Shown: positions 1 through 64,000, numbered from the stretch's first letter. The stretch is 64,000 nt of DNA from a bacterium (GCA_030153785.1 JASKLF010000003.1:18673-82672), one strand, 5' to 3'. Notes: a model not told the origin generated them from the sequence alone. Program-made: numbers and translations.

Positions 1-1125
1 GGGCTTGCGCCTTTGAGCGTAAAGGGCAAGGCCCAAAGCAAAAGAAAAAAAGGCAACAGTTGCAGCTACAATACCTAATATCAAGCTTGTAGATATCTTT
101 ACATAGGGAGTTTCCTCTCCAGGCTTCATTAGCATAAAAGAACCTAAAAGAAGAGATATAGCCCCTCCAATTGTCAAAATTCCATGAGAAACAATAAAAA
201 GCTCCAATACCAAAAGAATTATTCCCAAGAAAACTAAGGAAAGACCCGCAATGCTAAAGGGAAGTATTTGAAAGGAAAAGAAAAATAGGATTAAACAAAG
301 AGCCCCTATTACTCCAGGAATTATGGCACCGGGATGGGTAACCTCAAATATGAGAGCATAAAAGCCTATGAATAAGAGCAAGTAAGCCACATTAGGATCG
401 CCTATAAAGTGGAGAACTTCATAATACCAAGGCATCTCCACTTCCACAACCTTGTAATCATCGAGTTCTATTTTAACTTCCTTTTTAGAAGAAACCTTTA
501 CCTTTCTACCATTAATATCTTTGAGAAGGGACTCCATACTTGGAGAAACAATATCGATCACCCCTTCCCTCAAAGCTTCATCCGCTGTTAATGTAGCGCT
601 TGTTCTTATTGCCATCTCAGCCCACTTTTCATTTCTTCCTCGCTCTTTAGCAATTGCTTTTATAAGAGCAACAAGGTCGTTTACTATTTTCCCCTCCATA
701 ATCTTCTCTTCCTTCTCTCCTCCCCCACCTCCTCCGATAGTGACAGGATGAGCAGCTCCCACAGTAGTCCCTGGAGCCATAGCAGCTATATGAGCCGACA
801 TAAGAATGAAAGTACCCGCCGACGCTGCTCTTGCCCCACTTGGATACACGTAAACTATAACGGGAACCGAGGAGTTAAGAAACTTTTGAACTATCATTCG
901 CATTGAGCTTACCAAACCACCAGGCGTATCCATTGTAAAGAGTATAAGCGTATCTTCTGGATCCTTTACTTTTTCAAAAACAGTATCGATATATTTGACA
1001 GTTACAGGATTAATCACACCGCTTATGTCCCCTTTGTAAAGGGTAACAGAAAAGGCTGGGCAAGTTAAGGAAAACACCCAAAGCAGGGGGATGAAAAACA
1101 CTATACTCCTAAGAGTTTTTTTCAA
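1..1125 (-). CDS. nfeD: NfeD family membrane-bound serine protease (ClpP class), 3' end outside the window
   Basis: Not in the ORF track; translated by hand from TTG at 1125: signal peptide, then GDISGVINP..MDTPGGLVSSMR..VYVYPSGARAASAGTFILMSAHIAAMAPGTTVGAAHPV, followed by TM helices (HPGAIIPGVIG). Confidence 0.92.
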   Translation of the reverse strand, partial: MKKTLRSIVFFIPLLWVFSLTCPAFSVTLYKGDISGVINPVTVKYIDTVFEKVKDPEDTLILFTMDTPGGLVSSMRMIVQKFLNSSVPVIVYVYPSGARAASAGTFILMSAHIAAMAPGTTVGAAHPVTIGGGGGGEKEEKIMEGKIVNDLVALIKAIAKERGRNEKWAEMAIRTSATLTADEALREGVIDIVSPSMESLLKDINGRKVKVSSKKEVKIELDDYKVVEVEMPWYYEVLHFIGDPNVAYLLLFIGFYALIFEVTHPGAIIPGVIGALCLILFFFSFQILPFSIAGLSLVFLGIILLVLELFIVSHGILTIGGAISLLLGSFMLMKPGEETPYVKISTSLILGIVAATVAFFSFALGLALYAQRRKP

Positions 1126-1126
1126 A

Positions 1127-2473
1127 TTACACCCCCCTTTCCACCCTATCAAGTATCTCTTTTAAAAACCTAACTTCGTAAACCTTCATGTCTTTCAGGT
1201 TCATATTCTCCTTCATCTTAGGAACATAGGCCCTGCTAAATCCCTGTCTCTGCGCCTCACTTAATCGCATCCCCATAAAAGAGACAGGACGTACCTCTCC
1301 CAAAAGTCCGACTTCTCCAATAAATAGGCTACCGCTCTCAAAAGGTATATCCTTATAAGAAGAAAATATCGCACAACATACAGGAACATCCAGAGCAGGG
1401 TCGTTCGTTTTTAGTCCCCCTACAATATTAAGATAAACATCATATTTTCCTAAAGGCAAACCTATCCTTTTTTCAAGAACAGCAACTAAAAGTTGGAACC
1501 TATTGAAATCGAAACCCTGAACAACTCTCCTGGGATAAGGGAAAAAGGTAGGCGTAACGAGAGCCTGAACCTCTATGATTAAAGGCCTTTCGCCCTCCAT
1601 TACAACACCAATAGCCGCTCCCGAGACCCCTTCCAAACCACTTAAAAAAATCGCTGACGGGTCCTTAACCTCCATTAACCCCTTAGAAGTCATCTCAAAT
1701 ATTCCTACTTCAAGGGTAGAACCATATCTATTCTTAACCGACCTCAAGGTTCGATACTGTGTTCTTTTGTCCCCTTCAAAGTATAACACAACATCTACAA
1801 GATGCTCCAGAAGCTTAGGCCCAGCTATATTTCCTTCCTTAGTAACATGACCAACCATAAATGCTGAAATACCTTCTTCCTTCGCAAAGGAAAAAACCCT
1901 CTGGGCACATTCCCTAACCTGGGATACGGAACCAGGAACACCTCCTACCTGGTCAGATTGAACTGTCTGTATAGAATCTATGATTATTAACTCTATGGGG
2001 GAAAGCTTCGCTGTTTCAATAATCGTTTCTATATTGTTTTCGGAAACAAGATAAAACCTATCGGAATTTATTCCAAGCCTTGAAGCCCTTGAAGCTACCT
2101 GTTTAATAGACTCCTCCGCAGAAACATAAAGAACAGGTTTTCCATCAGACGAAAGCTTACCAGCTATCTGCAAAAGAAGTGTAGACTTCCCTATTCCTGG
2201 CTCCCCACCTAAAAGGCATACAGACCCCTTAACTATGCCACCTCCCAAAACCCTATCGAACTCACCTATACCCGTAACAAGCCTTTCCTCAAACTCCTCC
2301 TCCAAAATCTTTTGCAGAGTCGGAGGAGACTTAACCGAAACGCTTGATAAACTTAAAGGGGGAGCCTTTTCGATGAAGCTCCCCCAGCTTCCGCACTGAG
2401 GACAACTTCCCAACCACTTTAAAGTTTCATATCCACAAACATCACAAACATATCTAACTTTAGCCTTGGCCAC
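1127..2473 (-). CDS. radA: DNA repair protein RadA/Sms
   Basis: C4 zinc finger YVCDVCG..WLGSCPQC, Walker A GEPGIGKST, KNRYG motif; start moved to GTG at 2473. Confidence 0.97.
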   Translation of the reverse strand: MAKAKVRYVCDVCGYETLKWLGSCPQCGSWGSFIEKAPPLSLSSVSVKSPPTLQKILEEEFEERLVTGIGEFDRVLGGGIVKGSVCLLGGEPGIGKSTLLLQIAGKLSSDGKPVLYVSAEESIKQVASRASRLGINSDRFYLVSENNIETIIETAKLSPIELIIIDSIQTVQSDQVGGVPGSVSQVRECAQRVFSFAKEEGISAFMVGHVTKEGNIAGPKLLEHLVDVVLYFEGDKRTQYRTLRSVKNRYGSTLEVGIFEMTSKGLMEVKDPSAIFLSGLEGVSGAAIGVVMEGERPLIIEVQALVTPTFFPYPRRVVQGFDFNRFQLLVAVLEKRIGLPLGKYDVYLNIVGGLKTNDPALDVPVCCAIFSSYKDIPFESGSLFIGEVGLLGEVRPVSFMGMRLSEAQRQGFSRAYVPKMKENMNLKDMKVYEVRFLKEILDRVERGV

Positions 2474-3332
2474 TACCCTTTCTACCCCCGTTGGCCTCCT
2501 TGTGATAGGGAAGGGGTATGTACTGAACCGATGGCCTTCTCTGGGAAGTCTGAGGATAAAGATCCATGAGAGCAAAGATCTCTTCAGGCATATCAGTAGA
2601 TACAGGTAATCCCATCGCCTTAAGTTCATCATAGGTAAGCGGATAGTCGTGGGTCCACCTTCCCTCCGTTAAAGCGCGGGCTATTTCCTGGGCCTTTTTC
2701 TCTCCCATTTTCTCCTTCAAAAGGCAATAAACGAAATTATAAACCTGATCTATAGCTTTCTTGGCTATATCGGCAAGGATCAAGGTATGGTCATCTATCT
2801 CATTTATATCCTTTTGCTCAAGGACTTTAAGTATGGAAGCAGCCGGGTATTGGCCTAACTGTGGGTCCACAGGCCCCATGACCGCATTTTCATCCATTAC
2901 TATTTCGTCCGCTGCCAAAGCTATCAGAGTACCACCAGACATGGCATAGTGAGGAACAAACACTGTAACCTTCCCTTTATGCTTATTCAAAGCACAAGCT
3001 ATTTGCTCTGCTGCCAATACAAGACCACCCGGCGTGTGTATAACTATATCTATCGGCATATCTGGAGGCGTCATCCTTATAGCTCTTAAAATCTGCTCCG
3101 AATCCTCTATGTTGATAAACCTGGAAAAAGCTAACCCAAAGAAAGAGAAGCTTTCTTGCCTGTGGATGAGCGTTATAACCCTACTTCTTCTTTTCCTTTC
3201 GATTTCATTAATCAGCCGCATTCTCATCCTTTCTAAGTTCCACTGACTAATCATCGGACTAAGGGCTAGAAAAAGCAGGATAAACCAGAATAAATTACTC
3301 AGGAAATACCACCCATAAGAATATCCCGTCAT
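2460..3332 (-). CDS. SDH-family (DUF114) Clp-fold serine protease with N-terminal TM helix
   Basis: [42 protein letters not shown] and WTHDYP motifs. Confidence 0.9.
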
Positions 3333-5800
3333 GTCCGAGCCTCCTCTTTCCTAACCAGCCTAAGCTCCTTGCCATCTTCAGCAACATCTACCAAAATCTT
3401 ATCTCCCTCTTTAAATTCTCCTCTGAGTATGGCTTCAGATATAGGATCTTCTATGTGCCGTTGAATTGCCCTCCTTAATGGTCTCGCCCCATAAATGGGA
3501 TCATAACCTACCTTAACTAAGAACTCTTTAGCCTTCTCTGTAACCTCCACTTCCATACCTTGCTCCCTTAATCTCTCGTTTACTTTCACTACCATAAGGT
3601 CAACTATCTTCTTAATTTCCTCTTCCTTAAGCATTCTGAAAACTATTATCTCATCGAGCCTGTTTATAAACTCAGGTCTAAATGTTCTTTTAACTGTGTC
3701 CATTATCCTTTCCTTAATCCTCTCGAAATCTTCCTCTTCGGTTTTTGTAAAACCAAGGGAGCTCTGACTTCTTATATATTCAGCGCCCACATTAGAAGTC
3801 ATTATTATTACGGTATTTCTAAAGTCTACCGTTCTTCCCTTACCATCGGTTAATCTGCCGTCCTCCAATACTTGCAAAAGGATGTTAAATACATCAGGAT
3901 GAGCCTTCTCTATTTCATCTAAAAGTATGACCGAATAGGGCTTCCTCCTAACAGCCTCAGTAAGTTGACCTCCCTCCTCATAACCCACATAACCCGGAGG
4001 GGCTCCTATTAACCGCGCCACGGAGTGCTTCTCCATATATTCCGACATATCAAGTCTTATCATCGCATCTTCCGTTCCAAATAAGAATTCCGCTAAAGCC
4101 CTTGCGAGTTCAGTTTTGCCAACTCCCGTAGGACCCAAGAAAAGGAAAGAGCCTATCGGTCTTTTAGGATCTTTAAGTCCCGCTCTTGCCCTTCTTATAG
4201 CACGGCAAACCGCCCTAACCGCTTCTTCCTGATTTATAAGCCTCTTATGGATAAGCTCCTCCATTTTTGTGAGCTTTTCCATTTCTTCTTCTTGCAATTT
4301 AGTAGCAGGTATTCCCGTCCACCTCGAAACAACTTCAGCTATATCTTCTGCAGTAACTATAGGTTCTCCCTTTCCCTTTTCTTCTACCCATCTTTTACGT
4401 TCCTCTTCAAGCCTAGCTTTAAGCTCTCTCTCCTTGTCCCGAAGTTGAGCAGCCTTCTCAAACTCCTGTTTTTTAACAGCCTCCTCCTTCTCCTTAACAA
4501 GCTCCTCTAGCTCTTGTTCAAGTTGCTTAATGGTATCGGGCTCAAGGGTAGACCTTAACCTAACTTTAGCAGAGGCTTCATCTATTAAATCGATAGCCTT
4601 ATCGGGAAGAAATCTGTCTTTTATGTAACGAGAAGAGAGTTTGGCAGCTGCCTCTATAGCTTCATCGGTTATCTTAACCCTGTGATGAGCTTCGTAACGA
4701 TCTCTCAGTCCTTGAAGAATCTGCTTCGTTTCTTCTTCCGATGGTTCATTCACCATAACAGGTTGAAACCTTCTTTCCAATGCAGCATCTTTCTCTATAT
4801 ATTTCCTATGTTCGTCTAAAGTGGTAGCACCTATTACTTGAATATCGCCCCTAGCTAAAGCGGGTTTAAGCATGTTACCCGCATCAATCGCACCCTCTGC
4901 GGCACCTGCTCCTACTATGGTATGAAGCTCATCTATAAAAAGAATAACATCCTTGGCACTTTCAAGCTCCCTTAGTATCCTTCTCATCCTCTCTTCAAAC
5001 TCTCCCCTATATTTAGTTCCAGCCACTATATTAGCCATATTAAGCTGAACTATCCTCTTGTTCTTCAACACCTCGGGAACTTCACCAGCAACTATCCTTT
5101 GTGCCAAGCCCTCCACAATTGCAGTTTTACCAACGCCTGGATCCCCTATCAAAACGGGATTATTTTTCGTTCTTCTGCTTAGTATCTCTATGACCCTCTC
5201 TATCTCCTTTTCTCTTCCAATAACTGGATCCAGCTTGCCCTCAGCCGCAAGCCTCGTAAGATCTACGCCGAATTCATCAAGGGTGGGAGTAGAAGATTTC
5301 TCTCTCCTCTTAAAAACTCCTTTCTTTGGAGCGAAACCGCTCGTCCTCCCGACCTCTTCTCCTCCAAGCATTTCAAACAGTTTTTCTCTAACCGTTTCTA
5401 AATCGGCTCCAAGATTTATGAGTATTTGAGCAGCTATCCCCTCTCCCTCTTTTATTAATCCTAACAACAAATGTTCCGTGCCGACATAGTTATGCCCCAT
5501 CGACTGGGCCTCGCTGACGGCAAGCTCTAATACTTTCTTAGCCCTCGGAGTGAGGGGAAGCTGGTCCATGTCAACCTTTTCAGTGCCTCTACCAATTATC
5601 CTTTCTATTTCTTGACGAACTTTATCCAAACTTATTCCCAGACTATCTAATACACGAGCTGCAACGCTATCTTTCTCCTTCGTCAAACCAAGAAGCAAGT
5701 GTTCCGTACCCACGTAATCATGGTTTAGGCTTTTTGCCTCTTGGGCTGCATTGTTTATCACCCTTCGCGCTCTTTCCGTGAAATAATTGTAAAACATCAT
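3329..5800 (-). CDS. clpC: ATP-dependent Clp protease ATPase subunit ClpC
   Basis: Two Clp-N repeats, GDPGVGKT and GPTGVGKT Walker A motifs, UVR coiled coil, LGF loop; lies in the ctsR operon. Confidence 0.97.
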
Positions 5801-6852
5801 TTCTCACCTCCTGTAAAGCTACTTCTTATCAAATCGGCTCTAAACTTATCCCTCTCCTCAGGCGAAAGCTCCTTACCTATAGAAAGCTGAAGGTGTGCAG
5901 GTCTAATTTTTATTATCAGCTCGTTAAGTTTATTCTTGTCAATGGCGGGAAGAATTCCCATATCCACTCCCATCCTCACCTTAGAAAGCAACTCCATTGC
6001 CTCCTTTGAGGATATAAGCCGCGCATGCTTCAGAATACCATAAGCTCTCCATATAGAATCCTCAAGCTCCAAGCCCTTCAATTTTAAAATATGCTTCCTC
6101 GTTAGTTCCTCTTCCTCTATAACTCTTAAAGCTATCTTCTCTATCTTATCTACTACCTCCTCCTCCGAAGGACCCAAGGTTATTTGATTAGATATCTGAT
6201 ATAAATTGCCTATTGCTCCCGTTCCTTCTCCGTATAATCCCCTTACAGTCAAGCCCAGCTTAGAAAGCTCTTCTATAACCCTACCAATTTTCTTTGCAAT
6301 GGTTAATGCTGGAAGATGTAACATCACCGATGCCCTTAATCCTGTCCCCACATTAGTAGGACACGAGGTCAAATAACCAAATTCCTCATCAAAGGCATAG
6401 TCTATATACTTTTCAAGAATAGAATCAAACTGATCTATGATCCTCCATGCTTCGCTAAGCTGTAACCCTCCGAGGAAACACTGAATTCGCAAATGATCTT
6501 CCTCATTTATCATCATGCTTAAAACTCCCTCTTCCTCCACAAGTAAAGCACCGTATCGCTTATCGCCGTTGTTAGCATGATCGGGACTTATCAAGTGTTT
6601 CTCTACTAAGGCCTCACGCTCAATCTGGCTCAACTCACCAAGCATAAGCACCGAAAATGGCTTAAAATAAGGGTCTTTGTGAAGAAGTTCCCTTATTTCT
6701 TTGACTACTCCCTCCAAATCCGACCTTTTTGCGACGGATGGGAAAGGATAAGCTTTCAGGTTTCTTGCCAACCTTATCCTACTTGACACAGCTATGTTAG
6801 AATTAGGGCCTTTTCCCTTTAACCACTCCAACTTTATGTCTTCAACCTTCAT
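5797..6852 (-). CDS. mcsB: Protein arginine kinase McsB
   Basis: [41 protein letters not shown]. Confidence 0.96.
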
Positions 6853-7359
6853 CTATACTTTCTTCCCCTCTATTTCCCTAATTTTGTCTCTTAGTTCCGC
6901 TGCCTTTTCATATTCCTCTCGCTTTATAGCTTCGTTTAACTCCTCCTTAAGTCTTTCCAATTCTTTTAAGCGCGCAAGCTCTTCGTTTGCCCTTAAGGGA
7001 ATCTTTCCCCCATGCCTTGTATTCCCGTGAATCCTTCTAAGAAGAGGAACAAGCTTACTCTTGAAAGTTTTGTAGCACTCAGAACATCCAAGCTTTCCTA
7101 TTTCCTGAAAACCCTCATAACTCAAACCACACTTAGGACATCTTAACGAAGGAGGCCTCGACTCCTCCCAGAAGGGAAGCGATGGCTTAAGAAGGGTTCC
7201 CAGCAAGTCTGGAAGAGAGAAGTCGAAAGATAAGAAATCTCCTCCCCCTAAGAGTTTCTCAGCACAATCCTTACATAAATGAAGTTCCTCTTTCTTTCCC
7301 CCAACAAATCTCGTGATATTAACGGTAGCCTCCTTAGCCTTACAGTTCTGACATATCAT
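6853..7359 (-). CDS. mcsA: McsA activator (CxxC motifs plus UVR domain)
   Basis: MICQNC..HLCKDC..CPKCG..LGCSECY..EEYEKAAELRD; start moved to ATG at 7359. Confidence 0.95.
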   Translation of the reverse strand: MICQNCKAKEATVNITRFVGGKKEELHLCKDCAEKLLGGGDFLSFDFSLPDLLGTLLKPSLPFWEESRPPSLRCPKCGLSYEGFQEIGKLGCSECYKTFKSKLVPLLRRIHGNTRHGGKIPLRANEELARLKELERLKEELNEAIKREEYEKAAELRDKIREIEGKKV

Positions 7360-7846
7360 TATCTTCACCTTCTCCCCCCGAAATAGAGCAAAGGAGCTTC
7401 TTAAGTAAAAAAGCTCTCGCAATGTTATACTTGTATTCGGGAAAGTCACCAAGCTCATCAATTATTTCATCTAATGCCGAGAGGGCAGATTCTACAAGAA
7501 GCCTCTCTCTTAAGGAAATGAATTTATCGTTGGTAAGACGAGATATAAGCCCCTTTGCCCTTGTCCTATCGATAGCCTCCCCTATTTCATTAACCATGTT
7601 TTCAAAAAAGCACTCTTTTGTAGGTACGCCAACTTTTATTATCCTTATATAACCTCCACCACCACGCTGGCTTTCAACTATGTAACCCCTGTCTGGCGTA
7701 AAGCGAGTTCTTATAACATAGTTTATTTGAGACGGAACACAACCAAATCGTCGGGCTAACTCTCTTCTTTGAAGGCGGATAACCTCACTTGATGCTTCCA
7801 TCAAAAGCTTCTTAATATAAGCTTCTATGTGATTTGCAAGGCTCAT
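7340..7846 (-). CDS. ctsR: Class III heat-shock repressor CtsR
   Basis: FGCVPSQINYVIRTRF and VESQRGGGGYIRI thermosensor loop; ATG at 7846 follows an SD. Confidence 0.96.
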   Translation of the reverse strand: MSLANHIEAYIKKLLMEASSEVIRLQRRELARRFGCVPSQINYVIRTRFTPDRGYIVESQRGGGGYIRIIKVGVPTKECFFENMVNEIGEAIDRTRAKGLISRLTNDKFISLRERLLVESALSALDEIIDELGDFPEYKYNIARAFLLKKLLCSISGGEGEDNDMSEL

Positions 7847-7859
7847 ACCCCACCACCTC

Positions 7860-7908
7860 TTTGACCTTTTCTGACCTTCATTATAAACCTTATTTAACCT
7901 TATGTCAA
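7860..7908 (-). promoter_or_regulatory. Consensus sigma-A promoter with CtsR operator
   Basis: Minus strand reads TTGACA (7908-7903), 17 nt, TATAAT (7885-7880), then AGGTCAG-AAA-AGGTCAAA (7877-7860), matching the CtsR direct heptad repeat. Confidence 0.93.
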
Positions 7909-9239
7909 GCATCTATTATCTCTTCGGGAGCCAAATTTTCAAAACGAGTATATTCCTTGAAAAATTTTAATTTAACCGTTCCCACAGGGCCATTTCTATG
8001 TTTACCAATGATTATTTCAGCTATTCCAGGCTCCGCTTCTGGCCTATAAACTTCCTCTCGATATATAAAAGCAACCACATCAGCATCTTGTTCTATAGCC
8101 CCTGAATCTCTTAAATCGGAAAGCTGTGGCCTTTTATCCTGTCGTTGCTCAACAGCTCTTGAAAGCTGTGAAAGCGCAATTACGGGCACATCGAGCTCTC
8201 TCGCGAGAGCTTTCAAAGCTCGAGACACCTCAGAAACCTCCTGTTGCTTACTTTCTACCCTTTTCCTAAGCTGAACAAGTTGAAGATAATCAACAACTAT
8301 AAGTCCTAAATTTACCTCCGCCTTTAGTCTTCTTGAGCGAGCTCTTATCTCAGCGACACTTATATTTGGGGTATCATCTATGTATATGGGGGCCTCACTT
8401 AAGCGAGCAGCAACCTCCGCCAATTTTCTCCATTCCTTGTCTCCTAAAAATCCCGTCCTTATCCTCTGGGCATCTATCCTCGCTTCCGAACTGAGCATTC
8501 TCTGAGCTAACTGTTCTTTTGACATTTCCAAACTGAATATTGCAACCGGGATTCTCTCCTTACATGCAGCGTGAAGAGCCACATTTATCGCAAAGGCCGT
8601 CTTTCCCATCGAGGGTCTAGCTGCTATTATATTTAGAGAGGAAGGTTGAAAACCTGAGGTAAGCTTATCAAGTTCCTTAAATCCGGTGGGAACTCCTGTG
8701 ATCTCTCTACCTTCGCTATATCTCCTTTCTATCTCATCTATGAGAGGAGAAACTACACCACTTATATGTTTGAAGCCCGTCTCTTCTCCTCTTCTCATTA
8801 TCTCAAAAATTAAACGCTCAGCTTCATCAACGAGCTCCTCTGTAGGCCTATCTTCTTCGTAACCCAAACGGGCTATCTCCGTTCCCGCTCTTATAAGCCC
8901 CCTTAAAATTGCCTTTTCCCTAACTATATTAGCATAGTAATCAGCATTAACGGAGGTAGGAACACTGTGGATAAGCTCCGTCAGGTATTCTATACCACCG
9001 ATATCGTCAAGTTTCCCTACCTTTCGTAACGCCTCAGAAACAGTAATGAGGTCTACCGCCTTGCCTCTATCAAATAGCTCGAGAATAACCTCGTATATTA
9101 CCTTATGAGCGGGCTCATAAAAATCATCGGGGCGTAGAATCTCTATAACCCTTGCTAAAGCATCTCCATCAATTAATATAGAACCTAAAACAGACTGCTC
9201 TGCCTCAATATTTTGAGGGGGAACCCTCTCCTCTATCAT
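7905..9239 (-). CDS. dnaB: Replicative DNA helicase
   Basis: PPQNIEAEQSVLG, AARPSMGKT, LSDLRDSGAIEQDAD, KHRNGPVG; no intein. Confidence 0.98.
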   Translation of the reverse strand: MIEERVPPQNIEAEQSVLGSILIDGDALARVIEILRPDDFYEPAHKVIYEVILELFDRGKAVDLITVSEALRKVGKLDDIGGIEYLTELIHSVPTSVNADYYANIVREKAILRGLIRAGTEIARLGYEEDRPTEELVDEAERLIFEIMRRGEETGFKHISGVVSPLIDEIERRYSEGREITGVPTGFKELDKLTSGFQPSSLNIIAARPSMGKTAFAINVALHAACKERIPVAIFSLEMSKEQLAQRMLSSEARIDAQRIRTGFLGDKEWRKLAEVAARLSEAPIYIDDTPNISVAEIRARSRRLKAEVNLGLIVVDYLQLVQLRKRVESKQQEVSEVSRALKALARELDVPVIALSQLSRAVEQRQDKRPQLSDLRDSGAIEQDADVVAFIYREEVYRPEAEPGIAEIIIGKHRNGPVGTVKLKFFKEYTRFENLAPEEIIDA

Positions 9240-9685
9240 GCCTCTGGCTCTACCCTAACTTTTACCTCCGTCTCTATTCCCAAACCAAGTTTAAGCTTAA
9301 CAACGTGCTCTCCAACTTCCTTTATAGGAGAAGCGAGTTCCACAACTTTCTTATCAATATCAATCCCCATAGTTTTCTTGATAGCTTCAGCTATCTCAGA
9401 GGCTGTAATAGAACCAAAAAGCTTCCCTTTGTTTCCTGCCTTCGCCTTCAAAATCACTTCTTTGCCTTCCAGATTTTCCTTTATCTCTAAAAGGACCTTC
9501 CTCCTCCTTTCTTCCTTCTCCTTCTTTTTTAAAACTTCACTCTTAAGCCTGCTTATCTCACCCTCTGTAGCCATAACCGCCAATCTTTTAGGTATCAAAA
9601 AATTTCTTGCATATCCATCTGCAACATTGACGACGTCTCCTCTCTTACCAAGCTTTGGCACGTCTTCCAGCAATACAACTTTCAC
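9236..9685 (-). CDS. rplI: 50S ribosomal protein L9
   Basis: MKVVLLEDV..LGKRGDVVNVADGYARNFLIP, GKLFGSIT. Confidence 0.98.
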   Translation of the reverse strand: MKVVLLEDVPKLGKRGDVVNVADGYARNFLIPKRLAVMATEGEISRLKSEVLKKKEKEERRRKVLLEIKENLEGKEVILKAKAGNKGKLFGSITASEIAEAIKKTMGIDIDKKVVELASPIKEVGEHVVKLKLGLGIETEVKVRVEPEA

Positions 9686-10626
9686 AGGCCTCCCCTCCTT
9701 CTCCTGAGATCTATGATAACATCGAACATTCCTAAAAAAAGAGCCACCTTGGATAAAAAGGGCTGGGTAAAAACAAAGAATATTACGACGATCCTAAACC
9801 CCCTTTTGAGCCTAAACCTTTTCATGAGATAATCCAAAAAGGAAGCCCCTTGAATCGTGAAAAGCACTCCAAACACGAGCTGAAGATTAGCTCCAGCGTT
9901 AATAAGATAAGAATTAGAAGTATGCCCCCCTATTATAGAAAATAGGATTCCAACAGCCATACCCCAAAAGATAGAACGAGGAAACCTCCACTCACTAAAG
10001 GAAGGAAGGGATGGGAAAGTCTCCCTTAACCTTCTTAGCACCCAGCCTGATACCACAAAGGTAAGGAAGGCATCCAAGGCAGAAGCAAGAATTATTATAG
10101 CTGGGAAAATAGTCCGCAAGTAGTTTAAAAAAGCTGATAAGTTTTGATCACTCAAAGGTGACCCCTCTTGAAGCAAGCCCAACTTCCTATAAAAATCTGC
10201 AGAACTTTTAAAAGCATCCTGTATCATCTTCAGGTTGAACTCAAAGGGGTTAATTCCGAGGATTAAAGCGGAAAGAGAAAAAAACAGGATTTTGGCTCCT
10301 AACGAAGCCAAGGTTCCGTAAAAGAGCACTTCACTCGGCCTAAACCCCCTGCCTACTAAAAAGCCTATAGCTATAGCAACAACCGCCGAGTTAAAGATAA
10401 AGACAAAAGCCTGAAACGGGCCTCCAGCTAAGAGAATTAGGAAAGAAGATATTAAAGCACCCGCTAATCCCCGCTTCAGGCCATATCTCATGCTCAAGAT
10501 TACAAGAGGGACAGGCGAAAAAAGCGCTAAAAATATACCAATCAGCGGAATGTATAAGCTTCCAAGAAATAGAATAAAGGTAAGCGCAATTAAAAGTGCT
10601 CCTTCGACTGTTTGCTTCGTACGCAT
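9682..10626 (-). CDS. YybS/DUF2232 family membrane protein
   Basis: Multi-TM protein starting TVEGALL and ending LGMFDVIIDLRR; conserved position between rpsR and rplI. Confidence 0.85.
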   Translation of the reverse strand: MRTKQTVEGALLIALTFILFLGSLYIPLIGIFLALFSPVPLVILSMRYGLKRGLAGALISSFLILLAGGPFQAFVFIFNSAVVAIAIGFLVGRGFRPSEVLFYGTLASLGAKILFFSLSALILGINPFEFNLKMIQDAFKSSADFYRKLGLLQEGSPLSDQNLSAFLNYLRTIFPAIIILASALDAFLTFVVSGWVLRRLRETFPSLPSFSEWRFPRSIFWGMAVGILFSIIGGHTSNSYLINAGANLQLVFGVLFTIQGASFLDYLMKRFRLKRGFRIVVIFFVFTQPFLSKVALFLGMFDVIIDLRRRRGGL

Positions 10627-10637
10627 TACCTAAAAGT

Positions 10638-10880
10638 TTACTCTACAACAAAAGGAAGTAAAGCCATTATTCTAGCTCTCTTTATAGCTCTTGTAAGCTG
10701 ACGTTGATGTTTAGCACAATTTCCCGTTATTCTTCTGGGAAGAATCTTCCCTCTATCAGAAAGATACCTTCTTAACTTATCCACTTCCTTGTAATCTATC
10801 TCTCTAACACCATCAACACAAAAGGCACATATCTTCTTCTTCCGAACCCTTCTAGGCATCTTAAAATTCCTCCTTTCCAA
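10638..10880 (-). CDS. rpsR: 30S ribosomal protein S18 (zinc-binding form)
   Basis: [25 protein letters not shown]. Confidence 0.98.
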
Positions 10881-10886
10881 GGAAAG

Positions 10887-11309
10887 CTAAAATGGGATTT
10901 CGTCTTCTTCCTCATCAAAAGGGGGGAAATCCTCCTCATCCCGTAAGGATGGAATATCCTCTTCCTCCATTCGAGGAGTCCCACCTAAAAATTGGACTCT
11001 TAAAGCCACAACCTCAAAAGCTCTTCTTCTTTGTCCATCCTGAGTTTCGTAACTTCTGACCCTTAGGCGCCCTTCAACCAAAACTGCTCTTCCCTTTGTA
11101 AGATATTGAGAACAATTTTCTGCCTGTTTTCCCCAAACAACTATGGGAATAAAATCAACCTCATCAACCAAGGCACCGTCCCTATTGGTATAGCTTCTAT
11201 TAACTGCAATGGTGAATTTAGCTACCGCTTGCCCTGAAGGAGTATAACTCAGCTCAGGATCTCTCGCAAGGTTACCCAAGAGGATAACCTTGTTATAACC
11301 TCTTGCCAT
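10887..11309 (-). CDS. ssb: Single-stranded DNA-binding protein
   Basis: NKVILLGNLARDPEL OB fold; acidic C-terminus DEIPF. Confidence 0.98.
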   Translation of the reverse strand: MARGYNKVILLGNLARDPELSYTPSGQAVAKFTIAVNRSYTNRDGALVDEVDFIPIVVWGKQAENCSQYLTKGRAVLVEGRLRVRSYETQDGQRRRAFEVVALRVQFLGGTPRMEEEDIPSLRDEEDFPPFDEEEDEIPF

Positions 11310-11313
11310 TAAA

Positions 11314-11601
11314 TCAATCCTCCCTCTTCACTACCATAAACCTCATTGCCTTTTGATTTATCTTCATCACCCTATCAATCTCTTTAAGTCTATCCGGGTT
11401 AACCTGAAAATAAAAAATAGCGTAAATGCCCTCCCTCTTCTTGTTAACAGGATAAGCCAACCTCCTCCTACCCCAAATGTCTACCTTCTCTATCTCGCCT
11501 TCTTCTCTCCTGATTAAATCCTCCACCTTAGATACTTCCTCTTTTAGTGCCTCATCTTCAAGACTGGGATCGAAAAGAACCATCATCTCATATTTTCTCA
11601 T
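11314..11601 (-). CDS. rpsF: 30S ribosomal protein S6
   Basis: MRKYEMM..WGRRRLAYPV..EGIY. Confidence 0.98.
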   Translation of the reverse strand: MRKYEMMVLFDPSLEDEALKEEVSKVEDLIRREEGEIEKVDIWGRRRLAYPVNKKREGIYAIFYFQVNPDRLKEIDRVMKINQKAMRFMVVKRED

Positions 11602-11611
11602 TACCTAAAAA

Positions 11612-11670
11612 CACCTCCCTTTGGACATTAACAAACTTAATGGCTCCCCTCCCCTAAGGGGAGCAGGGAT
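11612..11670 (-). ncRNA. S6:S18 ribosomal protein leader (autoregulatory RNA)
   Basis: Minus strand CCCTGCTCCCC..GGGGAGCCA..CCAAAGGGAGG: inner hairpin, CCR motif and an outer stem pairing with the rpsF SD. Confidence 0.72.
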
Positions 11671-11689
11671 TCACAACTTATCGTAGGTA

Positions 11690-11700
11690 ATTATACCACA
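11690..11700 (-). promoter_or_regulatory. Extended -10 promoter of the rpsF operon
   Basis: TGTGGTATAAT just upstream of the leader. Confidence 0.75.
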
Positions 11701-11702
11701 AC

Positions 11703-12911
11703 CTAAATATAAAGGAAGTGTTCTTCCAGCCATTTTTCGAACCTGTCTACGAAGCGACTCAAATCATACTCTTCTATTACAAACCGACGAGACTCCTGAG
11801 AAAGCTTCAACGCAACAAAATCATCTTGAGCTATCTTAAGGCAGAAGGAGAGCAACTCTTCGTCACTACCGCCAACTAAAAAATGCTTTCCCGGAGTTCC
11901 TTTTAGCCCCTTAGCAACAATGGGAGTGGTAACCACCGGTATTCCCCATGACCAGGCGCTAATAACTTTTGTTAAGCTTCCCATAGACTTTTTAAAGGGA
12001 GCAACGAAAATCCTAGACCTCAACACATAGGGAGAGGGATCCTCTACCCATCCCAAGATATGAACTCCCTTAAATTTTGAAGCCTCTTCCTTAAACCAAT
12101 CGAGAGGCTCTCTTCCCAAAATCCAAAAATTGGCATCTTCAAATATGCTTTTATATTTAACCCATACATTCTTAATAAAGCGTAAAAGCTCGGAGCATAT
12201 CCACCGGATGTTTAAGCTGGTGGTTATAAGAAAATCCTTGTTCCTCAACAAAATATCCGGACTCAAAATAAGGTTTTCAGGAAAGCGAGCAGGTCTCCAT
12301 AAAAGAGGTTTCCCAAATAATTCAGCATACTTACCTTCTACTGGAGAGAGATAAACTACACCATCGCAACTTTCGAGCGCCTTACTTTCCTCATCCCTCA
12401 GCCTCACAAAATTAATGACAGCATCGAGCTTCTCCCAAAAGTCCTCGCAAATATCGAGAATATTAAGATAAGCCCGCCATTCCAAGTTATGAAGGTCTAG
12501 CAAAATCTTAGCTTCAGGAAAAGAAACCTTAATATGTGGAATTAGAAAACCTAAGTAAGAGTGGCTCAAAATAACAACCCGAGGGTTAAAACCTCCAGAG
12601 GAAATTTCCTCCAAAAAACCGTATATCTCTCGAACGTCGTTTCTAAGTCTAAAGAAACTCTTATCACTGGATATTAACTTGTTGAAATATTCCTTTCTGC
12701 TTGAAAACCTATTAGGCTCTACGGTAAAAACCTTACGAGCCCAGGTTAATTCTTTCAAGCTTTCCTGCAAAAGCCCATAAGGAGAGTTATATTGAATCAA
12801 AGTAAACTCCCAGCCACGATTAGCAAGTTCCTTCAACCAAGGATATATAGAAAACTGGCCACCAGATCTCAAAGGATAAAAAAGATATGGAGCCACCCAC
12901 AAGCATTTCAT
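11703..12911 (-). CDS. GT-B fold glycosyltransferase, family 4
   Basis: YPLRSGG N-terminus, LDLHNLEW, GWVED..FVAPF..TKVISAWSWGIPVVTT. Confidence 0.85.
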   Translation of the reverse strand: MKCLWVAPYLFYPLRSGGQFSIYPWLKELANRGWEFTLIQYNSPYGLLQESLKELTWARKVFTVEPNRFSSRKEYFNKLISSDKSFFRLRNDVREIYGFLEEISSGGFNPRVVILSHSYLGFLIPHIKVSFPEAKILLDLHNLEWRAYLNILDICEDFWEKLDAVINFVRLRDEESKALESCDGVVYLSPVEGKYAELFGKPLLWRPARFPENLILSPDILLRNKDFLITTSLNIRWICSELLRFIKNVWVKYKSIFEDANFWILGREPLDWFKEEASKFKGVHILGWVEDPSPYVLRSRIFVAPFKKSMGSLTKVISAWSWGIPVVTTPIVAKGLKGTPGKHFLVGGSDEELLSFCLKIAQDDFVALKLSQESRRFVIEEYDLSRFVDRFEKWLEEHFLYI

Positions 12912-15352
12912 CCTCTTATTCTCCTTAAAAGGGGTATAAAGAGAATACCGAAAAAGGTGAAAATAGTTAAGACCTTCGTTTTTTCAGGAAACGGCTTCAG
13001 CTCACATCCTCCCTTAAGCTCCTCACGCTCGAAGCTGAAATTAAACATGACATCTATCTTGCCGTTAACCGCTCCATCAAGGTCGTACTCCCCGCCATCC
13101 GATAAAAGCAAGAAATCACCTTGTGATTTCTTATTACCGAATTTACCGTTTCTCCAGAACTCTGTCTCAAGACTGCTCACGGGGAAAGAAAAGTCAAACG
13201 TTAATTTAACACTCGCTCCCGGCAGTAAATCAACTATGCTTAGAAAAATCGTATAAGGGTTATCACCTTTCATAGAGAAATTTTTAATTTTACCACGCTC
13301 AGAGGCAAACAAAATTCCCTCCTCCCTTAAATACACTACGCTCGGGTCATAAGCACATGACCCCTCCAACTCATTCTCTACCCCATCACCATCATCATCC
13401 GTCGAGTCAAACGCCGTTATTTTAAATGAAACTTCCTCTTCAGCAAAAGCACCCCTACTATCTAAGGCTCTGACCTTCACACTACCTACTTTATCTTCAG
13501 ATAAAGCATAAGCCACTAAGTATGCTTCCGAAGCGCGAGGGATTAAAACCCCTATCCCTTCGTCAAGAAGTTCCCAGCTGTAGGTAATGCCATCTCCGTC
13601 AGGATCCTCTGCAACACAGGAGAACTTAAAAAGGGTTCCCTTCCCACCGAGGGATGGAAATACCTCAAGGGATCTTATCGTAGGAGGAGAATTATAAGAC
13701 AAGGTCTTAGCCTTCACCCATGTTCCATCACTTTCATTCCCTGCCCTATCCAAAGTGGTAACCCTAAAATAGTAAATGGTATCAGGAACGAGGTCAGAAA
13801 CAACGAAAGAGCTCGAACTCGAAGGCGATACACTTACTTCAGCCATCATAGAATCCACCCCATAAATTCGACACCCTACAAGGTCATCATCTTCCGGATT
13901 ATCCCACGTTAAGGTCACGGAAAAGGTAGAAGGTAACGCTTTAAGATTAAAAACCTCAGCCGGAGGAGTTATATCTGGCTCCAAAGGGTTATCAGGTTCA
14001 GTAGGCTCTTCAAGGGTTTTAACGCTGATTATTTTACCTTCACTCTCGTTACCAAAAAAATCAACGGTAGTTATCTTAAAGGAATATAAAGTATTTGCCA
14101 AGAGATCCTTAACCTCCACACCCTCTTCCTCCGCTTCACAAACAAAACTCCAGACCCCCTCATCTTTAGTAAGATAAATTCTCACGAAACCAAAATCTAA
14201 GTCATCGGGGTTGTTCCAAGACAGTGAAACCGAATGAGTAGAAGGCTCAGCATAGAGGACTAAGACCTCCGAAGGTGCAGTCACATCATACTGAGCTTCA
14301 AAGGCTCCCATATCAGGTAAGGCTCTTCCGTCATTGTCACCATCAGCTGGCCTTAAAGCTCCATTAAAATCTTCATAAGGATAGCTTGCCTGGCTCCCCT
14401 TATCTATACACGGGCTACCCAAGGATAAAGTATAATCTGAAGTAAAGAGAGGATCATCATCAATGCAACCTTCTCCAGAAAAACCCGTCAATAAACTATA
14501 TCGAGCGTTCAAAGAAGAACCGCTTGCAACAAAAAAGTCCTTTTTATCAGATATCCCATCATTCCCCCACACTATGGAGTTTTCCAATTCCACCACAGAA
14601 ACGTTTGTTACGTAAAGTCCTCCTCCATCCCTCTTTGCCAATCCATTTCGCGCAGAGTTGTTTGCAATCGTACTGCTTTTAATGGCAAAGCTGGAACCAT
14701 TACAAACATAGACCCCACCACCGCCATCATCGGCAGAATTTTCCACGACTAGGCAATTCTCAAAGAGAACACTTGAATTATCAATTAAAAAGCCTCCACC
14801 CATACCATAACTCCTGTTACCCTTAAAAAGACACCTTTGAAACTTGGCATTTAACGTTCCATAGTTAATAAGCGCAACTCCTCCTCCATGGCTACTTGCG
14901 GTTGAGTTTTCAACCATAAGGTTAAAAGCATTTAACGAAAAACTCGCACTTCCAGAAACGCTTACACGAAGAGCTCCTCCCTTTTCCCCGGTAAATCCAC
15001 CAACAAGCCTTAAGTTACTTAGGGTAAGACTTAAATTTCCTGCCTTAATCTCGAAATCGATGACCCTTCCGTTCCCGTTGCCGCTTAACTGAAAAAGGCC
15101 ATCTTTACCCTCTATGGAAATGCTATCGCTACCACCTGCAAAGCTCACGAAGACATTCTCTGAAACATCATCAATCAGGTAAATAATATCTTCCTCATCA
15201 TTAGAGATAGCTTCCTCCAATGCGCTTGATAAGGTAGGATAATCAATCGTAGGAACCTCAAACGTCTTGGCAAAAGCATGGCAACTTAAAAAACAAAAAA
15301 TACACATGCTCAGGATAACATATCTATTCCTTCTTAAGGATGATAAAGTCAA
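12908..15352 (-). CDS. Secreted multidomain surface protein: beta-helix, choice-of-anchor Q-like motif, 2x FN3, PKD/Ig-like, choice-of-anchor U-like motif, GGC-TM-basic C-terminal sorting signal
   Basis: Signal peptide (..CHAFA), repeated N-x-A-xx-GGG motifs, SPCIDKG..DMGAFE, two FN3 repeats ending TVDFFGNESEG and TLDRAGNESDG, LSDGGEYDLDGAVNG, C-terminal GGC..LTIFTFFGILFIPLLRRIRG; start uncertain (TTG at 15352 chosen). Confidence 0.8.
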   Translation of the reverse strand: MTLSSLRRNRYVILSMCIFCFLSCHAFAKTFEVPTIDYPTLSSALEEAISNDEEDIIYLIDDVSENVFVSFAGGSDSISIEGKDGLFQLSGNGNGRVIDFEIKAGNLSLTLSNLRLVGGFTGEKGGALRVSVSGSASFSLNAFNLMVENSTASSHGGGVALINYGTLNAKFQRCLFKGNRSYGMGGGFLIDNSSVLFENCLVVENSADDGGGGVYVCNGSSFAIKSSTIANNSARNGLAKRDGGGLYVTNVSVVELENSIVWGNDGISDKKDFFVASGSSLNARYSLLTGFSGEGCIDDDPLFTSDYTLSLGSPCIDKGSQASYPYEDFNGALRPADGDNDGRALPDMGAFEAQYDVTAPSEVLVLYAEPSTHSVSLSWNNPDDLDFGFVRIYLTKDEGVWSFVCEAEEEGVEVKDLLANTLYSFKITTVDFFGNESEGKIISVKTLEEPTEPDNPLEPDITPPAEVFNLKALPSTFSVTLTWDNPEDDDLVGCRIYGVDSMMAEVSVSPSSSSSFVVSDLVPDTIYYFRVTTLDRAGNESDGTWVKAKTLSYNSPPTIRSLEVFPSLGGKGTLFKFSCVAEDPDGDGITYSWELLDEGIGVLIPRASEAYLVAYALSEDKVGSVKVRALDSRGAFAEEEVSFKITAFDSTDDDGDGVENELEGSCAYDPSVVYLREEGILFASERGKIKNFSMKGDNPYTIFLSIVDLLPGASVKLTFDFSFPVSSLETEFWRNGKFGNKKSQGDFLLLSDGGEYDLDGAVNGKIDVMFNFSFEREELKGGCELKPFPEKTKVLTIFTFFGILFIPLLRRIRG

Positions 15353-15650
15353 CGCTCTTCCCCCCACTACTCACCGTGTATTTTCGAATAACGATATTAG
15401 GTATCTGGGTTGATATCTCCTCCCTTGACCACTTATAACCTTCCCTCTCTCCGCTCACCTCCCATTCCGGCAACAAGTCGAGCAAATCTCTGGTAACCAC
15501 GTCTTCGGCCACAAGGGTCATGGATAGTAAATCCTTAGCCTCGCGAACCATCGATACGCTCTGGGTAACGAGGCTCAAAGCCCCAACACCAACCAAAGCC
15601 AAAATCAAGGTAGCTATCAAAACCTCTATTAAAGTAAAGGAGCTTCTCAT
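15324..15650 (-). CDS. Prepilin-type N-terminal cleavage/methylation protein (GspI-like pseudopilin)
   Basis: MRSS|FTLIEVLIATLILALVG with E5; small size; SGEREGYKW. Confidence 0.8.
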   Translation of the reverse strand: MRSSFTLIEVLIATLILALVGVGALSLVTQSVSMVREAKDLLSMTLVAEDVVTRDLLDLLPEWEVSGEREGYKWSREEISTQIPNIVIRKYTVSSGGKSVDFIILKKE

Positions 15651-15656
15651 GAAAAT

Positions 15657-16061
15657 TCACTCATCATCGGGACAATATTTTTTAAATTTTTCGAATATCT
15701 TCGTCAAAACCTTACCGACCATCAAAAGCTCAAGAAAATCCATGACCACTATCCTATCTCCAAGACCATAACTCTCAATTTGTTCAACCATCTCATCCTC
15801 ATAAACGGTTGAACCAATAATGATTATATCCGGATTAAGAGCTTTAAGTTCTTCGGGAGGAATAACCTTTACCCCTTCAATTTCTGTTCCCCATTTCTTC
15901 CGGTCATTATCAGTAAAATACGATGGGCTTCGATTCAAAAACTTAAGTATCTCCAACGCTTCCTTACCACCACTCGATGCACCAAATATAACGATATCCC
16001 TCGCATTGAAGAAGCGATCGATCTTCCCTTCAAATTCCATTATGGTTTCCCTAAATCCCAT
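15657..16061 (-). CDS. Stand-alone Rossmann-like (PglD-N/CoA-binding-like) domain protein typical of glycosylation loci
   Basis: IVIFGASSGG..FTDNDRKKWGTEIEGVKVIPP..DIIIIGS. Confidence 0.65.
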   Translation of the reverse strand: MGFRETIMEFEGKIDRFFNARDIVIFGASSGGKEALEILKFLNRSPSYFTDNDRKKWGTEIEGVKVIPPEELKALNPDIIIIGSTVYEDEMVEQIESYGLGDRIVVMDFLELLMVGKVLTKIFEKFKKYCPDDE

Positions 16062-16064
16062 CTC

Positions 16065-18086
16065 CTACCCCTCCAATTCTCTTAGTCTTTTTCCTGCCAA
16101 ACCATGACCGGGCTCACGGCTGAGACAAAGATGATAGTATTCTTGAGCTTCCTTCTTATTTCCTCTTTTTAAAGCTATCTCGCCTAAATGGAAGTATATC
16201 CCAGCCTCGTTATAAAAGTTCTTGGAAAGAGCCTCCTTAAAAAGCCTCTCAGCATTATCAAGATCACCAATCTTCTCATATAAGGAAGCCAAGTTGTAAA
16301 GATATAAAGGGTCCTCTATGGCAAACTTACCGTATAACCTCGTGAAAACAGTCAGTAGTAATTTTGCTATATTTTCCTCGTCACGCTTAGCAAGCAGGAT
16401 AAAGATTTCGTTAAAAAGGTTTTTTAAACGAAGAGGATCTGTTCTAAAAAGAACCTCCTCGTGAAAAGAAACGAAGTCAATCTCCTTTAATAAATTAAAC
16501 ACAAGCTCACTAACCGAATTCCCTATCAATAACCCTGCATAGATTGCTTCAAGAAGAAAACGGACCTTATAAGTTTTGTTCTTCAAAACTTTCAAATAAT
16601 TTGTAGAATCGTTCAAGACCTCTTTAACGATCTCGTTATCCTTCGCTGAAGAGAGCTCCAACAACTCTTCCAAGCCACGGGCCGAAAGATAAAAGCGCCA
16701 ATTTTTAAGCTCGTCAACGGTCTTTAGACAGTAAGTCTTTTTCCCGATCCTCTCAAACAATGAGGCCCTCTTAACCAAGATATGGGCCTTATTTAGCGGT
16801 GATATAAGCGGGTTAGATTCTGCTAACTCCAAATAACTAAGAGCTTCCTCGTACCTTCCCTTCCTCGAAAGGATGTCTGATTTTAAAATCAGGGCTCTCC
16901 AATAACCGGAATCTGTAGACAAAGCCTTATTTAACTCTTCCTCCGCCTTTTCGAACTCATGTCTCCTATAAGAAATGTTAGCTTTAGAAAAGAAAAAATA
17001 GGATTCGGCTCTTTTTAAGATAACTTCAGGAACATCAAGGCTTACTTCCTCTTCACGCTTTTTACGAATAGAGTCTAACAGCCTTTTTATAAAAACCAAG
17101 GAAGAGCATTCCGCTTTAACCCTCGGTTTAGCTTCCAAAGCCTTCTCTTTAAGTTTATCGTAAATCTGAACTGCTCCCAATACCGTGCTACAAATTAGCT
17201 CCTTATCTATCCTATTATTTAGAGGAATCCATGCACCGTTAAACTTCGATAAGTAATAAGAAAGCAGACACCCCTCTGTTGCTACAACGGGTATACCGTA
17301 AAACATACACTCCTTTAAAATACCGGAACCTGCAAAAGAATGTTCATAAGGATCATAAGCGCAAAAAACGATCTTAGAAGAAAGCAGCTCTTGTAAAAAC
17401 TCCTCTTGGGAGTTATCAGTCCCTTCCTTCAAAGCTACCTTTCCCCTGTATTTTGCAAGCTCTCCAATTAGCCTTTCGTGTCCCAAGAGCGTAGCTTTAA
17501 GCTCTAACCCTGCATCTAAAAGATGGGGTATTATATGCAAAAAAACGGATGCCCCCTTTCTTTCCTCAAAGCTTCCGGGGAACGAAATGTCGAAAACCTG
17601 GTCATCTACATTCACCTCAATATCTGAGGGTATAGGATAAGGAAGAACCCCACTTACTCCTTGGGGACAAACGTGCTTCTTAAATACATAATGAGCAATT
17701 TCATGCTCCCAGAGAAAAGTATATCCTTTACAAGCCAATAATCTCAGCTTTTCATCAAAAGGGAGAAGACTAACAGAGGCATTGTAAAATAATACTTCCT
17801 TCTGAAAATCAACCTTAACGAGCGACTCAACAAAGCTCTCGTATAGGTCAAACACAACTATTGCATCGATATCTTTTCTTTCATTAAGTTCCTTTAAAGC
17901 CAGAAAAGGGTTTCTATAGGTTACTACCTCTTTTCCACTTAAGGTACGAGGCGAAACTATATGCACTCCTTCAGGTCTTAGATAAAAGCAAAACTTATCC
18001 TCCTTACACAATCTAAGTGACTCTTCAATTAACCTTCTTGAATGACCAAAGGGATGACAATCTAAAAAGAAAAAGGCGACCTTCAA
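16065..18086 (-). CDS. Glycosyltransferase-like domain fused to TPR repeats
   Basis: FPGSFEERKG..SGILKECMFYGIPVVAT (GT-B), plus TPR motifs such as YNLASLYEKIGDLDNAERLF and YFHLGEIALKRGNKKEAQEYY. Confidence 0.72.
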   Translation of the reverse strand: MKVAFFFLDCHPFGHSRRLIEESLRLCKEDKFCFYLRPEGVHIVSPRTLSGKEVVTYRNPFLALKELNERKDIDAIVVFDLYESFVESLVKVDFQKEVLFYNASVSLLPFDEKLRLLACKGYTFLWEHEIAHYVFKKHVCPQGVSGVLPYPIPSDIEVNVDDQVFDISFPGSFEERKGASVFLHIIPHLLDAGLELKATLLGHERLIGELAKYRGKVALKEGTDNSQEEFLQELLSSKIVFCAYDPYEHSFAGSGILKECMFYGIPVVATEGCLLSYYLSKFNGAWIPLNNRIDKELICSTVLGAVQIYDKLKEKALEAKPRVKAECSSLVFIKRLLDSIRKKREEEVSLDVPEVILKRAESYFFFSKANISYRRHEFEKAEEELNKALSTDSGYWRALILKSDILSRKGRYEEALSYLELAESNPLISPLNKAHILVKRASLFERIGKKTYCLKTVDELKNWRFYLSARGLEELLELSSAKDNEIVKEVLNDSTNYLKVLKNKTYKVRFLLEAIYAGLLIGNSVSELVFNLLKEIDFVSFHEEVLFRTDPLRLKNLFNEIFILLAKRDEENIAKLLLTVFTRLYGKFAIEDPLYLYNLASLYEKIGDLDNAERLFKEALSKNFYNEAGIYFHLGEIALKRGNKKEAQEYYHLCLSREPGHGLAGKRLRELEG

Positions 18087-20278
18087 AAAACCCCCTCCAG
18101 ACCGATCTTATGTATTGATCCCCAAGGGTAGAAAACCCGTAAGGCATTACCTTCAATGGAAACCGGGATACCTGAAAATATCTTGTCTCCACGAATAACC
18201 TTGATATCCTCTACTCCATTCGCACCCAAGCGAAAGGCTCTTATATCACCTAACCAGACGGTATTGCCTATATAAATCCCATCTTTATAAAGCCAATCCC
18301 TAAATGTTAACAGCCTTGGGTCAAAATAAGCCTTAAGTCTCTCAGGAACATAAGAACGAACAGATGCCGGGAAAAACATGAGGAAAGTATCATCAGGGGT
18401 TAGATAGGTAAAGTTTGAGTCGGAATGAAAAACATCCTTATGGTTCGTTAGATTCCTTAGGAAAAACTTTCCCTTATGAAGATATGAGGAAAACAGGTCT
18501 CCCCAGGCGGTATCAAATAGCTTAACTCCCTTAGCCCCATCAGGTAAGGCGATTTCCTCGACCAAATCACCGCTACGGGAGTCAAATATAAACACGCGGT
18601 TATAAAACAGGCTTAAAGCGTAAAGTTTATCGTGCTTGGGGAGAATACTAACTATTCCCAAAATATTTTCCCTTCCCCATATAAGATTGCCATCAAGCGA
18701 GAATTTGTATAATGTTCCCTCCCCCCAATCGGATATGTAAAGCCCGCTCTTATCCTGAAAAGCGCAGCCTCCCCAAAAAACTTTCTTTATCTTCGTTACC
18801 TCACTTCCATTAGAAGCAAAGTTATCCATCAAACCCTGTATTTTTTCAACCAAGGCAAAGTAAAAGATATTTATTGAAAACACGTTTGAAAGTAAGTTCC
18901 CCAAAAGTCTCCTCAGCTCAAGGTCTTCGACATACCTTATTAAACCTTGCTTGCTCTTCCAATCTACAAAGCTATTAAGCCAATCTATTAAAACGTCCTC
19001 ATTCCCGCATAGAAGGAGAGCCCTTTGAGAGATCTTATTTATCCAATTCCAAAAATCAAAGCTTCTTAAAGCAGTCTCTTTTTGCCTTGGGTCTGAAACC
19101 TTCTTTAAATTCCTCTCTATGTTGAGGAGCGATAGTTCCAAAATTTTCAACACTTGCTCCACATCAACCTTGTCTCTTCTTAGATAGTTATAGAGCTCTT
19201 TTCTAAAACTCTCCCTTTCCTCGTAAGGCAGTCTCCAATATATTTCCCATGGGAAAAACCAAATTTTGTCCATAACGAGAGAAATCCTAAAAAGCTCCAA
19301 AAGCTCATGCCTGATATCTTCTACAGAATCTCCTTTTATCAAATCCAAAAAATAAAGTATATTAGGGTAAACTCTTTTAACATCGAGCTCTAAAGAAAGG
19401 GCTCTTGAATTTAGCTTTAAAAGGGTATCATCGTCTGGACTCTTAGAAAGCTCATCTAAAACGCTACTTAAAGAAGCGCCTTTCTTCTTCTCTTTATCGA
19501 CAAGGCAACCGATGAGTCCCTTGAAAGCCTTCTTTCTTGCCTTCACATCCACATCGAGAACAATAAGCTTACTTTCCTCTGTATTACATTCAAGCTCCTC
19601 CCAGCCATCTTCCTCAGGGGCAACCAAAGATTTTCCATCCCATAAAAGTAAAGAGGTTGAAGAAAGAATCGCTTTAAAATTATAGGTTACCCTTTTCTTT
19701 AACAAATTCCCCCCCCTAACCGTTAAAAGAAAACCATCGTGTAGTAAGTAAGGCCTACCTTCAAACAAGGTCCAAGATATAGGAGAAGAGGGAAGATTCC
19801 ATATAAAACGAGGTTCTCCCCCAATGGAAAAATTAATTAACAAAGTTTCACCATCGGCAAGGAGAAAAGCTCCATCATCATAGAGTTTTATTGCACAGGG
19901 CATATCAAACAGATAAAGAGGAGAATCTAAAAATAGGGAAGGTTTAACCAGCTTTTGAAAATTCAGAATGACTTTTTTGTCCTTATCTACCACTATCATA
20001 TTACCATCTTTAAAGTCTATCCAATAGGGATGAGAAACCTCTGGAGGAAGGTTTTCTATCTTCCATTTATCTTCCTCTCCCACATATTTATAAAGCCTAA
20101 GCGTTCCCACATCAAGAAGATAAATTTCCTCCCCTAACCGAGTTAAAGCGAGGGGGTTCCTAAACCCTTCATATTTGGCAATGACCTTTCCATCAAGACT
20201 TAGCTTGTAAACCCTTCCTTCAAGATAGGAACTAACAAAAAAATAATCCTTTCCCGAAAGACCATCATAGATGAGCAA
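18083..20278 (-). CDS. Hypothetical protein with N- and C-terminal NHL/beta-propeller-like repeats and a helical core
   Basis: GRVYKLSLDGKV, FRNPLAL..IYLLDVG, LYISDWGEGTLYKFSLDGNLIW, RVFIFDSRSGDLV. Confidence 0.55.
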   Translation of the reverse strand: MLIYDGLSGKDYFFVSSYLEGRVYKLSLDGKVIAKYEGFRNPLALTRLGEEIYLLDVGTLRLYKYVGEEDKWKIENLPPEVSHPYWIDFKDGNMIVVDKDKKVILNFQKLVKPSLFLDSPLYLFDMPCAIKLYDDGAFLLADGETLLINFSIGGEPRFIWNLPSSPISWTLFEGRPYLLHDGFLLTVRGGNLLKKRVTYNFKAILSSTSLLLWDGKSLVAPEEDGWEELECNTEESKLIVLDVDVKARKKAFKGLIGCLVDKEKKKGASLSSVLDELSKSPDDDTLLKLNSRALSLELDVKRVYPNILYFLDLIKGDSVEDIRHELLELFRISLVMDKIWFFPWEIYWRLPYEERESFRKELYNYLRRDKVDVEQVLKILELSLLNIERNLKKVSDPRQKETALRSFDFWNWINKISQRALLLCGNEDVLIDWLNSFVDWKSKQGLIRYVEDLELRRLLGNLLSNVFSINIFYFALVEKIQGLMDNFASNGSEVTKIKKVFWGGCAFQDKSGLYISDWGEGTLYKFSLDGNLIWGRENILGIVSILPKHDKLYALSLFYNRVFIFDSRSGDLVEEIALPDGAKGVKLFDTAWGDLFSSYLHKGKFFLRNLTNHKDVFHSDSNFTYLTPDDTFLMFFPASVRSYVPERLKAYFDPRLLTFRDWLYKDGIYIGNTVWLGDIRAFRLGANGVEDIKVIRGDKIFSGIPVSIEGNALRVFYPWGSIHKIGLEGVF

Positions 20279-20323
20279 TTAGGCTCCCTCCCGCTTTTTT
20301 TTTCGGATAAAAACAGTTCGTTC

Positions 20324-21310
20324 CTAAAGACCGAGTATTTCCTTTATAGCTCTTTCATGAAGAGGCGTCTGAGGACGAGCTACCCCAGCAATGGGGTCAT
20401 AAAAAACAAGCTCTGCCGAAGTAAGCCTTTCAACGCTCTCCCTATCTTTAAGAAGCATATCTACCCTCCCGCCCATAACGATCTTAACGAGAACTTCTCC
20501 ATCCCTTTTAGCCAATTCCTCCTTCCCACCCCAAAGCCTACCTAACTTTTCGAGCACCTCTCCCTTAATCATGTTATACAAGCTCCTAACAGATTCTCTA
20601 ACTCCAAGAAGCTTCCTCCTTGATATGACCCTCTCCAAAAACCAAGGGACACCCCCGCACCAAGAAACTACATAGGAAGCTTCTGCTTCGTTCAGCCTTT
20701 CAGAGATAAGAATTTGCTTAGCCAAATCATTAGGGAAAAAATCCACGAGGAAATATTCAACACAATTGGCCAAAAAAGACTTAGAGCATAATTCTTCAAT
20801 AAAGAATGTGTCCGAAGTTAGCAATACAACGTGAGACAAATGCTCCACCTTGGTTATCCTAACGAAAAAATTAAGAAGCTCTTCTAAAACGCCTCCGTCA
20901 CCTATCGGGCTATGGAAATACAGGTTCTTTAGCTTTTGCACTTCATCCATTATCAATACGCTATTTACCTTTGTCCTTTTTAAACGTTCTTCCAAAACCT
21001 CAAAGGGGTTAGCCTCTCCCTTACTCAGAGCGTCTTTTACTTTTTCATCTAATCTGAAAAAGTCTGGACTTTCTTCGAAAGAAACGGCTTTAAAAAGTAA
21101 ATCGGAGAAACTTTTGTAGGCCCTCAATAGTTTGCCTCTAAAGTCATAATAAATAATGTTATTTTTCCCTCTAAGCTTTCTCATAAGCTCTTTCATAAGG
21201 GTGCTTTTTCCAGAAGACTTGGGACCATATACAAAGAGAATTGCATTAGGAGCGCTTCTGAGATAGGCCTTTAAGAACTTAAGCTCGCCCTTCCTATCCC
21301 AGAATCTCAA
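20324..21310 (-). CDS. Archaeal-type (ATPase_2/STAND-like) ATP-binding protein
   Basis: MRFWDRKGEL, ILFVYGPKSSGKSTL Walker A, VLIMDEVQKL Walker B, HLSHVVLLTSDTFFI, CGGVP. Confidence 0.85.
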   Translation of the reverse strand: MRFWDRKGELKFLKAYLRSAPNAILFVYGPKSSGKSTLMKELMRKLRGKNNIIYYDFRGKLLRAYKSFSDLLFKAVSFEESPDFFRLDEKVKDALSKGEANPFEVLEERLKRTKVNSVLIMDEVQKLKNLYFHSPIGDGGVLEELLNFFVRITKVEHLSHVVLLTSDTFFIEELCSKSFLANCVEYFLVDFFPNDLAKQILISERLNEAEASYVVSWCGGVPWFLERVISRRKLLGVRESVRSLYNMIKGEVLEKLGRLWGGKEELAKRDGEVLVKIVMGGRVDMLLKDRESVERLTSAELVFYDPIAGVARPQTPLHERAIKEILGL

Positions 21311-21355
21311 GATATAAACACACCTCCTGATTTTCTCTATAAAAACCTATAAAGG

Positions 21356-21388
21356 ATTATAGCATATAAGATTTCTTTTTGATACAAT
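21356..21388. promoter_or_regulatory. Divergent extended -10 promoters (ATPase locus / efp)
   Basis: Minus strand TATGCTATAAT at 21366-21356; plus strand TGATACAAT at 21380-21388. Confidence 0.62.
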
Positions 21389-21430
21389 TATGTATGCTCT
21401 CGAATCACGGAAGAAAAAGGAGGGATCGTT

Positions 21431-22003
21431 GTGGCAGGATCAATAGGAATAAATCAAATCTACAAAGGAGCAAAAATAGAAATAGAAGGAACTCCCTATG
21501 AAGTCCTTGAATACGAGCATGTTAAACCGGGAAAAGGACAAGCCTTCGTAAGAGTTAAAGTTCTTAATCTATTCACGGGTAACGTTGAAAGGATGAGTTT
21601 CAAATCTAGTGACACCATAACCCTGGCTGACTGCAACGAAAAAGAAATGGAGTTCCTATATTCACAAGGCGATTCAATGGTTTTCATGGACCCACAAACT
21701 TATGAGCAGATAGAGATTCCCACAAACGTCGTTGGAAGAGCTCAATATTTCATAAAGGAAGGAACAAGCGTATACGTGATATTTTATCAAGGCAAACCTA
21801 TAGGAGTTAATCCTCCAAAGCATGTGGATCTAATGGTAACACGAACCGAACCGGGAGTAAAAGGAGACACCGTCTCCGGTGCTATGAAAGAAGCAGAGCT
21901 TGAAACAGGACTGAAAATAATGGTTCCCCTTTTCATAGAAGAAGGAGATATTGTAAGAGTAAACAGCGAAACGGGAGAATATATAGAAAGAGTTAATAAA
22001 TGA
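21431..22003 (+). CDS. efp: Translation elongation factor P
   Basis: HVKPGKGQAFVR loop, PGVKGDT, VPLFIEEGD, TGEYIER. Confidence 0.97.
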   Translation: MAGSIGINQIYKGAKIEIEGTPYEVLEYEHVKPGKGQAFVRVKVLNLFTGNVERMSFKSSDTITLADCNEKEMEFLYSQGDSMVFMDPQTYEQIEIPTNVVGRAQYFIKEGTSVYVIFYQGKPIGVNPPKHVDLMVTRTEPGVKGDTVSGAMKEAELETGLKIMVPLFIEEGDIVRVNSETGEYIERVNK

Positions 22004-22902
22004 ACCCTTGGGACAAAGCACAAGTCTGGAGCGAGTTTTTATATCAAGTACGAAGCTTTTTTAAAGATAGAGGTTTCACAGAAGTTGAAACCCCCTATCT
22101 CGCTCCGTGGCATAACTTAGATCCGAATATAAAACCGATTAGAGTGGAGAAAGGTTTATTTCTCCAATCTTCGCCCGAGTTTTTTCTAAAAAAACTCATT
22201 ATCTTCGGAGCTAAAAGAATCTTTCAAATAGCACACGCCTTCAGGGACGACCCAATCGATGAACTCCACACAAAGGAGTTTCTGATCTTAGAATGGTACC
22301 GCGTAGGAGAAACGATAGAAGCCATTAAAAGAGATGTGGAGGAGCTGGTTTTTAGTTTTTTAGGGAGATATCCACCACCATGGAAGAATATTAGCTTAAA
22401 AGAGCTTTTCGAAGAGATATTAAGCATAGATTTGGAAAAGAACACGGATAGGACTTTATTCTTGAGGGCCTTAAAAAAGGCAGGAATAAAAGCAAGGGAA
22501 AGCTATTCTTGGGAGGAGCTATTCGAAGTGGCCTTTCTAACCGCAATTGAACCAGAGCTTCCCAAGGATGACGCTTTCTGGCTTGTAGATTATCCCTATC
22601 CATTAGCTGCATCATCAACCTGCAACGGTTTTTGGAGTACAAGGTGTGAAGCCTATGTGGAAGGTGTAGAACTTGCAAACGGGTATGAAGAGCTTGGTGA
22701 TCCAGAGGAACAGAAGAAAAGGTGGCTTTCCCGAGGCAAAGAAAGCGAGATAGATTGGGAGTACATTTTGCTTCTTAAAAATAAAGGGCTACCCCCTTGT
22801 GCAGGGATAGCCCTCGGCCTTGAAAGATTAATGATGTTAAGGCTTGGTAGCAAAAATATCCATGATGTTCTTCCGTTCAGCCCTTTATTGAAACAAGCCT
22901 AA
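22000..22902 (+). CDS. epmA: EF-P lysine (R)-beta-lysyl ligase EpmA/GenX
   Basis: LysRS catalytic core without anticodon domain (FTEVETP, LQSSPEF, LEWYR, GVELANGYEEL, GLPPCAGIALGLERL); coupled to efp. Confidence 0.92.
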   Translation: MNPWDKAQVWSEFLYQVRSFFKDRGFTEVETPYLAPWHNLDPNIKPIRVEKGLFLQSSPEFFLKKLIIFGAKRIFQIAHAFRDDPIDELHTKEFLILEWYRVGETIEAIKRDVEELVFSFLGRYPPPWKNISLKELFEEILSIDLEKNTDRTLFLRALKKAGIKARESYSWEELFEVAFLTAIEPELPKDDAFWLVDYPYPLAASSTCNGFWSTRCEAYVEGVELANGYEELGDPEEQKKRWLSRGKESEIDWEYILLLKNKGLPPCAGIALGLERLMMLRLGSKNIHDVLPFSPLLKQA

Positions 22903-24236
22903 ACTTTGAGGTCCTTCAATATACTTCTTATTCTATCTATACCCTCTTTTATCTCCTCTTCTGTTATAGTCAGGGCAGGTCTAAACCTGACACCGTTAGT
23001 TCCACAAGCTAAGATTAGAATCCCCATATCGAAAGCCCTTCTCCTAAACTCGTCTCTAACAGCGGGCGTTGGAAAATCTATGGCAGCCATCAAACCTCTA
23101 TATCTGACATTGGATACAAGTCCGGGGAATTCCTCCCCAAGTGAAAGAAGACCCTCATGAAGAACAGGTGAAACCTTGTTAACGTGATCAAGAATTCTAT
23201 CCTCTTCGTAGATTTCAAGTATCCTTGTAGCCCTCACCATATCAACGATATTTCCTCCCCAAGTAGAGTTAATTCTGCTCGATTCCACAAAACAGTTGTT
23301 CTCAACCTCATCTACTCTGTTTGTAACAAGTATGCCACATACCTGAGACTTCTTGCCAAAAGCTATTATGTCAGGATAGACATCGAAATGCTGAAAAGCC
23401 CACATCTTCCCCGTTATACCCATACCACACTGAACTTCATCAAAAATAAGCATTATGTCCTCTTCATCAGCAATTTCTCTTAAACTTTTTAAAAACTCTC
23501 CCCTAAAGTGATTATCTCCTCCTTCCCCCTGTATGGGTTCTATTATTATGGCAGCTATATCATCAGGATTATCGTGTATGGCCTGTTTAATCTGTCTTAT
23601 GCTTTCTTTCTCAGCCTTTTCCACTTCCTCAATATGTTCTTCTAAAGGCCATATTATCTTGGGATTCAGAACACGAGGCCAATTAAACTTAGGGAAATAC
23701 ATGTGTTTTCTTGGATCCGCGGTATTGGTCATGCTTAAAGTATAACCTGTCCTTCCATGGAAGGCATCCTTAAAGTGGATTACCTTGTGTCCCTTTTCTT
23801 CTTTATACCCCTTTTTGAAGTTCTTTCTTACTTTCCAATCAAAGGCAACTTTTAAAGCATTCTCAACAGCTAAAGCCCCACCATCTATTAAAAATAAATG
23901 CACATACTGAGGAGGAGCAGCGACCCTCATGAAAGTTTTCACAAATTCGGCCAGCTCCAGTGTGTATATATCAGAATTGGCAACCTTGTTCACAGCAGCG
24001 CGAAACACCCTTTCCTTAAACTCGTCATTGGCAAGCTTGGGGTAATTCATGCCCAAGGGAGAGGAAGCAAAGAAAGAGTAAAAATCAAGGAACTTTCTAC
24101 CATCACGAGCATCAATAATCCAGCTCCCTCGGCTTTTCTCCATATCTATGACTACGGGGAAACCATCGACAAGCATATACCTCGAAAGAACATCTAAAAC
24201 TTCGCTCGGCTGAACGCTCCGTTTTGACTCCGTCAT
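22899..24236 (-). CDS. lat: L-lysine 6-transaminase (class III aminotransferase)
   Basis: FLDFYSFFASSPLGMN, GGALAVENALKVAFDWK, AFHGRTGYTLS, FGKKSQVCG, SSRINSTWGG; start placed at ATG 24236. Confidence 0.9.
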   Translation of the reverse strand: MTESKRSVQPSEVLDVLSRYMLVDGFPVVIDMEKSRGSWIIDARDGRKFLDFYSFFASSPLGMNYPKLANDEFKERVFRAAVNKVANSDIYTLELAEFVKTFMRVAAPPQYVHLFLIDGGALAVENALKVAFDWKVRKNFKKGYKEEKGHKVIHFKDAFHGRTGYTLSMTNTADPRKHMYFPKFNWPRVLNPKIIWPLEEHIEEVEKAEKESIRQIKQAIHDNPDDIAAIIIEPIQGEGGDNHFRGEFLKSLREIADEEDIMLIFDEVQCGMGITGKMWAFQHFDVYPDIIAFGKKSQVCGILVTNRVDEVENNCFVESSRINSTWGGNIVDMVRATRILEIYEEDRILDHVNKVSPVLHEGLLSLGEEFPGLVSNVRYRGLMAAIDFPTPAVRDEFRRRAFDMGILILACGTNGVRFRPALTITEEEIKEGIDRIRSILKDLKV

Positions 24237-24255
24237 TTTCCATCCCTCCCACACG

Positions 24256-25374
24256 TTAATTGTTCCTTTCATCCTTTTCTATTATACCATTTAATAGAAA
24301 AGAAACGGCTTCTTTAACCTGATCAACATCTATCCCCAATATACAGTGGGGGTAACCTGCCTTACATTCCAAAGAACAAGGAGGTAAAGCCCTTTTAGGC
24401 TGTAAGACTACACTTTCCGTTTTCCAAGGACCGAAACGCAAAGGGGAATTAAAGGCATTGGGATCTCCATCCTCAGGGTGACAAAACAAAGCTAATACAG
24501 GGATACGAGATGCTGCCGCCATGTGCATCAAAGAGGAATCGTTACCGATAAAGAGCTTTACCCTTTTAAGCAAAGCCCCCGCTTGGCGAAGGGTAGTTTT
24601 CGAAACGAGGTCAACGGCATTACCTTTAAGTCCCTCTTCCAAAAACGCACCAAGCCTTTCTTCACCTTTACCTCCAAGAATAATAAAGAAAGCCCCATAT
24701 TCTTTCATTAGCCATTTGCAAACTTCTAAAAAACGTTCTACAGGCCATCGCTTTTTAAGTTGACCAGCACCAGGAGCAATTGCTACCAACATCTTCCTAT
24801 CAAGACCAAGCCCCCGAACGAGGCTATCGGCAAACCTCTCATCCTCCCCACCCGTCCATAGTTCCAAGCTGTCATCTAAAACCTCAAGGCCAAGAAAGCG
24901 AAGAATATCTAAATTACGCTCTACCTCATGTTTCGCTTCTTTACTTTCTATAGCATGGGTCAGAAAAAGATCGAATCCTTTATTCTTAATTGCTTTATAA
25001 GAAGATACCTTCTCTGAATAACCTACCCTAAGTCGCGCTCCGCTTAAAAAAGCAATAAACGTGGCCCTGTATAGGTCTACATCCCACCGAGGGATTAAAG
25101 CTAAGTCAAATTCTTTCTCTCTTAAGTGGACGAAAGCCAAACGAAGGAAGCGTAAATATTCAAGTACGTCATATTTTCTAAAGTCGTAGATGAAAACCTC
25201 ATCAACATACGGGCATAACTCAACCAAATTATAAGCTATAGGAGCAACGAGAAGAGAGATATAAGCCTTGGGGAAATTTCTCCTTAACTCTCTCAAAAAA
25301 GGGCTTGTCAAAACTACATCCCCTATGGCATCAAGCCGAATAACAAGAATCCTTCGGATATCAACCAGTTTCAC
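24256..25374 (-). CDS. Glycosyltransferase family 9 (heptosyltransferase-like)
   Basis: ILVIRLDAIGDVVLTSP, HEVERNL, KRWPVERF, FIGNDSSLMHMAAA. Confidence 0.92.
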   Translation of the reverse strand: MKLVDIRRILVIRLDAIGDVVLTSPFLRELRRNFPKAYISLLVAPIAYNLVELCPYVDEVFIYDFRKYDVLEYLRFLRLAFVHLREKEFDLALIPRWDVDLYRATFIAFLSGARLRVGYSEKVSSYKAIKNKGFDLFLTHAIESKEAKHEVERNLDILRFLGLEVLDDSLELWTGGEDERFADSLVRGLGLDRKMLVAIAPGAGQLKKRWPVERFLEVCKWLMKEYGAFFIILGGKGEERLGAFLEEGLKGNAVDLVSKTTLRQAGALLKRVKLFIGNDSSLMHMAAASRIPVLALFCHPEDGDPNAFNSPLRFGPWKTESVVLQPKRALPPCSLECKAGYPHCILGIDVDQVKEAVSFLLNGIIEKDERNN

Positions 25375-25395
25375 TTCAAGATCACCTTATAGATT

Positions 25396-26352
25396 TTACA
25401 AATTATAGAAATCCACCTTACCCAACAAAGCCAATAGTTTTCTCATTATAACCCTTTCCGTCTCAGCTCCCCAAAATTTTTTTAAAAATCTTTCGTCAGA
25501 CTTCCTATCTCTTATCAAAAATGGAGGGTGCCGCAAAGGAAACTCAACGTCGCTCGTCTTCGCATTAGCTCTCATATCAAAGATAGACTTAGTATGAAGG
25601 CTACCTCCACCAAAACCGATATTCTTAACGAGGTTTTTACAGGGAATTATAGATAAGCCATTATTTACAGCCATGGTAAATCCCCATTGGAAATCCCAAG
25701 TATCAAGTTGCCCCTTTCTTATAGCGTAGAAAAAGGGAAGGTCCTTTTCCAAAGACAAGCCTATATCTTCCACATAACCCTTCCCTAAAATCTCATCTAA
25801 CAAGCTCATATTAAAATCGTAATTTTTCCATCTGTCCCTCCACGTGGCCCATCCCCACACAAAACCTAAAGAAGAAAAATAATAGCTATAATCCGGATCC
25901 CTAATCCAACCCAAATTAGGATTAAAACCAGCGATATGCCAAACCCTCAAGTCATCTTTATATCTTTTCAATAGCTCCTCGCAGAACCAAAAGAAGCTTA
26001 ATCGAGGCAAACAATCGTCTTCGAGAATGATACCCATCTCTTCGTTTTCAAAAAACCAGGTTATAGCTTCACTAATAGCCTTACCACAGCCCAAATTTCT
26101 ATCTCTAAACAGGGTTTTAACCTTGCAATCCCAATCTATATTGCTCAAGACATACCTTCTAACATTCTCTACCTTTTCTTTTTCCCCATCCTTCCAATGC
26201 CGAGGACCATCAGAAGCAACATAAAACCTTGGAGGCTTAGCCCTTCTTATCATTTCAAATACCTTTTCAGTGGTATCCAAACGATTAAAAATTAGAAATA
26301 AAACAGGGATACTCAAGGGATAAGGGGGCTTAAAATACTTCCCTACCATCAC
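25396..26352 (-). CDS. GT-A fold glycosyltransferase (HlpA-like)
   Basis: PVLFLIFNR, ASDGPR, NLGCGKAISEAITWFF, IILEDDCLP, WGWATWRDRW, DTWDFQW, NIGFG. Confidence 0.85.
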   Translation of the reverse strand: MMVGKYFKPPYPLSIPVLFLIFNRLDTTEKVFEMIRRAKPPRFYVASDGPRHWKDGEKEKVENVRRYVLSNIDWDCKVKTLFRDRNLGCGKAISEAITWFFENEEMGIILEDDCLPRLSFFWFCEELLKRYKDDLRVWHIAGFNPNLGWIRDPDYSYYFSSLGFVWGWATWRDRWKNYDFNMSLLDEILGKGYVEDIGLSLEKDLPFFYAIRKGQLDTWDFQWGFTMAVNNGLSIIPCKNLVKNIGFGGGSLHTKSIFDMRANAKTSDVEFPLRHPPFLIRDRKSDERFLKKFWGAETERVIMRKLLALLGKVDFYNL

Positions 26353-26609
26353 ACCAACAACTCCCTCTGGACGAAAACATAAATATCGAAAGCCTTATAA
26401 AACAATTTATAATCATGCTCCCTTAAGTAGGGATAAATAACCCCGTCTCCCAACCTTTCAAGGGGATAACCTAAAAATTCTACGACGATCACGTTTGACC
26501 CATATTCTTTAAACCAAGAGACTTTAGCGCTATAACGTTGTAATCCTCTTTATCAAGGCATCCAAGGCAGAGGCATCAAGCAGGAAGCATGATATTTATC
26601 AAACAACTT
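26349..26609 (-). pseudogene. Degraded 3' remnant of an FkbM-like methyltransferase
   Basis: Fragments in different frames: KLFDKY / ALKSL / FKEYGSNVIVVEFLG..IYPYLREHDYKLFYKAFDIYVFVQRELLV*; its TGA overlaps the next start codon. Confidence 0.55.
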
Positions 26610-27737
26610 TTAGAATCGGGAATCGGGTTTTATTTCTCTCTTAAGAGAATCTAAATACCAATTATATGTTTTTCTTATCCCTTCCTCCAGGCTTATCTTC
26701 GGTTTCCACCCTAACTCTTTTATTTTGGAAACATCAAGAAGCTTTCTCGGAACACCATCAGGTTTGGATAGGTCATGTTCTATTTCACCGTTAAAGCCTA
26801 TAATATCTTTAACCATCCATGCCAAATCCTTTATCCTTATATCCTCTCCCGTCCCCACATTAACAAAATAATCCGGGCACAATTTCCTCATATCAGAGGC
26901 GTCCACCTTCTCCATTAAAAATACACAGGCATCAGCAAGGTCATCTACATAAAGAAACTCCCGATAAACCTCTCCGCTTCCCCAGATAAGAACTTTAACT
27001 CTACGGGAAAATTTATCAAATAGTATTCCATACTGCTCCAATATCCTTAAGATAATATCTTTCGGACTCTCACCAGTAATATTCTCTATTGGTCGAGTAT
27101 TAAGGTCATTTCTTATACCTTCCCAATCCTCGTCCTCAAGAGCCTTACCTAAATGAAATTTTCTTATTAAGGCAGGAAGAACATGGGAAGTATACAAGTC
27201 AAAGTTGTCATTCGGTCCATATAAATTGGTTGGCATAACCGATATAAAATTCGTTCCAAACTGCTCATTGTAATATCTGCAAAGCTTTATAGCCGCTATT
27301 TTCGCTATGGCATAAGCCTCATTCGTAGGCTCAAGATACCCAGACAAAAGATACTCCTCCTTCATCGGCTGTGGAGAAAGCCGAGGATATATGCAAGAAG
27401 ATCCCAAATTTAAAAGCTTATTAACACCAAATTTATAAGAGGAGTGAATTACATTTAAGGCTATCGCCAAGTTATCATATATAAACTCGGCTTTAAAAGT
27501 ACTGTTAGCAAGTATTCCTCCCACCTTAGCAGCACAGAGGTAAACCTGATTCGGACTATTCTCCTCAAAAAATCTTTCAACATCGGATTGTCTTCTTAGG
27601 TCAAGCTCCTTGCTCGTCCTTAAAAGGAAGTTCTTATATCCCGCTTCCCTTAACTTTTTCAATATCGCTGAACCAACAAGCCCTTTATGGCCAGCTACAT
27701 AAACCTTTATCTTTTCCCTCAAACCCGTAAATACCAA
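26610..27737 (-). CDS. fcl: GDP-L-fucose synthase
   Basis: VAGHKGLVGS, AAKVGGILAN, LGSSCIYP, YAIAKIA, MPTNLYGPNDNF, KPDGVPRKLLD. Confidence 0.96.
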   Translation of the reverse strand: MVFTGLREKIKVYVAGHKGLVGSAILKKLREAGYKNFLLRTSKELDLRRQSDVERFFEENSPNQVYLCAAKVGGILANSTFKAEFIYDNLAIALNVIHSSYKFGVNKLLNLGSSCIYPRLSPQPMKEEYLLSGYLEPTNEAYAIAKIAAIKLCRYYNEQFGTNFISVMPTNLYGPNDNFDLYTSHVLPALIRKFHLGKALEDEDWEGIRNDLNTRPIENITGESPKDIILRILEQYGILFDKFSRRVKVLIWGSGEVYREFLYVDDLADACVFLMEKVDASDMRKLCPDYFVNVGTGEDIRIKDLAWMVKDIIGFNGEIEHDLSKPDGVPRKLLDVSKIKELGWKPKISLEEGIRKTYNWYLDSLKREIKPDSRF

Positions 27738-27750
27738 CCCTCCCTTAAAA

Positions 27751-27790
27751 ATAAAAGGGACTGCAAGATTTTCCTGTTCTTGCAGTCCCC
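27751..27790 (-). terminator. Intrinsic terminator after the flavodoxin gene
   Basis: 12-bp stem GGGACTGCAAGA/TCTTGCAGTCCC followed by TTTTATTTTT on the minus strand. Confidence 0.85.
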
Positions 27791-27809
27791 TAAGTAACAG
27801 GAACTCCTT

Positions 27810-28283
27810 TTAAAAGAGCTTCCTAACAAGCTCTGCAACCTTTTTCCCAAGATCTCTACATTCGCTCAAAACCGCGGTGGTCGGTTTACCAATAGATATC
27901 GGACCATAATGGCCACCATTGACTATACCCTGAACTATCATTCCGTGAATTAAAAAAGCCTTTATTATGTCTAAAACCGCAGTTTCAGCTCCTCCCCCTA
28001 AAACGCCACAAGAGGCAAAAGCAGCTCCTATCTTCCCTTTAAGTTCCCCATAATACTTGACGCTATCATCAATGAGCTTCTTCACCTCAGCCGATGGAGC
28101 GCCAAAATAGGTAGGTGTACCAATTATAATCCCATCGCAGTGAAGCATGTCATCAGGGGTAGCCTCTTTCACACTTTTAAGAACCACTTCTACTCCTTCA
28201 CTCTTAACCCCTTCCGCAACAGCCTCCGCCATAGCCTTCGTATTACCAGTTCGAGAATGATAGATCACCACAACCTTGGGCAT
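27810..28283 (-). CDS. Flavodoxin/WrbA-like protein
   Basis: YHSRTGNTKAMAEAVAEG, GTPTYFG, GKIGAAFAS..GGAET. Confidence 0.9.
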   Translation of the reverse strand: MPKVVVIYHSRTGNTKAMAEAVAEGVKSEGVEVVLKSVKEATPDDMLHCDGIIIGTPTYFGAPSAEVKKLIDDSVKYYGELKGKIGAAFASCGVLGGGAETAVLDIIKAFLIHGMIVQGIVNGGHYGPISIGKPTTAVLSECRDLGKKVAELVRKLF

Positions 28284-28286
28284 GGG

Positions 28287-29831
28287 TCACTCCCCCTCCG
28301 CACCAGTAGCTGCTTTGCCACGCCAATCTTCTATCTTGCCACTCCATTCCTGAGCTTTCCTGTATATTTCCTCGGGATCAAGACCCATTTCTTTCCAGCG
28401 CTTTTCCATTCTCTTCCTATAATAATCTTTATCCTCCTTGAAAAGTATGCTCCTGACATAAAGCCACCTTTCATAATCCTCCCAACGCTTCTTGTATATC
28501 TCGTGAATTTTCTTTGAATACTCATCTAAGCCTGAAGCAAGTTCACCAATGAGTTTATCAGCGCCCGGATGTGTAGGATGTGCCCCATACTTTTTAACTA
28601 TCTCTCTCAGCACCTGAGGCTTATCTATTATTATGCAAGGGGCAAGAAGATTATCATCACAATAAGGTTGAGCCTCTCTTATTGCCTGGAAGAACGGAGA
28701 TTTAAGAACCTCTACAAGGCTTTTATTCCTTATGTTGTCTACGGCGAAGTGGACAAAAACACAAGGTTCAACATCTCCATTAGATATTATGTGAAGATAT
28801 CTTTCCCCACCAGCCATACAACCATCCACGTATCTACCATCATTCCAAAAGTCACCCAAGAATATAGGCCTAGTTGAACGCCAGTATTCTACCTTTTCAT
28901 GGAGCTTCGCCCTTTGCTCAGGAGTTGCCATATAGGAGAGGTCTGGGTTTTCTCCGGTTGGAATATATTGGAAGAACCAACCAACCTTACAACCTCTTTC
29001 TATCATCTCATCGATAAACTCATCTCTGGTTAGCGAATCAGCACTTGCACTTGTTAATGTAGCTGAAAAGCCAAATAAAACACCAGCTTCCCTTAGATTA
29101 TCCATTGCCTGAAGAGCCTTTTCATGAATACCAGGTCCTCTTCTTTTATCTGTCGTTTCCTTAGATCCCTCTATGCTTATCATGGGAGCAACATTACCAA
29201 GCTCTGCCAACCTTTCCGCTACCTCTTTGGTTATCAAGGTTCCGTTAGTATAAACATTGAAATAAGCATCATCATGCTTCTCCCATATGTCAAATATATC
29301 CTTCCTCGTGAACACTTCTCCCCCAGAAATTGTGAAGAAGTACATGCCAAGCTCCTTAGCCTCAGTCAAAATTCTATCTATCTCCTCAAAGGTAAGGTCG
29401 TTGGAAGTATCGTAATCACCTGCATAACACCCCTTGCATCTTAAATTGCACTTCATGGTAGGACTTATAACCAAGAAAAAAGGAAGGTGTATCCCAAGCT
29501 CCTCTTCCTTTCTGTCTCTTATGACTCTTCCAAGAACCATGGCATTAACCAACAAATTCCAGATAAGCTTTTCTCTCGCTTTGGGAGAAAGCTCCCTAAA
29601 AACGCGCTTCCAAAGCAAGAAAAAGGGGTGACCCGTATCTGCCATCTTGGCAATTTCCTTAAAGGACTCCTTGTGAAACTTGGTCAAAGCTAAAGAGGAA
29701 AGCAATTGAAAAACTCTCTTTATCTTTTCATCAGCCGCGGCGTCATCGGAGGCCAAAAGATTAGCTATACTTTCCAACACTTTCCCAGAAACGTATCCCT
29801 TAAGCTTGGTTAATATCCCTACTTTCATCAC
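28287..29831 (-). CDS. Radical SAM/SPASM-domain protein
   Basis: CNLRCKGC, ISGGEVF, YTNGTLI, DFWNDG..GCMAGG..HIISNGDVEPCVF, CIIID. Confidence 0.92.
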   Translation of the reverse strand: MMKVGILTKLKGYVSGKVLESIANLLASDDAAADEKIKRVFQLLSSLALTKFHKESFKEIAKMADTGHPFFLLWKRVFRELSPKAREKLIWNLLVNAMVLGRVIRDRKEEELGIHLPFFLVISPTMKCNLRCKGCYAGDYDTSNDLTFEEIDRILTEAKELGMYFFTISGGEVFTRKDIFDIWEKHDDAYFNVYTNGTLITKEVAERLAELGNVAPMISIEGSKETTDKRRGPGIHEKALQAMDNLREAGVLFGFSATLTSASADSLTRDEFIDEMIERGCKVGWFFQYIPTGENPDLSYMATPEQRAKLHEKVEYWRSTRPIFLGDFWNDGRYVDGCMAGGERYLHIISNGDVEPCVFVHFAVDNIRNKSLVEVLKSPFFQAIREAQPYCDDNLLAPCIIIDKPQVLREIVKKYGAHPTHPGADKLIGELASGLDEYSKKIHEIYKKRWEDYERWLYVRSILFKEDKDYYRKRMEKRWKEMGLDPEEIYRKAQEWSGKIEDWRGKAATGAEGE

Positions 29832-30165
29832 ACCTCACCCCTTTTTTAAGGTCTCTCACCATCTCTTCAAGGAGCTCGACGCGCGTTTCAAACGACTTTA
29901 ACTTTCTCCTCAGTTCTTCAAGTTCACTTTTTCGGGCTAGGTCTATTATATCCAAAAACTTTATTATTTCTTGCCTTATCTTTTCATACATCTCTTCCTT
30001 CCTCAATTCCATTCTTCTCACAAATTCCTCAATCAGCTTTTTACCCTCTTCTTCTCTTAGCTCACCCTTAGTTACTAAGTCCTTAATCAGTACTTCAAAC
30101 TGTTCTCTTGTGAAAGCTAATATACCCAACCCGCTTAATAAAAGCTTTCTGATCACTTCAAACAA
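29800..30165 (-). CDS. Phasin-like (PhaF/PhaI-type) granule-associated protein
   Basis: RKLLLSGLGILAFTRE..LVTKGELREEEGK..LARKSELEELRRKL coiled coil. Confidence 0.75.
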   Translation of the reverse strand: MFEVIRKLLLSGLGILAFTREQFEVLIKDLVTKGELREEEGKKLIEEFVRRMELRKEEMYEKIRQEIIKFLDIIDLARKSELEELRRKLKSFETRVELLEEMVRDLKKGVRCDESRDINQA

Positions 30166-30182
30166 TCAAGCTCACCTCCTTA

Positions 30183-31091
30183 CTAAGCACGCGTAGCCCT
30201 TAACGTCGCTGGTCTCCTCCTCTTCCTCAAATTCCACTCAACCAACAAAGCTCCAGCCACATATATGGAAGAATATGTCCCTACTATTATACCCAATAAT
30301 AAAGCTAAAGCAAAGTTAGATAAGACCTCTCCTCCAAAAAGATAAAGAGTTAAAACGGGTAAAAGAGTGGTCAAAGATGTATTTATGGTTCGTGACAAAG
30401 TCTGATTAATGCTCATATTAATCAGTGTTTTAAAATCAAACTTTCTAGAAGCCACTCTCAGGTTTTCCCTTACTCTATCCAAAACTACAATAGTATCGTT
30501 AAGAGAATACCCTACTATAGTAAGAATAGCAGCTATAAAGGGAAGATTTATTTCCTTCCACAAAAGCGAGTAAAACCCTAAAACTATGAGGCTGTCGTGA
30601 ATCAAAGCTAAAACAGAAACCACTGCAAAATCAAGCTTGAAGCGTAAAGTTATATAAATAAGTATTCCTCCTAAGGCTAATAGAAGAGCCCATGCAGCTT
30701 GCCTACGAAGTTCTTCTCCTATAGCAGGCCCAACGCTTTCTATTCTTAAAATGGTCATGTTCCCAAAAGCCTTCCTTAAGGCGTCAAAGATCTCTGTTTG
30801 CTCTTCTCTGGTTAAATTCTTAGTTCTTACAACAAAACTCCCATCTTCAGATTTTTGAATCACACTATTACCTAAACCAAATTCAGAAAGAACAGCCCTA
30901 ACATCGTGGACTCCTAAATCCTTCTGAAAGGCTAATTGAAACACCGTTCCACCTGCAAAATCTATTCCCAAGTTCAAACCCCTCGTAAGAAGTAAGATAA
31001 GGCTCAAAACAACCAATGATCCAGAAATGAAGAACGCAATCTTTCTCTTATCCATAAAGTTGATGTTAGGAACTTTCTTCAAAAAAAACAT
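30183..31091 (-). CDS. secF: Protein translocase subunit SecF
   Basis: GLNLGIDFAGG, VGPAIGEEL, GYSLNDTIVVLDRVRE, QTLSRTINTS. Confidence 0.97.
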   Translation of the reverse strand: MFFLKKVPNINFMDKRKIAFFISGSLVVLSLILLLTRGLNLGIDFAGGTVFQLAFQKDLGVHDVRAVLSEFGLGNSVIQKSEDGSFVVRTKNLTREEQTEIFDALRKAFGNMTILRIESVGPAIGEELRRQAAWALLLALGGILIYITLRFKLDFAVVSVLALIHDSLIVLGFYSLLWKEINLPFIAAILTIVGYSLNDTIVVLDRVRENLRVASRKFDFKTLINMSINQTLSRTINTSLTTLLPVLTLYLFGGEVLSNFALALLLGIIVGTYSSIYVAGALLVEWNLRKRRRPATLRATRA

Positions 31092-31094
31092 CTC

Positions 31095-32516
31095 CTATCC
31101 CTCCTTCGTCTTAGGAACGGCAAGCGTCCTTAAAATTCGCACTTTCATAGAAAGCAAAACATCGAGTATGGTTCGAGTAACCGTGATTGCCGTAAACATG
31201 CTTACTATTACGCCGAGACTTAACGTAACAGCAAAACCCTTTATAGGCCCACTACCAAGGTAAAACAAAACAACGGCAGCTATAAGGGTTGTGACATTAG
31301 CATCGAAAATCGTCCTGAAGGCTTTCCTAAAACCAGCATCTATAGCAGCTCTTAATGTCTTCCCTTCTCTCAACTCCTCCTTTATCCTCTCGAAGATTAG
31401 TATGTTACCATCAACAGCCATGCCTACGTTTAACACGATACCAGCTATCCCAGGAAGCGTTAATGTAGCTCCAAGCCCAGCAAGGGCTGCAAATACAAGA
31501 AGAACGTTTACAAAAAGAGCTAAATCCGCAATCAAACCAAGCAAACCATAATAGAGAAGCATGAAAACAAAAACCAAAGCAGCACCAAATAAACCAGCTT
31601 TTATTCCTCTTCTTATAGAGTCTTGTCCTAAGGCAGGGCCTATAGACCTGTTTTCAACTATCTCAACTTTAACAGGCAGAGCACCTGCTCTCAAAAGTAT
31701 TGCAAGTCTCTGCGCCTCATCAAGGGTAAATCTACCTGTTATTTGAGCCTTTCCACCGGGAATAGCTTCCTGAACAACAGGAGCAGAAATAACATTTCCA
31801 TCAAGAACTATGGCGAGCTGATGCCCTATATTTTTTCTGGTCGCCTCTTCAAAAATTTTAGCTCCTTCGCTGTTAAACTCCAGACTGACAGCAGGAGCCC
31901 CAAATCTATCAAAACTGGTTCTTGCATCAAGGAGATAACCACCGGTAAGCCATGTTTTCCCAAGAAGATAAACCCTACCGGTATCTCTTTCAAAATTCAC
32001 GGTAAGTCCCTCTTTTTTAGCTCTCTCCTCAAACTCCTTTAAAGTTTCATTATATGTTTTTAATGCCTCTTCGTATCTCGCTAAAGCGGCCCTGTACTCT
32101 TCCTCTGTAGCATAATTATTCCTCTCGGGTTTCACAGGTTTCTGAGGTCCTACATCTACGACCTCTCTAAACTCGAGCAAAGCGGTTTTACCAAGAAGCC
32201 CCATTGCTGCCTGAGGGTCTTTAACTCCGGGTAGCTGAACCAATATCCTGTCATAACCAGCCCTTTGAATAAGAGGCTCAGCAACACCGAATTGATCAAC
32301 CCTATTTCTTAATATCTCTAAAACCCTTGAAACCGAATCCTCCGTAACGGGCGCATTGGGTGTCGAAACGCACTGCAAAATGATATGAGAGCCGCCTTTA
32401 AGGTCCAGTCCAAGGTTTATTTTGCCCTGGATTGGAAAAACATAAACAAAAGCTGCTACAATTATACTGGCTATTAAAGCCAGCTTTATGAGGTCTCCCC
32501 GCTTCAACTTAAACAC
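31095..32516 (-). CDS. secD: Protein translocase subunit SecD
   Basis: LGLDLKGG, RVDQFGVAEP, LRAGALP, TLPGIAG, GMAVDGNILIFERIKEE, DANVTT. Confidence 0.97.
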   Translation of the reverse strand: MFKLKRGDLIKLALIASIIVAAFVYVFPIQGKINLGLDLKGGSHIILQCVSTPNAPVTEDSVSRVLEILRNRVDQFGVAEPLIQRAGYDRILVQLPGVKDPQAAMGLLGKTALLEFREVVDVGPQKPVKPERNNYATEEEYRAALARYEEALKTYNETLKEFEERAKKEGLTVNFERDTGRVYLLGKTWLTGGYLLDARTSFDRFGAPAVSLEFNSEGAKIFEEATRKNIGHQLAIVLDGNVISAPVVQEAIPGGKAQITGRFTLDEAQRLAILLRAGALPVKVEIVENRSIGPALGQDSIRRGIKAGLFGAALVFVFMLLYYGLLGLIADLALFVNVLLVFAALAGLGATLTLPGIAGIVLNVGMAVDGNILIFERIKEELREGKTLRAAIDAGFRKAFRTIFDANVTTLIAAVVLFYLGSGPIKGFAVTLSLGVIVSMFTAITVTRTILDVLLSMKVRILRTLAVPKTKEG

Positions 32517-32520
32517 CTCC

Positions 32521-33189
32521 TCAAAGAAGCTTTACACTGTTTATTACAAGACCAAACTCGCAGCCCAATATATGGGCAGCTTTGCGAGATATTAACATCC
32601 GACTTAAAAATATCTCAAAATATTCCATAACCTGAGAAATCTCCGTATCTATCTCGATTTCAAGGGTAATCCTCTTATGATTTTTATCCACGTTAAGAAA
32701 AGACCTCCGCACAGCGTAATTAACCCTATCGTGGATATCAAAACTTATTATATCAGGATTTCTGACACGACTGTAATGGACATCTGACTTGTCAGCCAGT
32801 ATTAGCGCAGCGGTAATAGGATCCACGGGTATGCCCTTCTCTTCCTCATGATTACTTATAGCAACCACAACCTTTCCAATTTCAGCGGGATCCATGCTCA
32901 TCTCTTCAAGGAGTCTAAAGGCTATCAAGCCTCCAGCTGGGCCGTGCATTTCCCTTCCACATATATTGCCTACATCGTGGAGATACCCTGATATGGCAGC
33001 AAGCTCTGCTAATCTCTCCTCATACCCAAGCTTCAGTAATATATTTCTTGCAACCTTAGCAACGAAATTTGCGTGTCTGAAACCGTGCTCCGTATAGCCC
33101 AAAGCAGCCAAAAAATCATCTGCTGCCTGGATGTAAGCTCTGACCTTTGGGTTTTTCTCTAACTTAGAAACATCCACAACCTCCAACAT
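32521..33189 (-). CDS. HD-domain phosphohydrolase
   Basis: GYTEHGFRHA, GYLHDVGN, H..G, ILADKSDVH, DIHDRVNYAV; start placed at ATG 33189. Confidence 0.88.
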   Translation of the reverse strand: MLEVVDVSKLEKNPKVRAYIQAADDFLAALGYTEHGFRHANFVAKVARNILLKLGYEERLAELAAISGYLHDVGNICGREMHGPAGGLIAFRLLEEMSMDPAEIGKVVVAISNHEEEKGIPVDPITAALILADKSDVHYSRVRNPDIISFDIHDRVNYAVRRSFLNVDKNHKRITLEIEIDTEISQVMEYFEIFLSRMLISRKAAHILGCEFGLVINSVKLL

Positions 33190-33193
33190 AAAA

Positions 33194-34918
33194 TCACCCT
33201 CTTTGAACAATTTTCAAGCTCCTTAGTCTGTTTAAAGCACCAGCAATTTCATAAGAGCGAGGCATAGCGTAATCACCGGGACTACCGTTCTTAAAAGGAG
33301 AAATCACCTCAAGCCCATGCATATTTATATCCCTCATCACAAGGTCAATCACCTCTTTTAAGCTCCTCTTACCATCTATGTAACCCTTTTCGAGAGAGTA
33401 TAATATAATATCTCCGATAGCCCTCGTTTGCCCCTCATCAACAAGCTGCTCAAGAAATGAAAGGTCTATAAAAGATTTGCCAAACTCTATAATTCTTAAA
33501 CCTTTAGCCTTCACCCTCACCTTTCCACCCTTCTTTGGGTTTATACTCGATGGAAGTGGAACCCTACAGGTTATCTTTCCGAAAGAATCTCCTCCCTCAA
33601 TTTTACGCCCCGTTTTTATCTCAGAAGCTATTCTCTTGGCATCTACAGTAACATCCACCGGCTTATACTCATCCATCATTATTACATAATCCGCCACATC
33701 GAAGTAATCTCCACTTCCGCCTAAAACTATCACGCTCGAAACGCCATACTCCTTATACAGAGCTCTAACCTTATCTATGAAAGGAGTGATGGGCTCCTTA
33801 TTCTTCGATACCAGAGCCTGCATCCTAGCATCTCTTATCATGAAATTAGTTGCTGAAGTATCTTCATCGATAAGCAAAGCTCTTGCTCCCATTTCAAGAG
33901 CCTCCATTATATTGGCTGCTTGGGAGGTGCTACCACTGGCTTCCTCAGTAGAAAAGGTTTTTGTATCTTTGCCCATAGGTAGATTAGAAATGAATGGAGA
34001 GATATCAACCTTCTCCACGCTTCTGCCATCTTCAGCCCTTATCTTTACCATATCCTTAATAGAAACAACATATTCCCTTCCATCATTCGGGATATGAGGA
34101 TAAACACACTTTTCTAAAGCTCTAAGTAAAGTACTTTTACCGTGATATCCTCCACCTACTATCAAGCTAATACCCCTTTTTATACCCATGCCGCGAATTT
34201 TTCCTCGATTTGGGGTTTCAACCTCCACTTCAAGAGAAGGAGGAGAAATAAAGGGAATTGCTTTTTCCCTTGACATTGGCTTATCGCTTATACCACTTTC
34301 ACGTGGCAGTATAGAATTGTTAGCTATAAATGCTATAAGACCCAGCTCATCTAAGGAATCTCTTATTGCCTCCTGATCCTCAACAGTATCGACATGAAGT
34401 TTAAGCTCTCCGTAGTCATGAGAAGAAAATAAAAGGGTAGTTTGCACAATCGAAGGAAGGTCCTCAAAGAAAATTTCTATGGCCTCCTTCCCTAAAATCC
34501 TCCTACCTATAGCTGGAAGCCCTATAGCAAATCTGGCCTCAACAAACTCATTACATACTAACATAGAAGTCCTTTCTAAAACCTCTTGCCCCGGAGCATC
34601 CATATATATCAATCCACTTTTTCCGGAACCTCTTCTTTCGCTAACTGACTTAGAAGCTCTAAAAAACTTTCTTGTCAAGAAATCCTCAAGAGCTATCTTC
34701 CTAACTTTGGTTGAAAAAAGATGGTCTGGAAAAGAAGCTACTTTTTGGGGAACCCTTATCCTACATCGAGACGGAGGAGCGAAAGGGTCAGATTGAACAT
34801 GATCCACAAAAAGAGTAAAGTAAGGGAATCTATAGCTCCCCCTAATCCTCGAGTAAGCTTTATACCCTTTTCCATCTATTTCGCTTAAGACCCTATACAG
34901 CTCCTCCTTAGGCTTCAA
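33194..34918 (-). CDS. ABC-class ATPase domain protein (ABC_ATPase/MRB1590-like family)
   Basis: DHVQSDPFAPPS, GGGYHGKSTLL, IRAEDGR, ASGSTSQAANI, LLIDEDTSATNFMIRD, GGSGDYF. Confidence 0.9.
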   Translation of the reverse strand: MKPKEELYRVLSEIDGKGYKAYSRIRGSYRFPYFTLFVDHVQSDPFAPPSRCRIRVPQKVASFPDHLFSTKVRKIALEDFLTRKFFRASKSVSERRGSGKSGLIYMDAPGQEVLERTSMLVCNEFVEARFAIGLPAIGRRILGKEAIEIFFEDLPSIVQTTLLFSSHDYGELKLHVDTVEDQEAIRDSLDELGLIAFIANNSILPRESGISDKPMSREKAIPFISPPSLEVEVETPNRGKIRGMGIKRGISLIVGGGYHGKSTLLRALEKCVYPHIPNDGREYVVSIKDMVKIRAEDGRSVEKVDISPFISNLPMGKDTKTFSTEEASGSTSQAANIMEALEMGARALLIDEDTSATNFMIRDARMQALVSKNKEPITPFIDKVRALYKEYGVSSVIVLGGSGDYFDVADYVIMMDEYKPVDVTVDAKRIASEIKTGRKIEGGDSFGKITCRVPLPSSINPKKGGKVRVKAKGLRIIEFGKSFIDLSFLEQLVDEGQTRAIGDIILYSLEKGYIDGKRSLKEVIDLVMRDINMHGLEVISPFKNGSPGDYAMPRSYEIAGALNRLRSLKIVQRG

Positions 34919-34924
34919 GGTAGT

Positions 34925-35254
34925 CTATTCCTTTTCCTCTTTAGAATTATTTGCCTCTTCTCCTGCCTCTCTTTTCGCAGCTATTGCGCTTTTAGTTACA
35001 CGAACCTTAACAGGTTTATCATCTTCCAACCTATCGATTTCGATTATGAAACTATCATCTTTTATCTCACGCACGATACCATAAATACCACCCACAGTAA
35101 CAACCCTATCTCCCCTCCGCAGGCTTTCTATCATTTTCCCGTGCCTCTCTCTCTGCTTCCTCTGAGGCCAGATCAAAAGAAAATAAAATACCACAAATAT
35201 TAAGATTAGAGGAAGCAATCCTCCTAACAAACTAGGTTGCTGTTGCATCAGCAA
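34925..35254 (-). CDS. yajC: Preprotein translocase subunit YajC
   Basis: FYFLLIWPQRKQ..LRRGDRVVTVGGIYG. Confidence 0.95.
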   Translation of the reverse strand: MLMQQQPSLLGGLLPLILIFVVFYFLLIWPQRKQRERHGKMIESLRRGDRVVTVGGIYGIVREIKDDSFIIEIDRLEDDKPVKVRVTKSAIAAKREAGEEANNSKEEKE

Positions 35255-35284
35255 AACCTCCTTTTCTCAAAAATTTACGACTTT

Positions 35285-35295
35285 ATTCTAACACA
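35285..35295 (-). promoter_or_regulatory. Putative extended -10 promoter for yajC-secDF
   Basis: TGTGTTAGAAT about 30 nt upstream of the yajC start. Confidence 0.5.
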
Positions 35296-35300
35296 GCCAC

Positions 35301-35789
35301 TTATTGACAACAAGATGAGAGGGCTTCTTTTAAAGCATGGTAGGTCTCCTTGACCGCTTGCGGAACCACCTTTATATCAGCAATCACAGGCATAAAATTC
35401 GTATCTCCGTTCCACCTCGGTACTATATGAAGATGAATGTGGTCTTCCACACCAGCACCTGCTACCCTACCAAAATTAAAGCCAAGGTTAAAACCATCTG
35501 GTTTCATAACCCTTTTAAGCAAAGAAACCATGTTCTGGGCTAATATCATCAGCTCCAAGAGCTCTTCTTGAGACAAGCTCTCCAGCTCTCCCACATGTCT
35601 ATAGGGAGCTACCATCAAATGCCCTGGGTTATATGGATAATTATTCATTATTACAAAGCAGTTTTTCCCCCTACAGAGTATTAAATTATCCTCGTCTTTA
35701 TTCTGTTTAGGAAGATCACACAAAAAGCATCCTTCACCCTTAGGAGCACGTATGTATTCTATTCGCCATGGTGCAAAGATAAATTTCAT
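35301..35789 (-). CDS. HIT family nucleotide hydrolase/transferase
   Basis: FAPWR, CFLC, NNYPYNPGHLMVAP, AGAG..HIHLHIVPRWNGDTNFMPV. Confidence 0.93.
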   Translation of the reverse strand: MKFIFAPWRIEYIRAPKGEGCFLCDLPKQNKDEDNLILCRGKNCFVIMNNYPYNPGHLMVAPYRHVGELESLSQEELLELMILAQNMVSLLKRVMKPDGFNLGFNFGRVAGAGVEDHIHLHIVPRWNGDTNFMPVIADIKVVPQAVKETYHALKEALSSCCQ

Positions 35790-36988
35790 GAGCTACCTCT
35801 CCTTAAAAATTCATAAGCTATGTTAACCAAAAGTTCTACACCCCTCGGTAAGGCGTCGTCATCCACATTAAAATTAGGATTGTGATGAGGTTTATCTGTT
35901 CCCTTTTCCTTATTCCCCGTACCGAGCAAGAAGAAAGTTCCTGGGACTTTTTCTAAATAAAGCGAGAAATCCTCACCGCCCATATTTAAATCTGCTTCAA
36001 CAACGTTGTTTTCTCCATAAAGCTCTTTAGCTATATTAGAAGCAAACTCAGTAAACTTAGAATCGTTAATCAAGGCAGGAGTAGAATAGTAATCCACAAA
36101 CTTTACAGAACCTCTCATAGCTTTGGCTACATTAGTCGCTATCTCCTCTACTCTTGAAACAACCCTTTCCCTTGTCTGAGGAGAAAAGGTCCTTATAGTT
36201 CCAACCAACTTCACTTCCTCAGGGATTATATTAAAAGCGGTACCGCCTTCTATCTTACAGATAGAAACAACCGCTGGTTCTATTGGATCAACTTCCCTTG
36301 AAACAATGGTCTGAAGTGCAAGAATTATATTGGAAGCGATAACGATAGGATCGACGGCAAACTGAGGAGCAGCTCCATGGCCACCTTTACCTCTCACATA
36401 CAGCTCTATCATATCAACAGCTGCGAAAAAAGGCCCCTTCCTAAAACCAACCACTCCTGAGGGATAATAAGCCCAAACATGAAGTCCCGCGATAGCATCT
36501 ACACCATCCAAGCCCCCCGCCTTTATTATCTCCTTAGCTCCCGCTGCGTTTTCCTCCGCAGGCTGAAAAATGAGCCTCACGCTACCCGGAAGCTCCTCCT
36601 TAATCTGAGACAAAACCTTAGCAGTAGCTAAAAGAACCGCTGTATGAGCATCATGCCCACAAGCATGCATAACCCCCTCATTCTTGGAACGATAGGGAAG
36701 AGATTCATTCTCTTCCGCCATTCTCAAAGCATCTATATCTGCCCTTAAGGCTATCATTGGCTTTTCAGATTTCCCCCTTATAGTAGCGATGACACCAGCT
36801 TCCTTGCCACCGCATCCAACTCTTATATCGTCAACTCCGTATTCCTTCAGCTTGTTGGCTATAAACTTTGTAGTCTCATATTCCTCAAAAGAGGGCTCAG
36901 GATGGGCGTGAAAATGATGCCTCATCTCAACAAGCTCGTTCTTTACTTTTTCCACTAATTCTCTGATTCGATCCCGCATAAAGTACAC
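35786..36988 (-). CDS. M20D family amidohydrolase
   Basis: LRADIDAL, MHACGHDAH, FQPAEE, GGHGAAP, GGEDFS, HHNPNF. Confidence 0.93.
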   Translation of the reverse strand: MYFMRDRIRELVEKVKNELVEMRHHFHAHPEPSFEEYETTKFIANKLKEYGVDDIRVGCGGKEAGVIATIRGKSEKPMIALRADIDALRMAEENESLPYRSKNEGVMHACGHDAHTAVLLATAKVLSQIKEELPGSVRLIFQPAEENAAGAKEIIKAGGLDGVDAIAGLHVWAYYPSGVVGFRKGPFFAAVDMIELYVRGKGGHGAAPQFAVDPIVIASNIILALQTIVSREVDPIEPAVVSICKIEGGTAFNIIPEEVKLVGTIRTFSPQTRERVVSRVEEIATNVAKAMRGSVKFVDYYSTPALINDSKFTEFASNIAKELYGENNVVEADLNMGGEDFSLYLEKVPGTFFLLGTGNKEKGTDKPHHNPNFNVDDDALPRGVELLVNIAYEFLRRGSS

Positions 36989-37011
36989 CTCCTCCTCGCA
37001 TTTTAATAAAG

Positions 37012-37022
37012 ATTATAACACA
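37012..37022 (-). promoter_or_regulatory. Extended -10 promoter for the amidohydrolase-HIT genes
   Basis: TGTGTTATAAT upstream of the SD GGAGGTG. Confidence 0.62.
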
Positions 37023-37027
37023 CGAAA

Positions 37028-37654
37028 TTATTTTTTAAGTTTACTTTCAACTGCTCTCTTTATCTCTTCGTACAAAGCTTTCCCAGAACCGAGAAAACCA
37101 TTAGCTTTATCTATGGAAGTTTTTACAAATTCGTCATCCTTAATAGACAAACAATTTATGAGTACATTAAAATAGGCGGATTCCATTGCCGCATAGGCCG
37201 ATACCGCAGAGACAGCAACATCACTTATAGCGTTTTTGTTCCCCTTATCGAGAAGCTCCTTAGAGAGATTTAAAACCTTGAAAGAAAGCTCCATAACCGA
37301 GAGGGGAAGTAAAGTCGCCCTCTTTAAGGCATCTTCAAGTCCTTTCTCCCTCTCTTCGCTTCCCTTGGGAAGCTTAAGAGCATCCATAAAGGAATTGAAG
37401 GCCTCAGTATCTTCGTCAACCTTTTGAAGAAGAAGCTCTCTCAGTTCTTCAGACAAATTTAGAAGTTTCCTTACATCCTGCTCAAAATCTTCATATCCCT
37501 TCTTCCCCAAGGTTAGGTTAGAAACCATCGAAATTAACGACGCACCTAAAGCCCCCATTAATGCCGCAACACTTCCTCCGCCAGGAGCAGGAGAGGAAGA
37601 GGAAAGCTCCCTTAAAAAGGCCTCAATAGTAAGGTCCTTGAGCTTCATAGACAA
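37028..37654 (-). CDS. Formiminotetrahydrofolate cyclodeaminase/cyclohydrolase
   Basis: SSSPAPGGGSVAAL, DEDTEAFN, KGNKNAISD, NVLIN. Confidence 0.9.
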   Translation of the reverse strand: MSMKLKDLTIEAFLRELSSSSPAPGGGSVAALMGALGASLISMVSNLTLGKKGYEDFEQDVRKLLNLSEELRELLLQKVDEDTEAFNSFMDALKLPKGSEEREKGLEDALKRATLLPLSVMELSFKVLNLSKELLDKGNKNAISDVAVSAVSAYAAMESAYFNVLINCLSIKDDEFVKTSIDKANGFLGSGKALYEEIKRAVESKLKK

Positions 37655-38888
37655 TTTCCCCCCTCTTTATAACGGACTTAACATGGGTTCTACCTATCTC
37701 ATAGAAAAGAAATGCATAGTTTGGAACACCCATAATGGTAACATCCGCCTGTTTCCCTACCTCAATGCTACCAACTCTATCACCCATATCAAGGGCATAA
37801 GCAGAATTTAAGGTAGAAGCGGTAATAGCCTCTTCAGGAAACATGCCCATACCCAATACAGCTAATTGAAGAATCATTTCCATAGAACTACAATAGCAAC
37901 TTCCAGGGTTAAAATCGGTTCCCAAAGCTACTGGAACACCAGCTGATATAATCTTTCTCGCTGGAGCATAGGGTTTCCTTAAGGAAAAGGAGGTTCCGGG
38001 CAAAAGTACCGCAAAAACCCCTCTTTCAGCCATCAGCTCTATTCCCCTATCGCTCACCTTTATCAAATGCTCTGCACTCTTGGCTCCTAACTTCGCCGCA
38101 AGTTCCGCCCCACCGAGAGAAGCTATTTCATCGGCATGAATCCTTAGTTTAAAACCGAGCTCTTTTGCCTTAACCAAGATTTCTTCAGATTCCTCTAAAG
38201 AAAAGGCTCCCTCATCACAAAAAATATCACAGTACATTGCTAAATTTCTCTTCAATACCTCCGGCATTACCACATTCTCAAGAAGCTCTATATATTTTCT
38301 TCTATCGCTCTTGTATTCTTCAGGAATAACATGAGCACCAAGAAATGTAGGAACAATTTCTAAAGGACCTTGTTCATTAAGCTCCCTTAACACCTCAAGC
38401 TGTTTTATCTCATCCTCCAAGTTCAGACCATAACCACTCTTCGCCTCAGTAGTGGTTACACCCGAGGAAATTAGCTTAAGAGCGTGCGCCTTTGTGGCCT
38501 TTAAAAGCTCTTCCTTGGTTGCCTTCCTCACTTTCTTAACCGTGTTTAATATCCCTCCCCCTGCCTTCAATATTTCCACATATTCGGCTCCTCTCAACCT
38601 CATGAGAAACTCGTCTTCCCTTGTTCCAACGAAGGGAAGATGAGTGTGTGCATCTACAAAACCCGGTAAAACAATACACCCTGAAGCATCTATCTTTTTC
38701 TTAGCCTCCCTATACTTCCCCACCAACTCGCTACTTTGACCGACCTCTAATATCTTTCCTTTGTCAATAGCAACTGCTCCATTCTCGATAATGCCCAAAT
38801 CAAGCATCTCTTCACCTATCTTAGGTCCCCTTTTACTATCTTTCACAGTGATGAGCTGAGAAGCATTGTAAATTAAAAGGTCAATCAT
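37623..38888 (-). CDS. hutI: Imidazolonepropionase
   Basis: PGFVDAHTH, GGGILNTV, EAKSGYGL, LGAH, IHADE, TDFNPGS. Confidence 0.96.
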   Translation of the reverse strand: MIDLLIYNASQLITVKDSKRGPKIGEEMLDLGIIENGAVAIDKGKILEVGQSSELVGKYREAKKKIDASGCIVLPGFVDAHTHLPFVGTREDEFLMRLRGAEYVEILKAGGGILNTVKKVRKATKEELLKATKAHALKLISSGVTTTEAKSGYGLNLEDEIKQLEVLRELNEQGPLEIVPTFLGAHVIPEEYKSDRRKYIELLENVVMPEVLKRNLAMYCDIFCDEGAFSLEESEEILVKAKELGFKLRIHADEIASLGGAELAAKLGAKSAEHLIKVSDRGIELMAERGVFAVLLPGTSFSLRKPYAPARKIISAGVPVALGTDFNPGSCYCSSMEMILQLAVLGMGMFPEEAITASTLNSAYALDMGDRVGSIEVGKQADVTIMGVPNYAFLFYEIGRTHVKSVIKRGEIVYEAQGPYY

Positions 38889-39811
38889 TTTTCTCCCTCC
38901 AACTCAAGCAAACGCATCTCAATAACCTGCTTTAGGGGATCGAAGCTGTGTAATTTAAGATAGTATGATATAGAATCAAAAAGGGCTTCAGCTGGCAATA
39001 GTCCCACTATCTCGCTTTCAACCACAGGCACTCCCCATCTCTCCGCCTCCATCTTTATAAGCTCGAAGACTCTATAAATTGAGTTCTTGGTATAATCCGT
39101 CAAGTTCATTGAAACCTGAACAATTCCCTTTTCCTTAAGTTCCACGCCTATTGCCTTAACGAAGCTTAAACCTCCACTTGAGGCTCTCACAAATTTAGCA
39201 ATTTTCTTAGCTATTTCGATGTCATTAGTTCCAAGATTAACGTTAAAGGCTATAAGGGGTTTTCTCGCCCCCACGACGGTGGCTCCTGCAGTTGGGTGAA
39301 GCTGAGGAGGCCCATAATCTGGGTGGCGTTCAGGCCTTTTTATCTCCTCCTTCAACCCCTCATATTCGCCCTTTCTTATAACCTCAAGCCTCCTTCTTTC
39401 TGGCCTTAAAGCAGCCTCCTCATAGAGATAGACTGGGATTTTTAACTCATCAGCTATCTTTTTCCCGAGCTTTCTCGCAAGCTCAACACACTCCTCGATG
39501 GTAATTCCTCTTAAAGGAACGAAAGGAATAACATCTGTCGCACCTATTCTCGGATGTTCACCCTTATGCTCCTCCATGTTAATAAGCTCCGCGGCAACCT
39601 TAACAGAGTCGAAAACAGCATTAAACATGGCCTCTGGTTCTCCAATGGCGGTTACAACCATTCTATTATGGTCCTTATCTGGAGAAACATCTAACAACCA
39701 AATGTTTTCTCTTCCTCTAAAACAATCGGCTATTTTTTCTATGACATCTTCTCTTCTTCCTTCACTGTAATTGGGAACACATTCGACAAGCCTTTTAGGT
39801 ATCACACTCAA
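38885..39811 (-). CDS. ftcD: Glutamate formimidoyltransferase
   Basis: LVECVPNYSEGR, DKDHNR, HKGEHPRIGATDVIPFVP, QVSMNL. Confidence 0.95.
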   Translation of the reverse strand: MSVIPKRLVECVPNYSEGRREDVIEKIADCFRGRENIWLLDVSPDKDHNRMVVTAIGEPEAMFNAVFDSVKVAAELINMEEHKGEHPRIGATDVIPFVPLRGITIEECVELARKLGKKIADELKIPVYLYEEAALRPERRRLEVIRKGEYEGLKEEIKRPERHPDYGPPQLHPTAGATVVGARKPLIAFNVNLGTNDIEIAKKIAKFVRASSGGLSFVKAIGVELKEKGIVQVSMNLTDYTKNSIYRVFELIKMEAERWGVPVVESEIVGLLPAEALFDSISYYLKLHSFDPLKQVIEMRLLELEGEK

Positions 39812-39829
39812 TCACCTCCCACAAAAATT

Positions 39830-39862
39830 AGGTGGGACCCCCCTTAAAGAAGAGTCCCACCT
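39830..39862 (-). terminator. Intergenic stem-loop between hutU and ftcD (terminator or mRNA stabiliser)
   Basis: AGGTGGGAC/GTCCCACCT stem extendable by G-U pairs, followed by AATTTTT on the minus strand. Confidence 0.6.
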
Positions 39863-39896
39863 TTTAAACTCGGGGAATCTTATCGCAAGGGGCAAC

Positions 39897-41561
39897 TTAG
39901 CTTAACATAGGAATCTTTATACCGTGCTTTCTGGCCCATTCTATGGCTTTCTCATATCCCGCATCGGCATGTCTAACTACACCTATGCCAGGATCGTTTC
40001 TCAAAACTCTTTTAACCTTCTCAGCAGCCTCATCGGTGCCATCAACTACCGTAACCTGTCCCGCATGAAGTGAATACCCTATACCCACTCCCCCACCATG
40101 GTGGAAGGAAACCCAACTTGCGCCACTTGCGGTATTGAGTAAAGCGTTAAGAATAGGCCAATCTGCTATTGCATCGCTACCATCTTTCATTCCTTCCGTT
40201 TCTCTATAAGGAGAAGCAACGGAACCTGTGTCGAGATGGTCCCTTCCTATTACAATAGGAGCTTTAATCTCGCCTTTTCTAACAAGCTCATTAAATATCA
40301 GTCCCATTTTGTCTCTCTCGCCGTAGCCAAGCCAACATATCCTCGCCGGGAGTCCCTGAAATTTAACCTTCTTCTGAGCCATTTGAATCCAACGCACAAG
40401 ATGCTTCTTCTCGGGGAACGTTTCTATAACAGCTTCATCAGTCCTATATATATCTTCTGGATCTCCCGAAAGGGCTACCCACCTAAAAGGTCCTTGTCCC
40501 TCACAAAATAGAGGCCTTATATATTCAACGACAAACCCGGGAAAATCATACGCATCCTTAACGCCACGCTTATAGGCCTGCGTTCTTATATTATTGCCAT
40601 AATCGAAAACAATGGCTCCCATTTTCTGAAGGTCAAGCATAGCCCTCACATGTCTGGCTATAGAATCTAAAGCCATCTCTTTATACTTCTCTGGATCCGT
40701 TTTCCTCAGCTGAAGAGCCTCCTCATAGGGGATACCTGCTGGAACATAACCATTTAGCTCATCATGGGCCGACGTCTGATCAGTAACCACGTCTGGAACG
40801 ATTCTTCTTTTAACAAACTCCGGGAATATCTCCGCCGCGTTACCAAGCAAACCTATAGAAATTGCTCTACCTTCCTCCTTCGCCTTAAGCGCTATATTTA
40901 AAGCTTCATCCAAGCTCTCCACCATGACATCTAAATATCCAGTCTCAAGTCTTCTCTGGATTCTCTTACGATCGACCTCTACGATTATACCTACACCCTC
41001 ATTCATAGTAATAGCAAGAGGTTGAGCCCCACCCATCCCACCAAGACCGGCCGTTAAGACAAGCCTGCCCTTCAAAGTTCCATTAAAATGCCTGTTAGCT
41101 ACAGCAGCAAGTGTCTCATAAGTCCCTTGAAGGATACCTTGCGTTCCTATGTAAATCCAGCTTCCGGCTGTCATCTGCCCATACATTATGAGTCCTCGAG
41201 CTTCCAAATCCCTAAAGTAATCCCAATCCGCCCATTTGGGAACAAGGTTTGCATTAGCTATCAAGACCCTCGGACTCCAAGGATGGGTCTTAAATATACC
41301 TACCGGTTTTCCAGACTGAACAAGAAGAGTTTCATCATTCTCAAGTTCCATCAAACACTTAACTATGGCATCGAAGCACTCCCAATTTCTAGCAGCCTTA
41401 CCCGTTCCACCATAAACAATTAACTCTTCAGGCTTTTCGGCAACCTCCGGGTCTAAATTATTCATCAACATCCGTAGGGCGGCTTCCTGAACCCACCCCT
41501 TGCATCGGAGCTCCGTTCCTCTCGGAGCTCTCACCACCCGCTTCTCTAAAACTTCTTTCAC
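39897..41561 (-). CDS. hutU: Urocanate hydratase
   Basis: [58 protein letters not shown]. Confidence 0.98.
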
Positions 41562-41567
41562 AAATCA

Positions 41568-42719
41568 TCACTCCTCTGGTGGCTTTATAATTTCGGGATC
41601 ATCAACGATCCCATAATAATGGAACGCTCCATCCTTGATTATCTGAACCTGAACAGGTTTAACGACCTCACCTATCTTCGTAAACCTCTTTATCTTCCCA
41701 GTTAAGGCATCTAAGTCTTGCAGAGATGCAATAGCGTCCTTTATCTTAGCAGGGTCTACAGAGCCTGCCTTCTTTATAGCTTCAGCTATTATCAAAACGC
41801 TATCGAAGGAAGAAGCTCCAACCATGTCAGGATCAATGTTATACTCCTTCTTGTACCTCTCTATAAACCACTTAACCAGAGGTCTTTGGTCATCCCTGTT
41901 AAAGTTAGTAACTATCACCATACCCTCAGCAGCCTTACCAGCAATTTCTATAAACTTCGGAGAGTCAAACCCTTCCTCACCCACTATGTAGCCTTTGTAA
42001 CCCAAGTTGCGGGCTTGAACAACCGCAGAACCGTGGAAATAGTAACCGCTTATGAATATAGCGTCGGGATTAGCACCCTTTATCTCCGTTAAGTAAGGAG
42101 TAAAGTCCTTCTCCCTTATGGGGAAGAATTTCTCTCCAACCACTTTAAGTCCGATCTGCTCTGCCCTCTTTTTAAAACCGGCAGCAAGAGCTCTACCATA
42201 ATCAATATCAACGGTTAAAAGGTAAACGGTTTTTGCCCCAAGCTTTCTGCCAACCACTTCTGCCGCTGCTGCCCCTTCAATCTCGCCAAGGAAGCCGTTT
42301 CTAAAAACATATTCTCCAGCCCTGGTAATATCGGGATGCACCGCATAGGCAGCAACCATGGGTACCTTTGCTTCCTGAAAAACGGGAGCAGCCGCTCTTG
42401 TGGGACCACTGTAAGAACCGCTTGCTACCGCAACTACCTTATCCTTCTCTATCAGCTTACGAGCTATCGCGACAGCCTCGCTTGGCTTTAACCCATCATC
42501 ATAAACCACAAGCTCAAGCTTTTTACCCAATACACCGCCCTGTTCATTAATATACTCAATAGCGAGCTTTGCAGAATTCAAAGCACTTGCACCATCGGCA
42601 GCTGCAGGACCTGTAAGAGGAGCGAAAAACCCTATCTTAATGGTATCCTCTGCAAAAGCCACTCCTCCCACACAAAGAAACATAACCACCACTAATGCCA
42701 GTTTCTTCAAGGAGACCAC
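41568..42719 (-). CDS. Liv-type ABC transporter substrate-binding protein
   Basis: Signal peptide, IKIGFFAPLTGPAA, INEQGGVLGKKLELVVYDD. Confidence 0.9.
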   Translation of the reverse strand: MVSLKKLALVVVMFLCVGGVAFAEDTIKIGFFAPLTGPAAADGASALNSAKLAIEYINEQGGVLGKKLELVVYDDGLKPSEAVAIARKLIEKDKVVAVASGSYSGPTRAAAPVFQEAKVPMVAAYAVHPDITRAGEYVFRNGFLGEIEGAAAAEVVGRKLGAKTVYLLTVDIDYGRALAAGFKKRAEQIGLKVVGEKFFPIREKDFTPYLTEIKGANPDAIFISGYYFHGSAVVQARNLGYKGYIVGEEGFDSPKFIEIAGKAAEGMVIVTNFNRDDQRPLVKWFIERYKKEYNIDPDMVGASSFDSVLIIAEAIKKAGSVDPAKIKDAIASLQDLDALTGKIKRFTKIGEVVKPVQVQIIKDGAFHYYGIVDDPEIIKPPEE

Positions 42720-42758
42720 CTCCTTTTTATTTTACAGCCTCTGGGAAAATGAGGCCCT

Positions 42759-43469
42759 TTAACCACCAAGATAAGCTTCCTTAACCATAGGGTTACCCGC
42801 AAGCTCCTTCGCACTACCCTCAAGCACTATGCTTCCTGTCTCTAAAACATACCCTCTATCGGCAACTTTCAGGGCTTGACGAGCATTCTGCTCCACAAGC
42901 AAAATGGTGATACCTTTTCTTTTAAGCTCGTTTATCGAATCATAAATCTTTTCAACCAAGATCGGCATGAGACCCAAAGAAGCCTCATCTATCATCAGAA
43001 GCTTTGGTTTAGCCATTAAAGCTCTACCTAAAGAGAGCATCTGCCTCTCCCCACCACTCATGGTTCCAGCAAGCTGGGATCTCCTCTCCTCAAGTACGGG
43101 AAATAGCTCAAAAACCTCTTTCATTCGAGTCTCGATTTCCCTTCTATCAGTGAGAGGAAAAGCCCCTACCCTTAGGTTCTCCTCCACCGTAAGGTCAGGA
43201 AAAACCCGTGCACCCTCGGGCACCATTCTTATGCCCAGTTGAGCTCTCAAATGAGCTGCCATACCGTTCAAAGGCATTCCTTCCCACAATATCTGTCCCT
43301 TTTCGACCTTTTCCAACCCCATTATAGAACGTAGTATACTTGTCTTACCCGCACCATTTGCTCCTATAATCGTCACGAGCTCTCCCCGCCTGACTACTAT
43401 AGAAACCCCCTTCAACGCCTTAATCTTCCCATAGCTTAAATGAAGGTCTTGAAGCTCAAGAAGGTTCAA
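42759..43469 (-). CDS. livF: Liv-type ABC ATPase (LivF-like)
   Basis: GANGAGKT, AGTMSGGERQM, TILLVEQNA, ADRGYVLETG; start uncertain. Confidence 0.9.
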   Translation of the reverse strand: MNLLELQDLHLSYGKIKALKGVSIVVRRGELVTIIGANGAGKTSILRSIMGLEKVEKGQILWEGMPLNGMAAHLRAQLGIRMVPEGARVFPDLTVEENLRVGAFPLTDRREIETRMKEVFELFPVLEERRSQLAGTMSGGERQMLSLGRALMAKPKLLMIDEASLGLMPILVEKIYDSINELKRKGITILLVEQNARQALKVADRGYVLETGSIVLEGSAKELAGNPMVKEAYLGG

Positions 43470-44232
43470 ACTCCTCACTCCCACCCTTACCAAGATAAGC
43501 CTCTATAACCTGGGGATTGCTTCTTATTTCCTCAGGTAAACCTTCAGCTATTTTTTGTCCATGATCCAAAACAACCATTCTATCACACAATGCCATAGCC
43601 ACCCTCATATTGTGCTCTATCAGCAAAACGGAGATACCCTTCTCTCTTATCGACCTTATAAGCTCCATTAACGGGGTTATTTCCTCATGAGCCAGACCCG
43701 AAAAGGACTCATCAAGAAGAAGAAGTTTCGGAGAAAGAGCTAAAGCTCTTGCTATTTCCAGTCTCCTCAATACCCCCAATGGAAGCACAGCTGTAGGTAT
43801 TTCCTCATATCCATTCAACCCAACGCTTTCTATAAATTCGTATGCTACCTTTTTTAAGTCTGAGGAAATGTAGGTCTTCAGGCTTTCAAACAAACTATCA
43901 TACTTTTTCTTACCGTAGGCAACGAGAACATTCTGCCAAGAAGTTAAACCCTTAAAGGGGCGGACTATCTGAAAGGTTCTTCCGATACCAAGCTTGGCAA
44001 TCTTATGAGGGGGAAGACCAGTAATCTCTTTTCCTAAAAAATATATTTTCCCACTTGTAGGCTTTAAGACACCACTTATGAGGTTAAAACAGGTGGTTTT
44101 TCCTGCTCCATTAGGGCCAACGAGCCCTAAAATTTCTCCCTCTCTGACATGAAAGGAAACATCCTTTACCGCTTCCAATCCGCCGAACCTTTTCGTTAAA
44201 TTTCTAACTTCAAGAACAACATTATTCTCCAT
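43456..44232 (-). CDS. livG: Liv-type ABC ATPase (LivG-like)
   Basis: KRFGGLEAV, GPNGAGKTT, GIGRTFQ, LLIEHNM, VIEAYLG. Confidence 0.9.
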   Translation of the reverse strand: MENNVVLEVRNLTKRFGGLEAVKDVSFHVREGEILGLVGPNGAGKTTCFNLISGVLKPTSGKIYFLGKEITGLPPHKIAKLGIGRTFQIVRPFKGLTSWQNVLVAYGKKKYDSLFESLKTYISSDLKKVAYEFIESVGLNGYEEIPTAVLPLGVLRRLEIARALALSPKLLLLDESFSGLAHEEITPLMELIRSIREKGISVLLIEHNMRVAMALCDRMVVLDHGQKIAEGLPEEIRSNPQVIEAYLGKGGSEEFEPS

Positions 44233-44252
44233 TCGATCCCCACCACTTATTT

Positions 44253-44293
44253 ATTATAAGTCAGATTATTAAAAATAACAATAGTGCTATAAT
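44253..44293. promoter_or_regulatory. Divergent -10 elements (livG / tdh-like gene)
   Basis: Plus strand TGCTATAAT at 44285-44293; minus strand TATAAT at 44258-44253; AT-rich gap. Confidence 0.5.
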
Positions 44294-44321
44294 ATTAAAA
44301 TAAAGAAGGGAGGATAAAAAA

Positions 44322-45359
44322 ATGAAAAAAATGAAGGCCATAGTTAAAGAGAACGAGGGGAAAGGAGCACAATTAAAAGAGGTAGCAATTCCAACGCCAA
44401 AGGAAGACGAAGCTCTAATAAAGGTTTTATACTCAGCAGTATGCGGAACCGATCACCACATCTATTTGTGGAATCAATGGGCACGGGAAAATGTAAAATT
44501 ACCCCAAATAATGGGACACGAATTTGTAGGTGAAGTGGTTGAGGTAGGGAAAAATGTAAGTCGAATAAAGGTAGGAGACATCGTTTCTGCCGAAACCCAC
44601 ATATTTTGCGGAAGATGCAAGCAATGCCTCACGGGCAATCACGGTATATGCAGATTCATGACTTTATTTGGCATTCATACACCTGGCTCTTTCGCTGAAT
44701 ACACGGTAGCTCCTGAAAAGATTCTTTGGCAAAATCCTAAAGTCATTCCACTTAAGTATTGTGCGGTTCAAGAGCCACTTGGTGTAGCTCTTGAAGGCGT
44801 ATTAGCTGAGGATGTATCTGGAAAAACCGTTCTCATAACCGGTTGTGGACCAATAGGTCTTTTTTCAATCGCAGTAGCCAAGGCCTCGGGAGCAAGCAAG
44901 ATATTTGCAGCTGATATCAAAGAATACAGGCTTTCGTTGGCAAAAAGGGTAGGAGCGGACGAAGTCATAAATTCGAAAGAGACAGACTTGGTCAAAACGA
45001 TATTAGATTATACAAATGGAGATGGAGTAGATATATTAATAGAATGCTCTGGCTCGGGAAAGGCTCTAAGGCAGGGATTGGAAGCCTTAACCAAAGGCGG
45101 CAGGGTTAGCTTGGTAGGTCTTTTTGGAGAAAACATAAACCTTGAAGCCAATTCTCTATTGGTATTCAAGGCTGCCCGAGTATATGGAATAAGCGGAAGA
45201 AAGATTTTCTCCACATGGTGGAAGGTGAGAGAACTTTTAGAAAAAGGTAAACTCAACTTAGAGCCTATAATAACCCATGAATTACCGCTTGAGGATTTTG
45301 AGAAAGCAATGGAATTGATAGAAAGGGGAGAGTGTGGGAAGATACTCCTAAAACCATGA
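44322..45359 (+). CDS. tdh: L-threonine 3-dehydrogenase-like zinc dehydrogenase
   Basis: CGTDHHIYLWNQWA, GHEFVG, VSAETHIFCGRCKQC, GCGPIG, GISGRKIFSTW. Confidence 0.8.
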   Translation: MKKMKAIVKENEGKGAQLKEVAIPTPKEDEALIKVLYSAVCGTDHHIYLWNQWARENVKLPQIMGHEFVGEVVEVGKNVSRIKVGDIVSAETHIFCGRCKQCLTGNHGICRFMTLFGIHTPGSFAEYTVAPEKILWQNPKVIPLKYCAVQEPLGVALEGVLAEDVSGKTVLITGCGPIGLFSIAVAKASGASKIFAADIKEYRLSLAKRVGADEVINSKETDLVKTILDYTNGDGVDILIECSGSGKALRQGLEALTKGGRVSLVGLFGENINLEANSLLVFKAARVYGISGRKIFSTWWKVRELLEKGKLNLEPIITHELPLEDFEKAMELIERGECGKILLKP

Positions 45360-45375
45360 AAAGGAGGGAAGAAAA

Positions 45376-45885
45376 ATGATAAAGATCAATCCAGAAAGCG
45401 ATGTAAATGTGCTTTTAGATATTGCTGAAAAGATGTGCATAGCAGCCAGAACTGCGCCAAAAGCAAGGGGTTTAGATTCGATCGTCACAGCAATAGTATG
45501 GGGGGAAGAATTGAAAAGGGTTCAGGAAGAAATGATTAAAATCGGCCAAAAAGAAAATCTTCCCTTCTTTATTAGAGATGCCGAAAACATTGAAGGAAAG
45601 GTTGTGGTAATTATCGGCACCAAATGGAAGCAAACAAGCGAACCTTTTGAAGGTATAGAGGATGAAGATAACGCAAGAAAGGCCAGTTCTCTTATAGATC
45701 TTGGAATAGCAATAGGTTCAGCCGTATCTATAGCGAAAGAACACTGCGTGGACAATAGAGTAATGTATTCAATCGGAAGAGCTTGCACAAGCCTAAAGCT
45801 CCTCGGGGAAGATGTTAAAGTAGCTTATGGCATACCGCTAAGCGTGTCTGGGAAAAACCCATTTTTCGACAGAGTGAAAAAGTAG
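45376..45885 (+). CDS. DUF2148-like ('ferredoxin domain') protein
   Basis: AARTAPKARG, FIRDAEN, IDLGIAIGSA, VDNRVMYSIG, GIPLSVSGKNPFFDR. Confidence 0.8.
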   Translation: MIKINPESDVNVLLDIAEKMCIAARTAPKARGLDSIVTAIVWGEELKRVQEEMIKIGQKENLPFFIRDAENIEGKVVVIIGTKWKQTSEPFEGIEDEDNARKASSLIDLGIAIGSAVSIAKEHCVDNRVMYSIGRACTSLKLLGEDVKVAYGIPLSVSGKNPFFDRVKK

Positions 45886-45887
45886 AT

Positions 45888-46643
45888 TTAGTCCATCATT
45901 ATGCCACCATCTACATCCATTATCTCACCTGTTATAAAATCGGCATAATCTGAAGCTAAAAAAAGAACAGCAAAAGCAATGTCTTCTGGCTTTCCAAACC
46001 TTCTTAAAGGAATCGTTTCTATAAAGCTCTTTCTCTTGTCATCAGGAAAACCTTCAAGCATTCGCGTTTCTGTAGGACCAGGACAAATGGCGTTTACATT
46101 GATTCCATAAGGTCCTCCTTCCCGAGCCAGAGCTTTAGTGAAGGCTATTACACCACCCTTTGAGGCAGCATAGATTGAGTTACCGAAAATCCCTCCTCCT
46201 CGCTTACCCGCAACAGAAGCAATATTTATTATCTTTCCATACCTTCTTTCCAACATTTTAGGGAAAACAGCATAACAGGTATTAAAAACTCCCATAAGAT
46301 TAACCGCTATAACCTTAGTCCACTCTTCTGGAAGACACTCAACAAAGGGTTTGGTATAAACAATACCCGCATTATTGACCAGAATATCCACTTTACCGTA
46401 CTTACTCAGTAGTCCGCTAACAGCTTCCTTTACCTCCTCCAAATTAGAAACATCTACCTTGTAAAACTCTCCCCTGCCACCCTTTTCCTCTATCTCCTTA
46501 ATAACAGATTTCGCTTCTTGTTCTATAATATCAAAGAGGACTACCACAGCATTTTTGCTGGCAAAAGCTAAAGCAATAGCTTTACCTATACCCCTTGCCC
46601 CACCTGTAATCAACGCCAGCTTACCTGAAAAGTCAAAGGTCAT
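45888..46643 (-). CDS. SDR family oxidoreductase (FabG-like)
   Basis: TGGARGIG, NNAGI, YAASKGG, VNAICPG. Confidence 0.92.
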   Translation of the reverse strand: MTFDFSGKLALITGGARGIGKAIALAFASKNAVVVLFDIIEQEAKSVIKEIEEKGGRGEFYKVDVSNLEEVKEAVSGLLSKYGKVDILVNNAGIVYTKPFVECLPEEWTKVIAVNLMGVFNTCYAVFPKMLERRYGKIINIASVAGKRGGGIFGNSIYAASKGGVIAFTKALAREGGPYGINVNAICPGPTETRMLEGFPDDKRKSFIETIPLRRFGKPEDIAFAVLFLASDYADFITGEIMDVDGGIMMD

Positions 46644-46684
46644 GATAAATAACCCCCTCTTCTTTACATATCCACTTAAAACTA

Positions 46685-46720
46685 AAGGAGGGACAGGATC
46701 TCTTTGTTATCCTGCCCCTC
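46685..46720 (-). terminator. Stem-loop between the DUF296 and SDR genes
   Basis: GAGGGGCAGGAT/ATCCTGTCCCTC stem followed by CTTTAGTTTT on the minus strand. Confidence 0.55.
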
Positions 46721-46750
46721 ACCTCCAGAAGCTTAAATTACAATCAAAAC

Positions 46751-47233
46751 CTAAACAATATTTTTAAACTTAAAAAGCGGGAACCCTGTCTCTTCATCCT
46801 CTTCCCTCACTATACTAACCCCCTCAAGCTCTCTTAAAACTAATTCAACGGTAACGAGAACGGGATTCCCACCAACCACATGTCCACCATAAACTTTTCC
46901 TTCCCTATCGGAAACAACGAGATGAAGATGCACGGCTTTTTCGCCGTTCCGATTGACTCCAATCAAACCGCCACCACATAAAAGCTCAATAGGCCCTTCT
47001 ATTACAACTGGATCACAATATCTAACCCCCATTTTTTTGGATTCATCCCTTATAGGATAAACGAAGGTAAACTTCCTTAGACTTCCCAATACTACATCTA
47101 TGCTACCAAAGTTTATATTGTGTTCTTTGCACAAGGCTAGAATACCTTCTATCAAATCTGTGCCTGGAAGAAGCCTTCCAACAATTGTCCTTCCCGCCTT
47201 AGAGTCTACCGAAGAAAATCTTAAACCAGTCAA
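46751..47233 (-). CDS. PPC/DUF296 domain protein
   Basis: RLLPGTDLIEGI, LGSL, HLHLVVSDREGKVYGGHV. Confidence 0.88.
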   Translation of the reverse strand: MTGLRFSSVDSKAGRTIVGRLLPGTDLIEGILALCKEHNINFGSIDVVLGSLRKFTFVYPIRDESKKMGVRYCDPVVIEGPIELLCGGGLIGVNRNGEKAVHLHLVVSDREGKVYGGHVVGGNPVLVTVELVLRELEGVSIVREEDEETGFPLFKFKNIV

Positions 47234-47247
47234 AGTACCAACCCCTT

Positions 47248-48567
47248 CTACTTAAGAGTTACGGTGGGTAACCACATTACAATATCAGGGAAAATTATAC
47301 ATAGGGCAAGCCCTAATGCCTGAAGGGCCACAAAAGGAACCACTCCCCTATAGATATCGGTGGTTTTGACCTCCGGTGGAGCAACTCCCTTGAGGAAGAA
47401 TATGGAGTAAGCAAAGGGCGGGGTTAAAAAGGACATTTGAAGATTAACTGCTATTAGTTCAACAAAATAAAGAGGATCAAAGCCAAGGTTAACTGCGATA
47501 GGTAAAAATACCGGGATAACGATATAAAGTATGCCTATCCAATCTATAAACATACCGAGAACGAATACCACAAACATCATCAAAGCGAGGATCCCCCACT
47601 TACCAAAGCCTGTAGCCAAGAGTAAGGACTCAACCAAAGCTCCACCCCTCATAAAGAGAAACACCGCTGTAAACATTCCGGCTCCAACTATGACAAAGAA
47701 AACCATTGAAGTTATTTTTAAGGTTTCATAAACAGCTGCCTTAAGAACGTTAAACGTTAATCTCCTGTAGGCTAATGCAACTATAATTGCACCAAGCGCG
47801 CCAACAGCTGAAGCTTCTGTTGGGGTAGCGAAACCAAAAAGAATTGACCCTAAAACTCCTACAAGCAAACCAAGAACAGGGACCATATAGATCAAGGTTT
47901 GGATTATAAGGGTCTTCTTATCCACAGTCCTTTCTGAAGCACTAACTGCTGGTGCAACTTCCGGCTTAAGCCAAGACAAAAGCAATATGTAAGCCGTGTA
48001 AAAACCCGAGAGAAGTAAACCGGGGAAAATGGCTCCCGCAAAAAGCTTAGCTACCGAAAGGTTACACATCGGTCCCATCATTACCAACATTACACTTGGA
48101 GGAATCAATATCCCTAAGGTCCCACCAGCACAAACTACGCCCGAGGCAAGACCTTTATCATAGTTTCTCTTAAGCATCGCAGGGAAAGCAATTAAAGCCA
48201 TCGTAGTAACAGAAGCTGCTATTATCCCCGTACAAGCTGCAAAAAGAGTGCTTATGATTATAGCAGTTATAGCAAGTCCCCCTCTAATAGGACCAAATAA
48301 TTGAAACATAACATTAAATAGCCTTTCCGCCGCCTCGCTCTTTTCCAGGATTATACCCATAAAAACGAAAAGAGGAACCGCTATTAAAACCTCGTTCTGC
48401 ATAACTCCGTAAGTCTTCTGAATAAACAAATCTAAGATCCTTGGACCTCTGTACAAATAACCAAAGAGGACCGCTAAAAACATAAAAGCAAAAGCAAGTC
48501 TAACTCCAGTTAGTACCAATGCAATAACTAAGATCATAGCAATCAAGGCTATTACTTCAGAGGACAC
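47248..48567 (-). CDS. dctM: TRAP transporter large permease
   Basis: LIAVPLFVFMG, GGTLGILIPPS, ATPTEASAVG, SFLTPPF. Confidence 0.93.
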   Translation of the reverse strand: MSSEVIALIAMILVIALVLTGVRLAFAFMFLAVLFGYLYRGPRILDLFIQKTYGVMQNEVLIAVPLFVFMGIILEKSEAAERLFNVMFQLFGPIRGGLAITAIIISTLFAACTGIIAASVTTMALIAFPAMLKRNYDKGLASGVVCAGGTLGILIPPSVMLVMMGPMCNLSVAKLFAGAIFPGLLLSGFYTAYILLLSWLKPEVAPAVSASERTVDKKTLIIQTLIYMVPVLGLLVGVLGSILFGFATPTEASAVGALGAIIVALAYRRLTFNVLKAAVYETLKITSMVFFVIVGAGMFTAVFLFMRGGALVESLLLATGFGKWGILALMMFVVFVLGMFIDWIGILYIVIPVFLPIAVNLGFDPLYFVELIAVNLQMSFLTPPFAYSIFFLKGVAPPEVKTTDIYRGVVPFVALQALGLALCIIFPDIVMWLPTVTLK

Positions 48568-48570
48568 GTT

Positions 48571-49074
48571 TTACCCCTCCTTTTCATTAAGTCTTTTACA
48601 AACCTTAATAAGTTCCAAAATCCCCTGCAGAAAAACCAAACCGAACCCCAACGGAATCATGGTTTTTACAGGTCCAGAGGGGAAACCCCACGTGGTTGTG
48701 GAAAGCCTCTCACCCGTCACCCAGGCATAAGTGGCATATTCTATACCTTTCCATGTAAGGATAGCCATAACAGGCAAAAGCACAACAGCGTAAAAGATTA
48801 TCTCCCACCAAAGTCTAAGTTTATTAGGCAACGCACCGAGTATTATATCAATCCTGACATGTCTTCCCTCTTGAAGAACCCAACCCCCACCCAAAAGGAA
48901 AAGAGCACTGAAAAGCATCCACGCAGTATCGTAAACCCAATCGGTAGGTTTATTTAGAATATACCTGATGAAAACTTCATAAAGAACAACAGCGTTCAAG
49001 GGAATAACTAACCATGCACCCGCCTTGCCACAAACCCTAACCACCTTTTCCACCAAAAGCATAGTGTTCCCCAT
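48571..49074 (-). CDS. dctQ: TRAP transporter small permease
   Basis: Four TM helices, YEVFIRY..PTDW, HVRIDI. Confidence 0.9.
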   Translation of the reverse strand: MGNTMLLVEKVVRVCGKAGAWLVIPLNAVVLYEVFIRYILNKPTDWVYDTAWMLFSALFLLGGGWVLQEGRHVRIDIILGALPNKLRLWWEIIFYAVVLLPVMAILTWKGIEYATYAWVTGERLSTTTWGFPSGPVKTMIPLGFGLVFLQGILELIKVCKRLNEKEG

Positions 49075-49107
49075 TTCTTCTCCCCCTTTTACCGCCGTTA
49101 CTTTAAA

Positions 49108-49135
49108 AGGGAGGCAAGGGATTCCTTGCCTCCCT
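49108..49135 (-). terminator. Stem-loop between the dctP remnant and dctQ
   Basis: Perfect 12-bp stem AGGGAGGCAAGG/CCTTGCCTCCCT with a 4-nt loop. Confidence 0.7.
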
Positions 49136-49142
49136 CTGCAAG

Positions 49143-49340
49143 CTATATATCAAACTTGCTAAATTCGTAGAACGGCCTTATCTTCTGTAAGAATCGTTTT
49201 TGTGATTCCCACACCTTCTTAAAGTATTCGTCTTCTTTCGACTTTTCCTCAAGAATCTTAAAGGCTATCTCCTTTGCCTTCTTCTGATCTTCCACTGAAA
49301 GCTTGGTCATTTGAACGCCAGCTTGTTTTATCTTCTCAGA
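49143..49340 (-). pseudogene. dctP: 3' remnant of TRAP substrate-binding protein DctP
   Basis: Hand translation [64 protein letters not shown]; expected position before dctQ; no N-terminus. Confidence 0.8.
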
Positions 49341-50157
49341 GGAAATTAACGCATCACCTTTGGCGAAAAGAATTGCAAAGGAAAAAGGAGTAGACTTGCG
49401 ATTAGTTAAAGGAACCGGTGAAGGAGGAAGAATTACAAAAGAAGATGTATTGAGATTTATAGAATCAATGAAAAGGGAGGAAGCGCCAGCTTACAAGGAA
49501 ACCCAATTAACCTCTATAAGAAGAACGATCGCAGAAAGGCTATCAAAATCCTTCCACACCACTGTTCCAGTAACAGAAACCATGGAAATAGACGTTACCG
49601 AGCTTTTAAAGGAATTCAAGAGACGCAAAGAAAGCTCTACTGTAAAAATAAGCTTAACAGCTGTATTCGTAAAGCTTTTGGCCAACCTGCTCTGTGAGTT
49701 TCCGCAGTTCAACGCACATTTCGATGGAGAAAAGTTAAAGCTCTTTGAAAACGTTAACATGGGGGTAGCCTTCGATACTCCGGAAGGTTTACTGGTCCCT
49801 GTTATTAAAGAGGCTAACAAGAAAAGCCTTGAAGAGATAGCCAAGGAACTAATCGAAATGGCAGAAAAAGTGGAGAATAAAAAATACACATTAGATGATA
49901 TTACTGGTTCTACCTTTACGATAACCAACCTTGGAATGTTAGACATTGATATATTCACACCTGTCATAAATCCACCGGAAGTGGCAATCCTTGGAATAGG
50001 GAGAACAAGAAAAGTTCCGGAGATCACCGAAGAGGGTATTAAATTCGTAGACAAAATCTGGTTCTCGCTAACCTTTGATCACAGAGTAATAGACGGTGCA
50101 CCTGCCGCAAGGTTCTTGAAAAGGCTTAAAGAACTATGTAAGGAACCCAAACTTTAA
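49339..50157 (+). pseudogene. 5'-truncated dihydrolipoamide acyltransferase (E2) lacking the lipoyl domain
   Basis: Homology begins at [33 protein letters not shown] (E3-binding domain); catalytic TFTITNLG and FDHRVIDGA present; no lipoyl domain, SD or E1 genes. Confidence 0.8.
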
Positions 50158-50162
50158 CTTTC

Positions 50163-50206
50163 AAAATAAAGGGGCTCCGGAATTTGTCTCGGAGCCCCTT
50201 TATTTT
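50163..50206. terminator. Bidirectional terminator between convergent E2 and livM
   Basis: 17-bp inverted repeat AAAATAAAGGGGCTCCG/CGGAGCCCCTTTATTTT. Confidence 0.88.
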
Positions 50207-51045
50207 TTCAGCCTTACCAGACTTGCCAAACCACCCGGGCAAAATCTCAGCATTAAAAGCAGTAAAAGTCCATAGAAAAGCAATCTATATTGGGCAAGGG
50301 GTCTTAAAAGCTCAGGAAGTACGCCAAGAACGAAAGCTCCTATAAGACTTCCCCTTATAGTTCCCACGCCACCAAAGACAAGCATGGAAAGAAAAGTCAC
50401 CGAGAGGGGAAAACCGAAGTCATCAGATGTAATGAAGCCCATAAAATGTGCGTAGAGAGATCCGGAAGCCCCTGCATAAGCGCTACCCAAAACGAATGCC
50501 ATAAGCTTAAACCTAACGGGGTTTATTCCAACCACATTAGCTGCAAGCTCATCCTCCCTTATCGCCTCTGATGCAAGCCCAGCCCATGATCCATAAAACT
50601 TAAAGGAGAAAAAGGCGCCCACTAAAAGCACAGCGAAAACAATCAATAAATAGTATTCCCCTTTAAAAACAAACTCCCCAAGCTTAGGTTTGGGAATGCC
50701 TCCTATACCAAGGGCTGCACCGAAAAAGGGCACATACAAGAAGATCGCTTGGACTATAAAATTTATGCCTATGGTGGTTATAGCAAGAAAATCATCCTTA
50801 ACTCGCAAACTAGGAAGTCCCAAGAAAAAACCTATAACGCCCGAAATGGATACTGCAAGAGGAAAGGAAAACCAAAAGGAGAGCCCCCCTTTGGTGGAAA
50901 GAAGCGCTGAAGCGTAAGCTCCTATCCCCATGAAAGCGGCATGTCCCAACGAGATTTGACCTGCATAACCCAAAATTATATTTAACCCCAAAACAGCTAT
51001 AGCATTAATTATCAAAGTCGTTAAAACAGTATAAAGATAACCCAT
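50200..51045 (-). CDS. livM: Liv-type ABC permease (LivM-like)
   Basis: GYAGQISLGHAAFMGIGAY, AIREDELAA, GGVGTIRG; start placed at ATG 51045. Confidence 0.9.
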   Translation of the reverse strand: MGYLYTVLTTLIINAIAVLGLNIILGYAGQISLGHAAFMGIGAYASALLSTKGGLSFWFSFPLAVSISGVIGFFLGLPSLRVKDDFLAITTIGINFIVQAIFLYVPFFGAALGIGGIPKPKLGEFVFKGEYYLLIVFAVLLVGAFFSFKFYGSWAGLASEAIREDELAANVVGINPVRFKLMAFVLGSAYAGASGSLYAHFMGFITSDDFGFPLSVTFLSMLVFGGVGTIRGSLIGAFVLGVLPELLRPLAQYRLLFYGLLLLLMLRFCPGGLASLVRLKK

Positions 51046-51049
51046 ATTG

Positions 51050-51910
51050 CTATCCCCTCCTGCCAAGCAATCCTTGAGGCTTAAGCAAGATAACTATTAT
51101 CATAGCTATGAAGGCCAAGGCGTCTCTCGGAAGAGGAATTTTCGCATACCCAATGAGAAGCGTTTCTGCCATACCCAATAATAAAGAAGCTAACACGGCT
51201 CCCGGCACACTGCTTAAACCACCAACCACTATTAAAGCTAAAGATTTATATGCCGGCATATCTCCCATAGCTGGATAAACCTGATTGTAATTAATCCCTA
51301 CCAATATCCCTGCTAAAGCCGCAAAGGCAGAACCTAAGGCAAAGGTTAAGGCTATAACTTTCTTAGAATTTATTCCGCTTGACTCAGCCAATTCCATATC
51401 TTGACTTGTAGCTCTCATCATTAAACCGAGGTTTGTCTTAGAGGTCAAAAACCACTGAAAAAGCAAAACCAACAAGGTAGCAATAAATATGAGCAACTGA
51501 ACAGGCGAGATAAAAGCCCCCCATACATTGAGTGTAGGTAAATAGACAACTGCCGGAAAGGAAAGAGGATAAGGACCCGCTATCAACCTGCATATCTCGC
51601 CTATAGATAAAAACATTGCAATGCCGGCAATCAAAGGAACAAAGGGAGGAAACCTAAGCAAGGGATAATATACAAACCTTTGCATAGCTATCCCTATTAA
51701 AGCACAGACCGACATGGAAAGAAATATTGCCACAGATAGGCTTCCCGTCGCCTCAAAAAAATAAAGGCCAAGATAGGCTCCTATGGTGTATATACCCGCA
51801 TGAGCCACATGGAGTATCCTCAAGATACCATAAACCATGGCTAACCCCATAGTTATCAAAGCATACACACTTCCTATAGATATCCCGTTAACCAATTGCT
51901 GCCAGAGCAA
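51050..51910 (-). CDS. livH: Liv-type ABC permease (LivH-like)
   Basis: QQLVNGISIGSVYALITMGLAMVYG, MRATSQD, KPQGLLG. Confidence 0.9.
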   Translation of the reverse strand: MLWQQLVNGISIGSVYALITMGLAMVYGILRILHVAHAGIYTIGAYLGLYFFEATGSLSVAIFLSMSVCALIGIAMQRFVYYPLLRFPPFVPLIAGIAMFLSIGEICRLIAGPYPLSFPAVVYLPTLNVWGAFISPVQLLIFIATLLVLLFQWFLTSKTNLGLMMRATSQDMELAESSGINSKKVIALTFALGSAFAALAGILVGINYNQVYPAMGDMPAYKSLALIVVGGLSSVPGAVLASLLLGMAETLLIGYAKIPLPRDALAFIAMIIVILLKPQGLLGRRG

Positions 51911-51913
51911 AAT

Positions 51914-52789
51914 TTAACCCCCTCCTTTTATGAGAATCAGGATTGAAATAACAATTAAACCTCCCCCAACCAATTGAGACAAGCTGACGCTTTCCGAGAA
52001 AAACAGAAAAGCAAGAAAGCTTGTCATAGGGATCTCGGATAGAGCTCCTATGCTAGCTTTACCAGCCTCAAGATACCTTAAAGAAAACATGAAAAACATA
52101 TAAGGCAAGAAGGTACAGAAAAAGCTAAGAACGAAAAGATAGAACAAAGGTTCGCCTTTAGGAATATTTAATTGCCTTTCTACAAGAAGTAAAACGAAGA
52201 ACAGAAATATGGTTCCAAAGAAAAATCCCCCAAATAGGGTCTTCAACGGCTTAAGCCTACTAGAAAGCTTCCTACCTATCAAAGCGTAGGAGGCATTTCC
52301 CACAGCAGATAAAAAAGCCCAAATATACCCCCTCAAGGAAAAAGAGATATCCCCTCCCAAAACTATTATCAAACCGAGCATAGATAAGCATAGGGACAAC
52401 ACTTTCAACTTAGTTATCTTTTCGCCCAAAAATATCCTGCCAAGGATGACAACTATTGAAGGAAACGTGTAAAGTATTAAAAGCGCCGTAGTTATTCTAA
52501 TATGCTTTATTGCAGCAATATATCCCAGATAATTAAATCCCACTCCAAGACCGCCCAATAAAATCAAATAGACAAAATCCCTCAAAGTTATTCCGCGGAA
52601 AAAGCTTTCTCTCGAAAAGAGCAAATAACCCCCCACTATCAGAAAGGCCAAAAACGCCCGCCAAAAAACTACCTCATAGGGAGACAATCCTTCCTTAAAC
52701 AATATTCTTCCTAACACAGCTATGTTCGCCCAAAATAAAGCTGCCAAGAAGACGAAAAGATAGCCTTTTAAACTCTCAGCGTAACTCAC
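51914..52789 (-). CDS. DMT/EamA family transporter
   Basis: About 10 TM helices in two EamA repeats (LYTFPSIV..FLGEKIT; FFSESVS). Confidence 0.9.
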   Translation of the reverse strand: MSYAESLKGYLFVFLAALFWANIAVLGRILFKEGLSPYEVVFWRAFLAFLIVGGYLLFSRESFFRGITLRDFVYLILLGGLGVGFNYLGYIAAIKHIRITTALLILYTFPSIVVILGRIFLGEKITKLKVLSLCLSMLGLIIVLGGDISFSLRGYIWAFLSAVGNASYALIGRKLSSRLKPLKTLFGGFFFGTIFLFFVLLLVERQLNIPKGEPLFYLFVLSFFCTFLPYMFFMFSLRYLEAGKASIGALSEIPMTSFLAFLFFSESVSLSQLVGGGLIVISILILIKGGG

Positions 52790-54311
52790 CTACTATCTCC
52801 TCCACGTTAAGGAGAAAATCGTCTTCCCTTAAGATGCCTTCGACTTTAGATATTTCTGAATAAAGCGGAACGTCTTCAACTAAAAAGGGAACTTCCTCTC
52901 TAATAATCGAGTAAGCTCGGCCCGTACCCTTGCCAGGCCTGAGTGGAGCTCTAAAATCTATACCTTGACACGCCAGCAGAGTTTCTATGGATAGAACCTT
53001 ATAAAGGTTATCTATGACCTTAAGAAGTTTCAACCCCGAGTTCATTCCCATGCTAACGTGGTCCTCCTGGTTAGCGGAAGTTGGAATAGAATCCACACTG
53101 GATGGATGAGAGAGAACTTTATTTTCGGAAACCAAAGCTGCAGCCACATATTGAGATATCATAAAACCAGAGTTTAACCCCTTAGAGAAGATTAAAAAGT
53201 CAGGCAAACCGCTTAAATGCCCATCCACTAAGCGTGCTATTCTTCTTTCAGAAATATTTGCAAGTTCAGAAAGGGCTATCGAAAGAAAATCCATCCCCAC
53301 CGCCAAGGGTTCACCATGGAAGTTACCTCCCGACAATATCTCTCTATCATCAGGGAAAACAATCGGATTGTCCGTAACCGAGTTAAACTCCCTCTCTAAA
53401 ACCTCTCTAAAAAACGAAATTACATCTCTTGCCGCACCATGAACCTGCGGAGCACACCTTATGGAATAGGCATCCTGCGTTCTCTCTCTTGGAGAGAGGT
53501 ATATTATCTCGCTACCATCGATCAACCTCAAAACATTTAAAGCGCTCGCTTCTTGTCCAGGGTGAAGGCGAAGCCTGTGAATTCGAGAATCGAAAGCGTC
53601 GGGAAGTCCTTTCAAGGCCTCCATACTTAAAGAAAGCGCTATATCAGCAAGCTTGGCAAGTCTTAAAGCTTCGTATAAAGCAATTGCACCCACCGAGGCC
53701 ATCATAGATGTGCCATTTATCAAAGCCAAACCTTCCTTAGCTTCAAAGACCATGGGAGGTAGTAGCTCTTCCTTCAGAGCCAGAGAAGCGGGAACAAGCT
53801 TTCCCTTATAAAAAACGCTCCCCTCTCCCATCATCGCTAAAGCGATATGAGCAAGGGGAGCTAAATCTCCACTCGCACCTACAGAACCCTTCATGGGAAC
53901 ATAAGGGCATATATCTCTGTTAATCATCTCGGCTATAAACTCAAGAAGCTCATATCTGATACCCGAATATCCCTTTGCAAGGGCGTTAAGCCTTAAAAGC
54001 ATGGCCCCTTTAACTATGTTAGGAGGAAAGGGCTCCCCTACTCCACAGGCATGGCTCCTTATGAGGTTTCTCTGAAGCTCTTTAATCTTATCAAGAGGTA
54101 TAACAACCTTAGCAAGGTCGCCAAATCCTGTTGTTATCCCATAAACCACCCTCTTCGAAAGTATGGCTTCCTCTACCACTCTCCTCGATTTATCCACTCT
54201 TTCCTTTACTTTATCGTGTATTTTAACCTTACAACCATCCTTAACAACCCTTATAAAATCCTCGAGGCAAAGAGAATCTCCATCTACAACGACTTCTTTC
54301 ATTATATTCAT
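52776..54311 (-). CDS. hutH: Histidine ammonia-lyase
   Basis: YGITTGFG, MIO motif GSVGASGDLAPL, QDAYSIRCAPQVHG, SGGNFHG, ANQEDHVSMG. Confidence 0.97.
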   Translation of the reverse strand: MNIMKEVVVDGDSLCLEDFIRVVKDGCKVKIHDKVKERVDKSRRVVEEAILSKRVVYGITTGFGDLAKVVIPLDKIKELQRNLIRSHACGVGEPFPPNIVKGAMLLRLNALAKGYSGIRYELLEFIAEMINRDICPYVPMKGSVGASGDLAPLAHIALAMMGEGSVFYKGKLVPASLALKEELLPPMVFEAKEGLALINGTSMMASVGAIALYEALRLAKLADIALSLSMEALKGLPDAFDSRIHRLRLHPGQEASALNVLRLIDGSEIIYLSPRERTQDAYSIRCAPQVHGAARDVISFFREVLEREFNSVTDNPIVFPDDREILSGGNFHGEPLAVGMDFLSIALSELANISERRIARLVDGHLSGLPDFLIFSKGLNSGFMISQYVAAALVSENKVLSHPSSVDSIPTSANQEDHVSMGMNSGLKLLKVIDNLYKVLSIETLLACQGIDFRAPLRPGKGTGRAYSIIREEVPFLVEDVPLYSEISKVEGILREDDFLLNVEEIVGELR

Positions 54312-54319
54312 CCTCCCGA

Positions 54320-55309
54320 TTAAAGAATGAACCTATTCTCGGCTCCGCAAAAGATACACTTATTCCCCTCAAGATTAACCTCCACTATCTCATACCCACG
54401 TCTCTTTAATATGGGTTCGTTACAACTCAAACAGTAGGTAGTTTCGTATTTCTCCTCCCATATGTTTCCTAAGTACACATAGGGCATCCTTTCCCTAGCT
54501 ATCTGGTAAGCCCTATAGAGCCTTGAAAGGGGCGTTGGTGGATTCGACATCTTATACTGGGGGAAATACCTTGAAAAGTGAAGAGGGATTAAGGGATCTA
54601 TGTCACAAATGAGATCAACCACCGATTTTATATCTTCATCGGAGTCATTCTCGTCAGTAACAAGCAAGTTTGTGACCTCAACAAGACAAGATGAGTTAGC
54701 TATCTTTATAGTCCTCAAGACAGGTTCAAGCCTTCCACCACATAATCGTCTATAATAATTATCATTGGAAGATTTTAGGTCTATGTTCATGGCATCCACA
54801 AAGGGAAGAAGTTCCCTTAAAGGAGCTTCTTCTATAAAACCATTAGTAACAAGGACATTTTTAAGGCCCCTTTCTTTTGCCAACCTGGCAGTATCATAAA
54901 CGAACTCATACCATATAGTGGGCTCATTATAAGTATAAGCTATTCCTATACTTTTATAAGCCAAAGCCGCTTCGACTATTCGCTCAGGAGGCACGTATTC
55001 AGTTCCAATATCTCCTCTAACGAGATGCCAATTCTGGCAGAATCTACAAGAAAGATTACAATACAGCGTACCTATCGATAAGATCTTGCTTCCAGGGTAA
55101 AAATGAAATAAAGGTTTTTTTTCTATAGGGTCCATATTTACAGCGGAGCATTCGCCATATATTCTTGTAAAGAGCTTCCCGCCCCTATTCTCTCTGGCCC
55201 TACATAAGCCCAAAGCTCCATCTGGAATAACACAATTATGAGGACAAAGAAGGCATCTAACTCTACCTTCGTTGAGGGGCTCGTAAAAAAGAGCTTCCTT
55301 AAGGGCCAT
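54320..55309 (-). CDS. amrS: AmmeMemoRadiSam system radical SAM enzyme
   Basis: CLLCPHNC..GLCRAREN, DPIEKKPLFHFYPG, CNLSCRFCQNW, AYTYNEP, PLHFSRYFP. Confidence 0.93.
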   Translation of the reverse strand: MALKEALFYEPLNEGRVRCLLCPHNCVIPDGALGLCRARENRGGKLFTRIYGECSAVNMDPIEKKPLFHFYPGSKILSIGTLYCNLSCRFCQNWHLVRGDIGTEYVPPERIVEAALAYKSIGIAYTYNEPTIWYEFVYDTARLAKERGLKNVLVTNGFIEEAPLRELLPFVDAMNIDLKSSNDNYYRRLCGGRLEPVLRTIKIANSSCLVEVTNLLVTDENDSDEDIKSVVDLICDIDPLIPLHFSRYFPQYKMSNPPTPLSRLYRAYQIARERMPYVYLGNIWEEKYETTYCLSCNEPILKRRGYEIVEVNLEGNKCIFCGAENRFIL

Positions 55310-55310
55310 G

Positions 55311-56633
55311 TTACTTATACCTCCTGACCCTGAACCTGTAAATATTTATAGGTTCCCCCGGAAGAATACCCGCTTTTCTTGAAGCTATATCTATCTGCTC
55401 CTCAACAGTATCAACGCCTTCAAGGTCGGGAAGCAAAAGCCCCTTTCTACCATCGGAAGCCTCAACTATGACTCCATAAACCTTGGGATCAAGCTCCCTT
55501 AGGTCATAAACGGGTTCAGGTTCAGTCAAGACATCAACAGAATACTCCAAATAGGGTAATTCGTCCTCTCTGACAGGCTCAAAACGAGGGTCTTCACTAC
55601 AAGCGGCTATCGCATTTCTTATAACCTCTTCAGCTACATTCTTACGAGTGGGGAGATATGTGCCTATGCAACCTCTTAATTTTCCTCTTTTCTTTATTGA
55701 AACGAAGACGCCAGCTCTTTCCTTCATTTCAGGTATCATCTCTGAAGGAGAAGGAGGAGAGATTATCTTACCCTCCTTAACGAAGGTTTCCACCGCTTTT
55801 CGCGCCAGCTTAACCAAGGGATGTTCTTCCTTAACCACTCTTCTTTGAGGATATATTGCAGCAACACAATAGCCAACGCCAAAAGGCCCTTCATAAGAAA
55901 GAACTTCTGTTTTAACTTCCCACTTATCAAATGCCCCGAAAAGAATTACAATGGGTCTATAACCGCACTCCCCAGCTTCCTCTAAAAAGTAGGGATCCAT
56001 CTTCAAGAGTTCGTCCTTATCAAAGTTTCTAATTATATCGACTATCTTTCTATCAAACTCCTTGCCTTGCGGAGAGTAACCTGCGGGGGCGTCATAAGTT
56101 AAGCGATGAGAAAGGTCTCCACTAGCTATTAAGATTGTAGGAACGGGGTCCTCAAACAAAACATCCTCTAAGAAGGCCCCTATCTCGTAAAGGGTATACG
56201 GAGGAAGGAAGGCAAAACTCATAATAACCAGAGGTAAATTCGCCTTAACCCCCAGAAGATAATATAATGGGACCAATACACCGTGGTCCAGTCGAGAATT
56301 TCTCACCACATCAACGGGTAAACCTCTTGCCTGAGCCTTTCTTACAAAGCTCTCCACAAATTCTCTGTCAGACGGGTAAGAAAAATCTCTCGGTCCACCA
56401 AACTGGCCCAAACTCCCTCTAAAGTTATCAGCCCACAGAACGCCAACAGCATCGCCTAATACTATATTGTGCGGAGTTATAACTATAATCCGTTGCGGAT
56501 TTTTTTCTCTAACCCTTCTTGCGAGAGCTCTAAATCCTTCAACTGTACTCTTAACCTTTTCAACTTCAGGTCCTCCTATCTCAGGTATTATTATCGGAGG
56601 ATGGGGGGTTAATGCACCTAAGACTAATCCCAT
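55311..56633 (-). CDS. amrA: Fused Memo/LigB-like + AMMECR1 protein (AmrB-AmrA)
   Basis: [33 protein letters not shown], then [25 protein letters not shown]. Confidence 0.9.
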
Positions 56634-56650
56634 TTCCCGCTCACCCCCTT

Positions 56651-57664
56651 TTAAAGAATCAACATGGCATCACCGAAGCTATACAGGCGATACCTCTCCT
56701 TTACCGCAATTTCATAAGCTCTCTTCAAAAACTCCTCTCCTGCGAAAGCAGAAACCAAAGCCAAAAGGGTAGTCCTCGGCAAATGGAAATTAGTTATAAG
56801 TCCCTTTAAAACCCTAAACTTAAACCCGGGAAGAATAAATAGATCTGTCCATCCCTTTTTAGGAGAAATAACCCCATTATCATCGCAAACGCTTTCCAAA
56901 ACCCTCGTAGTAGTTGTTCCGACAGCGATCACTCTACGTCCTTCCCTCAATGCAGAGTTCACTTCTAAAGCACACTCTTCGGGAACTTCATAATACTCTG
57001 GTGGAACCTTGTGTTTCCTTATATCTCCTCTTACAGGAAGGAAAGTTGCAGCTCCCACATGAAGAATTAGGAAAGTCATCTTTATACCCTTTTTTCTGAG
57101 CTCCTCCAACACCCTATCCGTAAAGTGAAAGCCTGCGGTGGGCGCTGCAACTGAGCCAGGAACCTCCGCATAAATGGTTTGATAAAGACTGGGATCTTTT
57201 ATCTTCCTTTTTATATAAGGAGGAGTTGGAACCTCTCCTATGCTCTCGAGAATACTTAAAAATCTCTCTCCCCCAACAGAAAAGCGAACTATCCTAAAAC
57301 CCTCATCTAAAACCTCTTCAACTACACAACTTAAACCGTCAGCAAAGACTACCTCCGTTCCCAGCTTAAGCCTCTTTGCCGGACGTGCGATAACTTCCCA
57401 CAAAGTATCATCAAGTCTTCTTATAAGAAGGAGCTCCACCCTCGCTCCACCATTCCTCTTGGTTCCCACAAGGCGGGCCTTTATAACCTTGCTTTTATTA
57501 AAAACAAGGAGGTCCCCCTCTTTTAAAAACTGAGGAAGCATGTAAAACATCGCATGCTCTATCGTTCCCTTTTCCCTATTCAAGACCATTAAGCGAGAAT
57601 GATCCCTTGGATTAGCTGGTTCCTGAGCTATTAACTCTTCAGGGAATTCATAATCAAATATGAT
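56651..57664 (-). CDS. queA: S-adenosylmethionine:tRNA ribosyltransferase-isomerase (start anomalous)
   Basis: [58 protein letters not shown]; the conserved N-terminus lies upstream of the ORF-track ATG with no in-frame canonical start. Confidence 0.93.
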
Positions 57665-57668
57665 ATAA

Positions 57669-57884
57669 TCACCTCCTAAAGATGAGATTCAAGATAACTG
57701 TCAAGACCAAGCTTAAGATGAGACTTGTAACGATCGGGAAGTAGAAGATCATTCCTTTCTTCTCCACATAGATATCTCCCGGAAGCCTACCAATATAAGG
57801 GATTTTGGGGGCAAAAGTAATAACCACACCCGTAATTACTATTATCAGACCAAATATGATTAGCATCTTACCCAAAGATTCCAT
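57669..57884 (-). CDS. DUF2905 small membrane protein
   Basis: GRLPGDIYVEK..FYFPIVTSLILS; start placed at ATG 57884. Confidence 0.9.
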   Translation of the reverse strand: MESLGKMLIIFGLIIVITGVVITFAPKIPYIGRLPGDIYVEKKGMIFYFPIVTSLILSLVLTVILNLIFRR

Positions 57885-58845
57885 TGCAACCCCTCCTTTT
57901 CCAGATATCATAGGCTCGCTGGGTTGCAACTCTTCCCCTTTTTGTTCTCTCTATAAACCCCATTCTCATAAGGTAAGGCTCATACACCTCGGAAATAGTA
58001 TCTGGCTCCTCGTTCAAGGCTGCAGCAAGGGTCTCTATCCCTACAGGACCTCCCGAAAACTTTTCTATAATGACAGAAATGAGCTTCCAATCGGTAGAAT
58101 CTAACCCGTAAGGGTCTACATTATAAAACTCAAAAGCTTTTAAAATGGTTTCCTCATCTATTAAACCTTTACCATTAACCTGTGCATAATCCCTTACCCT
58201 CTTTAAAAGCCTATTAACTATCCTCGGGGTTCCACGCCCCCTCAAAGCCAATTCCTTAGCAGCCTTTTCAGATACCTCTACTCCCAGGATTCGTGCGGAA
58301 CGAAAAACGATCTTTTCGAGGTCCTCTACAGGATAGTAGTCTATTCTCTCTATAACTCCAAATCGGCTCCTAAGCGCCCCCGTTAAAAGACCAAGCCTTG
58401 TCGTAGCTCCCACAAGAGTAAAAGAGGGAAGGTCTATCTTTATAGTCTTCGCCATAATACCCTTTCCAACGACTATATCGATTCTAAAATCCTCCATAGC
58501 GGAGTAAAGCATTTCCTCACAGGAACGCGGTATCCTGTGAATCTCGTCTATAAAAATTACGCTTCCCTTATCGATCCCACTCAGTATAGCAGCAAGGTCT
58601 CCAGCTCTCGTAAGAGAAGGCCCACTTAGCTGAACAAAGGGAGAAGAAAGCTCATTGGCTATTATACTCGCCAAGGTAGTTTTACCCAAACCCGGAGGCC
58701 CATAAAATAGAATATGATCGGGAGACTCTCCTCTTATTTTCGCAGCTTCTATCAACAAGGATATTCTCTTCTTTAGCTCCTCCTGCCCCACAAAGTCGGA
58801 AAGCTTCTTAGGCCTTAAAGACTTTTCCCAGTTTTCCACGATCAC
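57868..58845 (-). CDS. ruvB: Holliday junction helicase RuvB
   Basis: LRPKKLSDFVGQ, GPPGLGKTT, FIDEIHR, RGTPRIVNRLL, GGPVGIETL. Confidence 0.98.
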   Translation of the reverse strand: MIVENWEKSLRPKKLSDFVGQEELKKRISLLIEAAKIRGESPDHILFYGPPGLGKTTLASIIANELSSPFVQLSGPSLTRAGDLAAILSGIDKGSVIFIDEIHRIPRSCEEMLYSAMEDFRIDIVVGKGIMAKTIKIDLPSFTLVGATTRLGLLTGALRSRFGVIERIDYYPVEDLEKIVFRSARILGVEVSEKAAKELALRGRGTPRIVNRLLKRVRDYAQVNGKGLIDEETILKAFEFYNVDPYGLDSTDWKLISVIIEKFSGGPVGIETLAAALNEEPDTISEVYEPYLMRMGFIERTKRGRVATQRAYDIWKRRGCNGIFG

Positions 58846-59405
58846 TTATCCCCCTTAAGGACAGACAATGCTTCTTTCAAGAGCATCTCTACACCCTTCC
58901 CTTTAGTCTCGCTCTTTGCAATTTTTAAAAGGGCCTTGTTAGCCTCCCGCTCCGTATACCCCAAGCTTAGAAGAGCTTCCTTCACTTCAGAGAAAATCCC
59001 TTCTCCACTCAATATTTCCCCTTTGAGCTCAAAAACGATGCGCTTTGCTCTCTTCTCGCCCACCTTTGGGATAGAAGATAGCAAAGAAACATCTTCACTT
59101 TCGATTATCTCCATAAACTCCTTCCATGAGAAGCGATCTAAGATCTCAAAAGAAACCCTCGTTCCTATTTTAGTTAAACTCACTAACTTTTCAAAAAAGT
59201 TTCTGTCGTTTTCATCCAAAAACCCAAAAAGCTCTAAATTGTCCCCCTTGTAATTAAAATAAACATAAAATACGATTTCCTCTTCCTCTTTAATTAACGA
59301 GAGATCTCTTGAAGGGACAAAGATTTCAAAACCAAAGCCATTAACATCCAGAAGAAGTTCCCTATTCCCTTTTCTTACAACTTTCCCTCTAAGATAGTTT
59401 ATCAT
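58842..59405 (-). CDS. ruvA: Holliday junction protein RuvA
   Basis: [22 protein letters not shown], HhH IPKVGEKRAKRIVFELK, ALLSLGY. Confidence 0.93.
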   Translation of the reverse strand: MINYLRGKVVRKGNRELLLDVNGFGFEIFVPSRDLSLIKEEEEIVFYVYFNYKGDNLELFGFLDENDRNFFEKLVSLTKIGTRVSFEILDRFSWKEFMEIIESEDVSLLSSIPKVGEKRAKRIVFELKGEILSGEGIFSEVKEALLSLGYTEREANKALLKIAKSETKGKGVEMLLKEALSVLKGDK

Positions 59406-59874
59406 CGATACTCCCAGACCTTTTAAGAAAGGTTAATCCACATACAGCCAAGGCAGCAGCGTCAACCTCGTGCGATGTGGCTAATTGAAATCCAAAAATC
59501 TTTTTCAAAACCTCAGCCATATCCTTTTTCGAAGCCCTTCCCCAGTTGGTTAAAGCCCTTTTAAGCTGAAGAGGAGATATTTCAAGAAGTCTTAATCCCT
59601 TATGGGCACAGAGAAGAGATATAACTCCTCTTACTTCTCCCACTTCCATAGCACTCCTCGCATTCCTGTGAAAAAAGAGACTCTCCAAGCAAAGAAGAGA
59701 AGGATAGTATTTATCTATTTCCTCATATAAGCGATCGTATATAATTCTTAATCTCTCTACTTTTTCTAAATCGGGAGAAGTATATAAAGTTTCAGCCTTA
59801 AGAAGAGTGTAAGCCTCATCCAATATGGCATAGCCTAATTCCCTCAAGCCTGGGTCAATTCCTATTACCCTCAC
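59389..59874 (-). CDS. ruvC: Crossover junction endonuclease RuvC
   Basis: [26 protein letters not shown]. Confidence 0.95.
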
Positions 59875-60623
59875 GCCGCCGTACTAATCTTTTCCATTAT
59901 CTCATCGGGAATGTCAAAATTGGCATACACATGCTGAACATCGTCATGATCTTCGAGAGCTTCCATGAGTTTAAGCATTCTTATCGCATCGTCACCCTCG
60001 AGGCGAGTTGTAGTCTTAGGAATCATCGTTACTTCAGCACGCACAGGTTTAACATTGGAGTTCTCAAAAGCCTCTCTCACGGTAATGAAATCCTTAGGAT
60101 CAGTCAAAACTTCTATGGTACCATCCTCCTGAACCCTTACATCCTCCGCACCCGCATCAAGAGCTATCTCCATAACCTCATCCTCACTAACTCCTTCAAA
60201 AGTTAATACTCCCTTTCTCTCAAATACCCAGCTTACACAACCCACTTCGCCAAGGTTCCCTCCATACTTGCTGAAGATATGTCTAATTTCAGCTGTAGTT
60301 CTATTTCTATTGTCTGTCACAGCCTCAACTAAAACGGCTACACCACCAGGTCCGTATCCCTCATAATTCACTTCTTCGTAAGTTGCACCTGGAAGTTCAC
60401 CTGTACCGCGCTGAATTGCCCTCTTTATATTTTCCGAGGGCATGTTAACCTCGCGAGCCCATTGAATAGCAAGTCTTAAGCGCGGATTTTTTTCAGGATC
60501 TCCTCCACCTTCCCGAGCTGCCGTAATTATTGCCCTTATAACCTTAGCAAAAACTTTACCCTTTTGAGCATCAACTTGAGCCTTTCTATGCCTAATGTTT
60601 GCCCACTTAGAATGACCTGCCAT
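59871..60623 (-). CDS. yebC: YebC/PmpR family protein
   Basis: [38 protein letters not shown]. Confidence 0.97.
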
Positions 60624-60638
60624 CTTAAAACCACCTCC

Positions 60639-61367
60639 CTATCTATTAAAGAGGAAAACCTTTGGAGGCACCCTCTTGTGTTTGTTTCTTTCCCTCATGT
60701 TCTCAATCTTCTTAATTATATCAGGCTCTCCTTTACCTTCAATAAGGTAGCTATCAATAGCTTCATAAGTTATTCCCATCTCTCCCTCATCGGTTTGTCC
60801 TTCCCAAAGCCCAGCAGTTGGAGGCTTCGATATTATCTTTTCGGGAACACCAAGGTAACGTGCAACTTCCCTAACCTCACTTTTAACCAAAGAACCTATG
60901 GGAAGGAGATCTACCCCACCATCTCCATACTTAGTAAAGTATCCAACCTCAAGTTCGCTTTTGTTCCCCGTTCCAACCACAAGATAATTAAATCTGTTAG
61001 CAAAATAGTAAAGCGTCGTCATTCTCAAGCGTGGCTTAATATTAGCTAAAGCGGTATCTCCCTTTCTATCGGTTTCCTCCAAAACGGCAAGAAATGCGTC
61101 GTATACAGGAGACAAATCCACTACCCTATAAGGTATTTCAAAACTCCTAACTAATTCCAAAGCATCATCAATATCCTTAGAAGATGAGTGACACGGCATT
61201 ATTAAGCCGAGCATATTATCCCCCAACGCCCTCTTTAACAAGAGCGCCACCACTGCAGAATCAATTCCACCACTTATACCAAGAACTCCTCCTTTAGCTT
61301 TCGCGTTCCTAATTTCCTCTCTAAGCCAAACGGTAACCCTTTCAACGAACTCGGCAGGATTAATCAC
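60639..61367 (-). CDS. nadE: NH3-dependent NAD+ synthetase
   Basis: GISGGIDSA, NIKPRLRM, GTGNKSE, YFTKYGDGG, PTAGLWEGQTDE. Confidence 0.96.
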   Translation of the reverse strand: MINPAEFVERVTVWLREEIRNAKAKGGVLGISGGIDSAVVALLLKRALGDNMLGLIMPCHSSSKDIDDALELVRSFEIPYRVVDLSPVYDAFLAVLEETDRKGDTALANIKPRLRMTTLYYFANRFNYLVVGTGNKSELEVGYFTKYGDGGVDLLPIGSLVKSEVREVARYLGVPEKIISKPPTAGLWEGQTDEGEMGITYEAIDSYLIEGKGEPDIIKKIENMRERNKHKRVPPKVFLFNR

Positions 61368-61402
61368 CCTTATCCCTCCTAAAACCTCTGATGACTAAAA
61401 AC

Positions 61403-61428
61403 TATTATAACATAGCTATGTTATAATA
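61403..61428. promoter_or_regulatory. Perfect 26-bp palindrome forming back-to-back extended -10 promoters
   Basis: TATTATAACATAG|CTATGTTATAATA; each strand reads TATGTTATAAT towards a divergent gene. Confidence 0.75.
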
Positions 61429-61465
61429 TAATTTGCTTTCCCTTACAGGTAAGGAGGTGCTTCCT

Positions 61466-62584
61466 TTGTATTTTAAACCTTTCAAAGTCGAGACATGGTT
61501 AAACGAGAACGAGCCAAAAGCGAAATACCACTTAGGAGAAACTTCTATGGCTCCTCTTTCATTAAGAGAGCTTAAACAAATAACAGAATTTGAATGGGAA
61601 GAGCTAAGCGAGATAAAGCTTGACTACGGAGAGATACAAGGATTAAGTTCCCTCCGAGAGGAAGTTGCAAAGCTATACCCTAATACGGAACCAGAAGAGA
61701 TATTGATAACAAACGGTTCGATAGAGGCAAATTTTTTGGCAATAGCCGCTTTAACAGAGGATTGTGAAAGCTTCTTAGCCGAGTTCCCAGGATACAACCA
61801 ACTTTATGAACTTCCTCAAGCCTTTGGGAAAAAAGTAGAACTCTACGAGCTTAAGAAAGAAGAAGGGTTTGAGTTAAACCCTGAGGAAGTAATAAAACTA
61901 TCGGAAAATGCTGAAGCTTTGATATTAAATCATCCTCACAACCCAACGGGAGCTTCCTTGGAAAGAGAGAAGATGAAATATATAATAGAAACACTGACTG
62001 ATAAGGGGAAAAAAATTCTTTTTGACCAAGTTTACCTTTATCTGTCAAAGGAAGAACCCATTACACCTCCTGCGAGGAAGTTTTCAAAAAGGGTAATAGT
62101 CACAGGAGGGCTTTCAAAAACCTTTGGACTTCCAGGGCTCAGAATAGGTTGGATCATAGGTCCTAAAGACTTCATAGAAAAATGCTGGAAAATAAGAGAC
62201 TACCTTGCCATATCCGTCTCCGGAATTAACCAGTTTCTGGCTTTTAAGGCACTCCAAAACGGGGATAAAATACTTCAGAGAAACAAAGAAATTTTAAACA
62301 AGAATTTTGCCATAATTTCGGAGTGGATGAAAAGGAACGAAGATATCATTGGATGGGTTCCTCCAAAAGAGGGTTGTGTTTGCTTCCCCTGGTTGAAAAA
62401 CCAGGAAGATAGTGAAAGGCTTTGTAAAGCTCTTTTAGAAAAAAGCGGTGTCCTTCTTGTTCCTGGAAGCTGCTTCGAAATGCCATCTCATATTAGAATT
62501 GGCTTCGGTTTCGAAAGCGAAATACTTAAAAAGGGATTAAACGAATTGGAAAAATTTTTAAGGAGGGATTTTCTCGCTAAATGA
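61466..62584 (+). CDS. PLP-dependent aminotransferase class I/II
   Basis: [37 protein letters not shown]; TTG at 61466 follows AGGAGGT. Confidence 0.9.
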
Positions 62585-64000
62585 CAAATCCAGAAAGGAT
62601 TAGAAACTTTTGTATAATAGCCCATATAGACCACGGAAAATCCACGTTAGCCGATAGATTTCTTGAAATAACCGGAACTGTTCCAGAAAGAAAGATGATG
62701 GAACAATACCTTGATATGTTGGAGATAGAGAGAGAACGAGGGATCACGATTAAGGCTCAACCCGTGAGAATGGAATACAAAGGTTATATCTTCAATCTCA
62801 TAGATACACCAGGACATGTTGACTTTACATATGAAGTTTCCCGAGCACTAGCTGCTTGCGAAGGAGCAATACTTGTGGTTGATGCAACTCAAGGGGTAGA
62901 AGCACAAACGGTAGCCAACGCTTATCTTGCAGTGGAAAACAATCTCGAAATAATACCTGTTATAAACAAGATAGACCTACCCAACGCTGATCCCGAAAGA
63001 GTCAAAAGAGAAATAGAAGAAGCTATAGGCTTAGACGCTTCTCAAGCCATACTTGCAAGTGCAAAAGAAGGAATAGGCATAGAAGAGATATTAGACGCTG
63101 TCATAAAGCTTATCCCCCCTCCCCAGGGAGATCCAAATGCTCCTTTAAAAGCATTGATTTTTGACTCAATTTACAACAGTTACCGAGGAGTAATAACATA
63201 CATCAGAGTTAAAGAAGGGACTATAAGGGTAGGCCAGAAGATAATGATGATGTCTACGGGCACCGTTTACGAGGTAGAAGAAGTTGGAGTTTTTACGCCT
63301 CAGATGAAACCCACAGATGAGCTCGGACCGGGAGAGGTAGGCTATGTTATAGCGGGGATAAAGGAAATAAGGCAAGCCAGGGTAGGAGATACCGTAACCG
63401 ACGCCACAAATCCTGCTAAAGAACCACTCCCCGGTTATAAGAAAATCAAACCCGTGGTTTTTTGTGGAGTTTACCCCACAGACAGGAATGACTTTGAAAA
63501 CTTACGAAATGCTCTTGAAAAGCTAAGACTTAATGATGCCTCTATACAATTCGAACCCGAATCCTCAGCGGCATTAGGTGCGGGATTTAGATGTGGCTTT
63601 TTGGGAATGCTTCACATGGAAGTAGCCTTGGAGAGATTAAGAAGGGAATTTGAGCTCGATATCATAGCTACTGCACCTAACGTAATATATCGGGTTGTAA
63701 AGCATTCCGGAGAAACGGTAGAAATAGATAATCCAGCCAAATTCCCTCCCCTTGCCGAAATAAGAGAGATACAAGAACCGTTTGTAAGAATAACCATATT
63801 CACTCCTACCGAGTTTGTTGGAAACATAATGTCTTTTCTTCAGGACAGAAGAGGAATTTTTAAAAACATGGATTACCTGAGCCCTGAAAGGGTTATGTTA
63901 GTCTACGAAGTTCCCCTTGCGGAAGTAATTGTAGACTTCCACGATAAACTTAAGTCCATAAGCAGGGGATACGCTTCCATGGACTACGAACCTATAGGAT
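62581..64000 (+). CDS. lepA: Translation elongation factor 4 (LepA), 3' end outside the window
   Basis: Not in the ORF track: [64 protein letters not shown]. Confidence 0.97.

Follow-up and report, generated by a model that had tools for sequence, protein, structure and literature searches.

The queA gene in the 64,000-nt stretch of bacterial DNA studied here (GCA_030153785.1 JASKLF010000003.1:18673-82672; hereafter the window, to which all positions refer unless another contig is named) is in all likelihood initiated at a near-cognate codon, ATA at 57661 or ATC at 57664, behind an extended Shine-Dalgarno (SD) sequence. ATA (57661-57659) most likely takes precedence over ATC (57664-57662), since it occupies the position that is conserved in related species. 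The features on which the argument depends are as follows:

56651..57661, minus strand: queA coding sequence if ATA is the start, 336 codons plus stop by open reading frame and translation (a start at ATC 57664 adds one codon)
57587..57589, minus strand: first canonical in-frame ATG, encoding the Met of the conserved RLMVL, at which public gene calls begin (312-aa open reading frame)
57590..57658, minus strand: the 23 codons that precede the first canonical start; codon differences indicate strong purifying selection on them in the queA frame
57659..57661, minus strand: ATA, favoured near-cognate start, adjoining the Phe codon at 57658 (Phe1), 10 nt past AGGAGG; ATT at the same position in relatives G001 and G003
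57662..57664, minus strand: ATC, alternative or additional near-cognate start seen in the sequence, 7 nt past AGGAGG; relatives have AAA and CCT there
57668..57677, minus strand: extended SD AGGAGGTGAT, containing the last two Arg codons and stop of the DUF2905 gene, complementary to 16S rRNA over 10 nt
57669..57884, minus strand: gene for a DUF2905 small membrane protein (PF11146, E 1.5e-22), from ATG 57884 to stop TGA 57671-57669, directly 5' of queA
57670..57672, minus strand: GTG inside the SD (from sequence and spacer counts), opening a 13-codon reading frame and proposed earlier as the start of a frameshifted queA
57689..57691, minus strand: in-frame TGA bounding the queA frame on its 5' side, from open reading frame and translation

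The queA reading frame and its N-terminal codons

Codons of the queA frame start at 57589+3k on the minus strand. Ten of them (ATC TCA TCT TTA GGA GGT GAT TAT ATC ATA) lie between the TGA at 57691-57689 and Phe1, and neither the sequence nor its translation contains an ATG, GTG or TTG in this frame between the two points, so that the claim of the initial annotation that queA has no in-frame canonical start ahead of its conserved N-terminus holds. Across the junction the minus strand reads ATC TTT AGG AGG TGA TTATATCATA TTT GAT TAT GAA TTC CCT. A start-less stretch of ten codons is not rare when taken alone, and it becomes meaningful here because the QueA profile and the conserved sequence begin 5' of the first canonical start. 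The PF02547 match (E 5.9e-125, 417 bits) places residues 3-336 of the ATC-started protein on profile positions 4-322 of 322, with the alignment beginning at Phe1, and the alignments with the QueA PDB chains 1yy3 (1.3e-103), 1vky (6.6e-98) and 1wdi run from the FDY motif onward. This full-length agreement with the profile and with solved QueA structures identifies the product as QueA.

Alternatively, translation might begin at ATG 57589, which is a strong codon and the start chosen by the gene caller (P0002), yielding a 312-aa QueA without the FDY segment and leaving the upstream 23 codons untranslated. However, these 23 codons, whose residues are conserved and would be lost, show ratios of synonymous to non-synonymous differences of 14:2 against G001, 16:1 against G003 and 10:3 against G002, tighter than in the next 77 codons (28:13, 24:18 and 27:18, respectively), and a start at ATG 57589 would therefore discard a segment that is selected at the protein level. 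The same codons match Pfam profile positions 4-26 as well as the solved QueA structures, the Met at 57589 corresponds to an internal conserved RLMVL residue of full-length relatives, and no SD is found in front of it. We consider initiation at this ATG very unlikely. The selection pattern and the Pfam match indicate that the 23 codons upstream of it are translated, and queA is, with high probability, an intact and functional gene.

The public protein record reflects this arrangement. Nine of the ten public protein clusters with at least 72% identity, the window's own P0002 (312 aa) among them, lack part of the N-terminus (296-314 aa), and the only whole cluster at this level is P0006 (340 aa), which is of the G002 type and begins with MRFFDYDLPEE. 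The family's public QueA calls (P0003-P0011) begin either at the internal Met or Leu of RLMVL or at MLPxFL; P0009 differs little from the full-length P0006, yet it is called 26 residues shorter. Among the matches listed at 56% identity or less, by contrast, all 110 cover 99-100% of the query. In public calls, QueA of this family thus loses 23-39 conserved N-terminal residues in nine of ten clusters.

Authenticity of the sequence

The sequence at the 5' end of queA is real and contains no error. Logan contigs from four runs belonging to four studies agree with positions 57300-58100 with no other letters and no gaps, three of them spanning the whole interval and the fourth spanning 57300-58025. 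Three of the four runs are possible sources of the assembly; since only these three are so marked, at least the fourth run, and probably more, are independent. The stretch is also present with all sampled words in runs of four studies, and 91% of the words occur in a run of a fifth study.

These data bear on the suggestion, regarded in the initial annotation as equally possible, that one base was lost from the T run, either through a sequencing or assembly error or through a recent strain-specific mutation that made queA a pseudogene. An extra T in TATTTG would indeed yield an in-frame, GTG-started MIISYFDY. However, the assembled contigs of all four runs are identical and show no extra T at 57656-57659, two other species with 81-84% protein identity are equally start-less, and truncated calls occur in eight of the nine family clusters other than the window's own. 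A pseudogene is likewise at odds with a queA reading frame of 337 uninterrupted codons on which purifying selection acts. The probability of such a deletion is practically negligible, and the four identical assemblies together with the conservation in relatives refute the initial assessment.

The queA start in related genomes

The window's genome belongs to a deep-branching family with no other family of the same class in the genome collection. Three other species represent this family there; the remaining genomes searched are related at the phylum level only. All 41 genomes searched contain queA. In the four family genomes, AGGAGGTGA at the end of the DUF2905 gene is invariant, and it is followed by:

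Window: TTATATC ATA TTT GAT; no canonical in-frame start before Phe1
G001 (same genus): ATTTAAA ATT TTT GAC; no canonical start
G003: AACCCCT ATT TTC GAC; no canonical start
G002: GTG AGG TTT TTC GAT, one base shorter; GTG directly past the TGA

Three of the four family genomes therefore have no in-frame ATG, GTG or TTG before Phe1. In both G001 and G003, the interval from the upstream stop to Phe1 contains a single near-cognate codon, an ATT that adjoins Phe1 and lies 10 nt past AGGAGG. The 7 nt that separate the TGA from this ATH codon are wholly different in the window, G001 and G003 (TTATATC, ATTTAAA and AACCCCT), and an ATH kept at a fixed distance from the SD while the preceding seven bases are unrelated is the pattern left by selection for a start codon. 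The proposal in the initial annotation that ATC 57664 or ATA 57661, both well spaced from the SD, serves as the start thereby gains comparative support, and its call for an alignment of queA 5' ends from relatives is answered in that the broken frame is conserved in two of the three family relatives, the third (G002) having an in-frame GTG. This GTG stands only 3 nt past AGGAGG, and the family is thus not uniform in its arrangement.

Fifty queA loci were examined, two of which do not cover the N-terminus; of the 48 evaluable loci, five have no canonical start, comprising three of the four family loci versus two of the 44 outside the family (L006 and L042). L006 belongs to G017, a genome from another family of the phylum, and there AAGAGGTGATC is followed by TCT GTC ACG ATA GAG CTT TAC GAT, in which ATA is a candidate start; queA of the congeneric genome G011 (L007) begins at a conventional ATG. 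L042 is a metagenome queA with no canonical start for 73 codons. A scan of metagenomes for further queA genes of the family returned 20 loci, all with 52% identity or less, and added no family members.

The Shine-Dalgarno sequence and the DUF2905 junction

AGGAGG occupies 57677-57672 on the minus strand. The 3' end of 16S rRNA in the window's genome reads GGATCACCTCCTTTCT, with which AGGAGGTGAT (57677-57668) can pair over 10 nt. For comparison, we counted spacers in 743 open reading frames of at least 100 codons in this genome whose canonical start lies 3-14 nt past GGAGG. The mode is 8 nt, with 95, 164, 125 and 92 reading frames at 7, 8, 9 and 10 nt, respectively, and only 21 of the 743 at 3 nt, the rare spacing seen at the GTG of G002. 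Both ATC (7 nt) and ATA (10 nt) fall within the main range of 7-10 nt. The upstream gene itself is conventional, with GGAGG followed after 7 nt by ATG 57884, and the C-terminal end of its product, NLIFRR, is conserved in the family genomes together with the stop.

In the mechanism we propose, the initiator tRNA would read the near-cognate codon, giving M-FDYEFPEE from ATA; ATC may be used as well, with a product beginning M-I-FDY. Pairing of AGGAGGTGAT with the 16S tail would hold the 30S subunit 7-10 nt upstream and could in this way compensate for the weak codon. The stop of DUF2905 lies inside the queA SD, 4 nt from ATC and 7 nt from ATA, and ribosomes that end DUF2905 would be released on top of the queA start, so the two genes are probably translationally coupled. 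The DUF2905 gene and ruvB overlap by 17 nt (57868-57884, minus strand), from the ATG of DUF2905 (57884) to the ruvB stop (57870-57868). From this close packing and overlap, we infer that ruvB, DUF2905 and queA form one translationally linked unit. The yield of QueA would be expected, by analogy with work in E. coli and S. aureus, to be low and sensitive to IF3.

Two further candidate contributions to initiation were rejected. A relaxed initiator tRNA is not indicated, as tRNA-fMet is ordinary, showing both a C1xA72 mismatch and an anticodon stem with three G-C pairs, and the RNA fold of the start region shows nothing above shuffled sequences.

Frameshift and fusion as alternative explanations

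A different explanation, put forward in the initial annotation, starts from GTG 57672-57670, which, as stated there, overlaps the DUF2905 stop (TGA 57671-57669) and opens a frame ending after 13 codons. A programmed -1 frameshift at TAT-TTG would join MIISY to FDYEFP, possibly as a queuosine-sensing device. The resulting MIISYFDYEFP resembles the MxxSxFDY with which QueA of other phyla usually begins (e.g., MKLSEFDY in L005 and L008), a T_TTA_AAA heptamer occurs at a compatible place in the GTG frame of G001, and the phase from GTG to queA is identical (-1) in three of the four family genomes. However, the GTG is part of AGGAGGTGA, which leaves a spacing of zero to the SD, and no other SD lies upstream. 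An X_XXY_YYZ heptamer is absent from the GTG frame of both the window and G002, and the only one in G003 lies downstream of FDY. Further, the fold of 57590-57700 (111 nt, -21.8 kcal/mol) does not differ from the shuffle mean (-21.9; z 0.04), the GTG frame of G002 stands in another phase to queA with an in-frame GTG available, and eight other genes of the genome are explained by near-cognate starts with no need of a frameshift. The SD, which had been placed about 13 nt upstream, is indeed 13 nt from the Phe codon when counted from AGGAGG, but the distance to the TAT of the presumed shift site is 11 nt.

Frameshifting of the dnaX type involves an SD-like element upstream of the frame change. queA is similar in that an SD-like element precedes the frame change and a short 0-frame reading frame ends soon after, and it is dissimilar in that the window has no slippery heptamer in the GTG frame, no usable, functional 0-frame start, no downstream stimulatory structure and no conserved phase. 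As for queuosine sensing, FDY is a universal QueA motif, and its Asp and Tyr codons alternate between T- and C-ending forms among the four species (GAT TAT, GAC TAC, GAC TAC and GAT TAC). Since this codon choice is not conserved, queuosine sensing is rejected, and the view of queA as a queuosine-sensing frameshift gene is removed as unsupported. Initiation at GTG 57672 followed by a -1 shift is highly improbable.

It is also conceivable that DUF2905 and QueA are produced as one fused polypeptide, through either a +1 shift at AGG-TGA or read-through of the TGA. queA lies in the +1 frame of DUF2905 in three of the four genomes and in frame behind the TGA in G002, and the AGG-TGA site contains an SD-like sequence, as does the recoding site of prfB. 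Such a fusion would, however, require two recoding mechanisms within one family, with G002 depending on stop read-through and the other three genomes on a +1 shift. In addition, a tRNA-Arg on AGG should be unable to re-pair on GGT, the linker varies in sequence (GGDYII, GGEFKI and GGETPI), and nothing points to a membrane-anchored QueA. We regard this as extremely improbable, and initiation at ATA or ATC remains the preferred explanation.

Other probable near-cognate starts in the genome

In the whole-genome screen, a candidate was an ATT, ATC, ATA or CTG codon lying 5-12 nt past GGAGG (in later rounds, past GGAG or GAGG), with canonical starts absent from the interval that begins at the upstream stop and reaches 10 codons or more past the candidate. 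Because an SD was required, the strong SD of all the near-cognate genes is circular and is no independent result. Besides queA, eight genes have a Pfam domain that begins 5' of the first canonical start and a CTG, ATA or ATT located 7-10 nt past the SD, so that queA is one of at least nine genes of this genome with Pfam-supported putative ATA, ATT or CTG starts. The eight genes are given below, with the position of the first canonical start (counted in codons) and the start codons in the window's genome and the three relatives:

L052, G000:C1:286018-286785, minus strand: NIF3, CTG; first canonical start +28; CTG, CTG, TTG, TTG
L054, C4:38233-39201, minus strand: asparaginase, ATA; first canonical start +16, which would remove the TGGT motif; ATA, ATC, ATC, ATA
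L055, C9:121690-123399, minus strand: PolX, CTG; first canonical start +39; CTG in all four
L056, C9:101037-101603, minus strand: imidazoleglycerol-phosphate dehydratase (IGPD/HisB), CTG; first canonical start +63; CTG in all four
L057, C11:64294-65427, plus strand: radical-SAM enzyme, ATT; first canonical start +71, which would remove CxxxCxxC; ATT in all four
L075, C7:15661-16923, minus strand: aconitase-family large subunit, CTG; first canonical start +105; CTG, CTG, CTG, GTG
L076, C8:523-1068, minus strand: macro-domain protein, ATA; first canonical start +58; relatives, at 38-40% identity only, have TTG, TTG, GTG one codon away
L078, C3:58612-60477, plus strand: MoeA fusion, CTG; first canonical start +25; CTG, TTG, CTG, CTG

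In seven of these eight genes, the three family relatives preserve the position of the start, with either the same near-cognate or a canonical codon. Taken together with queA, the comparisons point to interchange of AUH with AUH, and of CUG with UUG or GUG, at fixed start positions across evolutionary time. Public calls of the other near-cognate-start genes must be shortened in the same way as those of QueA, with the catalytic motifs TGGT of the asparaginase and CxxxCxxC of the radical-SAM enzyme lying upstream of the first canonical start. Since conserved N-termini are located 5' of the canonical starts, pipelines restricted to ATG, GTG and TTG misdescribe such proteins.

The genome's infC (L051, G000:C4, IF3_N match 137423-137629, minus strand) has an ATT 8 nt past GGAGG. 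An in-frame ATG lies five codons upstream and has no SD, so infC seems to retain the AUU start that is usual for IF3.

Based on these observations, we tentatively suggest that the family keeps at least ten ordinary genes on AUA, AUU, AUC or CUG starts as a weak-start regulon whose output tracks IF3 activity, although we rate this as improbable. The proposed set comprises queA, hisB, the leuC-like aconitase, polX, moeA, the asparaginase, NIF3, the radical-SAM enzyme, the macro-domain protein and infC. By the strict screen of the window's genome, it amounts to about 0.6% of genes, compared with 0.05% in the annotation of model genomes, a roughly tenfold difference. If the suggestion is true, the output of these genes would rise and fall together with IF3 activity.

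Six additional genes may use near-cognate starts: UvrC (ATT, L053, C4:87081-88580), MlaE (ATA, L058, C4:110057-110803), DedA (ATA, L077, C1:103796-104401), NAD kinase (NadK; ATC, L079, C1:223833-224708), MgtE (ATA, L080, C13:134133-135530) and an HD-domain protein (ATC, L059, C4:123306-124442). Other matches of the screen were rejected on reading their translations, which have ordinary downstream starts; these are C7:67246-67794, C12:10349-11032 and C13:135343-135717, as well as a putative pyruvate kinase, PlsX, thiamine pyrophosphokinase and a hydrogenase protease.

Comparison with known near-cognate starts

In E. coli, expression of infC and pcnB is limited by an inefficient start codon, and IF3 discriminates against such codons. 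Both genes have AUU as their near-cognate start (cited in PMC13009471 and PMC2268962). Like them, queA would have a near-cognate AUH read by the initiator tRNA, and the genome's own infC has ATT; unlike in these two genes, no autoregulatory logic is evident for queA.

SD-led near-cognate starts are already known as a kind, and queA is very probably a further example. The closest likeness is to genes described in S. aureus, where AUA or AUU starts were mapped for infC, cvfC1, ccpN and citZ, with an extended SD at three of them, and where the starts of cvfC1 and ccpN are conserved in related bacteria (PMC13009471). As in ccpN of S. aureus and B. subtilis (AUA) and in cvfC1 (AUU), citZ (AUA) and infC (AUA) of S. 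aureus, the putative queA start is an AUH at normal spacing from an SD that extends beyond the GGAGG core. Codon and SD are conserved between species in queA as in the genes described there, and reduced initiation is to be expected. queA differs from those genes in its deep-branching lineage, in an SD that holds the stop of the upstream gene, in a family that also uses CTG, and in being known here from sequence alone. Among the papers listed on queA and start codons, no title or abstract opening concerns a non-canonical queA start.

The efficiency of such codons weighs against a near-cognate start for queA. Annotated starts of model genomes are ATG (81.8%), GTG (13.8%) and TTG (4.35%), and AUA, AUC, AUU and CUG in E. 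coli initiate at 1-2% of the level of AUG, according to Hecht et al. (10.1101/063800), which would be very low for a housekeeping enzyme. AUU and AUA reporters in S. aureus are described as reaching about 10% of AUG activity, with ccpN up to 30% in rich medium (PMC13009471). With respect to the junction with DUF2905, re-initiation is reported to employ the initiator tRNA, IF2 and IF3, and an SD lowers the sensitivity to excess IF3 (PMC2268962). If our reading of queA is right, the few conserved genes with weak starts that are known gain a tRNA-modification enzyme as well as a little-studied, uncultured lineage from the subsurface.

Genomic context of queA

tgt was found elsewhere in the window's genome, and the queuosine pathway context of queA is therefore ordinary. 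An Rfam search over 56400-59000 returned only a sub-threshold match to the PreQ1 riboswitch (RF00522; 57201-57241, minus strand; 22.4 bits versus a gathering threshold of 39, E 0.15). It lies inside the queA coding sequence and is probably due to chance, though curious in a queuosine gene. Directly 3' of queA, a 440-aa open reading frame (55311-56633, minus strand) resembles, by eye, a fusion of MEMO1-like (AmmeMemoRadiSam B) and AMMECR1 proteins.
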